Source: Octopus vulgaris
Lineage: Eukaryota
DNA length: 64,000 nt
Assembly: GCA_951406725.2 (NCBI GenBank)
Contig: OX597832.1
Location: 33,852,001 to 33,916,000, forward strand
Direction of reading: 5' to 3'
Within the stretch, counting starts at the first letter, position 1, and every line of letters begins with the position of its first letter. This document shows, in pieces, positions 1 to 64,000 of this stretch. Made by a program: the position numbers and the translations under genes. The notes below the pieces were generated by a model. It was given only the letters and a program-made list of their open reading frames with translations, was not told the DNA's origin and did not search any database.

Positions 1-262
1 AGCGATGTTCGGTGGACAAACACAGACACACATACACGCACACACACACACAGACACACACAAGCACACACACATATATGTATATATACACATATATACG
101 ACGGGTTTCTTTCAGTTTCCGTCTACCAAATCCACTCACAAGGCTTTGGTCGGCCCGAGGCTATTATAGAAGACACTTGCCCAAGTTGCCACGCAGTGAG
201 ACTGAACCTGGAAGCATGTGGTTGGTCAGCAAGCTACTTACCACACAGCCACTCCTGCGCCT
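1..262 (-). mobile_element. tRNA-derived SINE family A (5' head, body and internal microsatellite; runs off window start)
   Basis: Minus strand reads AGGCGCAGGAGTGGCTGTGTGG (A-box-like)...GGTTCAGTC (B-box-like)...TTGGGCAAGTGTCTTC; closely matches 47757-47922 and 34978-35135. Confidence 0.85.
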
Positions 263-634
263 ACCTGGAATAACAAATTCCACGAGAACTAAACATTCAT
301 TACATTTCTTCGGAGCCATCATGTAGAAAAAAGAAAAAAAAAAGAAAAAACAATGTCCATCAGCACATCCTGTGTCTGCCCAAACTAAGTAGCCATATTC
401 CCTTCACACGCTATCTCGTCCATTCTGCATCACGATCCTTTTAGATCTTAACCTGCCGGATAAGCGGGACATTTCGGATGACAGGACTGCAGATATCCAT
501 TAAACTGTCACTACGAATTTGCACCGTTCCATGCTACCAGCGCACTGCATGCATGTATGCACACACACATGCACACTTATATACATGCATATGTGTGTAT
601 GTACACATACATTAAGATAGGTATACGCTCACAC

Positions 635-664
<30 letters not shown>

Positions 665-697
<33 letters not shown>

Positions 698-704
698 AAG
701 ACAC

Positions 705-780
<76 letters not shown>
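665..780. repeat. (GATA)n/(GACA)n microsatellite
   Basis: Directly visible. Confidence 0.95.
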
Positions 781-781
<1 letters not shown>

Positions 782-1229
782 AGTATGCGTGTTTTGTACA
801 TGACTTTCCTATCGAAGTTTTTGCCAGAATATTCGTTGACCTGTCTTCTGTAGCTACATGTATGCGTGGTGGCCGAATTACAGTTGCCGTATTGTATGCA
901 CAATTATTTTAGTCTAAACACAATCAGGGGTATTTTGGCTATGGTGGTGGCCTATCAAAATGCCTATTATTCTGTAACAGTAAAACTATATTCGTGTCTA
1001 TATTTGTAAATATGTCTATCCACGTATGCATATATGTGTACGCTTGTATGAAGTGAGAAAATATATGAGGAAACAAAAAGTAATAAAATCGAGTTAAAGT
1101 AATTTTAACTATTTAAACCCCTCTCAACTAAGGGTGGGAACGTAGTTCAATAGAACATAGTTAATTAAAGTTCATTGTTACCATTTATTTATTTCAATTG
1201 GATTACGGTTTAAAATATTGATATTCCTT

Positions 1230-1402
1230 CAAAGCGGTGGTTCTGGCAAAATACAAAGCGGCCTTTTGTCCGTTTTTACGTTCAGAGTTCAATTCAGGTG
1301 AACTTTGATTGATATAACATTAATACTTGTTAAATGCTGGGGTCGATGTCAACGATGTATTCCTTTCTCAGAGTTTGCTGGCCTTGTTCCAAAATCTGAA
1401 AC
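1230..1402 (+). mobile_element. Degenerate copy related to SINE family B
   Basis: TACGTTCAGAGTTCAATTC and TGGGGTCGATG match the element at 3316-3547. Confidence 0.5.
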
Positions 1403-1403
1403 A

Positions 1404-1807
<404 letters not shown>

Positions 1808-2092
1808 GCATGTATGCAAATGCACACACATATATTTCTCTGTGTTGTTTCTCTTTGTGTTTGCGCGTGCGTGTGCATGCGTGTAGATGTCATTATAATT
1901 TACTGTAAATACATTCAATAGGGCAAGCTGTATATATATATATATAAACGCACGAATGTATCTCTTTATTTAAACTCAAGAATGTGTATCCGTGTGTCCT
2001 GAGATAATGCTTATTGATTTCTTTAGAATCAGAGAAGTCAACAATTACTTGGAGGTACTCAATACATCAGTATGACGGTACTTCCCCCACAC

Positions 2093-2134
<42 letters not shown>

Positions 2135-2381
2135 ACACACACACACACACGCACGCACATATATAATATGCGTGCTTGTTTATTTTTATATATTTATTCA
2201 TTTCTTTATATTTATTTAATTATTGTAAGATAAGTGAGTCTTAAGAGTATATTTTTAGCATTCTAGAAGAAATCTTCAAAAGAATTCTTCAGGAATACAA
2301 CAGAACTCTTCATCTTAAAAACAGAGATTATTAGATAAATACATACACACAGACACCGATGCACGTACACACACATACACA

Positions 2382-2446
<65 letters not shown>

Positions 2447-3315
2447 ACATATAGATAGATAGGTAGATAGATACTCAGTCTTGTATTTGATTATTTATGC
2501 ATATTTTGCAATGACTTCTACATGTGGATACACGAGCACACACACACCCACACATACACACACTCCTGCACATTCGCATTGATGTATTAATTTACTTTCG
2601 AGCAAGACACCATGTACGTACGTCTATGTGTGCGTGAATCTGTGCATGTGAAGGTCTGGGTCGTTTTCTTCGTTGCTGTATATTGACATTTTTTCTTATG
2701 ATAATGAACATAAATGTGTGTGTGTGTGTGTGTGCGTGTGTGTGTGTGAGTGTTTACATAATATATATATGAATGCATAAGTATATACATGTATGTGAAT
2801 GAGAGAGTGTTTATAAACATATATGCATTCATTCCGCTTCTTCTCCAAGCATTTCTCGTTGTATCTTTGAAATTTAATATGGAATTACAAAGAACATACA
2901 TTTTGCTCCCAAACTCTTACATTTTCCTATTCGGTTCTTCACAATTTCCTTGTTCTTTTTTTTTTGTTATGTACAATATTAATTCTTTTTCCTTTGCATT
3001 CTTTATGTACGAAATATTTCGAAGCATTTTATACGTAAATAAGCCTGTTTCAGTAAATCATTGATGTGTTATACAGAACATTTTTCCTCTTGTATTCCCT
3101 TTTTCATTGGTCGCCTCTGGTCACGTGCTAAACAAATGTTCTGGTTACATATATTTCTGCTGCATACGCGTGAATGTTTGGCCCTATGCTTAGCCTGTTC
3201 GACAAACGGTTAGTCATAATTTCATTATCTAGAATTGACGAAGAGTTGAGTACTTGAGCGAGGTATTTCATTTCATGCTTTACAATCTAAAACTGAAATA
3301 GAAATATGATGGTTT

Positions 3316-3547
3316 AAGGCGGTGAGCTGGTAGAAACGTTAGCACGCCGGGTGAAATGCTTAGCGGTATTCCGTCTGCCGCTACGTTCTGAGTTCAAATT
3401 CCGCCGAGGTTAACTTGGTCTTTCATCCTTTCGGAGTCGATAAATTAAGTACCAGTTACGCAATGGGGTCGATATAATCGACTTAATTCCTTTGTCTGTC
3501 TTTGTTTTCCCCTCCATGTTTAGCCCCTTGTGGGCAATAAAGAAATA
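3316..3547 (+). mobile_element. tRNA-derived SINE family B, full length with target-site duplication
   Basis: Head GGCGGTGAGCTGGTAGAA...GAGTTCAAATTCC (B-box), central TTTCATCCTTTCGGAGTCGATAAATTAAGTACC, A-rich tail; flanked by AGAAATATGATG(G/T)TTT at 3300-3315 and 3548-3563. Confidence 0.85.
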
Positions 3548-3589
3548 AGAAATATGATGTTTTGAAATGTCTGAAAGACTGTGTGCAAG

Positions 3590-4371
3590 CATCCTGAAAC
3601 TATCTGGTTCTAGTTTCAGTCACTTTGTGAGTTATGAGTCTTCTTCTATAACCTCTTCCCGATCACTGCATTGTGACTGGATTTAGCCGACGGAAAACGC
3701 GCCGAAGCTCGTCGTATATATAAGTTAAAAACATAATACATGCACGAGCAAATGGTAAACAGACACGAAAGATCGCCAAATGCTCATCGGCTGTCGTCCT
3801 GAAGGTCAAAGACAATTTCACGCCGTAACGATAATATAGCATCCCCTTCTGTTGGGCCTGACGGCAAAACGCTGCCGGAAATTGGCGAGCCAATAAACAA
3901 AACAGAAAAGGAACAACTAGACAAGAACTAAACAATTATGCGATACAGAAAGTCATCACAGAAATGTGGAATAAATATAATTCAACAGGAGACAATTAGT
4001 GAAAGGAAGAAGGACGGAGATGAAAATAAACAGGATTATTGTGGGCATAGAAACGAAATAAACAGGCAAAATAAGGCTTTTAAACCGGACAGGAGACGGA
4101 AATAGTCAACGCTTGGAGAATATCCTAACGGATTATCAGAGAGACCTGAGAAGGTGAATAAGGTGAGAGAGGAGAGAAAATGCGACCGCTTGCTCCGACA
4201 GACAGCATGAAAAAGAAGAAGATGAGAAGATGACCACAGGTCACAGGTCAGCAGTTGATGGGTGAAAGTGGTGGGGCGAAAGAACGTGACAGATAGCAGC
4301 TTTAGAAGGAAGGGTCTGGATAACTGTACTGCAGAGTGTGTGTATGTATAGATGCACATAAGTGTGTATGT

Positions 4372-4432
<61 letters not shown>

Positions 4433-4675
4433 CACATTATTCACACACACACACACACATATATACATACAAGTATGAGTGCCATGTGCTTGATTATGTC
4501 TTTCCTACCACTTGAGAAACAGTGTTAGTTTGTTTTCATCCAAGTCTTTAAGTGCTTCAGCAAAAGAATAACACCATTCTTCAAAAAGAATAAGCATCGT
4601 GTTCTGCATGATTGAATAAAACCCTGTAAGCCGCTGCCCCAGCGTGGCCGCAGTCTAATGATAGAAATATGTAAA
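3590..4675 (+). mobile_element. Old split SINE family A copy (degenerate 5' half about 3590-3715, 3' half about 4480-4675) with intervening sequence
   Basis: TTCTTCTATAACC...GACGGAAAAC...AAGCTCGTCGTATA resembles the 5' half; GCTGCCCCAGCGTGGCCGCAGTCTAATGA resembles the family tail. Confidence 0.45.
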
Positions 4676-6612
4676 AGACAAAATGACACATGAATCGCAC
4701 ATTGGTCTGTTTGGTCACTGTGACTTAGCATGACATTTTGATAATCTGTTGCCAGGAATAAACAACGACGCAGAATTTAAGCGCTCAGCAGCCAATAGAT
4801 CAGAGTTGATTAGTTTGAGAGCCAACTATAAATTATTTCTATATAGATACTGGACATTTCTAAATGCCCGATGGGAGCAGGCATTTCACAGTGTCTTTCT
4901 ACGTCAGCTAATTTAGGAATGTTACTTGAAAGTGACAGCCAATAATATGCTGTCCAATTTTCAGCTGGTCACTCTGGCTATTCGCTATTCTATTTGCAAT
5001 GGGAACAATCCGAAATGCTTTTTTTTTCTGTTGTTGTCGTTCACCTGGGGCATAATCTTGGTCATATATTGTAATAACCTTTTCAGTATAACTATGTAAT
5101 ATTTCTTAGCTATAATCAACAGGTATATCTGCCTTATTTTGGTTTGATAAGTTTCTGTGTCTGAAGGAATTAATGTGCACAGGGAATGGCTTCCTTTTCG
5201 GTAAAATGACTACAATGCCACTTGTTGCTATTTCCTGGATATACATTGCCTTTTTAAATTAATACATGATGAAAGCGCGTGCCAATATGAATGAAAGTTA
5301 GGGCGCAGCAGCAGCAGCCGTTTTGGTGCTGAACTATATTTTGTCTCTTATTGTTCTTTATTCGAGTGATGTTTCTCAATTGAATTTAGAGGTGGAGTTT
5401 TGTAGGCAGATCGTATAATATGTGTGCGCGTGTGTGTGTGTGAGCGCAAGATCGCGTTTGTGACTGCGTGTGTGAATCTAACATGGAGGGCATCGATGTG
5501 GTAAACCGTTTTGGCGCAGTGGTTTTGGCGATGTCTATTTGGCATCGCTGATTCGACTCTGACTTTTTTGACATCGGAGATTTTAGTATCTTTCTCCTCT
5601 TTTTCCTCTTTCTCTCTGTCTGTCTTTCTCTCTTACTCTTTCTCTCTCCAGAGGTGTATTTCTGAGAAAGCGCATGCTTGTCTGTGTGTGTGTATGTATC
5701 TGCCTTCAGCGCCAGAAGATGCTATCGCCAAAGGTACAGCCCAAACAGCGGCACCCAATTGTTTCAATCCGTGGAAGAATTACCTACAAGAAATAACTAC
5801 CACAATCCCTACAAATGAGAGGATGGCATCACTAAAAATGGGAAGGACTCGTTACTTTGTTTATATAGTCCTGTCCACTTCTAAAATATTGATACGTTTG
5901 GGGGTAACAATTTCTGTGATAATAAATCTGCTAATTAGGGTCAAACTCTAGGTTAAATATCCACATCAACAACAATAACAACAATAACATTAATAAAGAC
6001 AAAAACAAGAACAACAACATCAAAGTATCCTTTGATTTGTCAGTTCAGATACAAGCAGCAAGGAATTTTCTAAAAGTCCGATTCTTCTCATTTGAGAGAA
6101 CGTACAAAGCAATACATCTTTTGAAAACTGAAAACAAGATTTCTCAGACGGCTTACCAATTCAAAGATTTCGCAAAAGAAAGAATTATAAGAAAAAAAAT
6201 GTTATCATGAAACAGGAATTTGAAGTAAAAAATATTTCCTTTCATACCGAATATGTGAAGGATGCGTAATAGAAGTGTAAAAAACGGTAAATGAAACGAA
6301 AATTCTATAAAATGTTTGGCTTTTTTCATTTTTTAGATTTCTTTGAAAAAAATTATGAACTTAAAGAATTTTGACGTGTTGAAGATGATTCTAAAAGATG
6401 ATTCAAAGCTCAATTTTTTCTGTGCTTCTGTGTGACTATATTTGTATATGCACGTGTGCGTAAGTCTGTCTATAAATTTTGTATCCTTGCATGGAATTTT
6501 TATTGAAAATGTGTGTTGTGAGTACACACACACATGTATATATACACACATATATCCATATATATATATAAACATACATACATAGATATATATACATATA
6601 TATATTCGTGTG

Positions 6613-6695
<83 letters not shown>

Positions 6696-8209
6696 GTGTG
6701 TGTGTGTGTGTGTGCATCTATATATATATACATGTATATATACTCGACCTAACCATATATGCGTCCATCTATACACATGCACACGTGCACATGCAAAGAG
6801 AATTTGTATAAATGTAAGTCTTTATAAGTTTGTGTATTCATACATTGTGAGTGTGTGTAAGCATGCTTGCGCCTGATTTATTTGTTTGTACATGATCACA
6901 CACAGACACACACACACACACGAACACACACACATGAAGACACAGACACACACATATGCGTGAATGTTTGTAGGTGTGCATGTGTTTATACGCCACTTCT
7001 GTATGCGAATATTTACACATGTCTATCTATGTATCTATGTAAGGACTCGCAAACACAGAAACGAACACATTATCATTTTAATGACGGAATGAAATCTTCA
7101 TTAATTTATTAGAAACAGAACGCTGAAGAACTTGTAGAGTAAGTGTACTTGAAGTTAATGCAATATTTGAAAGACATGTGCGTGCTTATGTAATTACAAG
7201 AAGAACAACATACACGAATACCTGTTTTGTTTTTAGAGCTGGTTATATAAATCAATGAACGTATCAAATTTATTTTCTTCTCTCTCATTATAATAAATTC
7301 AAAAATTAAAAACGAAGAAAGTAGCGTTGGCATGAATCGAATGATATCTCTCTAAATATGTCTAGAATTATTTTAAATGAGGTTGTTGATGGATTTTTAA
7401 TAAACAGGGAGAAAGGAAAAATTAAAATTAAAAAAAAAACGGAAAAGCAAAGGATGAAAAAATATATTTTAATTATATTTCACTGTACTTCACTTCTTCG
7501 TTTTTATGCATCGAGTCATCTTGAAGTAGGCATTTTGCTTTTCAGTGGAATGTTTCAATACGGAGTTGGAGTGATGACGACCCTATCACCAACTGCCCAT
7601 TCATGTTTATCGATCAAGATTTTCCTTTCTCTGTGCGTGTGTTTGTATCTATATACAGATACACATGTATGTGTGCATTTATATGTTAGTTTTTGTACAT
7701 ATATAACATACATACAAATATATATATACGCAACATATGGTATAATTATAAACAAGGCAAATTTCAGCCATTTCTCCGCAGAGTGAAAAAAAAAGATGAT
7801 GAACAACCTTAATCAATTTTCGAAACTTATTGGGTCCTCATTAAAGTCGTCTACATCAGTGTGACAGTCTCCAGAGAAACAAGTAGCAAAACTGTTTATA
7901 TACTCCACAAATGCAGCAGTTACTCTATGAAGCAGTCTCTACTTTGCATACCGAAAGTGTTTCACACTCTATAGATACCAGTGGCCTGTCAACAGGGATC
8001 TTAGTCCACACAGTGTGAAGTTATGATATATTTATTTATTTATTGATATATAGTATTTGCTCTATGTATTTTAGATGTGTGTGGGAATATTAAAACATAA
8101 GAATAGGAAAATTCTTGCAAGTTTTGGATAAGTGAATAGAAGAATTTCCATTTTTATTCAGTTATGCTACCGGTTTCAATTGCTTTAAAAGAAAACTTAG
8201 TCATGCAGA

Positions 8210-8290
<81 letters not shown>

Positions 8291-8291
8291 C

Positions 8292-8347
<56 letters not shown>

Positions 8348-8383
8348 CAGCAGCAGTAGTAGCAGAAGCAGCAGTAGTAGTAA

Positions 8384-8416
<33 letters not shown>
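8210..8416. repeat. (TAG)n/(CAG)n trinucleotide repeat
   Basis: Directly visible; explains the poly-V/L/Y ORFs. Confidence 0.95.
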
Positions 8417-10421
8417 AAACAGCTGCAGCTGCAAGAATTGAAGAAGTGGCAGTTAACCATTCTTTGTGTGTGCTCTGTGTGTGTCTTTATGTATCTATGT
8501 ATGTATATATATATGTATGCATGCCTATATATATATATATATATATATGCATATGTGTGTATAATGGGACAGACACAGAAAGAGAGGTTTGTCTTCCCGT
8601 GCAAATTTTAAACTACTCTCAGTCAACTCTCTTCAGTGTCTACTGCAATTTTCTTTTCATAAATCGAATTATTTGTCCCATATTTTCACCTTTCAACTCC
8701 AGTTTTTGACTTGTTGCTTATCATTGATATCGCCCCTTCTTAAATTTAAACACGTTTTACCCAAGTAACATTTTTTGTCGTGCCCTAACTTCTAACGTGA
8801 TATTAATGTTCCGTTTTACCGACCATGTACATCACAAATTCCCCAGTGATAGCAAATTCCATCCACCGGTTTAGACAATGCTTTATAGAAACATTGAATA
8901 CTAGACCGGCAAGAGACCAAGCAGTTCGATCTGTTATTTTGCGTGCTTTTATCAAGGAATGTATGTGTGTGATCTCGTGAGGTTGTGAACTGAAGTTCCT
9001 TTGATTACTGACCGATATGCAACGTGCTGTTGTCATTCTTTATAGAAGGACAGCTAAACAATAAACTATAGAATTTCTGTAAAATTTCAATGAACAGGTG
9101 AAAGCATACTGTACGTACAAAGAAGTTTTTAATAGCAGCAATATGTTGAACAGCAAGATTATTGCGAGAAGACAAGTCACTCCTTTAATTGATGTTAAAA
9201 TCTGAACCGTAGCTGAAAAGAAATCATTTCTAGCCATACATCTTCTCCGCTCATTATTCTTGGGATTAGTGGATAATTTTCTCAGGCACTAAACGTATAA
9301 AAAACTTCATTAGACTTTGCTGCAATTCTAGCATCTTCTTCAGCCTATTACCACCCATCACTCATGAAAAAAGCCCCGTGATACGTAAAAATTGTTCGTG
9401 ATGCGAATACATAACGGCAACTGAGATCGTTTTCTGTATTAATCTGTGATGTGGCAGATAAAACAGCTCCAGGTTTGGATTGGTTTACAGTTCCTCTAGA
9501 TTCTAATATAATCCATTGAGTATTGTGGGCAAATTCGCACGCATACAGGTAAACATATACATTCATATATACGTATACACACAAGCATTCACTCGCACAT
9601 GCACACACACACATACGGCAGACTTCCACACTGTCTCTCTCAACTGAATACATTCAAAAAGGATCGGCTGACCTGAGCCTAAAGTAAAAGGTACTAGATG
9701 CTACCTAGTAATACCGAACTCAGAGCCATAGGGTTGCAAATTCAGTTTTTGGTCACGTGCAGACCAGTTTTGGGCCTGAATACCGGTACGACATTAAGAC
9801 GGACTTCCATTTCGCCTCTGCAGTTTCTGGTTTCGATGATCTGCGAAACAAAAGGGTGAACAGTTGATCTACCTAACTAGGTCATACTCAATTAAAATAT
9901 AATTAAAATGACAAAATTAATAACCTTGAGATTTGGTATGAATTAATTCCGATACTATTCCGTAATAATATGGTTGGCTTACATAGAAATGACGAACCAG
10001 ATTTCGGCAATAGTGGTAGCAGATGATGAAAAGCTTGGCATCGGTCAGTTTTTGTGAACCTTTGAATATTTTTGTTTATTTTTGTAATTCATTTTTCAAT
10101 ATTTTCTGAACCATATTTTCAAAATTCTGCATGGAAGATATTAAATTTTAATCAATATTTTTTTTAATTACATAGCTTTTCCTCGTTAGTTTATTTTTTC
10201 TCACTTAAGATTTCCATTGCATTTGTTTTGTGAGATTTTTAATTTAGTTTTTTGCCTTTTATTTTATGTATTCTTTAAACTTCCACATAATCAAACGCAA
10301 CTTTGCTCCATGTGATAAACCTAATTATTAGCAGACAGACATCATAATTAAAAATATAATTTGAAACTAAAATAAAACATCTCGAGATTATTAAAATAAT
10401 TAAATAAGATATCAGTAATCA

Positions 10422-10433
10422 CTATTATTATTA

Positions 10434-10479
<46 letters not shown>

Positions 10480-10513
10480 CATTATTATTATTATTATTAT
10501 TATTATCTTTATT

Positions 10514-10561
<48 letters not shown>
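10422..10561. repeat. (TTA)n repeat
   Basis: Directly visible. Confidence 0.95.
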
Positions 10562-11299
10562 TGCATACGAACAGAAAGTACACAACTCATTGACATTCAA
10601 CACACCAGTCGGATTAAATCTTAGTATTGATCTTCAACGTTTGAGGTTTAAAAGATTATGCGAAAGGAAATTAATAATAAATTGAAGATTAGCAACAAAA
10701 TAATTTGCTAAATACACCGGAACCCGGGGAAAATTTGATTGGGATTTCGCTTACGGAAACTGAGCGAAATATATCTGTGTTATTGCATTTCAATACAATA
10801 AAATGTATTGTCTAGTTCATTTTACTTTATTTCTTATTTTGTTTCATATTTTCTAGAATATTTCATACACTTTTATGTCTCGGGTTTTTATTTTTCTTTT
10901 AATTATTTTTTTCCATTATGCGATCTTCTAATAATGAAGAAACTTTGTTGTTTAATATTCGTCTCTTTTTATATTTGCTACAGAGCTTTGTTTAAATATG
11001 TTTTGTTATCTCCCTTCTCGATCTTCAAAACAGAAAACAAGAAAAACGGTGTCAATGCCTGAGACATTTGTATTCTTTCTTTTTACCCCACAGGAATCGC
11101 ATTCATTCTCAAATAATTTTCACACATTCTTTTAATTCTTTCAACTCCCTTTCCTCATAGAACTACATCTACACATACACACACATACATACACGCACAC
11201 CCATTCGTTCGCTATTCAATGCTAGGTTTTTCAATAACATCAATTTTAAAATTAATTACATAACCATGATTTGGTACTTAACTCCGTACCGTCATATTT

Positions 11300-11432
11300 G
11301 TTTGGTTGGTTGGTTGGTTGGTTGGTTGAATTGTTGGTTGGTTGGTTGGTTGGTTGGTTGGTTGAATTGTTGGTTCGTTCGTTGGTCGGTTTCTTGGATG
11401 GTAGGTTGGTCAGCTGCCTGGCTTGTTGGTTG
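11300..11432. repeat. (GGTT)n repeat, degenerating rightwards
   Basis: Directly visible. Confidence 0.9.
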
Positions 11433-12474
11433 ATACAGTTTACACACATCCAATGGAAAACAGAAAGACTTCGTTTAGTTACAGTCTAAACGAGCACAGT
11501 AATCTACGGCGAACACATATTCATAGAATCTCAAAGGACAAACATTAAAAAGACATTTGCTTTAACTGTAATCTTGAATAGAGATGCGTTTTGTACGTGA
11601 TACGGCATTAATGAAGTAACCGAGCTTTAATGTAAATATGCATCTCATTTAAATATGTGTTTTAAATGTTTACTCAGTGTGTTGTAAAGATATACAAATC
11701 TTAAAGAGGACACATGTATGATGCAGTTGTGGATTATTCAGGGTTTATATTTTAATATTCATTTATCTCTCTATACAATAATTAATATTCGATATAAATG
11801 TTGGTTGATTCCTCCAATCAGACCTAAAATCGTAAAGAGAGAAGGAGGGAGAGAGTCAAAAAGAGATACAAAGAGAGAGAGAGAGAGACAGACAGACATA
11901 CTTAAAGGACGAAAGGTAATGACACACACAAGGCTAGGTGGCAGACAATGAATAAAAGAACGATATATATACACAATCATAAGATGAGACGGAAGGAATC
12001 ACAGTGACAGATGAGAGGGAGGAATGAGTGAGGAGGATGAGAAAGAAGGGGAGGACATGAAGAATAGGACTTCGAACAAACAGCAACTTTAGTGCAAAAT
12101 TTCTTTTTTATGACAAGTTGTAAGAGATTTAACCTTGAATCCATTAATGTAAAATATGCGACTTGAAACAAATTTAGGACATAGAGCCTGCAACCAATAA
12201 TCGGTATTGATTTCTGTTCTGTATAGAATAGGATATAATCGATTCTCTTGACTAAAGAACAGTACAAATAATTATTTCATAGACTGAAGAAGCAATATAT
12301 GACGAGAAAACTCAAATGCAGGGAGACATTGAGATGTCAATGTAGAAAAGTGAGTACAAATTCTCAAGTATAAGATGCGATGTTTTATCGTTTATAAGGA
12401 CTACTTACAGAGAGTTCGGTCACGTGATCAAACCAAATCAATGTTTCCCTGATTCAGCAAACACAATAAATTAC

Positions 12475-12606
12475 AATGGTTTCAAATTTTGGCACAAGCC
12501 ATCAATTTTATGTAAGGGAATAAATCGATATCAACGACCCCAGGGCTGATATTTATTTTATCATACCTTGGAAGGGTGAAAGGTAAAGTCGACTTGGGTA
12601 GAATTT
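12475..12606 (-). mobile_element. Degenerate 3' part of a SINE related to family B
   Basis: Reverse complement contains GTCGACTTTACCTTTCACCCTTCC, GGGTCGTTGATATCGA and TTGTGCCAAAATTTGAAACC, similar to 3316-3547 and 1230-1402. Confidence 0.55.
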
Positions 12607-13543
12607 CTTCTACACATTTAGTCTTGTGTTCTAACGATGCTGCTTAAAGCTCGCTGCGACCAGACCTCTGGAAGTGAAATATGGTTGACAGAAACCACGA
12701 GGAATTTGATACAATAGTTATGGTTAGCTTTTTTGCTGTCCCACCGTTTAATAAAATTATCTTCTCCACAAAGAATTTTTAGCGATCTTCGTGCATTCAC
12801 TCATAAAACTGAGCGGAAGCATTCATTTTACCTTACTTCTACGATAGTATCTGACAAAATCGGGAATAACCCCGCAACCATTACCTAGCCCTTACTGTGC
12901 ATTTCGAAGGGTAAATATTGGAATTGCTCTACGATTGCTATAGTGTCCAGAACACATTTGAACTGTTTAAGCCAATATGACAGAAATATAGTATATTGTA
13001 TAAAATAAAAGACGTAACCCATGGCTATATCTCATAATTAAAACTCACTGTTTATATCTTTTACAAGTGTCAAATATTTAACACACATATGCGTACTTAA
13101 TTGCACAAACTTTCACACAACCATCCCTGTATCGTACACAAACACACAACAATATGTACAAGACAGCTCACAACTCTATTTAGGTTTAATATAAACCGGA
13201 TAAAGTTCACAGCCGACGGTACTTGCCGCCCGCACATCTCGAATTCTACCAACTTCCCCCACTGTAGTCATTACTACCACAAAACCATTGACTGCTGCCA
13301 TTCAGTAATTCCAGCATCACACATCTGCTGCTATGCCTCTCATCTATTAGCCTCCGAGTAACTTGAGACAGTCCAAATAAGAATAGTGGGCAATTGAGCA
13401 GATAAACCAATATAATATACCATACTGTGGACACTGACTATTCCGGCAAACTATAACGTACTTCTATATATATGTCGGGAGAACGACAGACTCATGATCG
13501 CGTGGCAGAGACTTCGATCCCCATATGTACATATGTACATATG

Positions 13544-13628
<85 letters not shown>

Positions 13629-13671
13629 TTATATATTTTTGTATATATATGTATGTATGCAGCACGGATTT

Positions 13672-13719
13672 TTGTCAGTGAACAGGTCGCGGATTTTAGC
13701 GATGAAAATATTTTGACAA
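13672..13719 (+). ncRNA. Minimal type-I hammerhead ribozyme motif, G3-C8 core variant, within a short element about 13658-13860
   Basis: TTGTCA-GTGAACA-G-GTCGC ggatttta GCGAT-GAAA-ATAT-T-T-TGACAA: 6-bp stem I, 5-bp stem II, palindromic stem III. A fragment of the same element recurs at about 42501-42548. Confidence 0.7.
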
Positions 13720-13877
13720 GTTAAACTTAAATGTTGAAGTGAATCGAACGGCTTTTGTGTGTTTCTTAAATGGCTTACAAACACCTTCCACGCTGCAATT
13801 GTTTTCGTTTCAGCACACGATCTCAGATCAAATTACTTGCTATGCGAGTACATCTCCGTAATATATATATATATGTT

Positions 13878-13917
<40 letters not shown>

Positions 13918-13921
<4 letters not shown>

Positions 13922-14094
13922 GGTCCCGGGTTGAGTCGGGGTTAACCACAGTAAATAAGGTACTCAATACATAGCAGAGTAAATTAATTTATTTTATAGA
14001 AGGAGCTTCTACAGGACTAGAACTGTTTCATTCAAATGAAATCATTTGAATGAAACAGTTCTAGTCCTGTAGAAGCTCCTTCTATAAAATAAAT
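13918..14094. repeat. Perfect 53-bp-arm inverted repeat (13987-14039 / 14042-14094) at the end of a Penelope-like terminal segment
   Basis: Arms pair base for base around a 2-nt AA centre; each arm carries GAAACAGTTCTAGTC CTGTAG and AATAAA in its outward-reading direction. Confidence 0.9.
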
Positions 14095-14170
14095 ATATAT
14101 ATATACATACATAATATATATACATAATATATATATGTATGTATGTGTGTGTCTGTCTGTGTGTGTGTGT

Positions 14171-14213
<43 letters not shown>

Positions 14214-14239
14214 TCTGTGTGTGTGTGTGTGTGTATGAG

Positions 14240-15152
14240 TGTGTTCTTTTTCTGTAGTTTCAGGCTCATAGCTGCGGCCATCCTGATGCACCACCGTTTT
14301 GCTTCACTGTTATTACTGAGAGCCTCCTCCAATATATGGCACTTGGTGAATAATGGAGTTTGATGTTGCTACCCTCATTTGCACCTCTTGCCGTGAGGAA
14401 GTTTCATCTGGGGCTCTCGACAGAAAAAGGTCCAGTTTTCATTTAAAACACCTGCATTTACTTTGTGCAGGTTTCTCAGGCTGTTCGGGAGAATATTAAA
14501 AAGCTGTGGGCCCCTGAAACCCAGGCTGTTGCAGAAGCTGGTCCTGAAGCGTGATGGCATTGCTGGGATTTTTTGCATTATGCAGTGTCGTCTCGTTTTG
14601 GCATTGGTGTAGCTTTCAATGCCAAAATTTGGCACAATTCCTTTCAAGATCTTCCAGATATATATTACTGCATACCTTTCCTGTCTTCTCTCCAAGGAGT
14701 AGAGACTTAACAGTTTCAACCTTTCTTAGTAGCTGAGCTGTTGCAAAAAGATGATCTTCTTTGTGAATCATCTCTGGATTGCTTCAAGGTCCGCTGTTAA
14801 TTTTACACTGGTGGGTGACCATAGCTGCGAGAAGTAATCCAGGCGGCTGAGGACGAATATCCGCCAGAGGACCATCATGGTTTCCTCATCTCTGCTTCTG
14901 AATGTTCTCAGGATCCATTCTTTCAGTCGTCTGCACTTTGTCTGCACTTTGTCCCTCACTGACTTAGGCTCTGAAATTGAAATTCCCTGTGAATCAGTGT
15001 ACTCTGTTTCATATTCAGTTTTAGACGCTGGTAGCGCAGGGCCTGGAATTTTTCAGAATTAAACTGCATATTATTATCCTCAGCCCATCTGTAAATTGAT
15101 TCCAACTCCTGCAGCAGGTGTGCAACATCGCTGGGTTTCTGTATCTCTTGCT
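14240..15152 (-). mobile_element. 5'-truncated, frameshifted CR1-like LINE (RT C-terminal half and 3' tail); same family as 51410-52765
   Basis: ORF pieces IYRWAEDNNMQFNSEKFQ, WILRTFRSRDEETMMVLW, LDYFSQLWSP, LYSLERRQERY, GPQLFNILP; tail GGTGGTGCATCAGGATGGCCGCAGCTATGAGCCTGAAACTA. Confidence 0.9.
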
Positions 15153-15274
15153 GAACAAGAGAGACAGAGAAAGGTAGAAACAAGGAAAATTCCACTTATA
15201 TATGAACACTATACAAATATTCTTTTAAAAAAACTTTTCTTTTAATTTTTCTAAATTTAATTATTTAATTGTTA

Positions 15275-15311
15275 CAGTTGAAAAGGTCTCAAATGACCGA
15301 AACCGGTACTG
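15275..15311 (+). ncRNA. Minimal type-I hammerhead motif, U3-A8 variant, within a short element about 15155-15363
   Basis: CAG-TTGAAAA-GGTC tcaaat GACC-GAAA-CCGG-TA-CTG; palindromic ACCGGT stem III, GUA cleavage triplet. Confidence 0.65.
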
Positions 15312-15359
15312 AAATGTTCTTTATAAAATTATTTTAGCATTTTCTATCTTGACTTGTTT

Positions 15360-15424
<65 letters not shown>

Positions 15425-15853
15425 TGTGTGTTTGAGTGTGCGTGAGTGCGTGCATGTGTATGTGAGAGAGAGAGAAAAGGCTAGCGAATGCCGACATAGA
15501 AAACTATGAATTTCAATACATCGGATTGGAAAATGCAATTTCACCTTATTTTAACTCGGAAGTTCTACCAATGCCGCAACGCACTGAACGAACCTCACGA
15601 CTTTTCTAAGAAGCAAATACAACCGTAACACAAACACCTTAGGAGAGACATGAGATTAGAAATATGTGTTTCATCAGAGGGCTTATACTCTGTATCTATG
15701 TACCTATACAAACATAAGTATATATAAATATATATATATATGGTATATAATAGTAACTGCTTCCTGTTAATATCACGTAAATTAACGTCATCCTAAGGGA
15801 CGTGATAAGAAGGGGAAGCTTAATGTTGAGAGGCGCAGATACCTATCATTGAC

Positions 15854-15895
<42 letters not shown>

Positions 15896-16141
15896 AACAC
15901 ACATACATATACAAACACACATACATATAAAAACACACACACACACACACTATACGTATATCCTTATTTTTTCAGTATTTCTATGTCTAACAATGTATAT
16001 ATCACTGTGATTATGTATACATACATATATGTTCATACACACACTCGAATAAATACATATATGCATAGTGAAATACACACGCAGAAATATGGTGACAACC
16101 ACATATACATATTAATATATTTGCATTACATCATACATATG

Positions 16142-16219
<78 letters not shown>

Positions 16220-16888
16220 TGTATGTATATGTAATCATGAATGTATACATACATGTGTTCATGTATGTATGTATGCAGGTATGCATGTATACATATATTT
16301 ATAGATTTCTTGTATTTAATCACTGGATGTATGCTTGCGTATTTCTTCAACTCAACACTTCATTGTATATTCTTCACATCGATCGGAATAACAAGAAGAT
16401 TTCTCCAAATTTCTAAGACCGGATTAACGAAGTTAATTTTAAGAAGATCATTTGAATTTTAGAAATTATAGATTCCATTGAAAGTTGAAGAATTAATTCT
16501 TCAGACAGAAAGAATAAAATAACAAAATAAAACTGTTTGAAAGACATCTTTTAGTATATTCTATTTTCAAATCTGTTTGTTGTTGTCGATGTTGTTTTGT
16601 AAGACTGTTGTTGCTATTGTTGTTGTTGTTGTTCTTGTTGTTGCTGTTGAGATTGTTGTTTCCTATAAGAAACCATTAATATAATTAAATTTTTTTTTCA
16701 CTAAAATAAAGCTACAATAGCCATTTAGGTGTCCGGGTATGTTAATTTATTCATGCCTGTATGTATATGTATTTTGGCGTGCGTGACAGTGTGTATATGT
16801 ACGTATGTAAATGTGTATGTACATATGTGTGAATATATGTAATGTGTACGTATCTAACATGTACATATGTATATGTATACATGTACAC

Positions 16889-16982
<94 letters not shown>

Positions 16983-17023
16983 ATATATGTACATATGTGC
17001 TGATATATACATATATACATATG

Positions 17024-17054
<31 letters not shown>

Positions 17055-17325
17055 GTATATATATACACGTATATGTATATATATATAATGTGTGTAGGTG
17101 TGTATCTGTGTATGTATAACACATACACACATACATATATGCATATTTATATACGCTTGTGGTGCTTGATTGTAGGTGTGTGCATAACCATGTACAAGTG
17201 TTCTGTTATTCAGGGAATATTTCAAGATATAAAAAAATGAATAAACAATATTATGAGTGTAAAATGTAATAACGTTAACTGATAAGTTATAATTTAGAGG
17301 CCAAAATTGCGAACAGGAATATGTA

Positions 17326-17500
17326 GAAGAAGAAGGAGGAGGAGGAGGGGGAGGAGGAGGATGGGGAGGAGGAGAAGAAGAAAAAGAAGAAGAAGAAGAA
17401 GGAGGAGGAGGAGGAGAAGAAGAAGAAGAAGAAGAAGAAGAAGGAGAAGAAGATGGTGATAATGATGATGATGATGATGATCAAGAAGAAGAAGAAAGAG
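17326..17500. repeat. Compound (GAA)n/(GGA)n/(GAT)n purine-rich repeat
   Basis: Directly visible. Confidence 0.9.
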
Positions 17501-17978
17501 GAGGAAACAGCAAGGCAGAGAGAAAGAGAGAAAGAAAACGAAATACATAAAGAATGAATGGATATAAAAGAGAAGAATTAACAGACGGCGATGGCGGCAG
17601 AGAAGAACGAAAAGGTGAGAGAAAAAGAACGAAACGAAAATGAATAAGCACAAATGATGAAGAAGTTGAAAAAGTGGAAAGAAAAAATGAGAAATAGAAG
17701 AAGAAAAAGAAGAAGAAAAAGGTGAAGAAGAAGGAGAAGAAGCAGAGTATCGACAACAGAGACAGTTTGTTAGCGCATTTAAAATCGATGAAAAAGAATA
17801 TTAGGTGAGAGAGGAATATTATGGTGTATCATGGATAAATTTAATATTAATACTTTTTTATATATATGAATAAAAATAGAAATAATTAGAAATTTAAATT
17901 GTGACGCATAAAATTTAAAATGCCCCAAACTTCTAAAACGATTGTCATGAAAAGAAAAGTGCATACTTACATGCATAC

Positions 17979-18016
<38 letters not shown>

Positions 18017-18391
18017 TTTCGTATGAGTGTGGGTGTGTGAGTAGATGTTAGTGTTTGTTGTTGCGTGTGTGCCAATGTGTGTGTGTTTGTGTTTGTGCGC
18101 GCGCGCTCTCGAAAATGGTTCATTTACGTAAAAATATAGAATTTTGGATGTTCGCATATTCATTATATAGCGGATATTTATATACATATATATATGAATG
18201 GTCACTTATTTAGATAGGCAGAGTGAGAAGTGGCGAGAGAGAGAGAGAGAGAGAGAGAGAGCTAGATAGAATGAGAGTGAAACAATATTCCATTCAAACA
18301 TCTGTGTGTGTGTGTGTATGTGCGCTTTAGTGTTTGTGTGTGTTTATATGTATTTTATATACATTATACCTATGCTTATATACAAGTATAT

Positions 18392-18439
<48 letters not shown>

Positions 18440-19798
18440 CATATATATATATATATAATGTATGTATGTATGTATATATGTATGTATGTATGTATGTATA
18501 TATATGTATGTATGTATGTACATATATATATATGTATGTATATATATATGTATGTATGTATGTATATATGTGGTCCTGTGTAAGTGCATGTGCGTACATT
18601 TGTATGTGAGTACAAATAAGCTAGTGTATGGAAATGAATAACCTATTAATGAAAGTATTTTTACTTTTCAATTCGTTTTATTTTTCTTCAAAAATATATT
18701 TTTTCTTGAAAACTTAAACACAGAACTCCAAGCTAATGAATTAAAAAAAAAATGGTTGCTACCTTTATAGAAAGCTAGAAAATTATTGAGAAGCTTATTT
18801 CTCTTTATTTCAAGAACATTGGAAATGGTAATGGTAACAGAGTATTTGAAAACATAATGACAGCGAAAAATGTGAAAAAAAATATTAAAAATTAGGACGA
18901 AGTCATAACTTAATAGTGACAACACTTTGCATTTTTTTTTTCATTTGCTTTAAATATGGAGCCCAACACCTCGCTTTTGTCTCTTTATATGAATATGTCT
19001 ACCCGTGTAAATATCTACATCTGTGTATGTATGAATATATTTGTATATATAGAAATATACATATATGTATATAATTATCATTCTTAAACAAGAATGTCAT
19101 TGTTAGTGACTTCGAATTTTCGGCCAGTTAAGTTATCGCCGAACTGCAAAGCAATGAAGTTTACTTTGGCTTTATGTAGTCGTTATTGAGTTAAAATCTT
19201 CCTTGGTTATGTGGGTTTAATGGAGAGGTAATTAGTTGTAGGCATCGGGTGTGGTAGAGAGGTTGTTCGGAGAAGCTTTAATTGATCTAATTTGCAGGTA
19301 CATTATGATTAAGAATTTATTCTTGTATTTCGAAACTCGTATGATGGTGTGTATGTTTGAGGGTCTCCTTCAGGTCATAGGGTTTGTGTTTCAGTGGGGA
19401 ATACAAATAGAATATTCACTTTTTTAATCATTCTGCAATCATATGAGTTCTGTTTTGGTTTCGTGACGTTTCAGCGAGATGCTTCTCAAGGATCTGTTTA
19501 AGAATGGTATTTCCTTGAAGAAACAGTAAATCGGAGGGAATTTTGTGCACTCCCATCATACACGTGAATCTGCGTTTTGCATTTTTCCAGTAACAATCAA
19601 CTGAGTTTCTTTTTTTTGGAGGGGAAAATATGAGAAAATTGGGGATGAATGTTTTCAGAACATTCTAAAACATCTTTCAGAATGTCTCACTTTTGAAGAC
19701 CATTTTATTTCATTATTTTCAGTTTACTTTATGACAACTTTTGAGTAAGATTAAAAAAAAATTTTTTTTTTCACTCATTCAGTTGGTTGTTTGTTTTA

Positions 19799-19799
<1 letters not shown>

Positions 19800-19888
<89 letters not shown>
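19800..19888. repeat. (GATA)n microsatellite
   Basis: Directly visible. Confidence 0.95.
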
Positions 19889-21305
19889 GAAAATTCTGCC
19901 CCTCCTCCCGATTTACAGTTTACACATCTTTATACATGTGGAGAGTTTTTTATCGCGGGTGCCACTGACTTGCACCTGTGCGTGCGTCCGTCTACTGACT
20001 GACACGGGTGCGCGCTTCAGCTGACTAGCGTTTTGAGTCCACTCTTAAGTATACCCATATTTAGATAATTAATTTTTTTTAAAGTATTAATTAATTTTAA
20101 TATCAATAACACTAATACGAGCAAAACATATAAAGGCAGGCGTGGTGGGATAGTACAAATAATAGTAACAGAATATACTATGTGGCTGCACAGTGTACGA
20201 CACTAAAAGAAAATATACCAGACTCTCACATCAAAACATAAATTAGCAATAGACAAGAAGGGGTTATGAATCCTGTCCATCAAAATAAACATATGCATGA
20301 TAGATACACAAAAGCTGAAGAATAACAAGATGTGTTGGAGGTATATTAGAAATGAAAACTTAAGGTCAATGTACTAAAATGATAAAAAAATATTACGGGA
20401 ATAACAGATATGATGCCACTAAACTGAATATCGATACTATGAATTAAATATACGATGAAATATAACAAACCCACCTATCCATATTAACATATTAATAATT
20501 ACAAAAAAATATCTATTAATACTAGCAACACGAGTATAAATCATAATGGTTGAAGTAAATAACGATAGTATGAAAATAAATACAATCAAGTGCCTACCAA
20601 TATTAATATACTAAATTAAGAATAATAACAATACAGAAAAACACACGAAGGACCTAATCCACGAACAGTATAAAGAAAAAAACAACGATTAATGTGTGCA
20701 TAAAAAACCCCAAAAAGTGCGAAGAATAGTAACATGACCTATATTTTGGCAACAAATTCCTCTCTTGGTCAGTAAGGTCAAAAAGTCAGTTTTGAGCTAA
20801 TTTTAGAATAGTATCCACCATGCACTTGAATACAGGAACAAACTTTTCTTATTCAGTTGGAACAATCTTCCATTCGAGAAAAATGGAAAAATAAAAAGCA
20901 GTTAAAATGCCCAGAAGAAGCCACTGTTTATTTAATACATTATAGCGCAGCCTAAATTGTAAATATGGACACGAAGAAACGGCTGAAACGTCAAAAAAAA
21001 AAAAAAAGGGAGAATTAGTGTGACTGCACACCGATTAAAAAGGTTAATATTTTATGCGTAGTCTCTGTTTTCCTTGAACTCCTATATTAAAGAGAATGAA
21101 GTCTCTATAGCGATATGTGGGTTTTCAGAAGTAGAAAGTACTAAAAACGGTTAAACGAACCAGCCACAAACATTAGTATATAAGGACATGAACGATAGAC
21201 AGAATTATCAATCGAGAGTTACGCAAAATTCGTGCCCGTTCTGATAACTAATCTCCATAAACAAAATATGTTTTCAAAGAAATTTTTTGCCAACAGGCTT
21301 AAATA

Positions 21306-21358
<53 letters not shown>

Positions 21359-21534
21359 ACAGACATATATGTGTGAGATTGTGAAACTGAATATAAGTGA
21401 ATGGGATCTAGGGATTTTCTCTTTATAATCACTGTATCATTGGCGAATGTAGGATTATGCTCCCTCATCTTAGCGTAAAGTTAATATTCAAAACCTGAAA
21501 ATATCCTACCTTAAAATATCCTACCTGAATAACA

Positions 21535-21579
<45 letters not shown>

Positions 21580-22031
21580 TGTGTGTGTGTATGTTTATGC
21601 TTCTTTGTCTGCCTGGGTGGCCATGTAAATTTTCTATGCATATATTTGTCCACACACGTTCAGTTTTCTGTATTCCTGTGGCAACATTGAAAGAATAAAT
21701 TTAATACATTTCCAAAGTAAGCGAAAATCTGTTCGAATTCGCAAATTTAGCTTCGCTAAGTATATTAGAAATCGATAGAGAAATTCTCAGAAAGCAGATC
21801 ACTTTATCTAAGCACAAATTGATACATATCTTTGATCATTCGACCTGAAACCATTGACACTGTTTAATACAGCGATGCACACTCAAGTAGATTTATCTTT
21901 CACGCAAAACTACGCCCAAACTGCCACGAATCAGCATGCCCGTGGCTGATCATCTATGAAACATATTCATCTATGCATGCATATCAGTGTGTGTGTATCT
22001 ATGTGTGCGTGCGAATCGCACATATGTATGC

Positions 22032-22074
<43 letters not shown>

Positions 22075-22166
22075 TATATATATATATAGATATATATACA
22101 GACACACAAATAATACATGTATATATATATATTCATATATATATATATAATGTATGCATATATATA

Positions 22167-22224
<58 letters not shown>

Positions 22225-22730
22225 TATATATATATATACATTATATATATATACATACATTATATAGATACATACATATATATGCATATGTAGTTATAGG
22301 TAATAGGTATATACATATATATCAGTGTGTGTGTCTATGTGCATGTATACCAGTCGTAACATATTTCTGACTTAATTGCCTCATCATAAGCAAAATTTAA
22401 ACGAGATAAAATATATTAAAAAAAAATATTCTTCAAAAACTAAATTAATGCAGATCTGATCATTCAGGTGTGACACAATAATAAAATAAAGAAAAACGAA
22501 ATTTTGAAATATTTCTACGCAAGGAATTATTTTTCTTTATAATTTATTTTTTCTCTGTTGCTCTTAAAAAAGATAATGTTAACTAAGACGGTAACAAGTT
22601 ATTTCAAACGTGAAATTTACAGTTTTTGAAAAACACACAAATACATGTGTGTATACGTAATTAGGCTGGAATTCCTTCATACATGCATGCGTGTATATCT
22701 ATATAAAGGTATGTAGGAATACATGTATAT

Positions 22731-22809
<79 letters not shown>

Positions 22810-22905
22810 CTTTCATATATATATATAGATGAATGTGCATTTATGTATACACACACACATATGTATATGTATGTATATATATATGTATATATATATATGT
22901 ATGTG

Positions 22906-22948
<43 letters not shown>

Positions 22949-23053
22949 ACCTACATACCATTATATAAATATACATGCATGCATGTATGTATATATATAT
23001 ATATATATACAAGCATGCATACCTTCATATATATGTGTTTGTCTATGTGTGTA

Positions 23054-23268
23054 CGAGGAGGTGCTGAAAAGTTTCTAGCTTTAAGGGTATCGCAAAAGTC
23101 CTGGTCGCATGTCCAAATTTCCGAGGTCTTTTAGAGGACTTCGAAGTGGAAGACCACAACAATTCGTGTGTGAATGGAAGAGGCCAATATTTTGTATAAA
23201 ATCATAATTAACTGATCCTCCTGCATTTTCTTTTACCCAAAGGCACGAACATTTCAGTCCCTTACTCT
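23054..23268. mobile_element. Non-autonomous mariner-like MITE
   Basis: TA|CGAGGAGGTGCTGAAAAGTTTCTAGCTTT at left; degenerate inverted copy AAAGGCACGAACATTTCAGTCCCTTACTCT|TA at right. Confidence 0.55.
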
Positions 23269-23690
23269 TATATATGTATATACGTATGTATGTATGTATG
23301 TATGTATGTATGTATGTATGTATGTATGTATGTATGTATGTATGTATGTATGTATGTATTTGCGCATATTGATATATATGTGTGTACATACACACACACA
23401 CTCATACTCACACACACATATATATATATAGCTATCCTTTGAAAATTAAGGAATTTGGTAATTTAATTAATTTTTTCCTAGATTAGCAGATAATCATAGT
23501 ATTCTTTTTTCCATATTCATACAATTTTTTGAAGTATAAAAATATTCAAAATTAAATGCAGAAGTAAACATACACATCGACATACTTATTCATACGTACA
23601 TATACATATTCATATATATATATATATATATATACACGCACTTATATATGCATACCTACATATATGCATATGTGTATATACACATGGATG

Positions 23691-23728
<38 letters not shown>

Positions 23729-24595
23729 AACAGACATGCTTGTACATAATTATAACAAAGAAAAATGAACGAAAAATAAAATAATGAAGAACAGAATTAA
23801 GCAACAACACCAAAATTAAAATATTAAAAAAAAAACACATCCAAAATGGCAGTAAGAGGCAGAAGGTTAGTTCCGTAACAATTGTTTCTAATGGTGTGTA
23901 ACTAACCCAAGAGACAAAAGCCGTTCACTTTCCTCTGTAGACATTAACTTGAGCAAGATATTGACTTCAGGTTCTGTACTAGGTTGCTTGCTTGATTGGG
24001 TGTTTTTTTGGCGTTCTTTTACCGTGCGTTGTAATTAGACCATTAAGGAATTTCAGAGTGAAGAGCAATTGATAACCACCATTTCTCTTTAGATGTTTTA
24101 ATGTCAAACCAACAGACCGTGTTCGGGAAATCAATTATTATTGTTTCACTGCTAGGTTTCTTTTTCTTTGTTTTTTTTTGTTATAATGTATATTTTTGTC
24201 TTTCCTTTCTCGTTTTTTTTAATTGTTTTGTGGCTATTTTTTGCTGTTATTTAATGGCCTTAAATAATGATTTATGAGGACAGATTGCTCGTTTAGATTA
24301 TGTTTGTTCGGTGTATGAAGACACGCACACTTACAACGACACACCGACAAAGAAACATACACTTATATGTATAATATATATAAATAGATATAAAGATAGA
24401 TACATAGATGGATAGACAGATACAGGTAGATGGAGTGATACAGAGAGAGAAAGGGGAGATAGACAAATAAAGAGAAAGTGAGGGAGAGAGATATTCCACC
24501 ATATATATATATATATGTATGTATTATATGTATGTATATATATATGTATATAATAATATATAAATAAATACGCATAAATACACACACACACACAC

Positions 24596-24631
<36 letters not shown>

Positions 24632-24953
24632 GTACTATATATGCTCGTATATATTTGTGATAGTGCGTGTTTGTGTCCATGTGTGTATGTATTCAGAACT
24701 GCATACATACAAATACCTATATAAACATATATAGTTTCTAATTATTGTATGTTCCCACTAATAATCTAGGAGACAAATTCCTTTCTCAATGTTTTAAACG
24801 TAATATTGAGGCAACGGTAGAATACTGCCTCCCAACAATAAAAGGAATGCTTTTACATTTCTCTATGATTTGAATTTACTTTGTTTATATATATATATAA
24901 GTGTATGTGTGCATGTGTATGTGTGCGCGCGTGCGTGTGTAGAAAGAAAGAAA

Positions 24954-24962
24954 GATAGATAC

Positions 24963-25020
<58 letters not shown>
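24954..25020. repeat. (GATA)n microsatellite
   Basis: Directly visible. Confidence 0.95.
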
Positions 25021-25022
<2 letters not shown>

Positions 25023-25491
25023 CTACATTAAGGGATGTTACCGAAATGTATTCAGTGCTGAATTGTTTTGGTTATACACACGTGGCTGAAATGAACAAGA
25101 TATACATTTTTTTCATGCCTATATGCTCTGTGGATACGTTGTACTCGTATGGTATGTATAAGTGTTTATATTTATATATATTTCTGGTTATGTTTGCACT
25201 GACCTATGGAGTGCGTCTTACAGCGCTGCCATGGAATCCTTTCGATATGCAAGTGAACCTTTTCAAAATAATGTTTTTCTTTGTTCATTACCCCGAATTC
25301 AGCGCCCCTGTATATTTTGATGAAGTAGTTTGGCCTTAGTGTCCCTTTCCAGGGACTTTACTTATAGTAGCAGCCTTTAATGTAATAATGTATCTTAAAA
25401 TATTATATACTTCGTATTAATTTTTTACTTAAATTTGTTTTACACACCGGCTACTTGATAAACTCATATAGAATTTATTCTTATATTTAAT

Positions 25492-25533
<42 letters not shown>

Positions 25534-25539
<6 letters not shown>

Positions 25540-26008
25540 ATTCTCTAAATGAGATATAGACAGTGACTGCTCCGTAATATAAGGGATATTAACCAACCGA
25601 ATATGGCTAGGGACAGGGCAGGGTGGTGGGGGTGTCACTGTTGCATTTAGCCCCAGGCGAACATCAACGTCACCAGATAGGCCTGACGCCATCACGGCGC
25701 CCTCTATCTTGCAAAGGGAGATCATTCACCAAGAAGCAGATACCACACACGGACCTAGGTTTCAAGGTGTATTGCCTATTATCAACGTGTGGTAGGCATC
25801 GCTTCTCGATGAACGACCAACTGTTCAAGATATATATAAGGATTTTCAAGTAAATACATTTACTGATTTCGAAAATCTGTTCGACAGCAATAATAATTCT
25901 CTAAATGAGATATAGACAGTGACTGCTCCGTAATATAAGGGATATTAGCCAACCGAATCTGGCTAGGGACAGGGCAGGGTGGTGGGGGTGTCACTGTTGC
26001 ATTTAGCC

Positions 26009-26011
<3 letters not shown>
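25534..26011 (-). mobile_element. Retrozyme / Penelope pLTR-like partial tandem element: 122-bp direct repeats with 356-nt period, inserted in (TA)n
   Basis: 25534-25655 and 25890-26011 are identical except for 2 substitutions; the spacer carries a hammerhead motif; (TA)n on both sides. Confidence 0.75.
25741..25794 (-). ncRNA. Type-I hammerhead motif, U3-A8 variant
   Basis: Minus strand TACCACACG-TTGATAA-T-AGG caataca CCT-T-GAAA-CCTAGG-TC-CGTGTGTGGTA; stem I of 6 bp or more, palindromic ACCTAGGT stem III, GUC site. Confidence 0.75.
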
Positions 26012-26049
<38 letters not shown>

Positions 26050-27984
26050 GTGTGTGTGTGTGTCTTAATTTATGATTTTATCCAATTATTGGCAAATATG
26101 CATCTGAATTTATTGATATCCGTACAGGGACAGTTAAGCATGAAATGTAAAGTCACATGACTTTTTCAGGGACTCAGTGACAAGATTGTTTGATTTTCTG
26201 AAAAGAAGAGCATCCTGCAATTAATACTTGTAACATAGTGACCTGCTCTTAAAATCTCCCAATTTCCATGTGGTGGAGTTTGTGTCTATGGTAGATGCCA
26301 GGCAGTTGGTCGGAAAACGGAATCACGAATATCCCTGGTGGTGCATGTGTGCGTGAATCTGTATGTGTGTACGTATGTATGTGCATATATGCGTGTGAAT
26401 GTACACATACATACGTATACACATATACACGCATTGTCTTCGTCAATGCCTTGATGTGATCGATCACATCATCATCACCATTACCATTGCAGTCTCAACC
26501 ACAACAACTACCAATACCAACATCTCGAACAACAATAATAATACCAGCATGATCATCACCAGCATCACTACTAAAGGTACGATCATAATCAACACCACAA
26601 TCAACATCTTTATTTTTGTCATTTTCATCACCAATATCATCGCCACTCCATCCCTACGTCCCTAGTTCTATATTTCCTGTTGTCATCAAGTCCACTCCTC
26701 TGACCTCCTGTCCACCTTTTCCCACACACACATCAACACCATATCTGCCATTCCACAACCACCATTACTGGTCACCTATCAATCATCGCTCGCCGTTCTA
26801 TCTCTCTTTCCCCCTCTCTCACTCTCTCTTCTTCTTCTTCTTCTTCTTCTTCTTCTTCTTCTTCTTCTTCTTCCCCCTCCACCACCAACCCATTTGTATT
26901 CCACAAATGTTGACTTTCGTTCATTCATTCATTCGTTACTCAATTCGAAAGTCCGCTAAAACATATAATCGATATAATATCTATGTGATCGATATGGGAG
27001 CAGATGTATAAATAATATTTAGTAGAGACAGACATTATCGGGCGAGTGCGGTGAATATCCGATAGGGAATTTGGCCAACTGTCAGAAATAATATATTATA
27101 ATGTGATTATTGCATTGAATAATATCGTTTAGGTAAAGATGGTGGTGCATAGTACTACTGTAGGAGGAGATTTGCAGGGAAACGCAAAGACGGACCCTTT
27201 CAAATCTCGGATAAAATGCATTTCGTTTCAAATAAGTGGCAAACATTCTCATGAATCGCATATATTTCACAACATCTTATTCCCCACCCCCTAAAGCATC
27301 TTTTTCATTTTTTTTTTTGCTGTAATCTCGGGAGGAAACAAATGAAATAAATACATGAATATCGACTCTGTGGTCCAGAAAATCTTCTAATGTGCACTAA
27401 TTTAAACTAATGCACACGTAATCAGTGTTTCATGTAATTGTTTCATTAAAGATGGTAATGGTTATTATATAGAATTTGTTGACAACGGTGACCACCACCC
27501 CCGACTCAGAAAAAACTCTAATCCTAATGGACTCTGGAACGAAAGATTCCGGGAAGTTGATACTGTATCAGTTAATACAGGACGAAAGGGTCAGATACGT
27601 TAAGGATGCGTTTCGGCGTGCAATCATGAAATACCAAACATGACTTATTCTTATAAATGCGCGAGAAAAATAAAGGAATATTCTTCGGAATATCCAATTC
27701 TTCCGTTTTCTCGCGAAAAATGCTAAGGGATTTGTGTCTAGTTAAATGAAATTATGATGCATTAGATAGTATTCATGATTCGTTGATAAGTTCATTAGCT
27801 GTGATGATAAAGAGTCTGGAGTTCCCGGTTTTTGCACATAATCAGTCTAAAGAAAAGTAAAAGTAGTTCTGACCTTTGGTTCAGCTGCGAATAAAAGAGG
27901 AACCCAAATCCTCAGTTGCTACGCTAAAGCGTAATGTTGTCAAGTCACAAAGAATTTTTGTATTTGCTACTTTTAAATTTACCT

Positions 27985-29740
27985 AGGAGGCATGGCTATG
28001 TGGTTACGAAGCACGGTTTGCAACCAGATGGCTTCTGGTTCAGTCCCACTGCTCGGCACTTTGAGAAATGTATTCTACTGTAGCAGCGACCCAAACAATG
28101 CCTTATGAAGTAATTTAATAGACAGAAAGTGAGTGGAAGCTCATGGTATACATACATACTTACATAAATACATACATACATACATACATACATACATACC
28201 GACGTACGTACATACATACAAACATACATACATACATATATACATACATACATACGTACGTACATACATACAAACATACATACATACATATGTACATACA
28301 TACAAACATACATACATACATACGTACGTACATACATACAAACATACATACATACATATGTACATACATACAAACATACATACATACGTACATACATACA
28401 TACATACATACATACGTACGTACATACATACGTACATACATACATACACACATACGTACATACATACATACATACGTACATACATGCATACGTACATACA
28501 TACAAACATACATGCATACATGCATACGTACATACAAAGATACGTACATACATACACACGTACATACATACATACGTACATACATACATACGTACATACA
28601 TACATACGTACGTACATACATACATACATAGTTGCATACATACATACGTACATACATACATACGTACATACATACATACATACGTACATACATACATACA
28701 TACATACATACATACATACATACATACATACATACGTACATACATACATACATACGTACGTACATACATACATACATAGTTGCATACATACATACGTACA
28801 TACATACATACATACATACATACGTACATACATACATGCATACATACATACATACATACATACATACATGCATACATACAAACTGACTAAGTATCAATCT
28901 TGAGAGATTAGAGATTCTCAAAACCAGAAAGGAGAAAGCTGATTCGAAGACTACAGATCCAAACCAACGCTAGAACTGTAAACATCTAAAACTTTGCAGA
29001 ACTTTATCATCTGAGCATATAGGAACATGTCTAGAATGTAACCATATGCAGGAGAATACAAACTAAAAACTAAAGCATACAAACCTGCACATATACATAC
29101 ATACGCACATACATACACACATATATACATACATACACACACACACACATACACACACATACATACATACATACACACATACACACATACATACGTACAC
29201 ACATACATACACACATACATACACACATACATACATGCACACACATACACACATACATACATACACACATACATACATACATACATACATACATACATAC
29301 ATACTTACACACACACATACATACATACATACATACATACATACATACATACATACATGCACACACATACACACATACATACATACACACATACATACAT
29401 ACATACATACATATGTTATGTATCAATCACGGGCAACCTGTGGTTCGTCGTTCCTTTTTGATAATGTGGTCCGTCTAATGAGGAGCTATGTTTTATACGG
29501 TTGCTTCTCGAACAATCTTCCCAATTCCTAATATAATTGTCTCTTTATGTTTGTCCCCACGACCACCACTTTTCATATGGAGTTGAGATTTTTTTATGCT
29601 GCTGTAACTTAGCTGTCCGTCAAAATGGTCCGATAGAATTAGCTCGAGACTTAAAAATTAGTCTTCGGGTCGATTTGTCTTACTAAAGTCCAGTATGGCC
29701 CTAATCGAGTGACTGAAACAAGGTAAACGAAAAGGTAAAA
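27985..29740 (+). mobile_element. SINE family A copy with greatly expanded interior (5' half 27985-28148, 3' half about 29545-29740)
   Basis: Head TGGCTATGTGG...GGTTCAGTCCCACTGC; 3' half GTAACTTAGC...GGGTCGATTTGT...CCAGTATGGCC...TGACTGAAACAAG. Confidence 0.55.
28149..28880. repeat. About 730-bp (TACA)n array with TACG variants; a second array lies at about 29090-29413
   Basis: Directly visible; source of the 250-290 aa MYVC/HTYI pseudo-ORFs. Confidence 0.95.
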
Positions 29741-30401
29741 TATTTATAACTGATGATTATCAATTAGTATCCTTTCCCATCGCATCTCTCCATGTTTTGT
29801 AAACATCAACTACTACAAGTCTGTTACGGCACTACTGACAAAGACGAAGATTTACAGTACGCAAATGAAGTCTAATAAACACGAACACCAGTAGCTGTCC
29901 TCTTAGCCTTCTCAGTCAAAGAATAATAACGTTAGCTAACATCTGGTTTTTCATAATTAGCACGATTAACTCTATTAAGGTTATTTCTGAAAGAAAGAAA
30001 AAAACATCGGTAAGTATCAAACAGAAATTCTCCTTACTTAAACACCTGGTTATTCACTCTTTATAATTAAGTTATTAACGAATAAGTTATTCAATTAGTA
30101 TGTGAGGATCATTAAGATCACAATGTTTCGCTATGTCAGTTACGTCATGAAACTCTCAAAGTTGAAATTTGCATTTCCTAAAACAAAAGAGATAGCCCCC
30201 CCCCCCTGGTGTAAAATAATCTATAGCCCAGATCACGCTTAAATCACATCACTAAGAGCAACCAAATTACATGAAGTGCAGTGTAGCGAAAACGTACCCC
30301 TAGATATAGACACGGCATAAACCGTGGCTGAAGCTCTTCGGTCATAAAGTTCTTTGTTTAGAGCTCACTTGTGGGAATCTTAAACAATAAAACAAAAACA
30401 A

Positions 30402-31411
30402 GTGCTGTTCCTCATGTATATAAACGATCTGCCTGGGCATGTCCAGAGCAACGTCAGGTTATTTGCTCACGACACAAAGATCTTCGCAAGGAATGACGTT
30501 GATGTGACCATGGCAACGCTGCAAGACGATCTGAATCGCCTTCACGAGTTGTCGACGAACTGGAAAATGCGGTTCCATCCTGAAAAGTGTTCCGTATTGA
30601 GAGTGGGAAACCTAAAGACGGACAGGAAATACTACAATAGAGGCCAGGGTGCACAGGAGTAACGGACTGTGGTGGAGCCAGCAGAAAGTAAGGGGGGGGG
30701 GGGCATCTTGGTGTCTTGATCGACAAGGGGCTGGCCTTCAGGAACCACATAAACCAAGCAACTGCAAAAGCAAATCGAATCATTGGACTCATCCGACGAT
30801 CATTTGACTTCTTCACCCCTGTTGTCTTCGTCCAGCTGTACAAGACTCTAGTTCGTCCGATTCTTGAATATGGATACACAGTTTGGCAACCCCGGCAAGA
30901 GGCAATGTTTTGCGACTTGGAGGATGTTCAGAGGTGTGCCATCAGACTCATTACATCTTTGAAAGAAAAGCCATACCCAGAGCGCTTGGCTGCACTAAAC
31001 CTGCCTAGTCTCAAACATCGCCGTCTCAGGGGGTGGGGATATGGTCAACATTATAAGTATAGGCATGACCTGTAACAGACCAACCGCCCCCAATTCAACA
31101 ACTTCCAAAGCAGAAATACGAGAGGACACAGCCTGAAATTGGAAAGTTCACACTGCAGGCTCAACATTAGAAGCTGCTTTTTCGCCACCTGGAACAGTCT
31201 GCCAAATAGTGTGGTCGCAGCTCCATCGGTCAATGCCTTCAAGAACAGGCTTGACGCACACTGGAGGGAGCTTCCTGCGAAATTTGACCCTGTCTGTTAC
31301 TATGAGCTACAACTGTCGAAGTGTTGTACCACACATGACAAATTAATTGAAAAGGACCTGTGAACAAGCTCCTAATAGCTTCAACACGGAAGCCATCCAG
31401 TATCTAGTAAG
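30402..31411 (+). mobile_element. 5'-truncated CR1-clade LINE, second family (RT pseudogene)
   Basis: LFLMYINDLP, RLFAHDTK (degenerate FADD), ANRIIGLIRRSF, LYKTLVRPILEYG, TRGHSLKL, FKNRLD; contains stops and frameshifts. Confidence 0.9.
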
Positions 31412-33042
31412 GCGTTACGGGGTAGAAATTACAAATTAATGCCACTCAAATCTATCTTGAGAGAAAGAATGATAAATAGATAGAGAGAGAAAGAGAGAGA
31501 GAGGGGTGGAAATCGTATTTATATATCCTTGAATATATTCCAGTTTTAAAATGTTGGAATAGCCACAGCAATAACGTTTTCTTTTAACACCGACCCATTT
31601 AACCTGGGTTTCAATATACCAATAGCAGCGATATCATTGCATTTTGCCGAAACTAAAGTAAAATAAAGAAGTTACAAAAGGAAATAAGTTGTTTCTCTGT
31701 AAGAAAGAAGTAAAGTTTGGTACTTCTGGCTGGAACTCTTTATCATTGGCAAGTCTTTTACAAACAGAAAACCAAATTATTCCACTCTAGATGAAGGATT
31801 CTTGTAGAAGCCTTATAAGAATTACAGTTAAATTTTCACTTAAACAGGGAAAAATAAATAATTCTGTCCCAAAAAATCAATTATGTTCTTCAAATGTACA
31901 CCTCTTTTATTCATTCAATAACAGTGACAACGAAGTTTATATTTTCTTCTCAAGCGAAAATCAAATTGTGAATCATTGAAGGTTTTTGAGAAAGACATTC
32001 AGTAATTCAGCTGTTATCTTATTTAACTTATCTACTTCGTTCTATGTTTATACTTTACCTAATTGCGTAGCAGACATTCTCCAACACTTTCTTCATATTC
32101 AACTCTTTTATTTTATGAATATATTCTACATTACACTTACTGATTGACAGTAATAGACTCAATTGCGAGTTTACTAGGAAACTACTTTTTACTTTATTAA
32201 CTGACACTACAGTATGAACTGTTTCCATACATTATTTCCCGACACAGATCCATTACGAGTCTCCAAGGCTGTTGTTTCTATGAAAGAAATTGGCTGACGA
32301 ATACTTTGCTAATATCGTTTAGAAAACCATGAAATCGCCTCCGAGTTTAATATCCATTTAGAACCTTTGTCTGTTTCTATATCTAATTCAGACATTGACT
32401 TCCATAACCTTCTGTAACTTAGATAACAGTATATTATTGATTTCTAATGTTGGCACACGGCTGCGATTGGCGAGGGTCCGGGTGTGGTCTTCTTATTAGC
32501 CTTTCATTATAATACCATTAGAATGTTTTTATAGAAGCATTATCTGGGCCTCAGTGCTTAAATGGCATTGGCTTTTATAAGAATAGTTTAATAATGCAGT
32601 CTGTGTAGCCTGGGACAAACTTTCCTACTGTTCCACTCTTTACTTTCTTGTGAGTTCAAATTTAGCCAAAGTCATCTTTGAATATCTTCGCTCCAATCTG
32701 CTGAGCAACAATTTCATGCACCAGCCAAGAACTCGGCTGATATGATGATCTATATTAATCGTTCAACATTTGTGGCACTGTGATAGGCCTTGTGGTCAGG
32801 TGACAAAATTGAGGGCCTTGAAAATATCACGGGGAAACTTGATGTCTGCGGGCTTTGAACCGAAGTCATAAAATGAAATAAAGATTTATCAGAACATATT
32901 TTCACCGACGCATCACCATTTCTACCAAATTGATATCTAAAATTTCCTTAGACCACAACATCCTTACCGACATGTTTGTCGCTTATATCAAGGAAGCTGA
33001 TCAACAGCTGCGCTGAAAAGTTATCTTCTCTTGGCAACTTAC

Positions 33043-33205
33043 AGGCGTGGCAGTGTAGTAAGTCGTTTGCTGCTTCTCAGCAGCAAGGTTCCATGTTCAG
33101 ACCTACCGAGTGACACCTTGAGCAAGTATTTCCTACTATAACTTAGAACTTAACAAAGTCTAGTGAGCAGATTTGGTAGACAGAAACTGAAAGAAACCCG
33201 TCGTG
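33043..33205 (+). mobile_element. SINE family A 5' half
   Basis: CACCTTGAGCAAGTATTTCCTACTATA and GATTTGGTAGACAGAAACTGAAAGAAACCCGTCG match the other copies. Confidence 0.75.
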
Positions 33206-33218
33206 TAAATATATATAT

Positions 33219-33252
<34 letters not shown>

Positions 33253-33971
33253 ACTTGAAAGTACCCATGAAAGCGTCTTACTCTGCAACAGAGAGGAAAA
33301 TGTTGTGGTCCAACGACCATGTCTGATTTCCACATCAAAAGTAGGCAAAGACCGTGCCAATTAAAAACCAAGCATTATATTTGAAATCCACCATTGTGTA
33401 AGCAGCCATTATGCTGTAATACTTCTAATGAACTAACTCGTAGTATTTTAATTAATTCTCATTGTCAATACATTCAATGCTATACAAATTAGGGAGGCCA
33501 GTTTAGTTAAGTCCGTGTTTGTGTTTGCTATAAATAGCTATAATTTATGATGCTGTCATTAGACACAAAATGCGTATAACGTGGCTGATGAAATTTTACG
33601 AAAGCATAAAGACACAAGTGTTCAATTAAAATAGAAACTCTCTTGTTGCCCCTGGAAAAGAAGAAACGGAGTTCAAACGATGGAGTTAAATTTCCATACA
33701 AAATGGGAAAATAATATGTTTCTGAAACTATAGGTGTGTATACGTCCTATCAATTTGGTTTAGCCTACAAATCTGATGATACCATTAATTAATTGAAATG
33801 TCTGTATAGATATACAGAAAAAGAGATCGATAAAAAAAAGATAGATAGATAAATAGATTAGAGATATATAGATGGATAACTAGATAGATGCTTGTATAGC
33901 ATAAATATATATGGGTTTGTGTGCCTAAGTATATATATATATATATATATATACATACATACATACTTAGG

Positions 33972-34011
<40 letters not shown>

Positions 34012-34647
34012 GCATGTATATATACACACATACATAAAATAAACATACACACATAAACGTGCATATATATATATAAACACACACACACACACACATATAT
34101 ATACATGCATACATTCATATACACTTTTATATATGTATGCGTGTGAATGTGTGTGTGGGTGTATGTATGTATGAATGTAAGTATTTCTCTACTTTTGTAT
34201 GTGTGCATGTACCTACGTAAATATATATTTCACATAATTCATTCTAAGCATTATGGTATAGTAAAGAGGGAATAGAGTTCTTAAGTGTGTGTTTGCGTGT
34301 GCATATGCGCAATATATGATTGAGTGCACTAACGTTTGTTTATCTATTTGCATGTGCACAACTATGTGCTATGGTGGTGCGTTATAGCACCGGCTTTCCA
34401 TTTAAAGAGTAAGTTTACTAGGATAATTTCCAGGTTCTGCCAAAAGCAAGATGATTCACCGTTTCAAACGATTCCATAAATTGGTCCGCCGCCATAATGA
34501 GGATATCACCCACTGAACCCCGGTTGAGTTTGCATTTAAATATGGTATCAGAACTACTGTGGATCGCCTAATTAGCTGTGTGTGCTTACAAACATATACA
34601 TACACGAGCATACAAGCGTATATGTGTGTAAATAAATAAATATATAC

Positions 34648-34695
<48 letters not shown>

Positions 34696-34977
34696 GTTTA
34701 TATGCATGAATGTATGTATGTATATATATGTATGTATGAATATATGTATGTATATATGTATGAATGTATCCATATATATATGCATGAATGTATGTATATT
34801 TATATATGAATGTATGTATACATATGTATGAATATATGTATGTGAGTACATATATATATATATGTATATATGTATGTATATATACACATATACATATACA
34901 GGAGTAAATGTAAAGACAAGCAAATTAGGTAAGTTGATGAAAAAAGTATATTCAATACATCTAATGCAAAAAATGTT

Positions 34978-35143
34978 GGAGTGATTGAGCGGTAAGAAGC
35001 TTACTCCCTAACCACATGGTTCCTGGTTCAATCCCACTGCGTTGCACCTTGGACAAGTGTCTTCTACTGTAGCCTCGGGCCGACCAAAGCCTAGTCATTA
35101 GATTTGGTAGCCGAAAACTAAAATAAACCCGTCGTAAATATAC

Positions 35144-35179
<36 letters not shown>

Positions 35180-35390
35180 TTGCATGCGTGTACTTGTGTG
35201 TCTGTTTTTGTCCCCCACCACCATCGCTTCAAAACCGATGTTAATGTGTTTTGTCCCCGTAAATTAGAGAAGGATAGGATAAGTACTAGGCTTACAAAGA
35301 ATAAGTCCTGGACTCGATTTGTTCGCCTAAAGGCGGGGCTCCAGCATGGTTGCATTCAAATGAATAATATAATTAAAAGAATTAAAGAAT
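34978..35390 (+). mobile_element. SINE family A, near full length with internal TA/TG microsatellite
   Basis: GGTTCAATCC B-box; body matches 47483-47922; tail GGCGGGGCTCCAGCATGG and A-rich end. Confidence 0.85.
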
Positions 35391-35477
35391 GTGTACACAT
35401 TTAATAGAATGATATCAGAAATTAAAGGGTTTTCCATCTTTAAACGCCATTTTGTCAACACCTCAAATCTAAAATCT

Positions 35478-35568
35478 TCCCTGAAGACGGACGCTGGTAT
35501 TATCAAATGAAGGAATCAGTTTCTAATCATTATTTTGGAACACCAAACCCCCAGAAACAGCTGTTGGA
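35478..35568 (+). ncRNA. Hammerhead motif, canonical CUGAAGA core, long degenerate stem II
   Basis: TCC-CTGAAGA-(66 nt)-GAAA-CAGCTG-TT-GGA; palindromic ACAGCTGT stem III, 3-bp stem I. Confidence 0.5.
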
Positions 35569-35877
35569 CTCGTAAAACTCTTATTCAGCCCCTTTACTTC
35601 CTGATAACAATCCTAATCCGTGTAAGTCAGATTTCTTATATATGTATACATATGTACAGTTTTTGAATTGAATGCATTTAATATATTTTTGTTATATCGA
35701 CATGCCTAACATGCCTGTCCTTCCATTTATTACTCTACCTGCCAAAGTTCAAACATTTTGACCACTACGAAGTGTTTCGATGCAGAGAATATTTGTTCCT
35801 GATCAATCAACCATATACAAAAACATACATAAACATATATGTGTATGTACATATATATAAATATATACATATATATA

Positions 35878-36527
35878 CAGAGTGCGTAAGGTATTTGAAA
35901 ACATACGTTTTGGGAGTCATTGCTACATTTTTTGCTCATTATGTTAGCAAAAATCTTTGTTTCAGAAAATAATAATTGCAGACCCTCAGCTTACTCAAGA
36001 AATGAAGGGGCATGCTGTTATTGTGTTTATAAACGCTGAGCATAACGATTTAGAAATATCACGATTTTTTGTCAGATCTTTCGTCTACAAAGTTTGTAAG
36101 GAGCTAGAGACTGAAGATGAAAATGTATCACCAGTGTGAAAGCATAAAAAGATATTCTAAACGCTCTGAAATTATCAGAAAACCTGAATTTATCCAACAT
36201 ATTCAACAGACCATTGGACATTTTATTACACGTGGAGCGTTGTTAAGAGAGAAGTCAATGAACACGCCCATAACACGGAAGATTCTTTGAAAGCTGCCAT
36301 AGTCAGAGTAATGTCCAAAATGAACCAAGACCACTTGATTCGAGCATGGAGATGATTTAGATCTCATATAGAAGCAGCTGTTGAAGCTGAAGGTGGCTTT
36401 ATTGAATAACATTTGAGAAAAGAAGGTTTAGTTTTATCCTCATAGCATTTTTTGATAAAGTTATAATCTGTTATTATAAACTGTTATTATAAACATAAAT
36501 ATGTCCTCAAATATCTTACGCACCCTG
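35878..36527 (+). mobile_element. Internally deleted Tc1/mariner (maT-like) DNA transposon
   Basis: TIRs CAG(A/G)GTGCGTAAG(G/A)TATTTGA with TA flanks; N-terminal HAVIVFINAEHNDLEISRF and C-terminal HNTEDSLKAAIVRVMSKM...FRSHIEAAVEAEGGFIE*. Confidence 0.85.
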
Positions 36528-36680
36528 TATATGGGTAATACCGAAAGACAAACAACCCTGCACACACACGTACATACACAAAAGGAAACATATACATGAA
36601 CATATACACACACCACATACACACACACACGAGACAGAGGTAAAAATACATACATACCTACATACACTGAAGCTCACACT

Positions 36681-36815
36681 TGCGCACGAACAAACAAACA
36701 AAAAGAACGCAGCTCCGATAACGGACAGAATCAACGACTATTGAAGAGGTTGCAAGAAGCATGAAAAATTTTAGAAAAAATTAGTAAATGAGTGGGAACT
36801 GAACCGGTGAGTGTG
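36681..36815 (+). mobile_element. Short dispersed repeat with a degenerate hammerhead-like motif (36738-36774); homologous to 42012-42148
   Basis: CTA-TTGAAGA-G-GTTGC aagaa GCAT-GAAA-AAT-T-T-TAG. Confidence 0.55.
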
Positions 36816-36863
36816 AGAATTAATAACGAATTAAAACAGAATGACTCTTCCCTATATATATGT

Positions 36864-36929
36864 ATCGTCTAGTGGTTAGGACGCCACGTTGAGTCCGTGG
36901 TAACCAAGGTTCAAATCCTGGTCACGGCA
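36864..36929 (+). pseudogene. tRNA-His pseudogene (5' acceptor strand lost; anticodon loop TTGAGTC instead of TTGTGGC)
   Basis: ATCGTCTAGTGGTTAGGACGCCACG-TTGAGTC-CGTGGTAACCAAGGTTCAAATCCTGGTCACGGCA follows the invertebrate tRNA-His(GTG) sequence as I recall it; anticodon stem CCACG/CGTGG is intact. Confidence 0.85.
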
Positions 36930-36954
36930 GCCCATCTGTGTTCTTTAACTTTTA

Positions 36955-37008
36955 AAATGGCGGTGCCCCAGCATGACCACAGCTCGTGAGCTGAAACTAG
37001 ATAAAAAA
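36955..37008 (+). mobile_element. Isolated 3' tail of the CR1-like LINE family
   Basis: AAATGGCGGTGCCCCAGCATGACCACAGCTCGTGAGCTGAAACTAGA differs from 52703-52749 at 2 positions. Confidence 0.85.
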
Positions 37009-37055
37009 TTAAGATATTAATAAATATCCTCCCTCTCTTTCTCTCTCTCTCTCTC

Positions 37056-37176
<121 letters not shown>

Positions 37177-37736
37177 ATATGCTAATGTATTATTTTATGC
37201 ATATACATTCGGCCCCCAAAGGCTCGGAAATGGTGCATCCTCGATAAAAATAAATTCGATCTTCTGCTTTCCAAAGACAATGTCATTACAAAATAAGGAT
37301 ACTTTCATCGGAGAAATAAATGAACTTTTAGATTAACAACTCTACCCCCATCTCTATCTATCTCTATATATTTACCATAATCCTGTTATATGTAATAACT
37401 CTTACACATGGCTTTCATTTTGTTTAAGACTGGCTTTCTTTTTATGACAGCTATTACGCACAAATCCTGTTTTCTGATTGGGCAAAAATGATGAACCTCT
37501 ATACCTCTGTAACATGTCTGTAATATATTTCTAGAATATATGAATCACAAACTCAAATTCAGCGTGAAAATGGAAATCAAAAAGGCAAATTTAAAAAAAT
37601 TTTACTTAATTTTAAAATTACGATATTTGTGACAGCGACATGTAAGATCTCTCTCTTTTTATTTGTCTGTCTCTTTCATTTTCTCTTGGTAAACATTCTC
37701 GCTCTCTATAAAAGAATATTGCTCTCTAAGCGCGTG

Positions 37737-37810
<74 letters not shown>

Positions 37811-38737
37811 CGCGAGCGTTTGTGAGTTGGTGCAAGGGATTTCATTAGGGCGACAGATTTTTAAAAAGCTATGTAAATGACAATTTATTTTAATAGCATA
37901 CTTTTCTGTTAGTAAATGTATTTTTCTCACACACACATACACATACACACACAAGATCTTGCTTGATTTGGGGAGGGGTTAAAGAAAATATGTAGTGATG
38001 TTGTTTTCGTTCTCTGTAAAATTATAATCGCCCACTCTGAGTGTGTTTGTGTGTTTGTCAATGTGTGGGTATGCAAGTGATTTAGAGATGGTATATAAAA
38101 CATAATTTAATTTAATAACATACTTTTCTGTTAGTAAATATGCATCTTTTTTACACACACACACGTACATGTGCGCGGAAAGTTTTGTTGGTGGTGGTGG
38201 TGGTGGGGGGTTAAGGATTTAAATAACAATTTTGTTGTTGTTGTTTCTTAAATCCCAGCAAATGACCACTGCATCCTCATTCCATAAAAATGTATTTAGG
38301 GGGAAAAATATTGAAAAACATCAATATTTGTCTGGGTGACAAGGAAACGAAGAAGGAAACAGGTGCTCGTACAATGTGCTGGAAACAACAGCTAAATCTC
38401 CCTCGAATCAACATTTCGTCTGAAAATTATTTTGATATTATAAATAGAAATTAATTGAAACGATATGCTGTTTTCAGATGATAATACTTTGATAACTGCC
38501 ACAGAAGATCAATTCTAATGTCTCCAGAACAGTCTTGCAAGAACCTCTCCAAATATCTGTTTTACCATCTGCCCGAAGAAGTTGAAAATACTGCGTTAAA
38601 CATTTGAGCTTTCTCTCTCTCTATCTCTCTCTCCCTCCCTCTCTTACCATCTCTCTCACCCCTCTACCTGTTTCCCTGTCTCTCTCTTTCCTACCATTAC
38701 CGTCGATTCTTTTATCACGGATATGCACTCTGTAGAG

Positions 38738-38884
38738 CAGTGGTGCTCAACTATTCTTTATCTATGGACCACGGATTAACTCTCTTAGTCATTCAATGTT
38801 CGTGGATTAGAAATACTGTAACCTTTAGCAACAATATCATATATGAAACCAAAGGACCATATGGATCCCGGTTGAGAAGCGCTG
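38738..38884. mobile_element. hAT (Charlie-like) MITE
   Basis: TIRs CAGTGGTGCTCAAC / GTTGAGAAGCGCTG; diverged 8-bp flanks CTGTAGAG / CTCCAGGG. Confidence 0.65.
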
Positions 38885-39655
38885 CTCCAGGGGTTGAGAT
38901 CAGCAGAAGTACTGCCTGTTCAACCTCAACACTTCCTAGTCTGGCAAGGTGAATCTTAGTGAGAAGTAAAATAGAAAGCGCACCTGAAGCGTGAAATTTA
39001 CAGAGCTTGTATCATCAGCATGTGGCAGTGCAGGGGCTGTGGAAATGAAGTGAAGTGAGTGGTTTAACAGCAATGTGGACTTTGTGGGTGGCCTAATACC
39101 AAAACCTCATCATTCTACTGTAGCAACGATGAATCCACAAAGATTGAACATAAAAGACATTAATAAAATGATGAACTAAAATAGATTATTTATATCGAAC
39201 AGATCAGACACTATCGACCAGGTGAGGAACAGGTGGACAACGAATAATAATTAACTTCGAGAGGATTCACAATTAATTTTGAGATTCACAAATAGGAAAA
39301 TCAGGAAAAATATGAAATACAAAAAATCAAATATTGATGATATTTAGTGTGGGGAATGTTTATAAACTGAAAGTAAAAATGGAAAACGAATAAAAAATAG
39401 AAAAATATTATGTAAGAATTAAAATACAGACAAAAATCGTGAATGCCTAAAACTTGAAAGTAATTATACTAATACATACATGGGTGTGTTTGTGTGTGTG
39501 TGTGTGGGGGGGGGGGTGTAACGTTTGTTTATAAGTTTTTACTCTCCGATAAAAAAGTTAGAACGAAACTACGATGTCTGAGAAAGTCCCGTTGTATTAT
39601 CTTCTACTAAAATTATCATACAAAAACACACACATATAAATAAATAAATGAATAG

Positions 39656-39712
<57 letters not shown>

Positions 39713-40025
39713 CAGATGCATGTATGCATGTGCATATGAATAATATGTCTATTTATCTGTCTAGGTATGTATATATATATATGTGTGTGTGTGTACATAC
39801 ATATATATATACACATATATGTATGTATATATACATACAAATTTTGAGCATTTTGGTCAATGAACGAAAATCTCGGTAGTTAAGTAAAGTTTAAAACTTT
39901 ATGGGGAGAGGAAATAATGAAAGATTATGCTTGCACATACTCACACAAGCACACGCGCATACATATGTATTTTTATGAATATGCAAATACGTATATACTC
40001 ATGTATCCTTGAGTGTGTGTGTGTA

Positions 40026-40063
<38 letters not shown>

Positions 40064-41216
40064 GTACATATGTATATATATATATAATGTACATATGTAT
40101 TGATATATATAAAGATACGTATATACTTATGCATCCATGAGTAAACAAATATAATACATATGTGAATGTCTGCGTAACATATATATATATATGTGTGTGT
40201 GCATGTGTGTGTCTCATAAATGTAATTATGATGAGTACTTAAGCATAATTTCATAATTTCAGCAAGTATAATATTAAGCAAAACATCAATATAATATTGG
40301 ACTAGAATTTAAATGAGGAAGTGAGGTGCAGCTGCCAATAGTGTGAAGTAAGTAGCAATTAGTGTGGACGGAAGATGAAGAATTTACCAGTTTTGTGTAA
40401 TTGGAAATAACTCGCAACTTAAAAAATTGGTGTACGCCAAGGTGAGTTGTGGATAATTATCTCAATTACAAATAAATGCAATTTTTAAACACTCATTGAT
40501 ATATATATATATATGTATGTCTGTCTGTATGTATATACGCACATATATATATACATATATATACATATATATACACATATATTTATATATACATAAGTTA
40601 TACATATAAGTATATACACACAGATGTCTACATACATATGTGTGTGTGTGTGTGTGTGTGTGTTGGCTGGTGAAAGCACGCATTTGGTGAAAGTATGCAA
40701 TTTCAGAATTAAAAAAGCACATGGCGAATAATATATTACATAAACCAATTTTCAAACATATCTTTCTACACACACATTCATACACACATACCATACACAC
40801 ATATATACATGTATATATATATTAAGTACAACGTGTATTTATATATATAATATGTATGTGTGTTTGTTTGAGTGAGCAGATTTTATACTTTCAAGATACA
40901 ATTAATACGTTATTACTGCAAATTCCACAGAAAGTTAGAATTCAAGTATTTCGCAGACGATAAAAAAATATTTTTTTTAGTTTAACGGAACATGTATGAA
41001 AAATATTAGTGCTATATTCAATAATTCTTGCACAATCGGTCCTAAACCTGATTCACGTACCTAAATTATTGTAGAATCCATTCAGCAAAATTTAAGTGTG
41101 TTCCATGAAATTGTACATTCATTTAATAATAGTTTCACGCAAACATACATATGTATTCATACACAAATGTGCGTGTGCGTGTGCGCGCATTTGTGAGAGC
41201 ATCTGTGTGCTTATGC

Positions 41217-41255
<39 letters not shown>

Positions 41256-41723
41256 CACACAGAGAGCTTTACACTATAAAACTAAATATATTACTGCACT
41301 GCTGAATTCCAGATCTGAAATATTCAGAAATGTGAAGATATTGACAAGTTTCTGTTGGTGAATTAGAGAAAAACGCCTTCCCCGCATTGAACAGCTCTGT
41401 CGCATACTTTAGATCGGTGCCGTTAATTCTACACACTGTAACGTTACAACTCTATGCGACATAACTCTGTTTCTTCCTTATTTCATTTTTGCTTTCTTTT
41501 TCTGATTTCTTCTTTCACCATTCCAATTTTTGAACCCATCTTCAGCTCGTTTTTTCACGTGATTTTTCCTGTTCTACTGTTGTGATTTTAGCCCAGGGCC
41601 TAAGGATTACTTGGGTACACTAGGCGTGTTTTAAAAAGCTGTCTAGATAATATCATTAACTATGAAACAATTACTAATTCCAAAGTATGTACTGTGTATA
41701 TTAAACGATATTTATATTTTTAC

Positions 41724-41932
41724 CGTGAGCACCGCCAGCATTTTGTTCCTCTGTCTTCCCTTCTCGGGATCTTTCCTTCTCCTTTGTTTCCGACGAAGAG
41801 CTCCGCTCGAAACGTTAAACCCTCCTTCTTCCCTTCTTTCCTGAGCGTCCAATAATACTTTATTTGTTCCACGTCCTCGCGTTGCTGTGTTTTTTTTTAT
41901 TTTTTTTTTTGTGTTTTCTTGTTTGGATTAAC

Positions 41933-41936
<4 letters not shown>
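41724..41936 (+). mobile_element. Penelope/retrozyme-like short element carrying a hammerhead
   Basis: Homologous inverted copy at 44642-44761; ends at (TA)n. Confidence 0.7.
41786..41820 (+). ncRNA. Minimal hammerhead motif (C3-G8, U4C variant)
   Basis: GTTT-CCGACGA-A-GAGC tcc GCTC-GAAA-CG-TT-AAAC; palindromic AACGTT. Confidence 0.65.
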
Positions 41937-41990
<54 letters not shown>

Positions 41991-42011
41991 ACAAATATAT
42001 ATATATATACA

Positions 42012-42148
42012 CTCACTAGTTCGATGTTCGATTTCCAATCATTTATTTCTTTTTCTCGAAATTTCGTTGCTTCTTGCAACCTCTTCAATAGTCGTTGGTC
42101 CTGTCCGTTATCGGGGCTACGTTCTTTTTGTTTGTTTGTTTGTGCGCA
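42012..42148 (-). mobile_element. Second copy of the 36681-36815 repeat, with hammerhead-like core at 42055-42091
   Basis: Minus strand CTA-TTGAAGA-G-GTTGC aagaa GCAAC-GAAA-TT-TC-GAG; perfect 5-bp stem II, stem I broken. Confidence 0.55.
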
Positions 42149-42543
42149 TGTGTGTGCGTGTGTATATGTGTATTTGTGTGGTGTGTATGTGTGTGTGTGT
42201 GTGTGTCTTGGTATACCCGGTGTATTGAAACCTAATGTTTCTGTTTGTACGGCATTACAGCAAAATTAAACTGCCAGCATCACACTGCCCGACTGTAAAA
42301 AATGTTTCTCTTCAATTTGTGTAGACTAGCGAGACCCGTGAATATTTCTCTCGTGCTAATTTTGAAGACTTTATTCAGAAACCTAGGAGCGTAGCCTGTG
42401 TCGCGTCTGCATTGGAGGATGGTCGCTCCTCCGCTATTTATTGAAAAGTGAAAGAAATTGGAATACGATGATTACTTAATGCACTTTCTATATATATATA
42501 TTGTGTGTTTCTTAAATGGCTTATAAACACCTTCCACGCTGCA

Positions 42544-42580
<37 letters not shown>

Positions 42581-43114
42581 ACTTTGTATAATTCGTGCAC
42601 AATTTTATAGGCACTCTTCTTTTCGAATTTTTCTCATAAACAAAAATACATCCCGTACTTATGATACCGTCTTTAATTCAATTGCATATATCTCTCACAT
42701 AAATAAACATGAATATTTCACGGAATTGCACAAATGCGATGATATAAGTGATATAGAAAAAAACCTAGTTCAAACAAAAAAAAATACACTTTTTACTATC
42801 CAATCACCACTACGACCACTAGCAGCCGTACCACCACCACCATCATAATCCCTCCCCCTCTCTCTCTGTCTCCTCTCTTTCTCTACCTATCTCTCTCTTC
42901 TCCGTCTGCCTTTCTTTAATCCCACCATCAGAACATCACTCTTCAGCTAAAATTATTACATTCCCCCACCTCACTTCATGGACGCTTCTCTCTCTCTTTT
43001 CTTTCTCCTCTTTCCCTTCCCCTAATCAGGTGAAAGCGTTACAATTATGTTCCCTCTACCTCGCGTCATGGGAGCTTCTCTCTCCCTATTTTTACTCCCT
43101 TTCTCTTTTCTCCA

Positions 43115-43154
<40 letters not shown>

Positions 43155-44641
43155 TTTCTCTACGGGAAAACGTTACGGACGGGCTAAGTAAGGCAATGGC
43201 AAGCACAATTATCAAAAGATATTAACAATTCTTTTAAATGTTAAAACTGTAACGAATTTTGTAATACGAACTTGTAATTAATCATCGCCAGCTGCGATTG
43301 TTTCAATTATGTAAGAAAAGCTTCCGTTATATTTGTGATGTGAAGGGACACACACGTGTACACAACGCCACCTGTAATGATTCAAAATTGCATTTAACTA
43401 AAATGTGATATTTATATTATGGTGGAGATAAACCTGCAGGTGATCAGCTGACTAATATGCCAGCGTATTGCAGCTCATTAACAAGCAATGATCGTATACA
43501 TAACTGATTCAGATTTCATCATAATATACAGTAATACTTTGATGAGAAAAAGCTAGCTTCTCTATGCAGAATACTTGTTCCATCTTACGAACCGGCGAAG
43601 CAATGAGGAGAGAAGTTATCCGAATTTATAGCTAATTCTCGCGAACGTGTGGATAAGATAAATATCAGTCATGTATTTCAAAAACAGAGAATATCAAAAA
43701 TATACGTAGAGAATAGCGAGTCTCCCATTTACTGGGAAACTTATTTTAGAATGTAAAAGTTTTATACTCATTTCCTATAAATGATTTATTACTGCTTCCA
43801 ACTACAGAGGAAGATCCCAAACTTTCGATCAAATTATAAAAGGATTTATCTTCTAACCAGATATATTGGCATTCAGCGGTTTTATGTTATTAGCTGCCGT
43901 TTCTTGGTCATCTTATTCTCATTTTTCTTTGATCCCAAAATTCAACATTGAAATGAATTCAGCTGTTCCTTAACTAACTTGTTTAAATTTTATAAATATA
44001 CATATATATATATGGGGATCTGTATTACAGCATAATATTTTATTTAATATATATATATATATATATATGTGTGTATGTGTGTATGTGTGCGCATGTGTGC
44101 GCCCGCGTGCAAGCGTGTGTATGAGTAAATAGAAAAGCAAATGGTAATGTTTACATGGTTTGCAAAGAACAGGTTAAGGAATAATCAACATAAAATCAAC
44201 AACGCACATGAATATATAAACAGAGAGAGAGGGAGAGAGAGATAGAGAGTGAGATAAAGATAGACACACAGAACTCAGATTGGTTCCCATTTAGAAAAAA
44301 GACATTGGAATTAGGACTATATGGGCATTGCCATATCGAGGAAGGTCATCATGACAAACAACCAAATTAGCTTATTCCATAGCCAGAATAATGAGCAGGT
44401 GAAATAATATATTAATCTTGACTACTTCAGAATAATCTCATTGCCCCTGTTAATACTAAAATAAACTTCCACAAATATATATATTTACATTCATTTCTGC
44501 ATTCTCCATAAATATTCGGAGATTAACCTACATAAACGGTATTGCCAAAATATCCATATATGCATATATATATATATATATAGGTACATAACATATGTGT
44601 GTGTGTGTGTGTGTGTGTACGCGTGTATATATAAATATATA

Positions 44642-44761
44642 TAAAGTTAATCCAAACAAGAAAACACAAAAAAACACAGCAACGCGACAACGTGGAACAA
44701 AGGAGAAGGAAAGATCCCAAGAAGGGAAGACAGAGGAAAAAGATTGCTGGCGGTGCTCACG
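44642..44761 (-). mobile_element. Deleted copy of the 41724-41936 element lacking the hammerhead
   Basis: Aligns with both ends of that element; 80 nt are missing between two TTTGTT microhomologies. Confidence 0.8.
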
Positions 44762-44765
44762 AGGT

Positions 44766-44805
<40 letters not shown>

Positions 44806-45928
44806 GGCACGCGGCTAAATTAAAAATGTCGAATATAAATATACCATATGGATAGAGTATATATTTTGTATTTTTGACTTTTGATTTTGATTTTGACTCT
44901 TGAGCGCTACGATGGATTTTGATTTTATTTTTGTTTTTGTTTTTGTTTCCAAGCTATGCGGATCTTTATCCGTATAGCAAAGTCTTATGTTTCTACATAT
45001 ATATTAGGAAAAACCTACAAACTTTGTTTTCATGTTATTGTATTGCATAGGATTACCTTGATTATTTATAAATGACCCAAAATAGGATGTTATATTTTAT
45101 TTTATATGTCTTTCGTATATATTTTTATTAATGCACCCATTTTTAAAAGCAATGTTTTTTTTAAAAAAAGCAATGTTGTCAAAATTAGAATGTTTATATA
45201 AGTATGTGTATAGCAAAGCATATGTATTTGTAAGCATGCGTATCTGTGTATGTGTAAGTGAAAGTATGTTTGTGCTTAAGCACACATATACACGACGGTA
45301 TGTATATGTATCCATTCAAACTTGTGTATGTATACTGGTCTCTATAGATGCCAATAACACCGTTACACTGCTTGTATACATAAATTTTTTTCTTATTTCG
45401 TTTTTCCCCCACCCCTCCTTCGTTCCTTTTTCTCTCTCTCCCTTTCTTTCGTTCCCCCTCCTTGCCCAGTATATAAGAATTGCTACATAGATGAATTTTA
45501 GCTTGCGTGCGAGACGGTTTGCGTGAATATATGTACACATGCTTTTATGTGTATATTTAGATTTATATTAATACGTCTGTATATGTATGTATGGCGTTTA
45601 CGCGCATCCTTTTGTGTATGTTGATATATATATGTAGATTTTAATATAAATATGTATTGCAGTATTTATAACAGGTTTAATTTCTATGCATTAATTTGCA
45701 CTGTCTTCATTAACGTCAATAGGTTTTTCCTCGGATTTTATAATTTTTATAATTTTTATAATTTTTTATAAGTTTTTATATATATATATACATATATCTT
45801 TGACCTTTTTGTTTATCGCTCGAAGATTGACCGTTTTTTCTAAAGGGCCAATCAAACAAGTCCATTTCTTTTTAAAGGTGTAGCGTTTGTAAGAGTATAG
45901 ATTGAATTGATATATCAGTTCCATTCTA

Positions 45929-45980
45929 GCAAAAACTGTCTGATGAACGGCAACGAGAAACTCAGAGTAACAGATTTTGT
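45929..45980 (+). ncRNA. Type-I hammerhead motif, canonical core, within a short element about 45795-46006 flanked by (TA)n
   Basis: GCAAAAACTGT-CTGATGA-A-CG GCAA CG-A-GAAA-CTCAGAG-TA-ACAGATTTTGT; long stem I, GNRA loop II, GUA site. Confidence 0.75.
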
Positions 45981-46005
45981 TGAATTTTCTGCTGCTTAAA
46001 ATAAA

Positions 46006-46075
<70 letters not shown>

Positions 46076-46223
46076 ATATATATGTATATATGAAAATATA
46101 TGTATATATGTATACGTATATATGTATATATATGCATGTATATATAAATATATATATGTATGTATTTATATATTTGAATTTACTCACAGAATAGATAGAA
46201 TGATACACAAACACACGCATATG

Positions 46224-46323
<100 letters not shown>

Positions 46324-46474
46324 CATATGAATATGTGTATACATGAATGAATTTACCTATGTATTTCTAACCACCCACATGCACATACATACACGTATAA
46401 ATGCCCCAGTGCCCTCGCAGGGCCTCAAAGATAGAAATAATAAAACTCATAAATAAAAAATGTATGTATATATA

Positions 46475-46535
<61 letters not shown>

Positions 46536-46598
46536 ATATATGTATATGTGTATGCATGTAGGTGAATGTATGTGTTCATACATGTATGTATAAGTGCG

Positions 46599-46636
<38 letters not shown>

Positions 46637-46676
46637 CTTTTGCACATACTCATAAGCATACACAAAAAATGTGAAT

Positions 46677-46716
<40 letters not shown>

Positions 46717-47120
46717 CTATGAATCACTTGTGTGTGTGCAAATGTGCGCGTATATACATACACATACGTTTCTAGATAATCATAACCCTAGAAATACATA
46801 AGTTCATGGAAATATGCACTTCTATTAAATCCATTTCTATTTCTGTTTAGAATTTGGGAAAATGTGATCGAGTTCATCTCCATCTTGATAAAAAAAGATA
46901 TCAATATGTTGATTTAGTGCTTTTGTTAATATATAAAATACGAACTATTTTCACCGATTCAGCAAATGATGCGTTCACGTCTTCATAAGTTCGGTTATTC
47001 GTTGCGAAATATGGCGCTGCAATTCCCACGAAACTACAACGTCAATCGAACGAGCTTAATGATTATATAGCATCTATCATCTTCTCTATCTATCTATCTA
47101 TATATCTATATATCTATCTA

Positions 47121-47170
<50 letters not shown>

Positions 47171-47175
47171 CATAC

Positions 47176-47220
<45 letters not shown>

Positions 47221-47334
47221 TATACATCCTTCCATCCATCCATCCATCCATATATATAAATAGTCTTAGCTACAAAAGCGACATGAATTTCTTCCATCTT
47301 CTTGCTCTAACTGGTTAAAATTTTATTTATATAT

Positions 47335-47409
47335 TTGTGCAGCTGATGATGGCACTACATTTAAATTGATGTAATGATTGGATCCGCTTGAAACGGTCGT
47401 ACTGCGTAA
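47335..47409 (+). ncRNA. Type-I hammerhead motif, canonical core, long loop II, within a short element about 47262-47445
   Basis: TTGTGCAG-CTGATGA-(40 nt, GGC..GCT and TACAT..ATGTA pairings)-GAAA-CGGTCG-TA-CTGCGTAA; 8-bp stem I with two GU pairs. Confidence 0.7.
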
Positions 47410-47440
47410 CTACTTGATATCCTGTTGCTTATTTTGATTT

Positions 47441-47482
<42 letters not shown>

Positions 47483-47485
<3 letters not shown>

Positions 47486-47708
47486 TCTTTTACTCTTTTA
47501 CATGTTTCAGTCATTTGACTGCGGCCGTGCTGGAGCACCGCCTTTAATCGAGCAACTCGAACCCGGAACATATTCTTTGTAAGCCCAGTACTTATTCTAT
47601 CGGTCTTTTTTGCCGAACCGCTAGTTGACGGGGACGTAAACACACCAGCATCTGTTGTCAAGCAATGCTAGGGGGACAAACACAGACACACAGACACACA
47701 GACATACA

Positions 47709-47756
<48 letters not shown>

Positions 47757-47922
47757 TACGACAGGCTTCTTTCAGTTTCCATCTACCAAATCCACTCACA
47801 AGGCTTTGGTCGGCCCGAGGCTATAGTAGAAGACACTTGCCCAAGGTGCGACGCAGTGGGACTGAACCCGGAACCATGTGGTTGGTAAGCAAGCTACTTA
47901 CCACACAGACACTCCTGCCCCT
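47483..47922 (-). mobile_element. SINE family A, full length
   Basis: tRNA-like head with GGTTCAGTCCC, body, internal TA/TG microsatellite, tail GGCGGTGCTCCAGCACGGCCGCAGTCAAATGACTGAAAC and (GTAAAAGA)n end. Confidence 0.9.
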
Positions 47923-48169
47923 ATATATATATATATAATATATGATATATAAATATATGCTTATATACATACATATATGTACATACCTACACTCATGCAT
48001 ATATGGGTAAAGGACATCGAAAAAATGTTGAACACAATGAGAAACGAAAATATAAAACAAAAACATGGAAACGAACATATTTTCGAACAATGAAAAAAAC
48101 AAACTGAGAAACGAGACGTACAACGAAACGGAGTAGATAAATGAAAGACAGCATGTTAAGAAAGTACAT

Positions 48170-48445
48170 ACGGTGGCACATGTGTCTCCTGCCAGCCAGC
48201 AACCCCACCAAGCTTGCTTGGTGAGGAGGGTGTTTATTGGACACCCTGCGGGATGAAAAACAAAACCCGTCAAAGGGCGGAGGAACTCTTGAGAGTCAAC
48301 GGCCATCCAATAAATGCCTTAAGGCTGTATCATGCGCGGGGACATAGAATTAATCGGACTGAATACCCGATCGTGCGGTTAAACCTTTGGGAGTGAAGGA
48401 CTCCTACATCCTTCTAGGAGAATGTAACTCAGGTAACTGGGATAA
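48170..48445 (+). mobile_element. GC-richer structured island, possibly a non-LTR (RTE-type) 5' UTR fragment
   Basis: Hairpins CACCAAGCTTGCTTGGTG, GGGTGT..ACACCC, GGAGT..ACTCC and ATCGG..CCGAT; CTAGGAGAATGTAACTC resembles a motif I recall from RTE 5' regions. Confidence 0.3.
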
Positions 48446-50154
48446 CTTTGATATATAATACCCGCGGCTCAGTGATTAGCGATGATGCTGACTTGTTCTT
48501 CTTCTCGGATTATGGCTGCTTTTGCTTAGTAAGTGGGATTGACTCAGTGCATAGCCTTTCCTCACTTTAAAAAAAAAATCTTCTTGCACAAGCATTGCAC
48601 GATAACAGCATTGATTAAGCTTCGTGCAATGGCCATACTCGATAACGAGGGTGCAGCCACCATGTATGTATATATGTACGTATGTATGTATGTACGTGTC
48701 CATCTATGTTTATAAGTATATAGAACTCGTTACAGTGCCTCTTTTGAAGAGGAGGGGAGTGTTCAGTGAATGAGGTAATTTTTTATAAAAACTTAAACGG
48801 AAATTTTCCCGCCGTTGCAGTCATCATACAGCGGTAAGTTCACCTGAACATCGCAGTGGCTTGAAACTCTATTCGTACTCAAGAGAATTCTTATTTATAC
48901 ATGTTCCTGTCTTTCGCTTTGTATGTTTGTGTGTGTGTGTTTGAATATGTGAGTGATAGTATATGTATGTTAAAATCTGAGTGTCTGTCTCTCTCTCTAA
49001 GCACATCGGTAAGCCACACTAACACCCTCTCCCACTAAATATATGTTTCTCCAGAGGAATACAAACAAACAAAAGGAAATATAATATAAGAGAAGCCATT
49101 ATTACTGTAATTATATCTTAGACATTGATGAAGTTATTTCTTGGCTATATCGACCCAGCCATTATAGATGGCAGCAGTTGATACGTCACACACTTAGTAT
49201 GTCTTGTCTATTTACTATCACTGTCCAAATAGATTTGCTGCAATTCTAAATTATAACTGACAGAGACGAGGAGGTTTCAAATGGCATTATCGATATTTAA
49301 CACATTTTTGTATTTCTTTAAAATAAAAACTTATAAACACTTCTCTAAATTTAGGACGTAAAATAACAAAAATCAGACGAAAACTTAGGATGCTTAGTGG
49401 TAGTTGAAAACACGTCTGACTTACCGAAGACAAAAGCCGTCACATGTTTTGCTATTTCTGTAAACTACACAAAGAATATATAACATATACATCTACTTCA
49501 ATTTATCACTTTTTATTTATATCGTGTGTGTGTGTGTGCGTGTGTGAATATCAAATTGCCGAATTGTTGGTCCTACTCGGCAAAGTTTGGTGGCTCTGTT
49601 TAGTAAGCACCAACTATAGACTGAATGCAAATTTGTCGACGTACTACAATTAATACATTTTTGTTGTTGTTGTTCTTTTTCTTTTCTTCCTCTTCTTCGT
49701 CTTCATCTGCTACTCCTTCTCTCCCTCTATCTTGTTCATCCCATTCAAGGCAGGGCAGGTGGTGTTTGTCTCTCTTGTGGCTTTGGAGAATTATGTTGTG
49801 AGGTGGATGAGGATGAACAGATCGAGAAAAAACACCTCCCCCCCCCTCGGTCCAGATCATCGATTATTTTAAACCGATCCACTTGGAAAGGACAGTCAGG
49901 GTGGAGAGTGGATAGGGTAATGCTACCACCCGCTGCATTTGTGCAAAATGGGTGGATGCAGCAAAATAGACGGGGTGAATGGTCCAACTGTAAATATACG
50001 CCTGGAGATTGGAGAACAACAGCTGGGCGAGAAATCGTGGCTTGGGGGGGGGGTGATCCTGGATGAGTGGTGTCCCTTGATTGGCCTCTCGTGTGAAGCT
50101 CCATTCGTATCTGGAGAACTGCATCTCTTAGCTTATCACATACTTTGCACACTA

Positions 50155-50212
50155 TTTTCTTTTTATTTCATCTAGTTTCAGCTTACGAGCTGTGGCCATG
50201 CTGGGGCACCAC
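50155..50212 (-). mobile_element. Isolated 3' tail of the CR1-like LINE family
   Basis: Reverse complement GTGGTGCCCCAGCATGGCCACAGCTCGTAAGCTGAAACTAGATGAAATAAAA. Confidence 0.8.
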
Positions 50213-50368
50213 AATGTTTACTTTTATTTAAATTCAGTCTTTCTCATTTCTTTCCCCGCTCATCTTTACCCCCACCACACACACACACAAATTATTTACT
50301 CTCCTTGCGATTACCCGTATTCTAACCCTCTATAGCTAACAAAAATTTCATCAGTATCATCATTATCT

Positions 50369-50437
<69 letters not shown>
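50369..50437. repeat. (TAG)n repeat followed by GAT/GGT-rich low-complexity sequence
   Basis: Directly visible. Confidence 0.9.
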
Positions 50438-51143
50438 TTCTGGGTGGTAATTTATGCTGACTGATAAATAATGCGATGAGAATGACGGTGACGACGGCGA
50501 TGACGACGATGATAATGAAACTGATCGTGATGGAAATGGTGATGGTGGTGGTGGAGTTAGTAGTAGTAGTGGTGTTGGTGATGATGACGCTGAAGGCGGT
50601 GGCGATGATGGTGATAGTGATATCAATAGTGCAGACCATGCGAGAGACAAATGATACCACGTAAGACTAATTAATTATCGAACGTTTTGCTTCGTCAAGA
50701 AAACCACAAATCGCAGGTGTAATTTCTCCTGATGACGATTAATTGTTTTTAAATCTAATTCTTTAGCAAAATCAACTTTTAACAGAACAATTAAATTACG
50801 TCCACGCATTTCTTGATTAAAAGTGTTTAAATCTTATAGCGGAGATTATGCACTTGTGCTGCGTTCCTGTTGTGTTGGAGGGGGGGGGGGGTCAGCCTTA
50901 AGGGGTCGAATATTTCTGTAATTTTTGCGTTAAGTGTGCTTCCTAACAGAGACACAGGGACCGAAATTTGTCAGAAGGTGTCGATCCTAACATAAGATGA
51001 TGAGAGCTTGTCCAAAAATCATGTCCCAATAACAAGTCAAAACATATTGACTGATAAACTTATAAGTCGGTTTAATAGTCAAATATTGTAGTCTATTAAA
51101 TCAGTTATATCGCAGGTACTTTATATCTATATAATGTAACATA

Positions 51144-51206
<63 letters not shown>

Positions 51207-51235
51207 ATATATATATATACATATATATATATATA

Positions 51236-51280
<45 letters not shown>

Positions 51281-51308
51281 TGTATATATATATAATATAT
51301 ATATATAC

Positions 51309-51406
<98 letters not shown>

Positions 51407-51409
51407 CAT

Positions 51410-53317
<1,908 letters not shown>

Positions 53318-53354
53318 GTTATATATATACATATATCATATCTGTGTGTGTGTT

Positions 53355-53387
<33 letters not shown>

Positions 53388-56300
53388 TTGTGTGCGTGTG
53401 TGCATGAAAAAGCAAAAGCTCAATTGAAAAAGAAAGAAAACGTTGTTTTTCGTGTGATTTGAACCCCGAATACAAAGATCCAGAGGAATTACACGTCATT
53501 TATCCAATGCACTAACGATTCTGTAAATTTATCGTTCTGATACTTCTTATCCAGTCTTGTCCCTTTTCCCGCTAAGTGTATTTAATGATGACATCATCAA
53601 ATATTAGTCCCTTTTTAATTTGTAAAGAACACGGAGTAATAGCATGGGAAAAGATCTCATTGATACTTTGTCTTCAGATGTTTCAGAATGCATTTATTTA
53701 CGGAAACCTTAGAAGCGACGCAAAAAATAAACATTATGTGAACAATATTTGTGAAGTTCCGGTTACACCTACCAATTCTGTTTCCTAAACTTAATCTAAT
53801 CAACTTTTGTAAATATAAAAACGTTTTAATATGTACAATGATGCGTCATTCATTTTAGCAGTGTTATCGTAAAACGTCCGCCATTTTTCCAGAAACCTGT
53901 CAACACTTCTGACAAGTAGATATAACAATAATAGCACCAAAGTACCCGTATTCTTTATAAAAGTTCTTCTCCGAATCTGTAATGTATGAACAACGAAATG
54001 TGATTAACAAATAAGTATACATATTGTTAACATTTTAGATATGTTAACACAAATTATCCGATTTTCACGTGAATAATATCATTAAAGAATGAAAATTATA
54101 AGTTATTCTGCCAATAATATGCATTACTCGTAATTTATTCCTCATTATTTTAACAAAGTTAAGGTTCTGTAGTATTGTAGAAGTTAGTATAGTATCTAAA
54201 TATGTTCAAAATTCGCTCACTTTATTCTCAGAACAACAAGATAATATTGATTTTTAACGACCAAAACACATGAATTGCGTCCATTTAACAAGCTAGACAT
54301 AGGTGCACTTCAGTATTAAAAAATGCATGCAGAATTTATAAGCAGAAATAAACAAACCAATGCCAACCTCAAATGAAATACCCCAAAACTACACACAACT
54401 AAGCAAAAAGCCAGTAAATAAGGAAATTGCCGTAAGTAGAGAACATTTGTATCAATACACACGAAAATAAGCAGTGAGACACAATAGGGTTTGATTAGAA
54501 ATGAAAAGAGCAATAACAACAATAATAATGACATTCATACAAAAAACTGATGTCACAATAAAAAAAAAAACCTAAATATTGTACTCGCACTCAAGTAACA
54601 ATTAAATTCATTTATCAGACTTTTTTTGAAATAAAAATCAGTCACACAAATATCATACACACTTATGAAAGGTACAAACCTTCCAGCAAAACATTAATTT
54701 TTAGAAAAGCACCATCTATCAGAAAACCAGAAATCGATATCGAAATCTAAAAAATCAAGTGCCTCAGAGTCTGACAGTGTCACGTGGCTCTGAAACACAG
54801 AAGGCCTGAAGGAATCATTGCACTCACCAGTATCTGCCACTCCTCTTATCTAAACGTTAGAATCTGGAAGCTGGAAAAAGATAATTGCAAGTTTGAATTC
54901 CTCAAAATTTAAAGGGATGTAAAGCAACATAACACTGATTAATCACCCTTCGATGGATGCTCTCAATAACACAAGAGAAGCTAATTCTGACCAAAAGCCT
55001 TACACTATGTCACTCCCATCTTCTCGCTCTTTCGCCGCCTCTCTCCTCTTTCTGAGCCTCAATATGGATTCACATAATTACACTTAATCACCTTTTTACT
55101 TATTAACTCGGCACATAAAATATACGATGATTTCAAAAGTCAGGTCATCTCATAAATGCAATTTTAATAATCATTGACATTTGAAAGATAATCTCCAACT
55201 ATTAACTTATGCTAAAACGAAAAATATTACAAAATAATAAAAATGCCTGTTTGTAAAAAGATCGCAAAGTTGCCAAATCTATGGAGTTCCCAATAACATT
55301 ATTTTGAGAAAGACGTACATCAGGGCCCCGTTCTCTCACAAGTCTGTCGAATGAATATCTGCACATTTTTACACCTCTTTAAAATGTACAAATTGCGACA
55401 TACATGGGTTACTCATCTTCAACCATTCTTCAGACACTGCTTATCAACTCTTCCCATGCTAAATAGAACAGTAACACTGATAATCTTAGTAATCACACTC
55501 ATCAGCTTAAAAATACAGAAAACAAAAATGTTAGGAGTTACGTTTAATTATTTCCCAACATTCCTCGTACTGAACGAAGCGAAGCAAAGTACAACCCTAC
55601 ATAGAACAAGCACGGATACTACGGTTGGCCCATAGAAATTAATAACAATGATCATGCACAAAAATTCATTTACTATGAACTATACCTAACCTACCTGAGA
55701 GTCCAAACATTACGACAACCCACTCACATTGCACAAAACAGTGCTCTGCACCCCATAGGAGGTTTCAGCTATAATATACCTAGAGACTACATACATAATA
55801 ACACACAAGACGTTTCTAAAAGGAAGAACAAATGGACAAACGAATGTCATAGTTTGTTAGTGCGAGTTGCTATTGACATAAGCATCGCATTAGTGTATAG
55901 AAGGAAGACGTGTGTTTGTGTGGCATTTGTGGATATTTAAAAGACGTGCGGAAACGCCATTTGCTTGTTGTTAGAGTGTAAGAAAAGTATTTAGGGTTCT
56001 CATTATAAGATGTTTTTAATGTAACCTTCGTATGGTCTTGGTTTTGTCGTTCTCACTTACCCTACATAGAGAGTTTTACTCCACAGAAAATACGATGTGT
56101 CATTTGAGCGGTATTAACTTGATTTCAGTGTCGATCGATAAGTGTCGTTTGCTCTCACCATGAAAAATTTCAAGGATCTTCATTCATGGAATCTAAGATC
56201 CGCGATTTACTACGGGTGAAATTATGTAAATGTTAGGGTCCCAATTCCTTCTACGGAGGCCGTCCACAAGTCTTTTATTCTGACGAGAATACCCAGATAT

Positions 56301-57619
56301 GCCACACATCTTTCTATCACGGCTTCGGAGAACTTTCTATATTGGGTTCTTCTGCGTCATCAACTTCTTACATATTCGTGCTCTTAGCGGGTGCCGCATT
56401 CTAACATGCAGTGTATCGATAGCGAATCGAAGACCATTTTTTAGCGAATATTTTGAACAGCTTTCTGGAAATTAAAGGAAAAAAAATGTCAGAGAAATAG
56501 AAACCGTCAGAAGAGGGAACTTAAAAAAAATTAAAAGCAATAGCTATTGGCTGATTTGATTTGACGATAGCTAGAATAACCAATCAGCTAACCAGCTTCT
56601 CTATAACACTCACGTACACAGCATATCATTATTTTTTTTTTAACTATCAAAAACACTCACGCACAGACACACACAGAAGAAAAAAAACGATAGCAATGAA
56701 TACAACAGACAAACGCAAACACATTTCGTTAGTAAACAATACGGAACTCAATTTATTGTTAAATTTACTCTTGAACAATTCCTCGCATTGAGTGTCAGGT
56801 TATTAAAAAAAAAGAACAAGAAAGAAACAAAAACAAGTAAATATTTGATGATTGGAAATTCTTTTGTTGTAAAATAGTCAATATGGCAAATCTACACGCA
56901 CACACACATGCCCGTACACACCTATACATATACACACACAAATTCACTTACATACACGCATAGACACGAGCATACATACATATGCATATACACGAAATAC
57001 ATATAGATATATATTCACACATACAGAACATTTCAGACACGCGCGCACCTACTTGCACATGTATACACGCATACATACACACAGATAGACATATACAAAC
57101 AATTACATGCACACATACACAAACATATACACATATCTCCACTCATATATTAAACAATACATACAGAAAGACACACATGTGCACATACACACACACATAC
57201 ACATATATTCACACTAATGTATACACTCATGCACACAAAGAAAACGCCGAACTGAATTTAATAGGAAATAAAACCCACTTGGAACAAAAGAACGTTAAAA
57301 CGTCCATCGCCGACCCTCCTTAACTTCTTAGTCAATTATAGAAAACACTAGTAAAATAATAGGAACTATTAATAAATGATTGTTTGTTATTGTTGTTGTT
57401 ATTGAAGCTGTGTTACTGTTGATTGCTAGAATTTTTTAATTATATATTTTTTCAGCCTTTGTTTAAATTTCCTACAAGAAAAAAATTCAATTTCATTTTT
57501 CTTTGTTTCGCAAATATAAAAAGAATAAAATAAACAATAATAAATATTTAAAAAATATAAAAATGAAAAGCAAACAAATCTCGAAAAACAATTGTAATAA
57601 AAATTTCATCTTCAGTTAC

Positions 57620-57747
<128 letters not shown>

Positions 57748-58345
57748 TGGTGAATATTAATAATAATAATGAAAGATATGTTTATTAAGTCTTTATACAA
57801 CTTTGCTGTCCAATATGCAAAATAAACATGAAAATGTTATTTAGACATTTGTTCGATATTCAGAAAAAATAACTAAAAAAAAAGATAATAATAACAAGCA
57901 TAAGAAGGCAGTTGATGAATTGGTAACCAACATATGGATGGTTCCATTCGTAAGAACAGAAACCGCTAAATAGAAAGACCAGACATTTTAATTACATACG
58001 GGCGCGTACACTTAAATTTGAATAAATCCGTCCATTCGTCTCAAAAGTATATTTGAAAGTTATTATAGATTAAATTATTTTAGAGCGTATTAAAATCAAA
58101 GTTAAAATAATTATGTGGGAATGTAAAAAGTGTCTATAAGGAAAACAATATTAATCAATGTGGTAATTTTTTTCTCTTGCTCTCTGTAGAGGAGGAAACT
58201 GGACATATAGCTGGCTTCTTCTGAGCTTATCGGTGAAGAATAATCTTCAGCATACGTGCCAAAGTACTTATGGAAGAATCGCCGAATGATTTTACAAGGT
58301 TTTACATTGACTAGCATCGAATCTCGCATTATCTACAGAATAAAC

Positions 58346-58583
58346 GGTCAAACTAAAGTGTTTGACCCGGTCATAAAAACAAAAAAAAAGCGTAATAGGT
58401 GTAAAACAACTTCCTCTAAACGAATATGATAAAAAAAAATGCGCGCTCGCGAAAGTGGGTGGGGGAGAGGCCTCGGAAAATTCACATCGTGAATTTCCGA
58501 AAGCGTCTGAGTGTCTGACCCGGGCACAAAAACCTATTACACTTCTTTTTTTTTATGACCGGGTCAAACGCTTTAGTTTGACC
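58346..58583. mobile_element. 238-bp MITE with perfect 8-bp TSD (Merlin- or Mutator-like)
   Basis: TIRs GGTCAAACTAAAG(T/C)GTTTGACCCGGTCATAAAAA (1 mismatch in 34 bp); GAATAAAC at 58338-58345 and 58584-58591. Confidence 0.9.
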
Positions 58584-58849
58584 GAATAAACAACTCATGG
58601 AAAAAACATTTATGAAAATTATAGTTAAATTTATATTAATATGCACACACGTAAACACATATATAAACACATATAATATACATACAATTATTGTTTTAAA
58701 ATCTTCAAGACTTAGCCGGTTCCACTGATTTCTCTGATTTTCTAAAGTTGAGAGAGAAAGACATGGAGGTATTCTGCAATTGTCTTGCATTCCATTGGAC
58801 TTCAAAACTTATTTTGTTTTTATAGCGAGGTAAAATTAGTATCTGTTCT

Positions 58850-59120
58850 GGATTCGTTTTGATTAGTCGAGGATGATCACGGGATCAGTTTTAGAAAGCT
58901 TTGTAATTTCTCCGCTACGTCCGTTTTTTCATGCGTGAATATATTTGGTGCCGTTTGTTAAAGCTGTCACGGTTGAGTGAAAATGTTTAATGACGATCCC
59001 TAACAGCCAAGGCTGTCTGAATTTTACCTGTCAAATGCAGCAGTAGTAATCTTCGAAATTTTTACAGGTTCCAAGCTATGGTTCTGTGAATTTAATCTGT
59101 CGAATGGTAGACTGAGCAGG
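58850..59120 (-). pseudogene. Possible highly decayed Helitron Pif1-helicase fragment
   Basis: Across frameshifts the minus strand gives GTCKNF / RLLLLHLTGKIQTALAV / VTALTNGT, similar to GTGKTF..LLA..ALAVA..ATLL.GG. Confidence 0.3.
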
Positions 59121-59624
59121 AGTTGTTTCTATGTAGTCTTGCGGTTGAATAGTTTTGGTTCGTGTCTATGTACGAAGTCATCAAATTTTACTATTAAACC
59201 ATTATTTTTTTCTCTTCATTCAACACTTATGTAGAATATATTTTCAGATTTGACTTAGATATAGCAATATCGATAACCTCGCGTTGGAACTCAGCATATG
59301 TAAACTTCATAAGAAAAGACTGAGGCAAGTACAGAGAGCAAAATGAAATTAAATAAATGAAACGACAACAGCACTTACGCAGTTACCATGTTTCTCTTGC
59401 CGCTGTTACGGCTTAAAGATGCTCGGAGATGTGTGCCTGTGCAGCATCTTATATAGCTTCCTCGGGACGTCTAAATAAAAGTGCAAGATTATTTGACTAA
59501 ATACATACATTGTTGTAATGATGTAGATTATGTAATATCTGTTCCCTTGCAATTTGTGCGTGTGTATGTACAAACACGCACGCACACACACTAACACACA
59601 CACACAAACATACACACATATATA

Positions 59625-60128
59625 CAGGGTGCGTAAGATATTTGAGGACAGATTTATGTTTATAAAAAAACAGCTATATAACATTAAATAATAACTTTAT
59701 TTATCAAAAAAATGCTATGAGGATGAAAATATACCTTTTCTATAATGTTATTCAATAAAAATATCTTCCGCTTCAACAACTGCTTTTATATGAGATCTAA
59801 ATCATCTACATGCTCGAATCAAGTGGTCTTGGATCATTTTGGACATTACTCTGACTTTGGCAGCTTTCAAAGAATCTTCCGTGTTATGGGCGTGTTCATT
59901 GACCTCTCTCTCATCAACGCTCCACATGTAATAAAAATCCCAATGGATTGAGATCTGGGGAATTAGAATGTTAGGGGTTATGTGTTAGTGAACATTTTCA
60001 GCCATTCATTCCTGTGTTACTAGAGCCATATGTGATAGTGTAGAGTCTTACTGAAACACATATGGCCTTCCATTGCACACACTGTCTATCCAGGGCTTAA
60101 CAATTATTTCCAGGAGCTTAATGTAAGC
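59625..60128 (-). mobile_element. 3' half of the same maT-like Tc1/mariner family, including the catalytic region
   Basis: TA|CAGGGTGCGTAAGATATTTGAGGACA TIR; minus strand VKPWIDSVCNGRPYVFQ*DSTLSH...NSPDLNPL..HNTEDSLKAA; spacing compatible with DD37D if a small deletion is restored. Confidence 0.85.
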
Positions 60129-60915
60129 GACAAAGTGGAGAATTCGTTCCCCCGGGGCCAGACTGTTAATGGAGAGTTATCTTGCGACGATGTGATAGGA
60201 TGGATCTGTGATCTTCAAATTAGCTCTCTCTTTTCTGGTTTTGAGAAGCCTAATTTCTCAAGAGTGACATTTAGGCAGAGTGTTACCTATCCCAGGGCCA
60301 TAATAATATGTATAGGTTGAAGCCTTAACTTGTAACCTGGATAGAATAACTGCACATTTCGCAATAGTTCACAGTATTCTCTTTTTCACTGATCTTCAGC
60401 TTTATGTTAACATCTTCTGGGCTGGTAATTTCCACAACTGTACACGTATGTGTGTATGTATGTATGTATGTGTGTATGTATGTGTGTATGTATGTATGTA
60501 TGTGTGTATGTGTGTGTGTGCAACTGTGAGTGTGTACGTGTGATGTGTGCATGTGTATGTATGTATGTCTGTGGTGAATTTGTGGAGAGGGAAAAGAAGA
60601 AATAAAAAAAGGCAAAAATGAATGAAATGAAGAAAAAAGAAATAAAGAAAGAGAAAAGGAAGAAAGAGAGAAAAGGATTTTTTGTCTGGAATAGTGGAAA
60701 TCATATTGTATACTTATGATTTGTTGCCATGGTACCCAGCTTTATAGAAAGTGATCTTTTTTCTGGGATGGTTGAAGTGAATGACAATTGAAGATGTCGC
60801 TTTTGTTTTGGTCGCTGCTGAGTTAATTGATGTTGTTCAGCTGTGGAAAATAGATTCTGTCAAAATTGTTTTGGAAGGGACGTAGTAAAGTGTGTGTTTG
60901 TATTTGAGTGTATAT

Positions 60916-60977
<62 letters not shown>

Positions 60978-61076
60978 GTGTGTGTGGTTCTGTGTTGTAT
61001 TGGTGACTTAAGTGAATTGAATTTCTCAAGTTATTTTAGTAATGAGACCATTTTAGTGAAAAAATCACGTGTTCAT

Positions 61077-61109
<33 letters not shown>

Positions 61110-61189
61110 TATAGTGAATCCAAAGTAGAAAAACAGGAAAAAACAATAACGCGAGAGCGTGGTGTGTGTGCGTGAGTGTATATATATAT

Positions 61190-61425
61190 ACATGAATGAC
61201 AATGGGATTGCAACTAGAAAGTTACCCTCCGATGCATAGGTCGTGTCAAGTTCGTTTATGGAAGACCAGCATCGGCCATGCATACCAGGGAAAGGCTGAG
61301 GCCGATACAGCTTCGCACCAGTGACGTTGTAACTCATTTCTACAGCTGAGTTAACTGGAGCAATGTCAAATAGTGTCTTGGCCAAGAACACAACACGCAG
61401 CCCAGTGCAAGATTCGAACTCCTGT
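61190..61425 (-). mobile_element. SINE family C (B-box plus CORE-like domain); related decayed copies at about 62400-62535 (-) and 63320-63432 (+)
   Basis: Minus strand GAGTTCGAATC...GCGTGTTGTGTTCTTGGCCAAGACACTATTTGACATTGCTCCAGTTAACTCAGCTG. Confidence 0.7.
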
Positions 61426-61436
61426 GCGTGCCTCAT

Positions 61437-61980
61437 GCTTTTGCTTGATTACTTGATGGGGATGGGTTCCTCCGAGGTCAATGGTCGCAAAGATGTCATC
61501 AGACGTAGAGCTGACCATGTCCACCAGTACACTTCTTCACCGACAGTCGAATACTGGTCTTTCTGCATCCTCCAGGGTGACATCGATTTCTCATCCAATC
61601 ACGTCTACCCATCAGGTGTGGATTCTGCTTTGAGGTATCTTCCAGCCAGCAGCTGCTGCATCGACAGAGAATATATCCGTATTAGGATGATCTAGCAGGA
61701 GACGAAGGACACGTCTGTAAAACACCTTACGACGGCGAGCTGTGAGATGGGAGGCTGCACGCTGATGCATGCGCACTCGCAATTATTTGTTGGAAACACC
61801 ATGGTACAATCTTATGTTCTCGTTGGGTCTAAGCTATCTGTTATCGTTGCCGTCGTTCTTTTTTGCCAAGTTCTTGGAGAAGGGCCACGTTTCTTCTCCA
61901 CAGGGGAGAATGGAGAGGGTCGATGCACTATTGGTGCGGAGCTTCGTCTTCCCGGAGATAAAGTGATGGTACCAAACGTT
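61437..61980 (-). mobile_element. Decayed 3' fragment of an RTE-clade LINE
   Basis: Minus-strand translation SILPCGEETWPF...VSNK*LRVR...RRRK...GWKIPQSRIHT*WVDVI resembles the RTE C-terminus (LLYG.ETW...RPRGRP..RW.D). Confidence 0.65.
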
Positions 61981-64000
61981 TAGGTAAGAAATAAGTTCTT
62001 ATAAAATGTAGTTCTTTTGCCTTTCGATCTTTCGTGCCACCATTTGTAGAATGGAAAGATCATGAATCCAGTGTCTCTATAGATTTTCTGTGAATTCTTA
62101 CACATTAGCAAGAATCTACGGGGTTTGGTCTGTTAGATGTTTCATTATTTTCTCTTTGCATCAGTCTTTTCTATCGCCTCACCTTTATCAGTTTCTTCTA
62201 GGATAACTGAGTTGATTTTCTACAGCGTTAGTAAAGCCTGCTTTTTTTTGTCTAAGAAGGTTTTGTTTTCATTTAAAGGTACGATCAGAAACAATTGTAC
62301 ATACATACAGATCTAAAGTATGCTTCCTTGACATTTCTGTCGCCTGAACTAGGATTTTTAAGGTCAATTTTTCATGTCGTATACACGATCGACATTAAAA
62401 TATACCCCTCTCTCCGAAGGGGCTGACACTTGACCGTTGCAGCGTGAAAATAAAATGTTTTGCTCAAGAACACAACGCGCTGTCCGGTCTATGGATCGAT
62501 AGGGCAATCACAATCTTGCTTTTGTACACAATGTCCTGTACACGCGGCCACGTACTGCAATTGTCCTTACTGGATTCAAGGCCATGACTCATGGAGACTC
62601 GCATGACGTATAAGGCATCGCAATCACCACATTGCTCTCAAAAGAGCCGCAAGTTTGTTGTAGGGTTAGTAATTGACATCTGAATGTGTAGGAGCCACTT
62701 GATTTCTTTTCTTTCAACAGCACAAAGTGTCACCAGCTGCCGGAATCGAAACCACGATATTTTGTTGCTGAGTACACTACCCCAAACTCTAGGGCCACTG
62801 GGCTTTGTGCATACGTAATACATTAGAATACACCATATGAGCCTGAATATACTAAATGCTAATATATTCATTGTAATATCAAATAACACACGAAATTCAT
62901 TTATTTCTAAATAAATTATTTCATATATAAATCCCTCAGGCTAGATTTGCTAACATTAATGAATATGTAGAAATTCCAGCATTCTCTTTTATCGAATTCA
63001 TTTTCATTATTCTGTTATATTTTAATCTAATCATTCACATCTCTTCCATTGTATTCCAGTGTGAAATCGCAACGTTGATTAACCTCATTTGAAAGTCAGC
63101 TGTCAAAGTCCAACTCTCATGCTACTCATATTCATGTACCCATTGAGGGTGACCTTTAGCAAATAGCCTAACCCGCTGAAATAGTGTGTGTGTGTGTGTG
63201 TGCACGCGCGGGCGCATGCATTTGAAGCATCCACGTGAGCGAGGGATTAAGTTGTTGCGATCAGGATCGTATGTTCATGAGTTCCATTCCATGAAAGGGT
63301 GACTCTTGGAGATCCTAAACAATGTATGGTGGTTAAGGAGCTGGGATCACGATCACATGGGCGTGGGTTCGGTTCTTGGACCAAAAGGCTTCTTGTGTCC
63401 TTGAGCCCTGATACTCCATATCACGTTGCTTTTCTTTACACAAATGCAATCAGCAGGAAAATGGGTTAGAGGTTAAAATGTCTACGAACTTGCGTCGCTT
63501 TTGTGAGAATTGTTTGAATCTTTGTCTTTTAAACGACTTGGAAAAGTAAATAATCTCTAACCTGCTGATATTGGTCCCTCGAAACACATAATATATATGT
63601 GTGTGTATGTATGTGTGTGTGTATGAATGTGTGTGTATGTAAACGCATACGAACGATCATGGTGCCAACACACACTCTGGTTCTTCTTCACTTATTTCTA
63701 TTATTATTAATCAACTATTTCAAGGATTAAACGATTCCCTAATCGACTGCATGATTAGTCGTTTGATTAATTAACCAATCAGTATGTTTCCCTTTCTAAT
63801 CCTGCTTAGTCTACTTATCTTCATCTCTTGGCTTTTGCTAGTCCATGTGTGTTATGCAGTGTGTGTGTGTGTATGTGTACGCGTAGCGAGTGTGTGTGTG
63901 TGTATAACACGTTACTATAGAATAAATTGTGCGGATGTACACATCTCCACCCTCTTTATTATTAATAATAATATATACCCCAGACAACATTTACCGTCCA

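Follow-up and report, generated by a model that had tools for sequence, protein, structure and literature searches.

A short stretch of the Octopus vulgaris genome carries a tRNA-His-derived sequence that runs directly into the 3′ end of a LINE, which raises the question of how the two came to be joined and whether such a fusion can be the start of a SINE. It lies in a window of 64,000 nucleotides (GenBank assembly GCA_951406725.2, contig OX597832.1, positions 33,852,001 to 33,916,000 of the forward strand). The original prediction offered three origins: a switch made by the LINE's reverse transcriptase (RT) onto a pre-tRNA, a small tRNA-His SINE family or insertion of a LINE tail beside a tRNA gene. 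We searched the whole assembly, which is microsatellite-rich and comprises 2.8 Gb in 227 contigs, with the window on contig C19.

Anatomy of the tRNA-His/LINE fusion

The fusion at 36864–37001 joins a tRNA-His pseudogene without its 5′ end, a 24-nt trailer and a 47-nt LINE tail. Its parts and the A-rich end that follows are listed below, with the evidence for each in brackets.

36864–36929, +: tRNA-His(GTG)-derived sequence, tRNA positions 7–73 (Rfam; alignment to the genome's His genes)
36865–36875, +: Pol III A box (sequence; place in the tRNA alignment; fits the consensus)
36909–36918, +: Pol III B box (sequence; place in the tRNA alignment; fits the consensus)
36930–36953, +: pre-tRNA 3′ trailer, 24 nt, with a four-T terminator at 36950–36953 (genome-wide trailer search)
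36954, +: one extra A at the trailer/LINE boundary, common to three sibling copies (sequence comparison)
36955–37001, +: LINE 3′ tail, 47 nt (match to LINE end; folding prediction)
37002–37027, +: A-rich end, from the TAAAA-type terminal repeat of the tail subfamily (sequence comparison)

The head matches the Rfam tRNA model at 36864–36922 with 31.3 bits (cut-off 29), and no CCA follows the tRNA part at 36929; both results, like the two boxes, agree with the original reading of a tRNA-His-derived head. Over 66 nt it differs from the genome's His genes by five substitutions, where SINEBase asks for at least 60% identity over 60 nt. By comparison with the same genes the first six tRNA bases are absent, the anticodon is GAG (36891–36893) rather than GTG, and positions 37 (G37T, 36894) and 50 (non-C, 36906) are altered. 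With bases 1–6 gone, a GAG anticodon and a mismatch in the T stem, the copy is not a functional tRNA-His gene, and ARAGORN called no tRNA gene at the locus.

The trailer ends in TTTT as predicted, but is 24 nt long and followed by one extra A, rather than 25 nt; this A is likely non-templated. Beyond it, 36955–37001 matches the LINE end at 52703–52749 on the same strand at 45 of 47 bases (E = 6e-17), which bears out the expected tail of about 50 nt, and the A-rich end is likewise present. Folding predicts two adjacent hairpins in the tail (36958–36979 and 36980–36993), with the junction at the 5′ foot of the first. No clear target-site duplication was found at the locus beyond AT. A copy of a cellular RNA is joined here in sense to a LINE 3′ end, the arrangement of a chimeric retrocopy.

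No empty orthologous site was found among contigs of other sequencing runs, and none listed has a joint that skips the element. Contigs from runs X1 and X3 (organisms A and C), the former possibly from the assembled sample itself, cover flank, tRNA and trailer (36732–36943) with three differences, and an X2 contig (organism B) covers 36908–36957 with zero differences. Runs X8, X9 and X13 yielded no matching contig, which does not by itself show that the element is missing from them. The upstream flank is part of other dispersed repeats. Two such repeat pairs occur within the window: 36619–36804 with 42026–42206 (79% identical) and 36211–36532 with 59620–59946 (87% identical).

The partner LINE and its free-standing tails

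The window contains the partner LINE as well as two related features:

51410–52765 (start approximate), +: partner LINE, young as judged from its sequence; a 5′-truncated copy with RT region, 3′ UTR, tail (52703–52749) and ATCA repeats
50158–50218, −: solo tail, no LINE body upstream
14255–14938, −: older LINE relative, 71% identical, with a variant tail

The copy at 51410–52765 encodes an RVT_1 domain, and its 261-aa RT stretch is found with 100% identity at 143 other scored places, many of them in open frames of 1039 aa. Two natural copies of the LINE are 98.8% identical and carry the 1039-aa frame with Exo_endo_phos and RVT_1 domains. The element, which we take from motif resemblance to belong to the CR1 group, thus combines an APE endonuclease and RT in ORF2 with 3′ hairpins and ATCA or TAAAA tandem repeats; an ORF1 was looked for and none was identified. 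In the LINE copy, too, the tail is predicted to fold into two adjacent hairpins (z of −2.8), and the junction seen in the fusion lies 3–4 nt before the first.

A 24-nt core motif of the tail has 7,983 exact matches genome-wide. To see where LINE sequence begins in such tails, gapped alignment was applied to 99 of the first 100 listed matches, a non-random sample from the first 37 Mb of C1. The LINE 5′ end lies 21–25 nt before the motif (45–49 nt from the core end) in 36 of the 99 tails and 14–17 nt before it, at the foot of the inner stem, in 13. The remainder begin 18–20 nt (4/99), 0–13 nt (4/99), 26–60 nt (3/99) or more than 60 nt (39/99) before it, and a single tail begins 0–3 nt from the 3′ side of the first hairpin. 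The two peaks coincide with the 5′ foot of the outer stem and with that of the inner stem.

Solo tails are the commonest form, with 57 of the 99 sampled tails reaching at most 25 nt beyond the core. Many start at AT, contiguous with TA repeats of the target. They are shorter than 100 bp, so that length filters in repeat annotation would drop them. The same sample includes three tails with a U6 head and one to three with a tRNA or tRNA-like head, which would extrapolate to a few hundred chimeras genome-wide.

The window also holds copies of an abundant tRNA-derived SINE family at 47486–47915 (−), 34978–35388 (+) and 1–263 (−). The two longer ones end in a related double-hairpin tail, which elsewhere stands alone behind U6 and His copies.

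Precursor tRNAs are joined to the tail throughout the genome

A pattern combining a B box with the tail returned 82 matches genome-wide, against none in a reversed control. The association of B box and tail is not due to chance. The pattern presupposes the position of the junction, and that position is tested by the tail sample and by the U6 and His 3′-end surveys described below. The main set comprises 74 of the 82 matches, inspected and assigned by eye; four more were looked at separately. Of these 74, 65 are tRNAs of ten amino acids and nine have tRNA-like or other heads.

The 65 tRNA chimeras resemble precursors rather than mature tRNAs: none has a CCA, five keep an intron and 55 have a last T-run of at least three. 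They form 57 groups by isotype and trailer. In the six groups with a shared trailer the junctions differ in every case, often together with the tail subfamily, and 0–3 variable extra bases are found at the junctions of the 65. For tRNA-His, 22 chimeras were compared with 46 His loci, in line with the earlier proposal that trailers be held against the 3′ flanks of real His genes. A gene trailer is matched over 12–29 nt in 17 of the 22, and a match to the leader of real His genes extends over at most 16 nt in all 22; the five without a matching gene trailer are three sibling copies, including that in the window, and the loci L010 and L012. The separate trailers, together with these limits on leader and trailer, argue that the heads are copies of precursor RNAs that were captured separately.

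The chimeras lie away from tRNA gene clusters. They have no gene flanks, and in many of them the truncation falls within the tRNA. Target duplications of at least 5 nt flank 13 of 62 chimeras compared with 9% of cross-pairs, roughly a twofold enrichment, and duplications of at least 6 nt flank 10 of 62 compared with 6%. Duplications as weak as this accord with targets in AT microsatellites and with the 1–9 bp reported for platypus U6-L2 (PMC4476161).

Among the loci L034, L155, L191, L051, L028, L154 and L190, Leu(CAA) and Lys(TTT) chimeras are seen both with an intron and without one, their trailers retained in either case, and the 5′ ends of Glu copies cluster near +10 and +24. One 5S rRNA copy (L302, C16:18060975; Rfam 74.7 bits) is joined by its T-run at the same tail position. 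Among the genes, more than 30 tRNA-His genes are clustered at C1:195.18–195.27 Mb with a spacing of about 2 kb, and many His genes (L018–L030, L136–L146) have leaders and trailers that look complementary by eye and could extend the acceptor stem of the precursor.

The stem foot behaves like an RNA 5′ end

Two surveys started from the 3′ ends of the partner RNAs and did not presuppose the tail; both search patterns end in a non-C filter, by which some loci were dropped. In the first 100 of 217 rows for U6, sorted by eye, 36 copies meet one of four related tails at its stem foot (7 of them the tail of the partner LINE), or 30 after tandem duplicates are collapsed. Another 39 run into the natural 5′ ends of SINEs, U6 or 5S-like RNA, 7 into internal positions, and 18 are genes or unassigned. 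All 74 rows were sorted for His. Of these, 45 are untailed and 17 end at the stem foot; 6 more run into the 5′ end of a SINE, 3 meet an unrelated hairpin tail at its foot, and 3 are of other kinds. Taken together, the surveys indicate that the stem foot behaves like a natural RNA 5′ end.

The joins to full-length SINE 5′ ends involve both pre-tRNA-His and U6 copies (L147, L149, L152 and L295) and at least two SINE families, and two U6 copies are joined head to tail to further U6 copies (C1:187750251 and C2:23366758). His precursors (L296 and C1:205582441) are also joined to a different hairpin tail, one that ends in GAT repeats, and again at its foot, which suggests that a second retroelement family makes equivalent His fusions.

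A three-copy lineage

The trailer of the window copy, searched with up to three mismatches, is found at exactly three places genome-wide (on C10, C18 and C19), and all three carry the tail. Each copy is about 165 bp long, and their flanks on the three contigs are unrelated apart from microsatellite. All three have T37, which is found nowhere else in the genome, and a non-C at position 50, while of 45 His genes 44 retain G37 and all 45 retain C50. The misreading of a modified base is a conceivable source of T37. They also have in common a run of four Ts, one extra A and an identical tail subfamily, which occurs in 13 of the 65 tRNA chimeras; the extra-A junction is seen in one of the 65 other chimeras and in 12 pattern rows genome-wide.

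The copies differ elsewhere. Two keep about 12 nt of leader while the window copy starts at +7, their A-rich ends differ, and they show four, four and seven private changes in 139 columns. They have diverged as far as copies of the LINE subfamily have (7.0% pairwise, n = 9), and the tails have no derived change in common. At the rate quoted in PMC13282606 this would place the lineage, as a loose figure, at about 10 million years. Four genome searches for an untailed source gene found none.

We lean towards the view that the three copies were re-copied from one chimeric master. This rests on the common trailer, the two changes that damage the tRNA, the rare junction and the fact that the searches found no untailed source. 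We hold back from a firmer statement because the tails have no common derived change, because single genes are captured repeatedly and because boundaries between T-run and A can drift. The trailer of one His gene was captured at least six separate times, and with two other His chimeras that match no gene this makes repeated capture and gene loss ordinary in this genome. The T-to-A boundaries have drifted among copies of one duplicated chimera, so that identity of the junction is an imperfect marker.

The same evidence can be read as three independent captures from a single defective His gene that has been lost or is missing from the assembly; its damaged precursor would linger unprocessed and might carry an A added by surveillance. 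To this reading, under which jumping still operates and the nascent-SINE step alone falls away, we give a substantial minority share of our belief. Repeated capture of single genes is common, two siblings kept their leader, and tails without a common derived change and an age equal to that of the LINE subfamily are what it would lead one to expect. Against it, four Ts, extra A and tail subfamily are identical in all three copies (extra A in 1/65 others, subfamily in 13/65), other groups with a shared trailer have differing junctions, and no untailed source was found genome-wide.

SINEBase defines a SINE as a short (<1 kb) interspersed repeat and applies a 100-copy criterion (PMC3531059). The three-copy lineage is a short interspersed repeat, and with three copies it falls far below 100. 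It is likely such a fusion beginning to copy itself, which we propose as the first step of a new SINE. The small tRNA-His SINE family of the original prediction thus does not stand as a family, since only three copies of head and trailer exist, but survives as a lineage of that size. An established tRNA-His SINE family is scarcely conceivable: the layout of head plus tail and the A and B boxes would suit it, yet only three copies have the head and trailer of the window copy, the other His chimeras differ in trailer and tail type, and copy number in the assembly rules it out.

Two candidate sibling families, the C27/C29 group and an 11-copy group with tRNA-like head and tail, were rejected as DNA-level duplicates on account of their shared flanks. 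In the latter (L087, L297–L299 and L303–L308), head and tail are a passenger in a larger dispersed repeat of at least 11 copies.

A model of end-to-end jumping

We consider it probable that the fusions arise by end-to-end jumping of the RT from a short tail RNA onto a U-ended pre-tRNA, and that the three siblings stem from one re-inserted chimera. What is observed comprises the anatomy of the locus, a junction point common to dozens of chimeras with tRNA, U6 or 5S heads, the accumulation of solo tails that start there, the fusions to SINE and U6 5′ ends and the three-copy clade; from these we infer five steps. (1) LINE RNA would be shortened, through trimming or a cut, as far as the first hairpin's foot, at which point protection may come from bound ORF2 protein or from the stem itself. 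(2) Target-primed reverse transcription would begin in the terminal repeat at AT-rich DNA and reach the 5′ end of the tail RNA. (3) A non-templated purine on the cDNA could then pair with the terminal 3′ U of a Pol III precursor in the nucleus. (4) Copying would run into the tRNA and stop at the leader, at +1 or inside the tRNA. (5) For the three siblings, a chimera whose A and B boxes were intact would have been transcribed through its four-T terminator and retrotransposed anew.

End-to-end jumping would be expected to give joins between a 5′ end and a 3′ U with 0–3 variable extra bases. The RT of R2 passes end to end between templates by way of a +1 overhang and is poor at adding pyrimidines (PMC8594491), from which it follows that U-ended acceptors would be favoured. 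Of the three origins in the original prediction, a template switch onto a pre-tRNA would fit the class best. Pol III may read through a four-T run, as at a leaky terminator; our literature search brought up no relevant paper on such read-through.

Insertion beside a tRNA gene is contradicted at the locus, since bases 1–6 and any gene flank are absent and the match of His chimeras to genes is confined to the stretch from at most 16 nt of leader through the U-tract. A version in which a solo tail inserted at the DNA level into the T-rich terminator of a tRNA gene, which then became the master, could draw on the abundance of solo tails (57/99 sampled), some of which lie in T-rich DNA. We regard it as very unlikely, as neither the C25 genes nor any of 32 listed His loci of the C1 cluster has a tail, and the chimeras are remote from gene clusters. 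For the class as a whole it is contradicted by the absence of gene flanks and the frequent truncation within the tRNA; for the lost master of the three siblings it keeps a low probability.

Two further readings concern how the boundary arises, and both seem improbable to about the same degree. In one, an RtcB-type ligase joins a U-ended RNA to a cleaved fragment of the LINE tail before retrotransposition. The fixed 5′ boundary would fit a site-specific cut leaving a 5′-OH, and U6 is a frequent partner. The 0–3 variable bases at the junctions, which fit non-templated addition, speak against it. Pre-tRNAs normally end in a 3′-OH and SINE RNAs start with a 5′ triphosphate, ends that are ill suited to this ligation. 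The route has been shown in human cells for U6/L1, where RtcB ligation needs a cyclic phosphate and a 5′-OH and drops with a 3′-OH or a 5′-triphosphate (PMC6789731). Among 82 chimeras of U6, 39 are joined to natural 5′ ends of Pol III RNAs, as are 6 of 28 for His, and such ends would be poor RtcB substrates if triphosphorylated. In the other reading there is no discrete short RNA: the RT stalls, the boundary reflects AT microhomology with TA-rich targets and the template switch is internal, at the pause. This would account for the many solo tails that start at AT continuous with target TA repeats. The stops, however, fall at the 5′ feet of the stems and not on the 3′ side, where the polymerase meets them; ATs farther upstream are hardly used (3/99 at 26–60 nt); chimeras use the identical point where the target offers no microhomology; and four tail sequences and one unrelated tail behave alike.

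Under end-to-end jumping, capture leaves the terminator of the precursor upstream of the tail, so that only leaky chimeras would amplify, and the position of the terminator suggests a filter on SINE birth. A broader reading would make this genome a SINE nursery. LINE RNA would be processed to a discrete, protected hairpin handle of 50–70 nt that is itself mobile, the RT would splice this handle end to end onto Pol III precursors of any kind that end in U, and hundreds of ready-made proto-SINEs would result, most of them single because their own terminator lies upstream of the tail, while the four-T His lineage leaked through and began amplifying. We put this forward tentatively, as somewhat short of an even chance. 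By the argument made for SINEU (PMC4494074), the fact that LINE tails are so abundant speaks for independent chimeras in the class as a whole.

Relation to known chimeras

The closest published cases are the platypus U6-L2 chimeras and the origin model of PittSINE (for general background, see PMC4758252 and PMC11481361). In U6-L2 and U6-Mon-1 of platypus and U6-L1, L2, RTE and AnolisSINE2 of anole, a Pol III RNA likewise stands 5′ of a short LINE or SINE 3′ piece in sense; the partner is a stringent-type LINE or its SINE, the copies are often 5′-truncated, target duplications are short, and template switching is invoked (PMC4476161). That study surveyed U6 and, in the portion available, reports no fixed junction, whereas the heads of the octopus chimeras are pre-tRNAs from many isotypes, trailers and introns included, and their LINE part has one structural start. 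For PittSINE and TguSINE1 of birds, with a tRNA head and a CR1 tail, a switch of the RT from a tail-bearing RNA to a tRNA followed by transcriptional activation has been proposed (PMC5729268). There the founding event has been deduced from families already complete, whereas the octopus genome offers dozens of one-off intermediates and one three-copy lineage.

Human tRNA/L1 chimeras also unite a tRNA and a LINE in one insertion, but the 21 loci contain mostly antisense tRNA halves attributed to twin priming (PMC11838501), unlike the sense, 3′-complete precursors seen here. In human U6/L1 chimeras formed by RtcB, the U-tract of a Pol III RNA abuts a 5′-truncated LINE with breakpoints that vary (PMC6789731); octopus partners include pre-tRNAs and full-length SINE 5′ ends. 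The R2 enzyme jumps in vitro from the 5′ end of a template to the 3′ end of another RNA by means of a non-templated overhang (PMC8594491), while the octopus partner is an APE-type LINE for which jumping is deduced from sequence.

A recent octopus repeat annotation includes U, U-L1 and many unclassified SINE families, and the portion available describes no such chimeras (PMC13282606). In the article texts covered by our literature search we found no description of fixed-junction pre-tRNA/LINE-tail chimeras; supplements, Repbase, Dfam or the repeat library of PMC13282606 may list the tail or these chimeras. What the window locus adds is a three-copy clade and truncation points mapped to both stem feet.

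The step at which a tRNA head acquires a tail is as a rule reconstructed in retrospect, from SINE families already complete, while here the intermediates can be counted and chimeras traced to individual tRNA genes through their trailers. Since the partner LINE has many intact, near-identical copies, the step is also open to assay. The copies furthermore record states of nuclear pre-tRNA processing, with the leader kept or removed, the intron kept and the trailer kept, and intact chimeras can inflate annotated tRNA gene counts.
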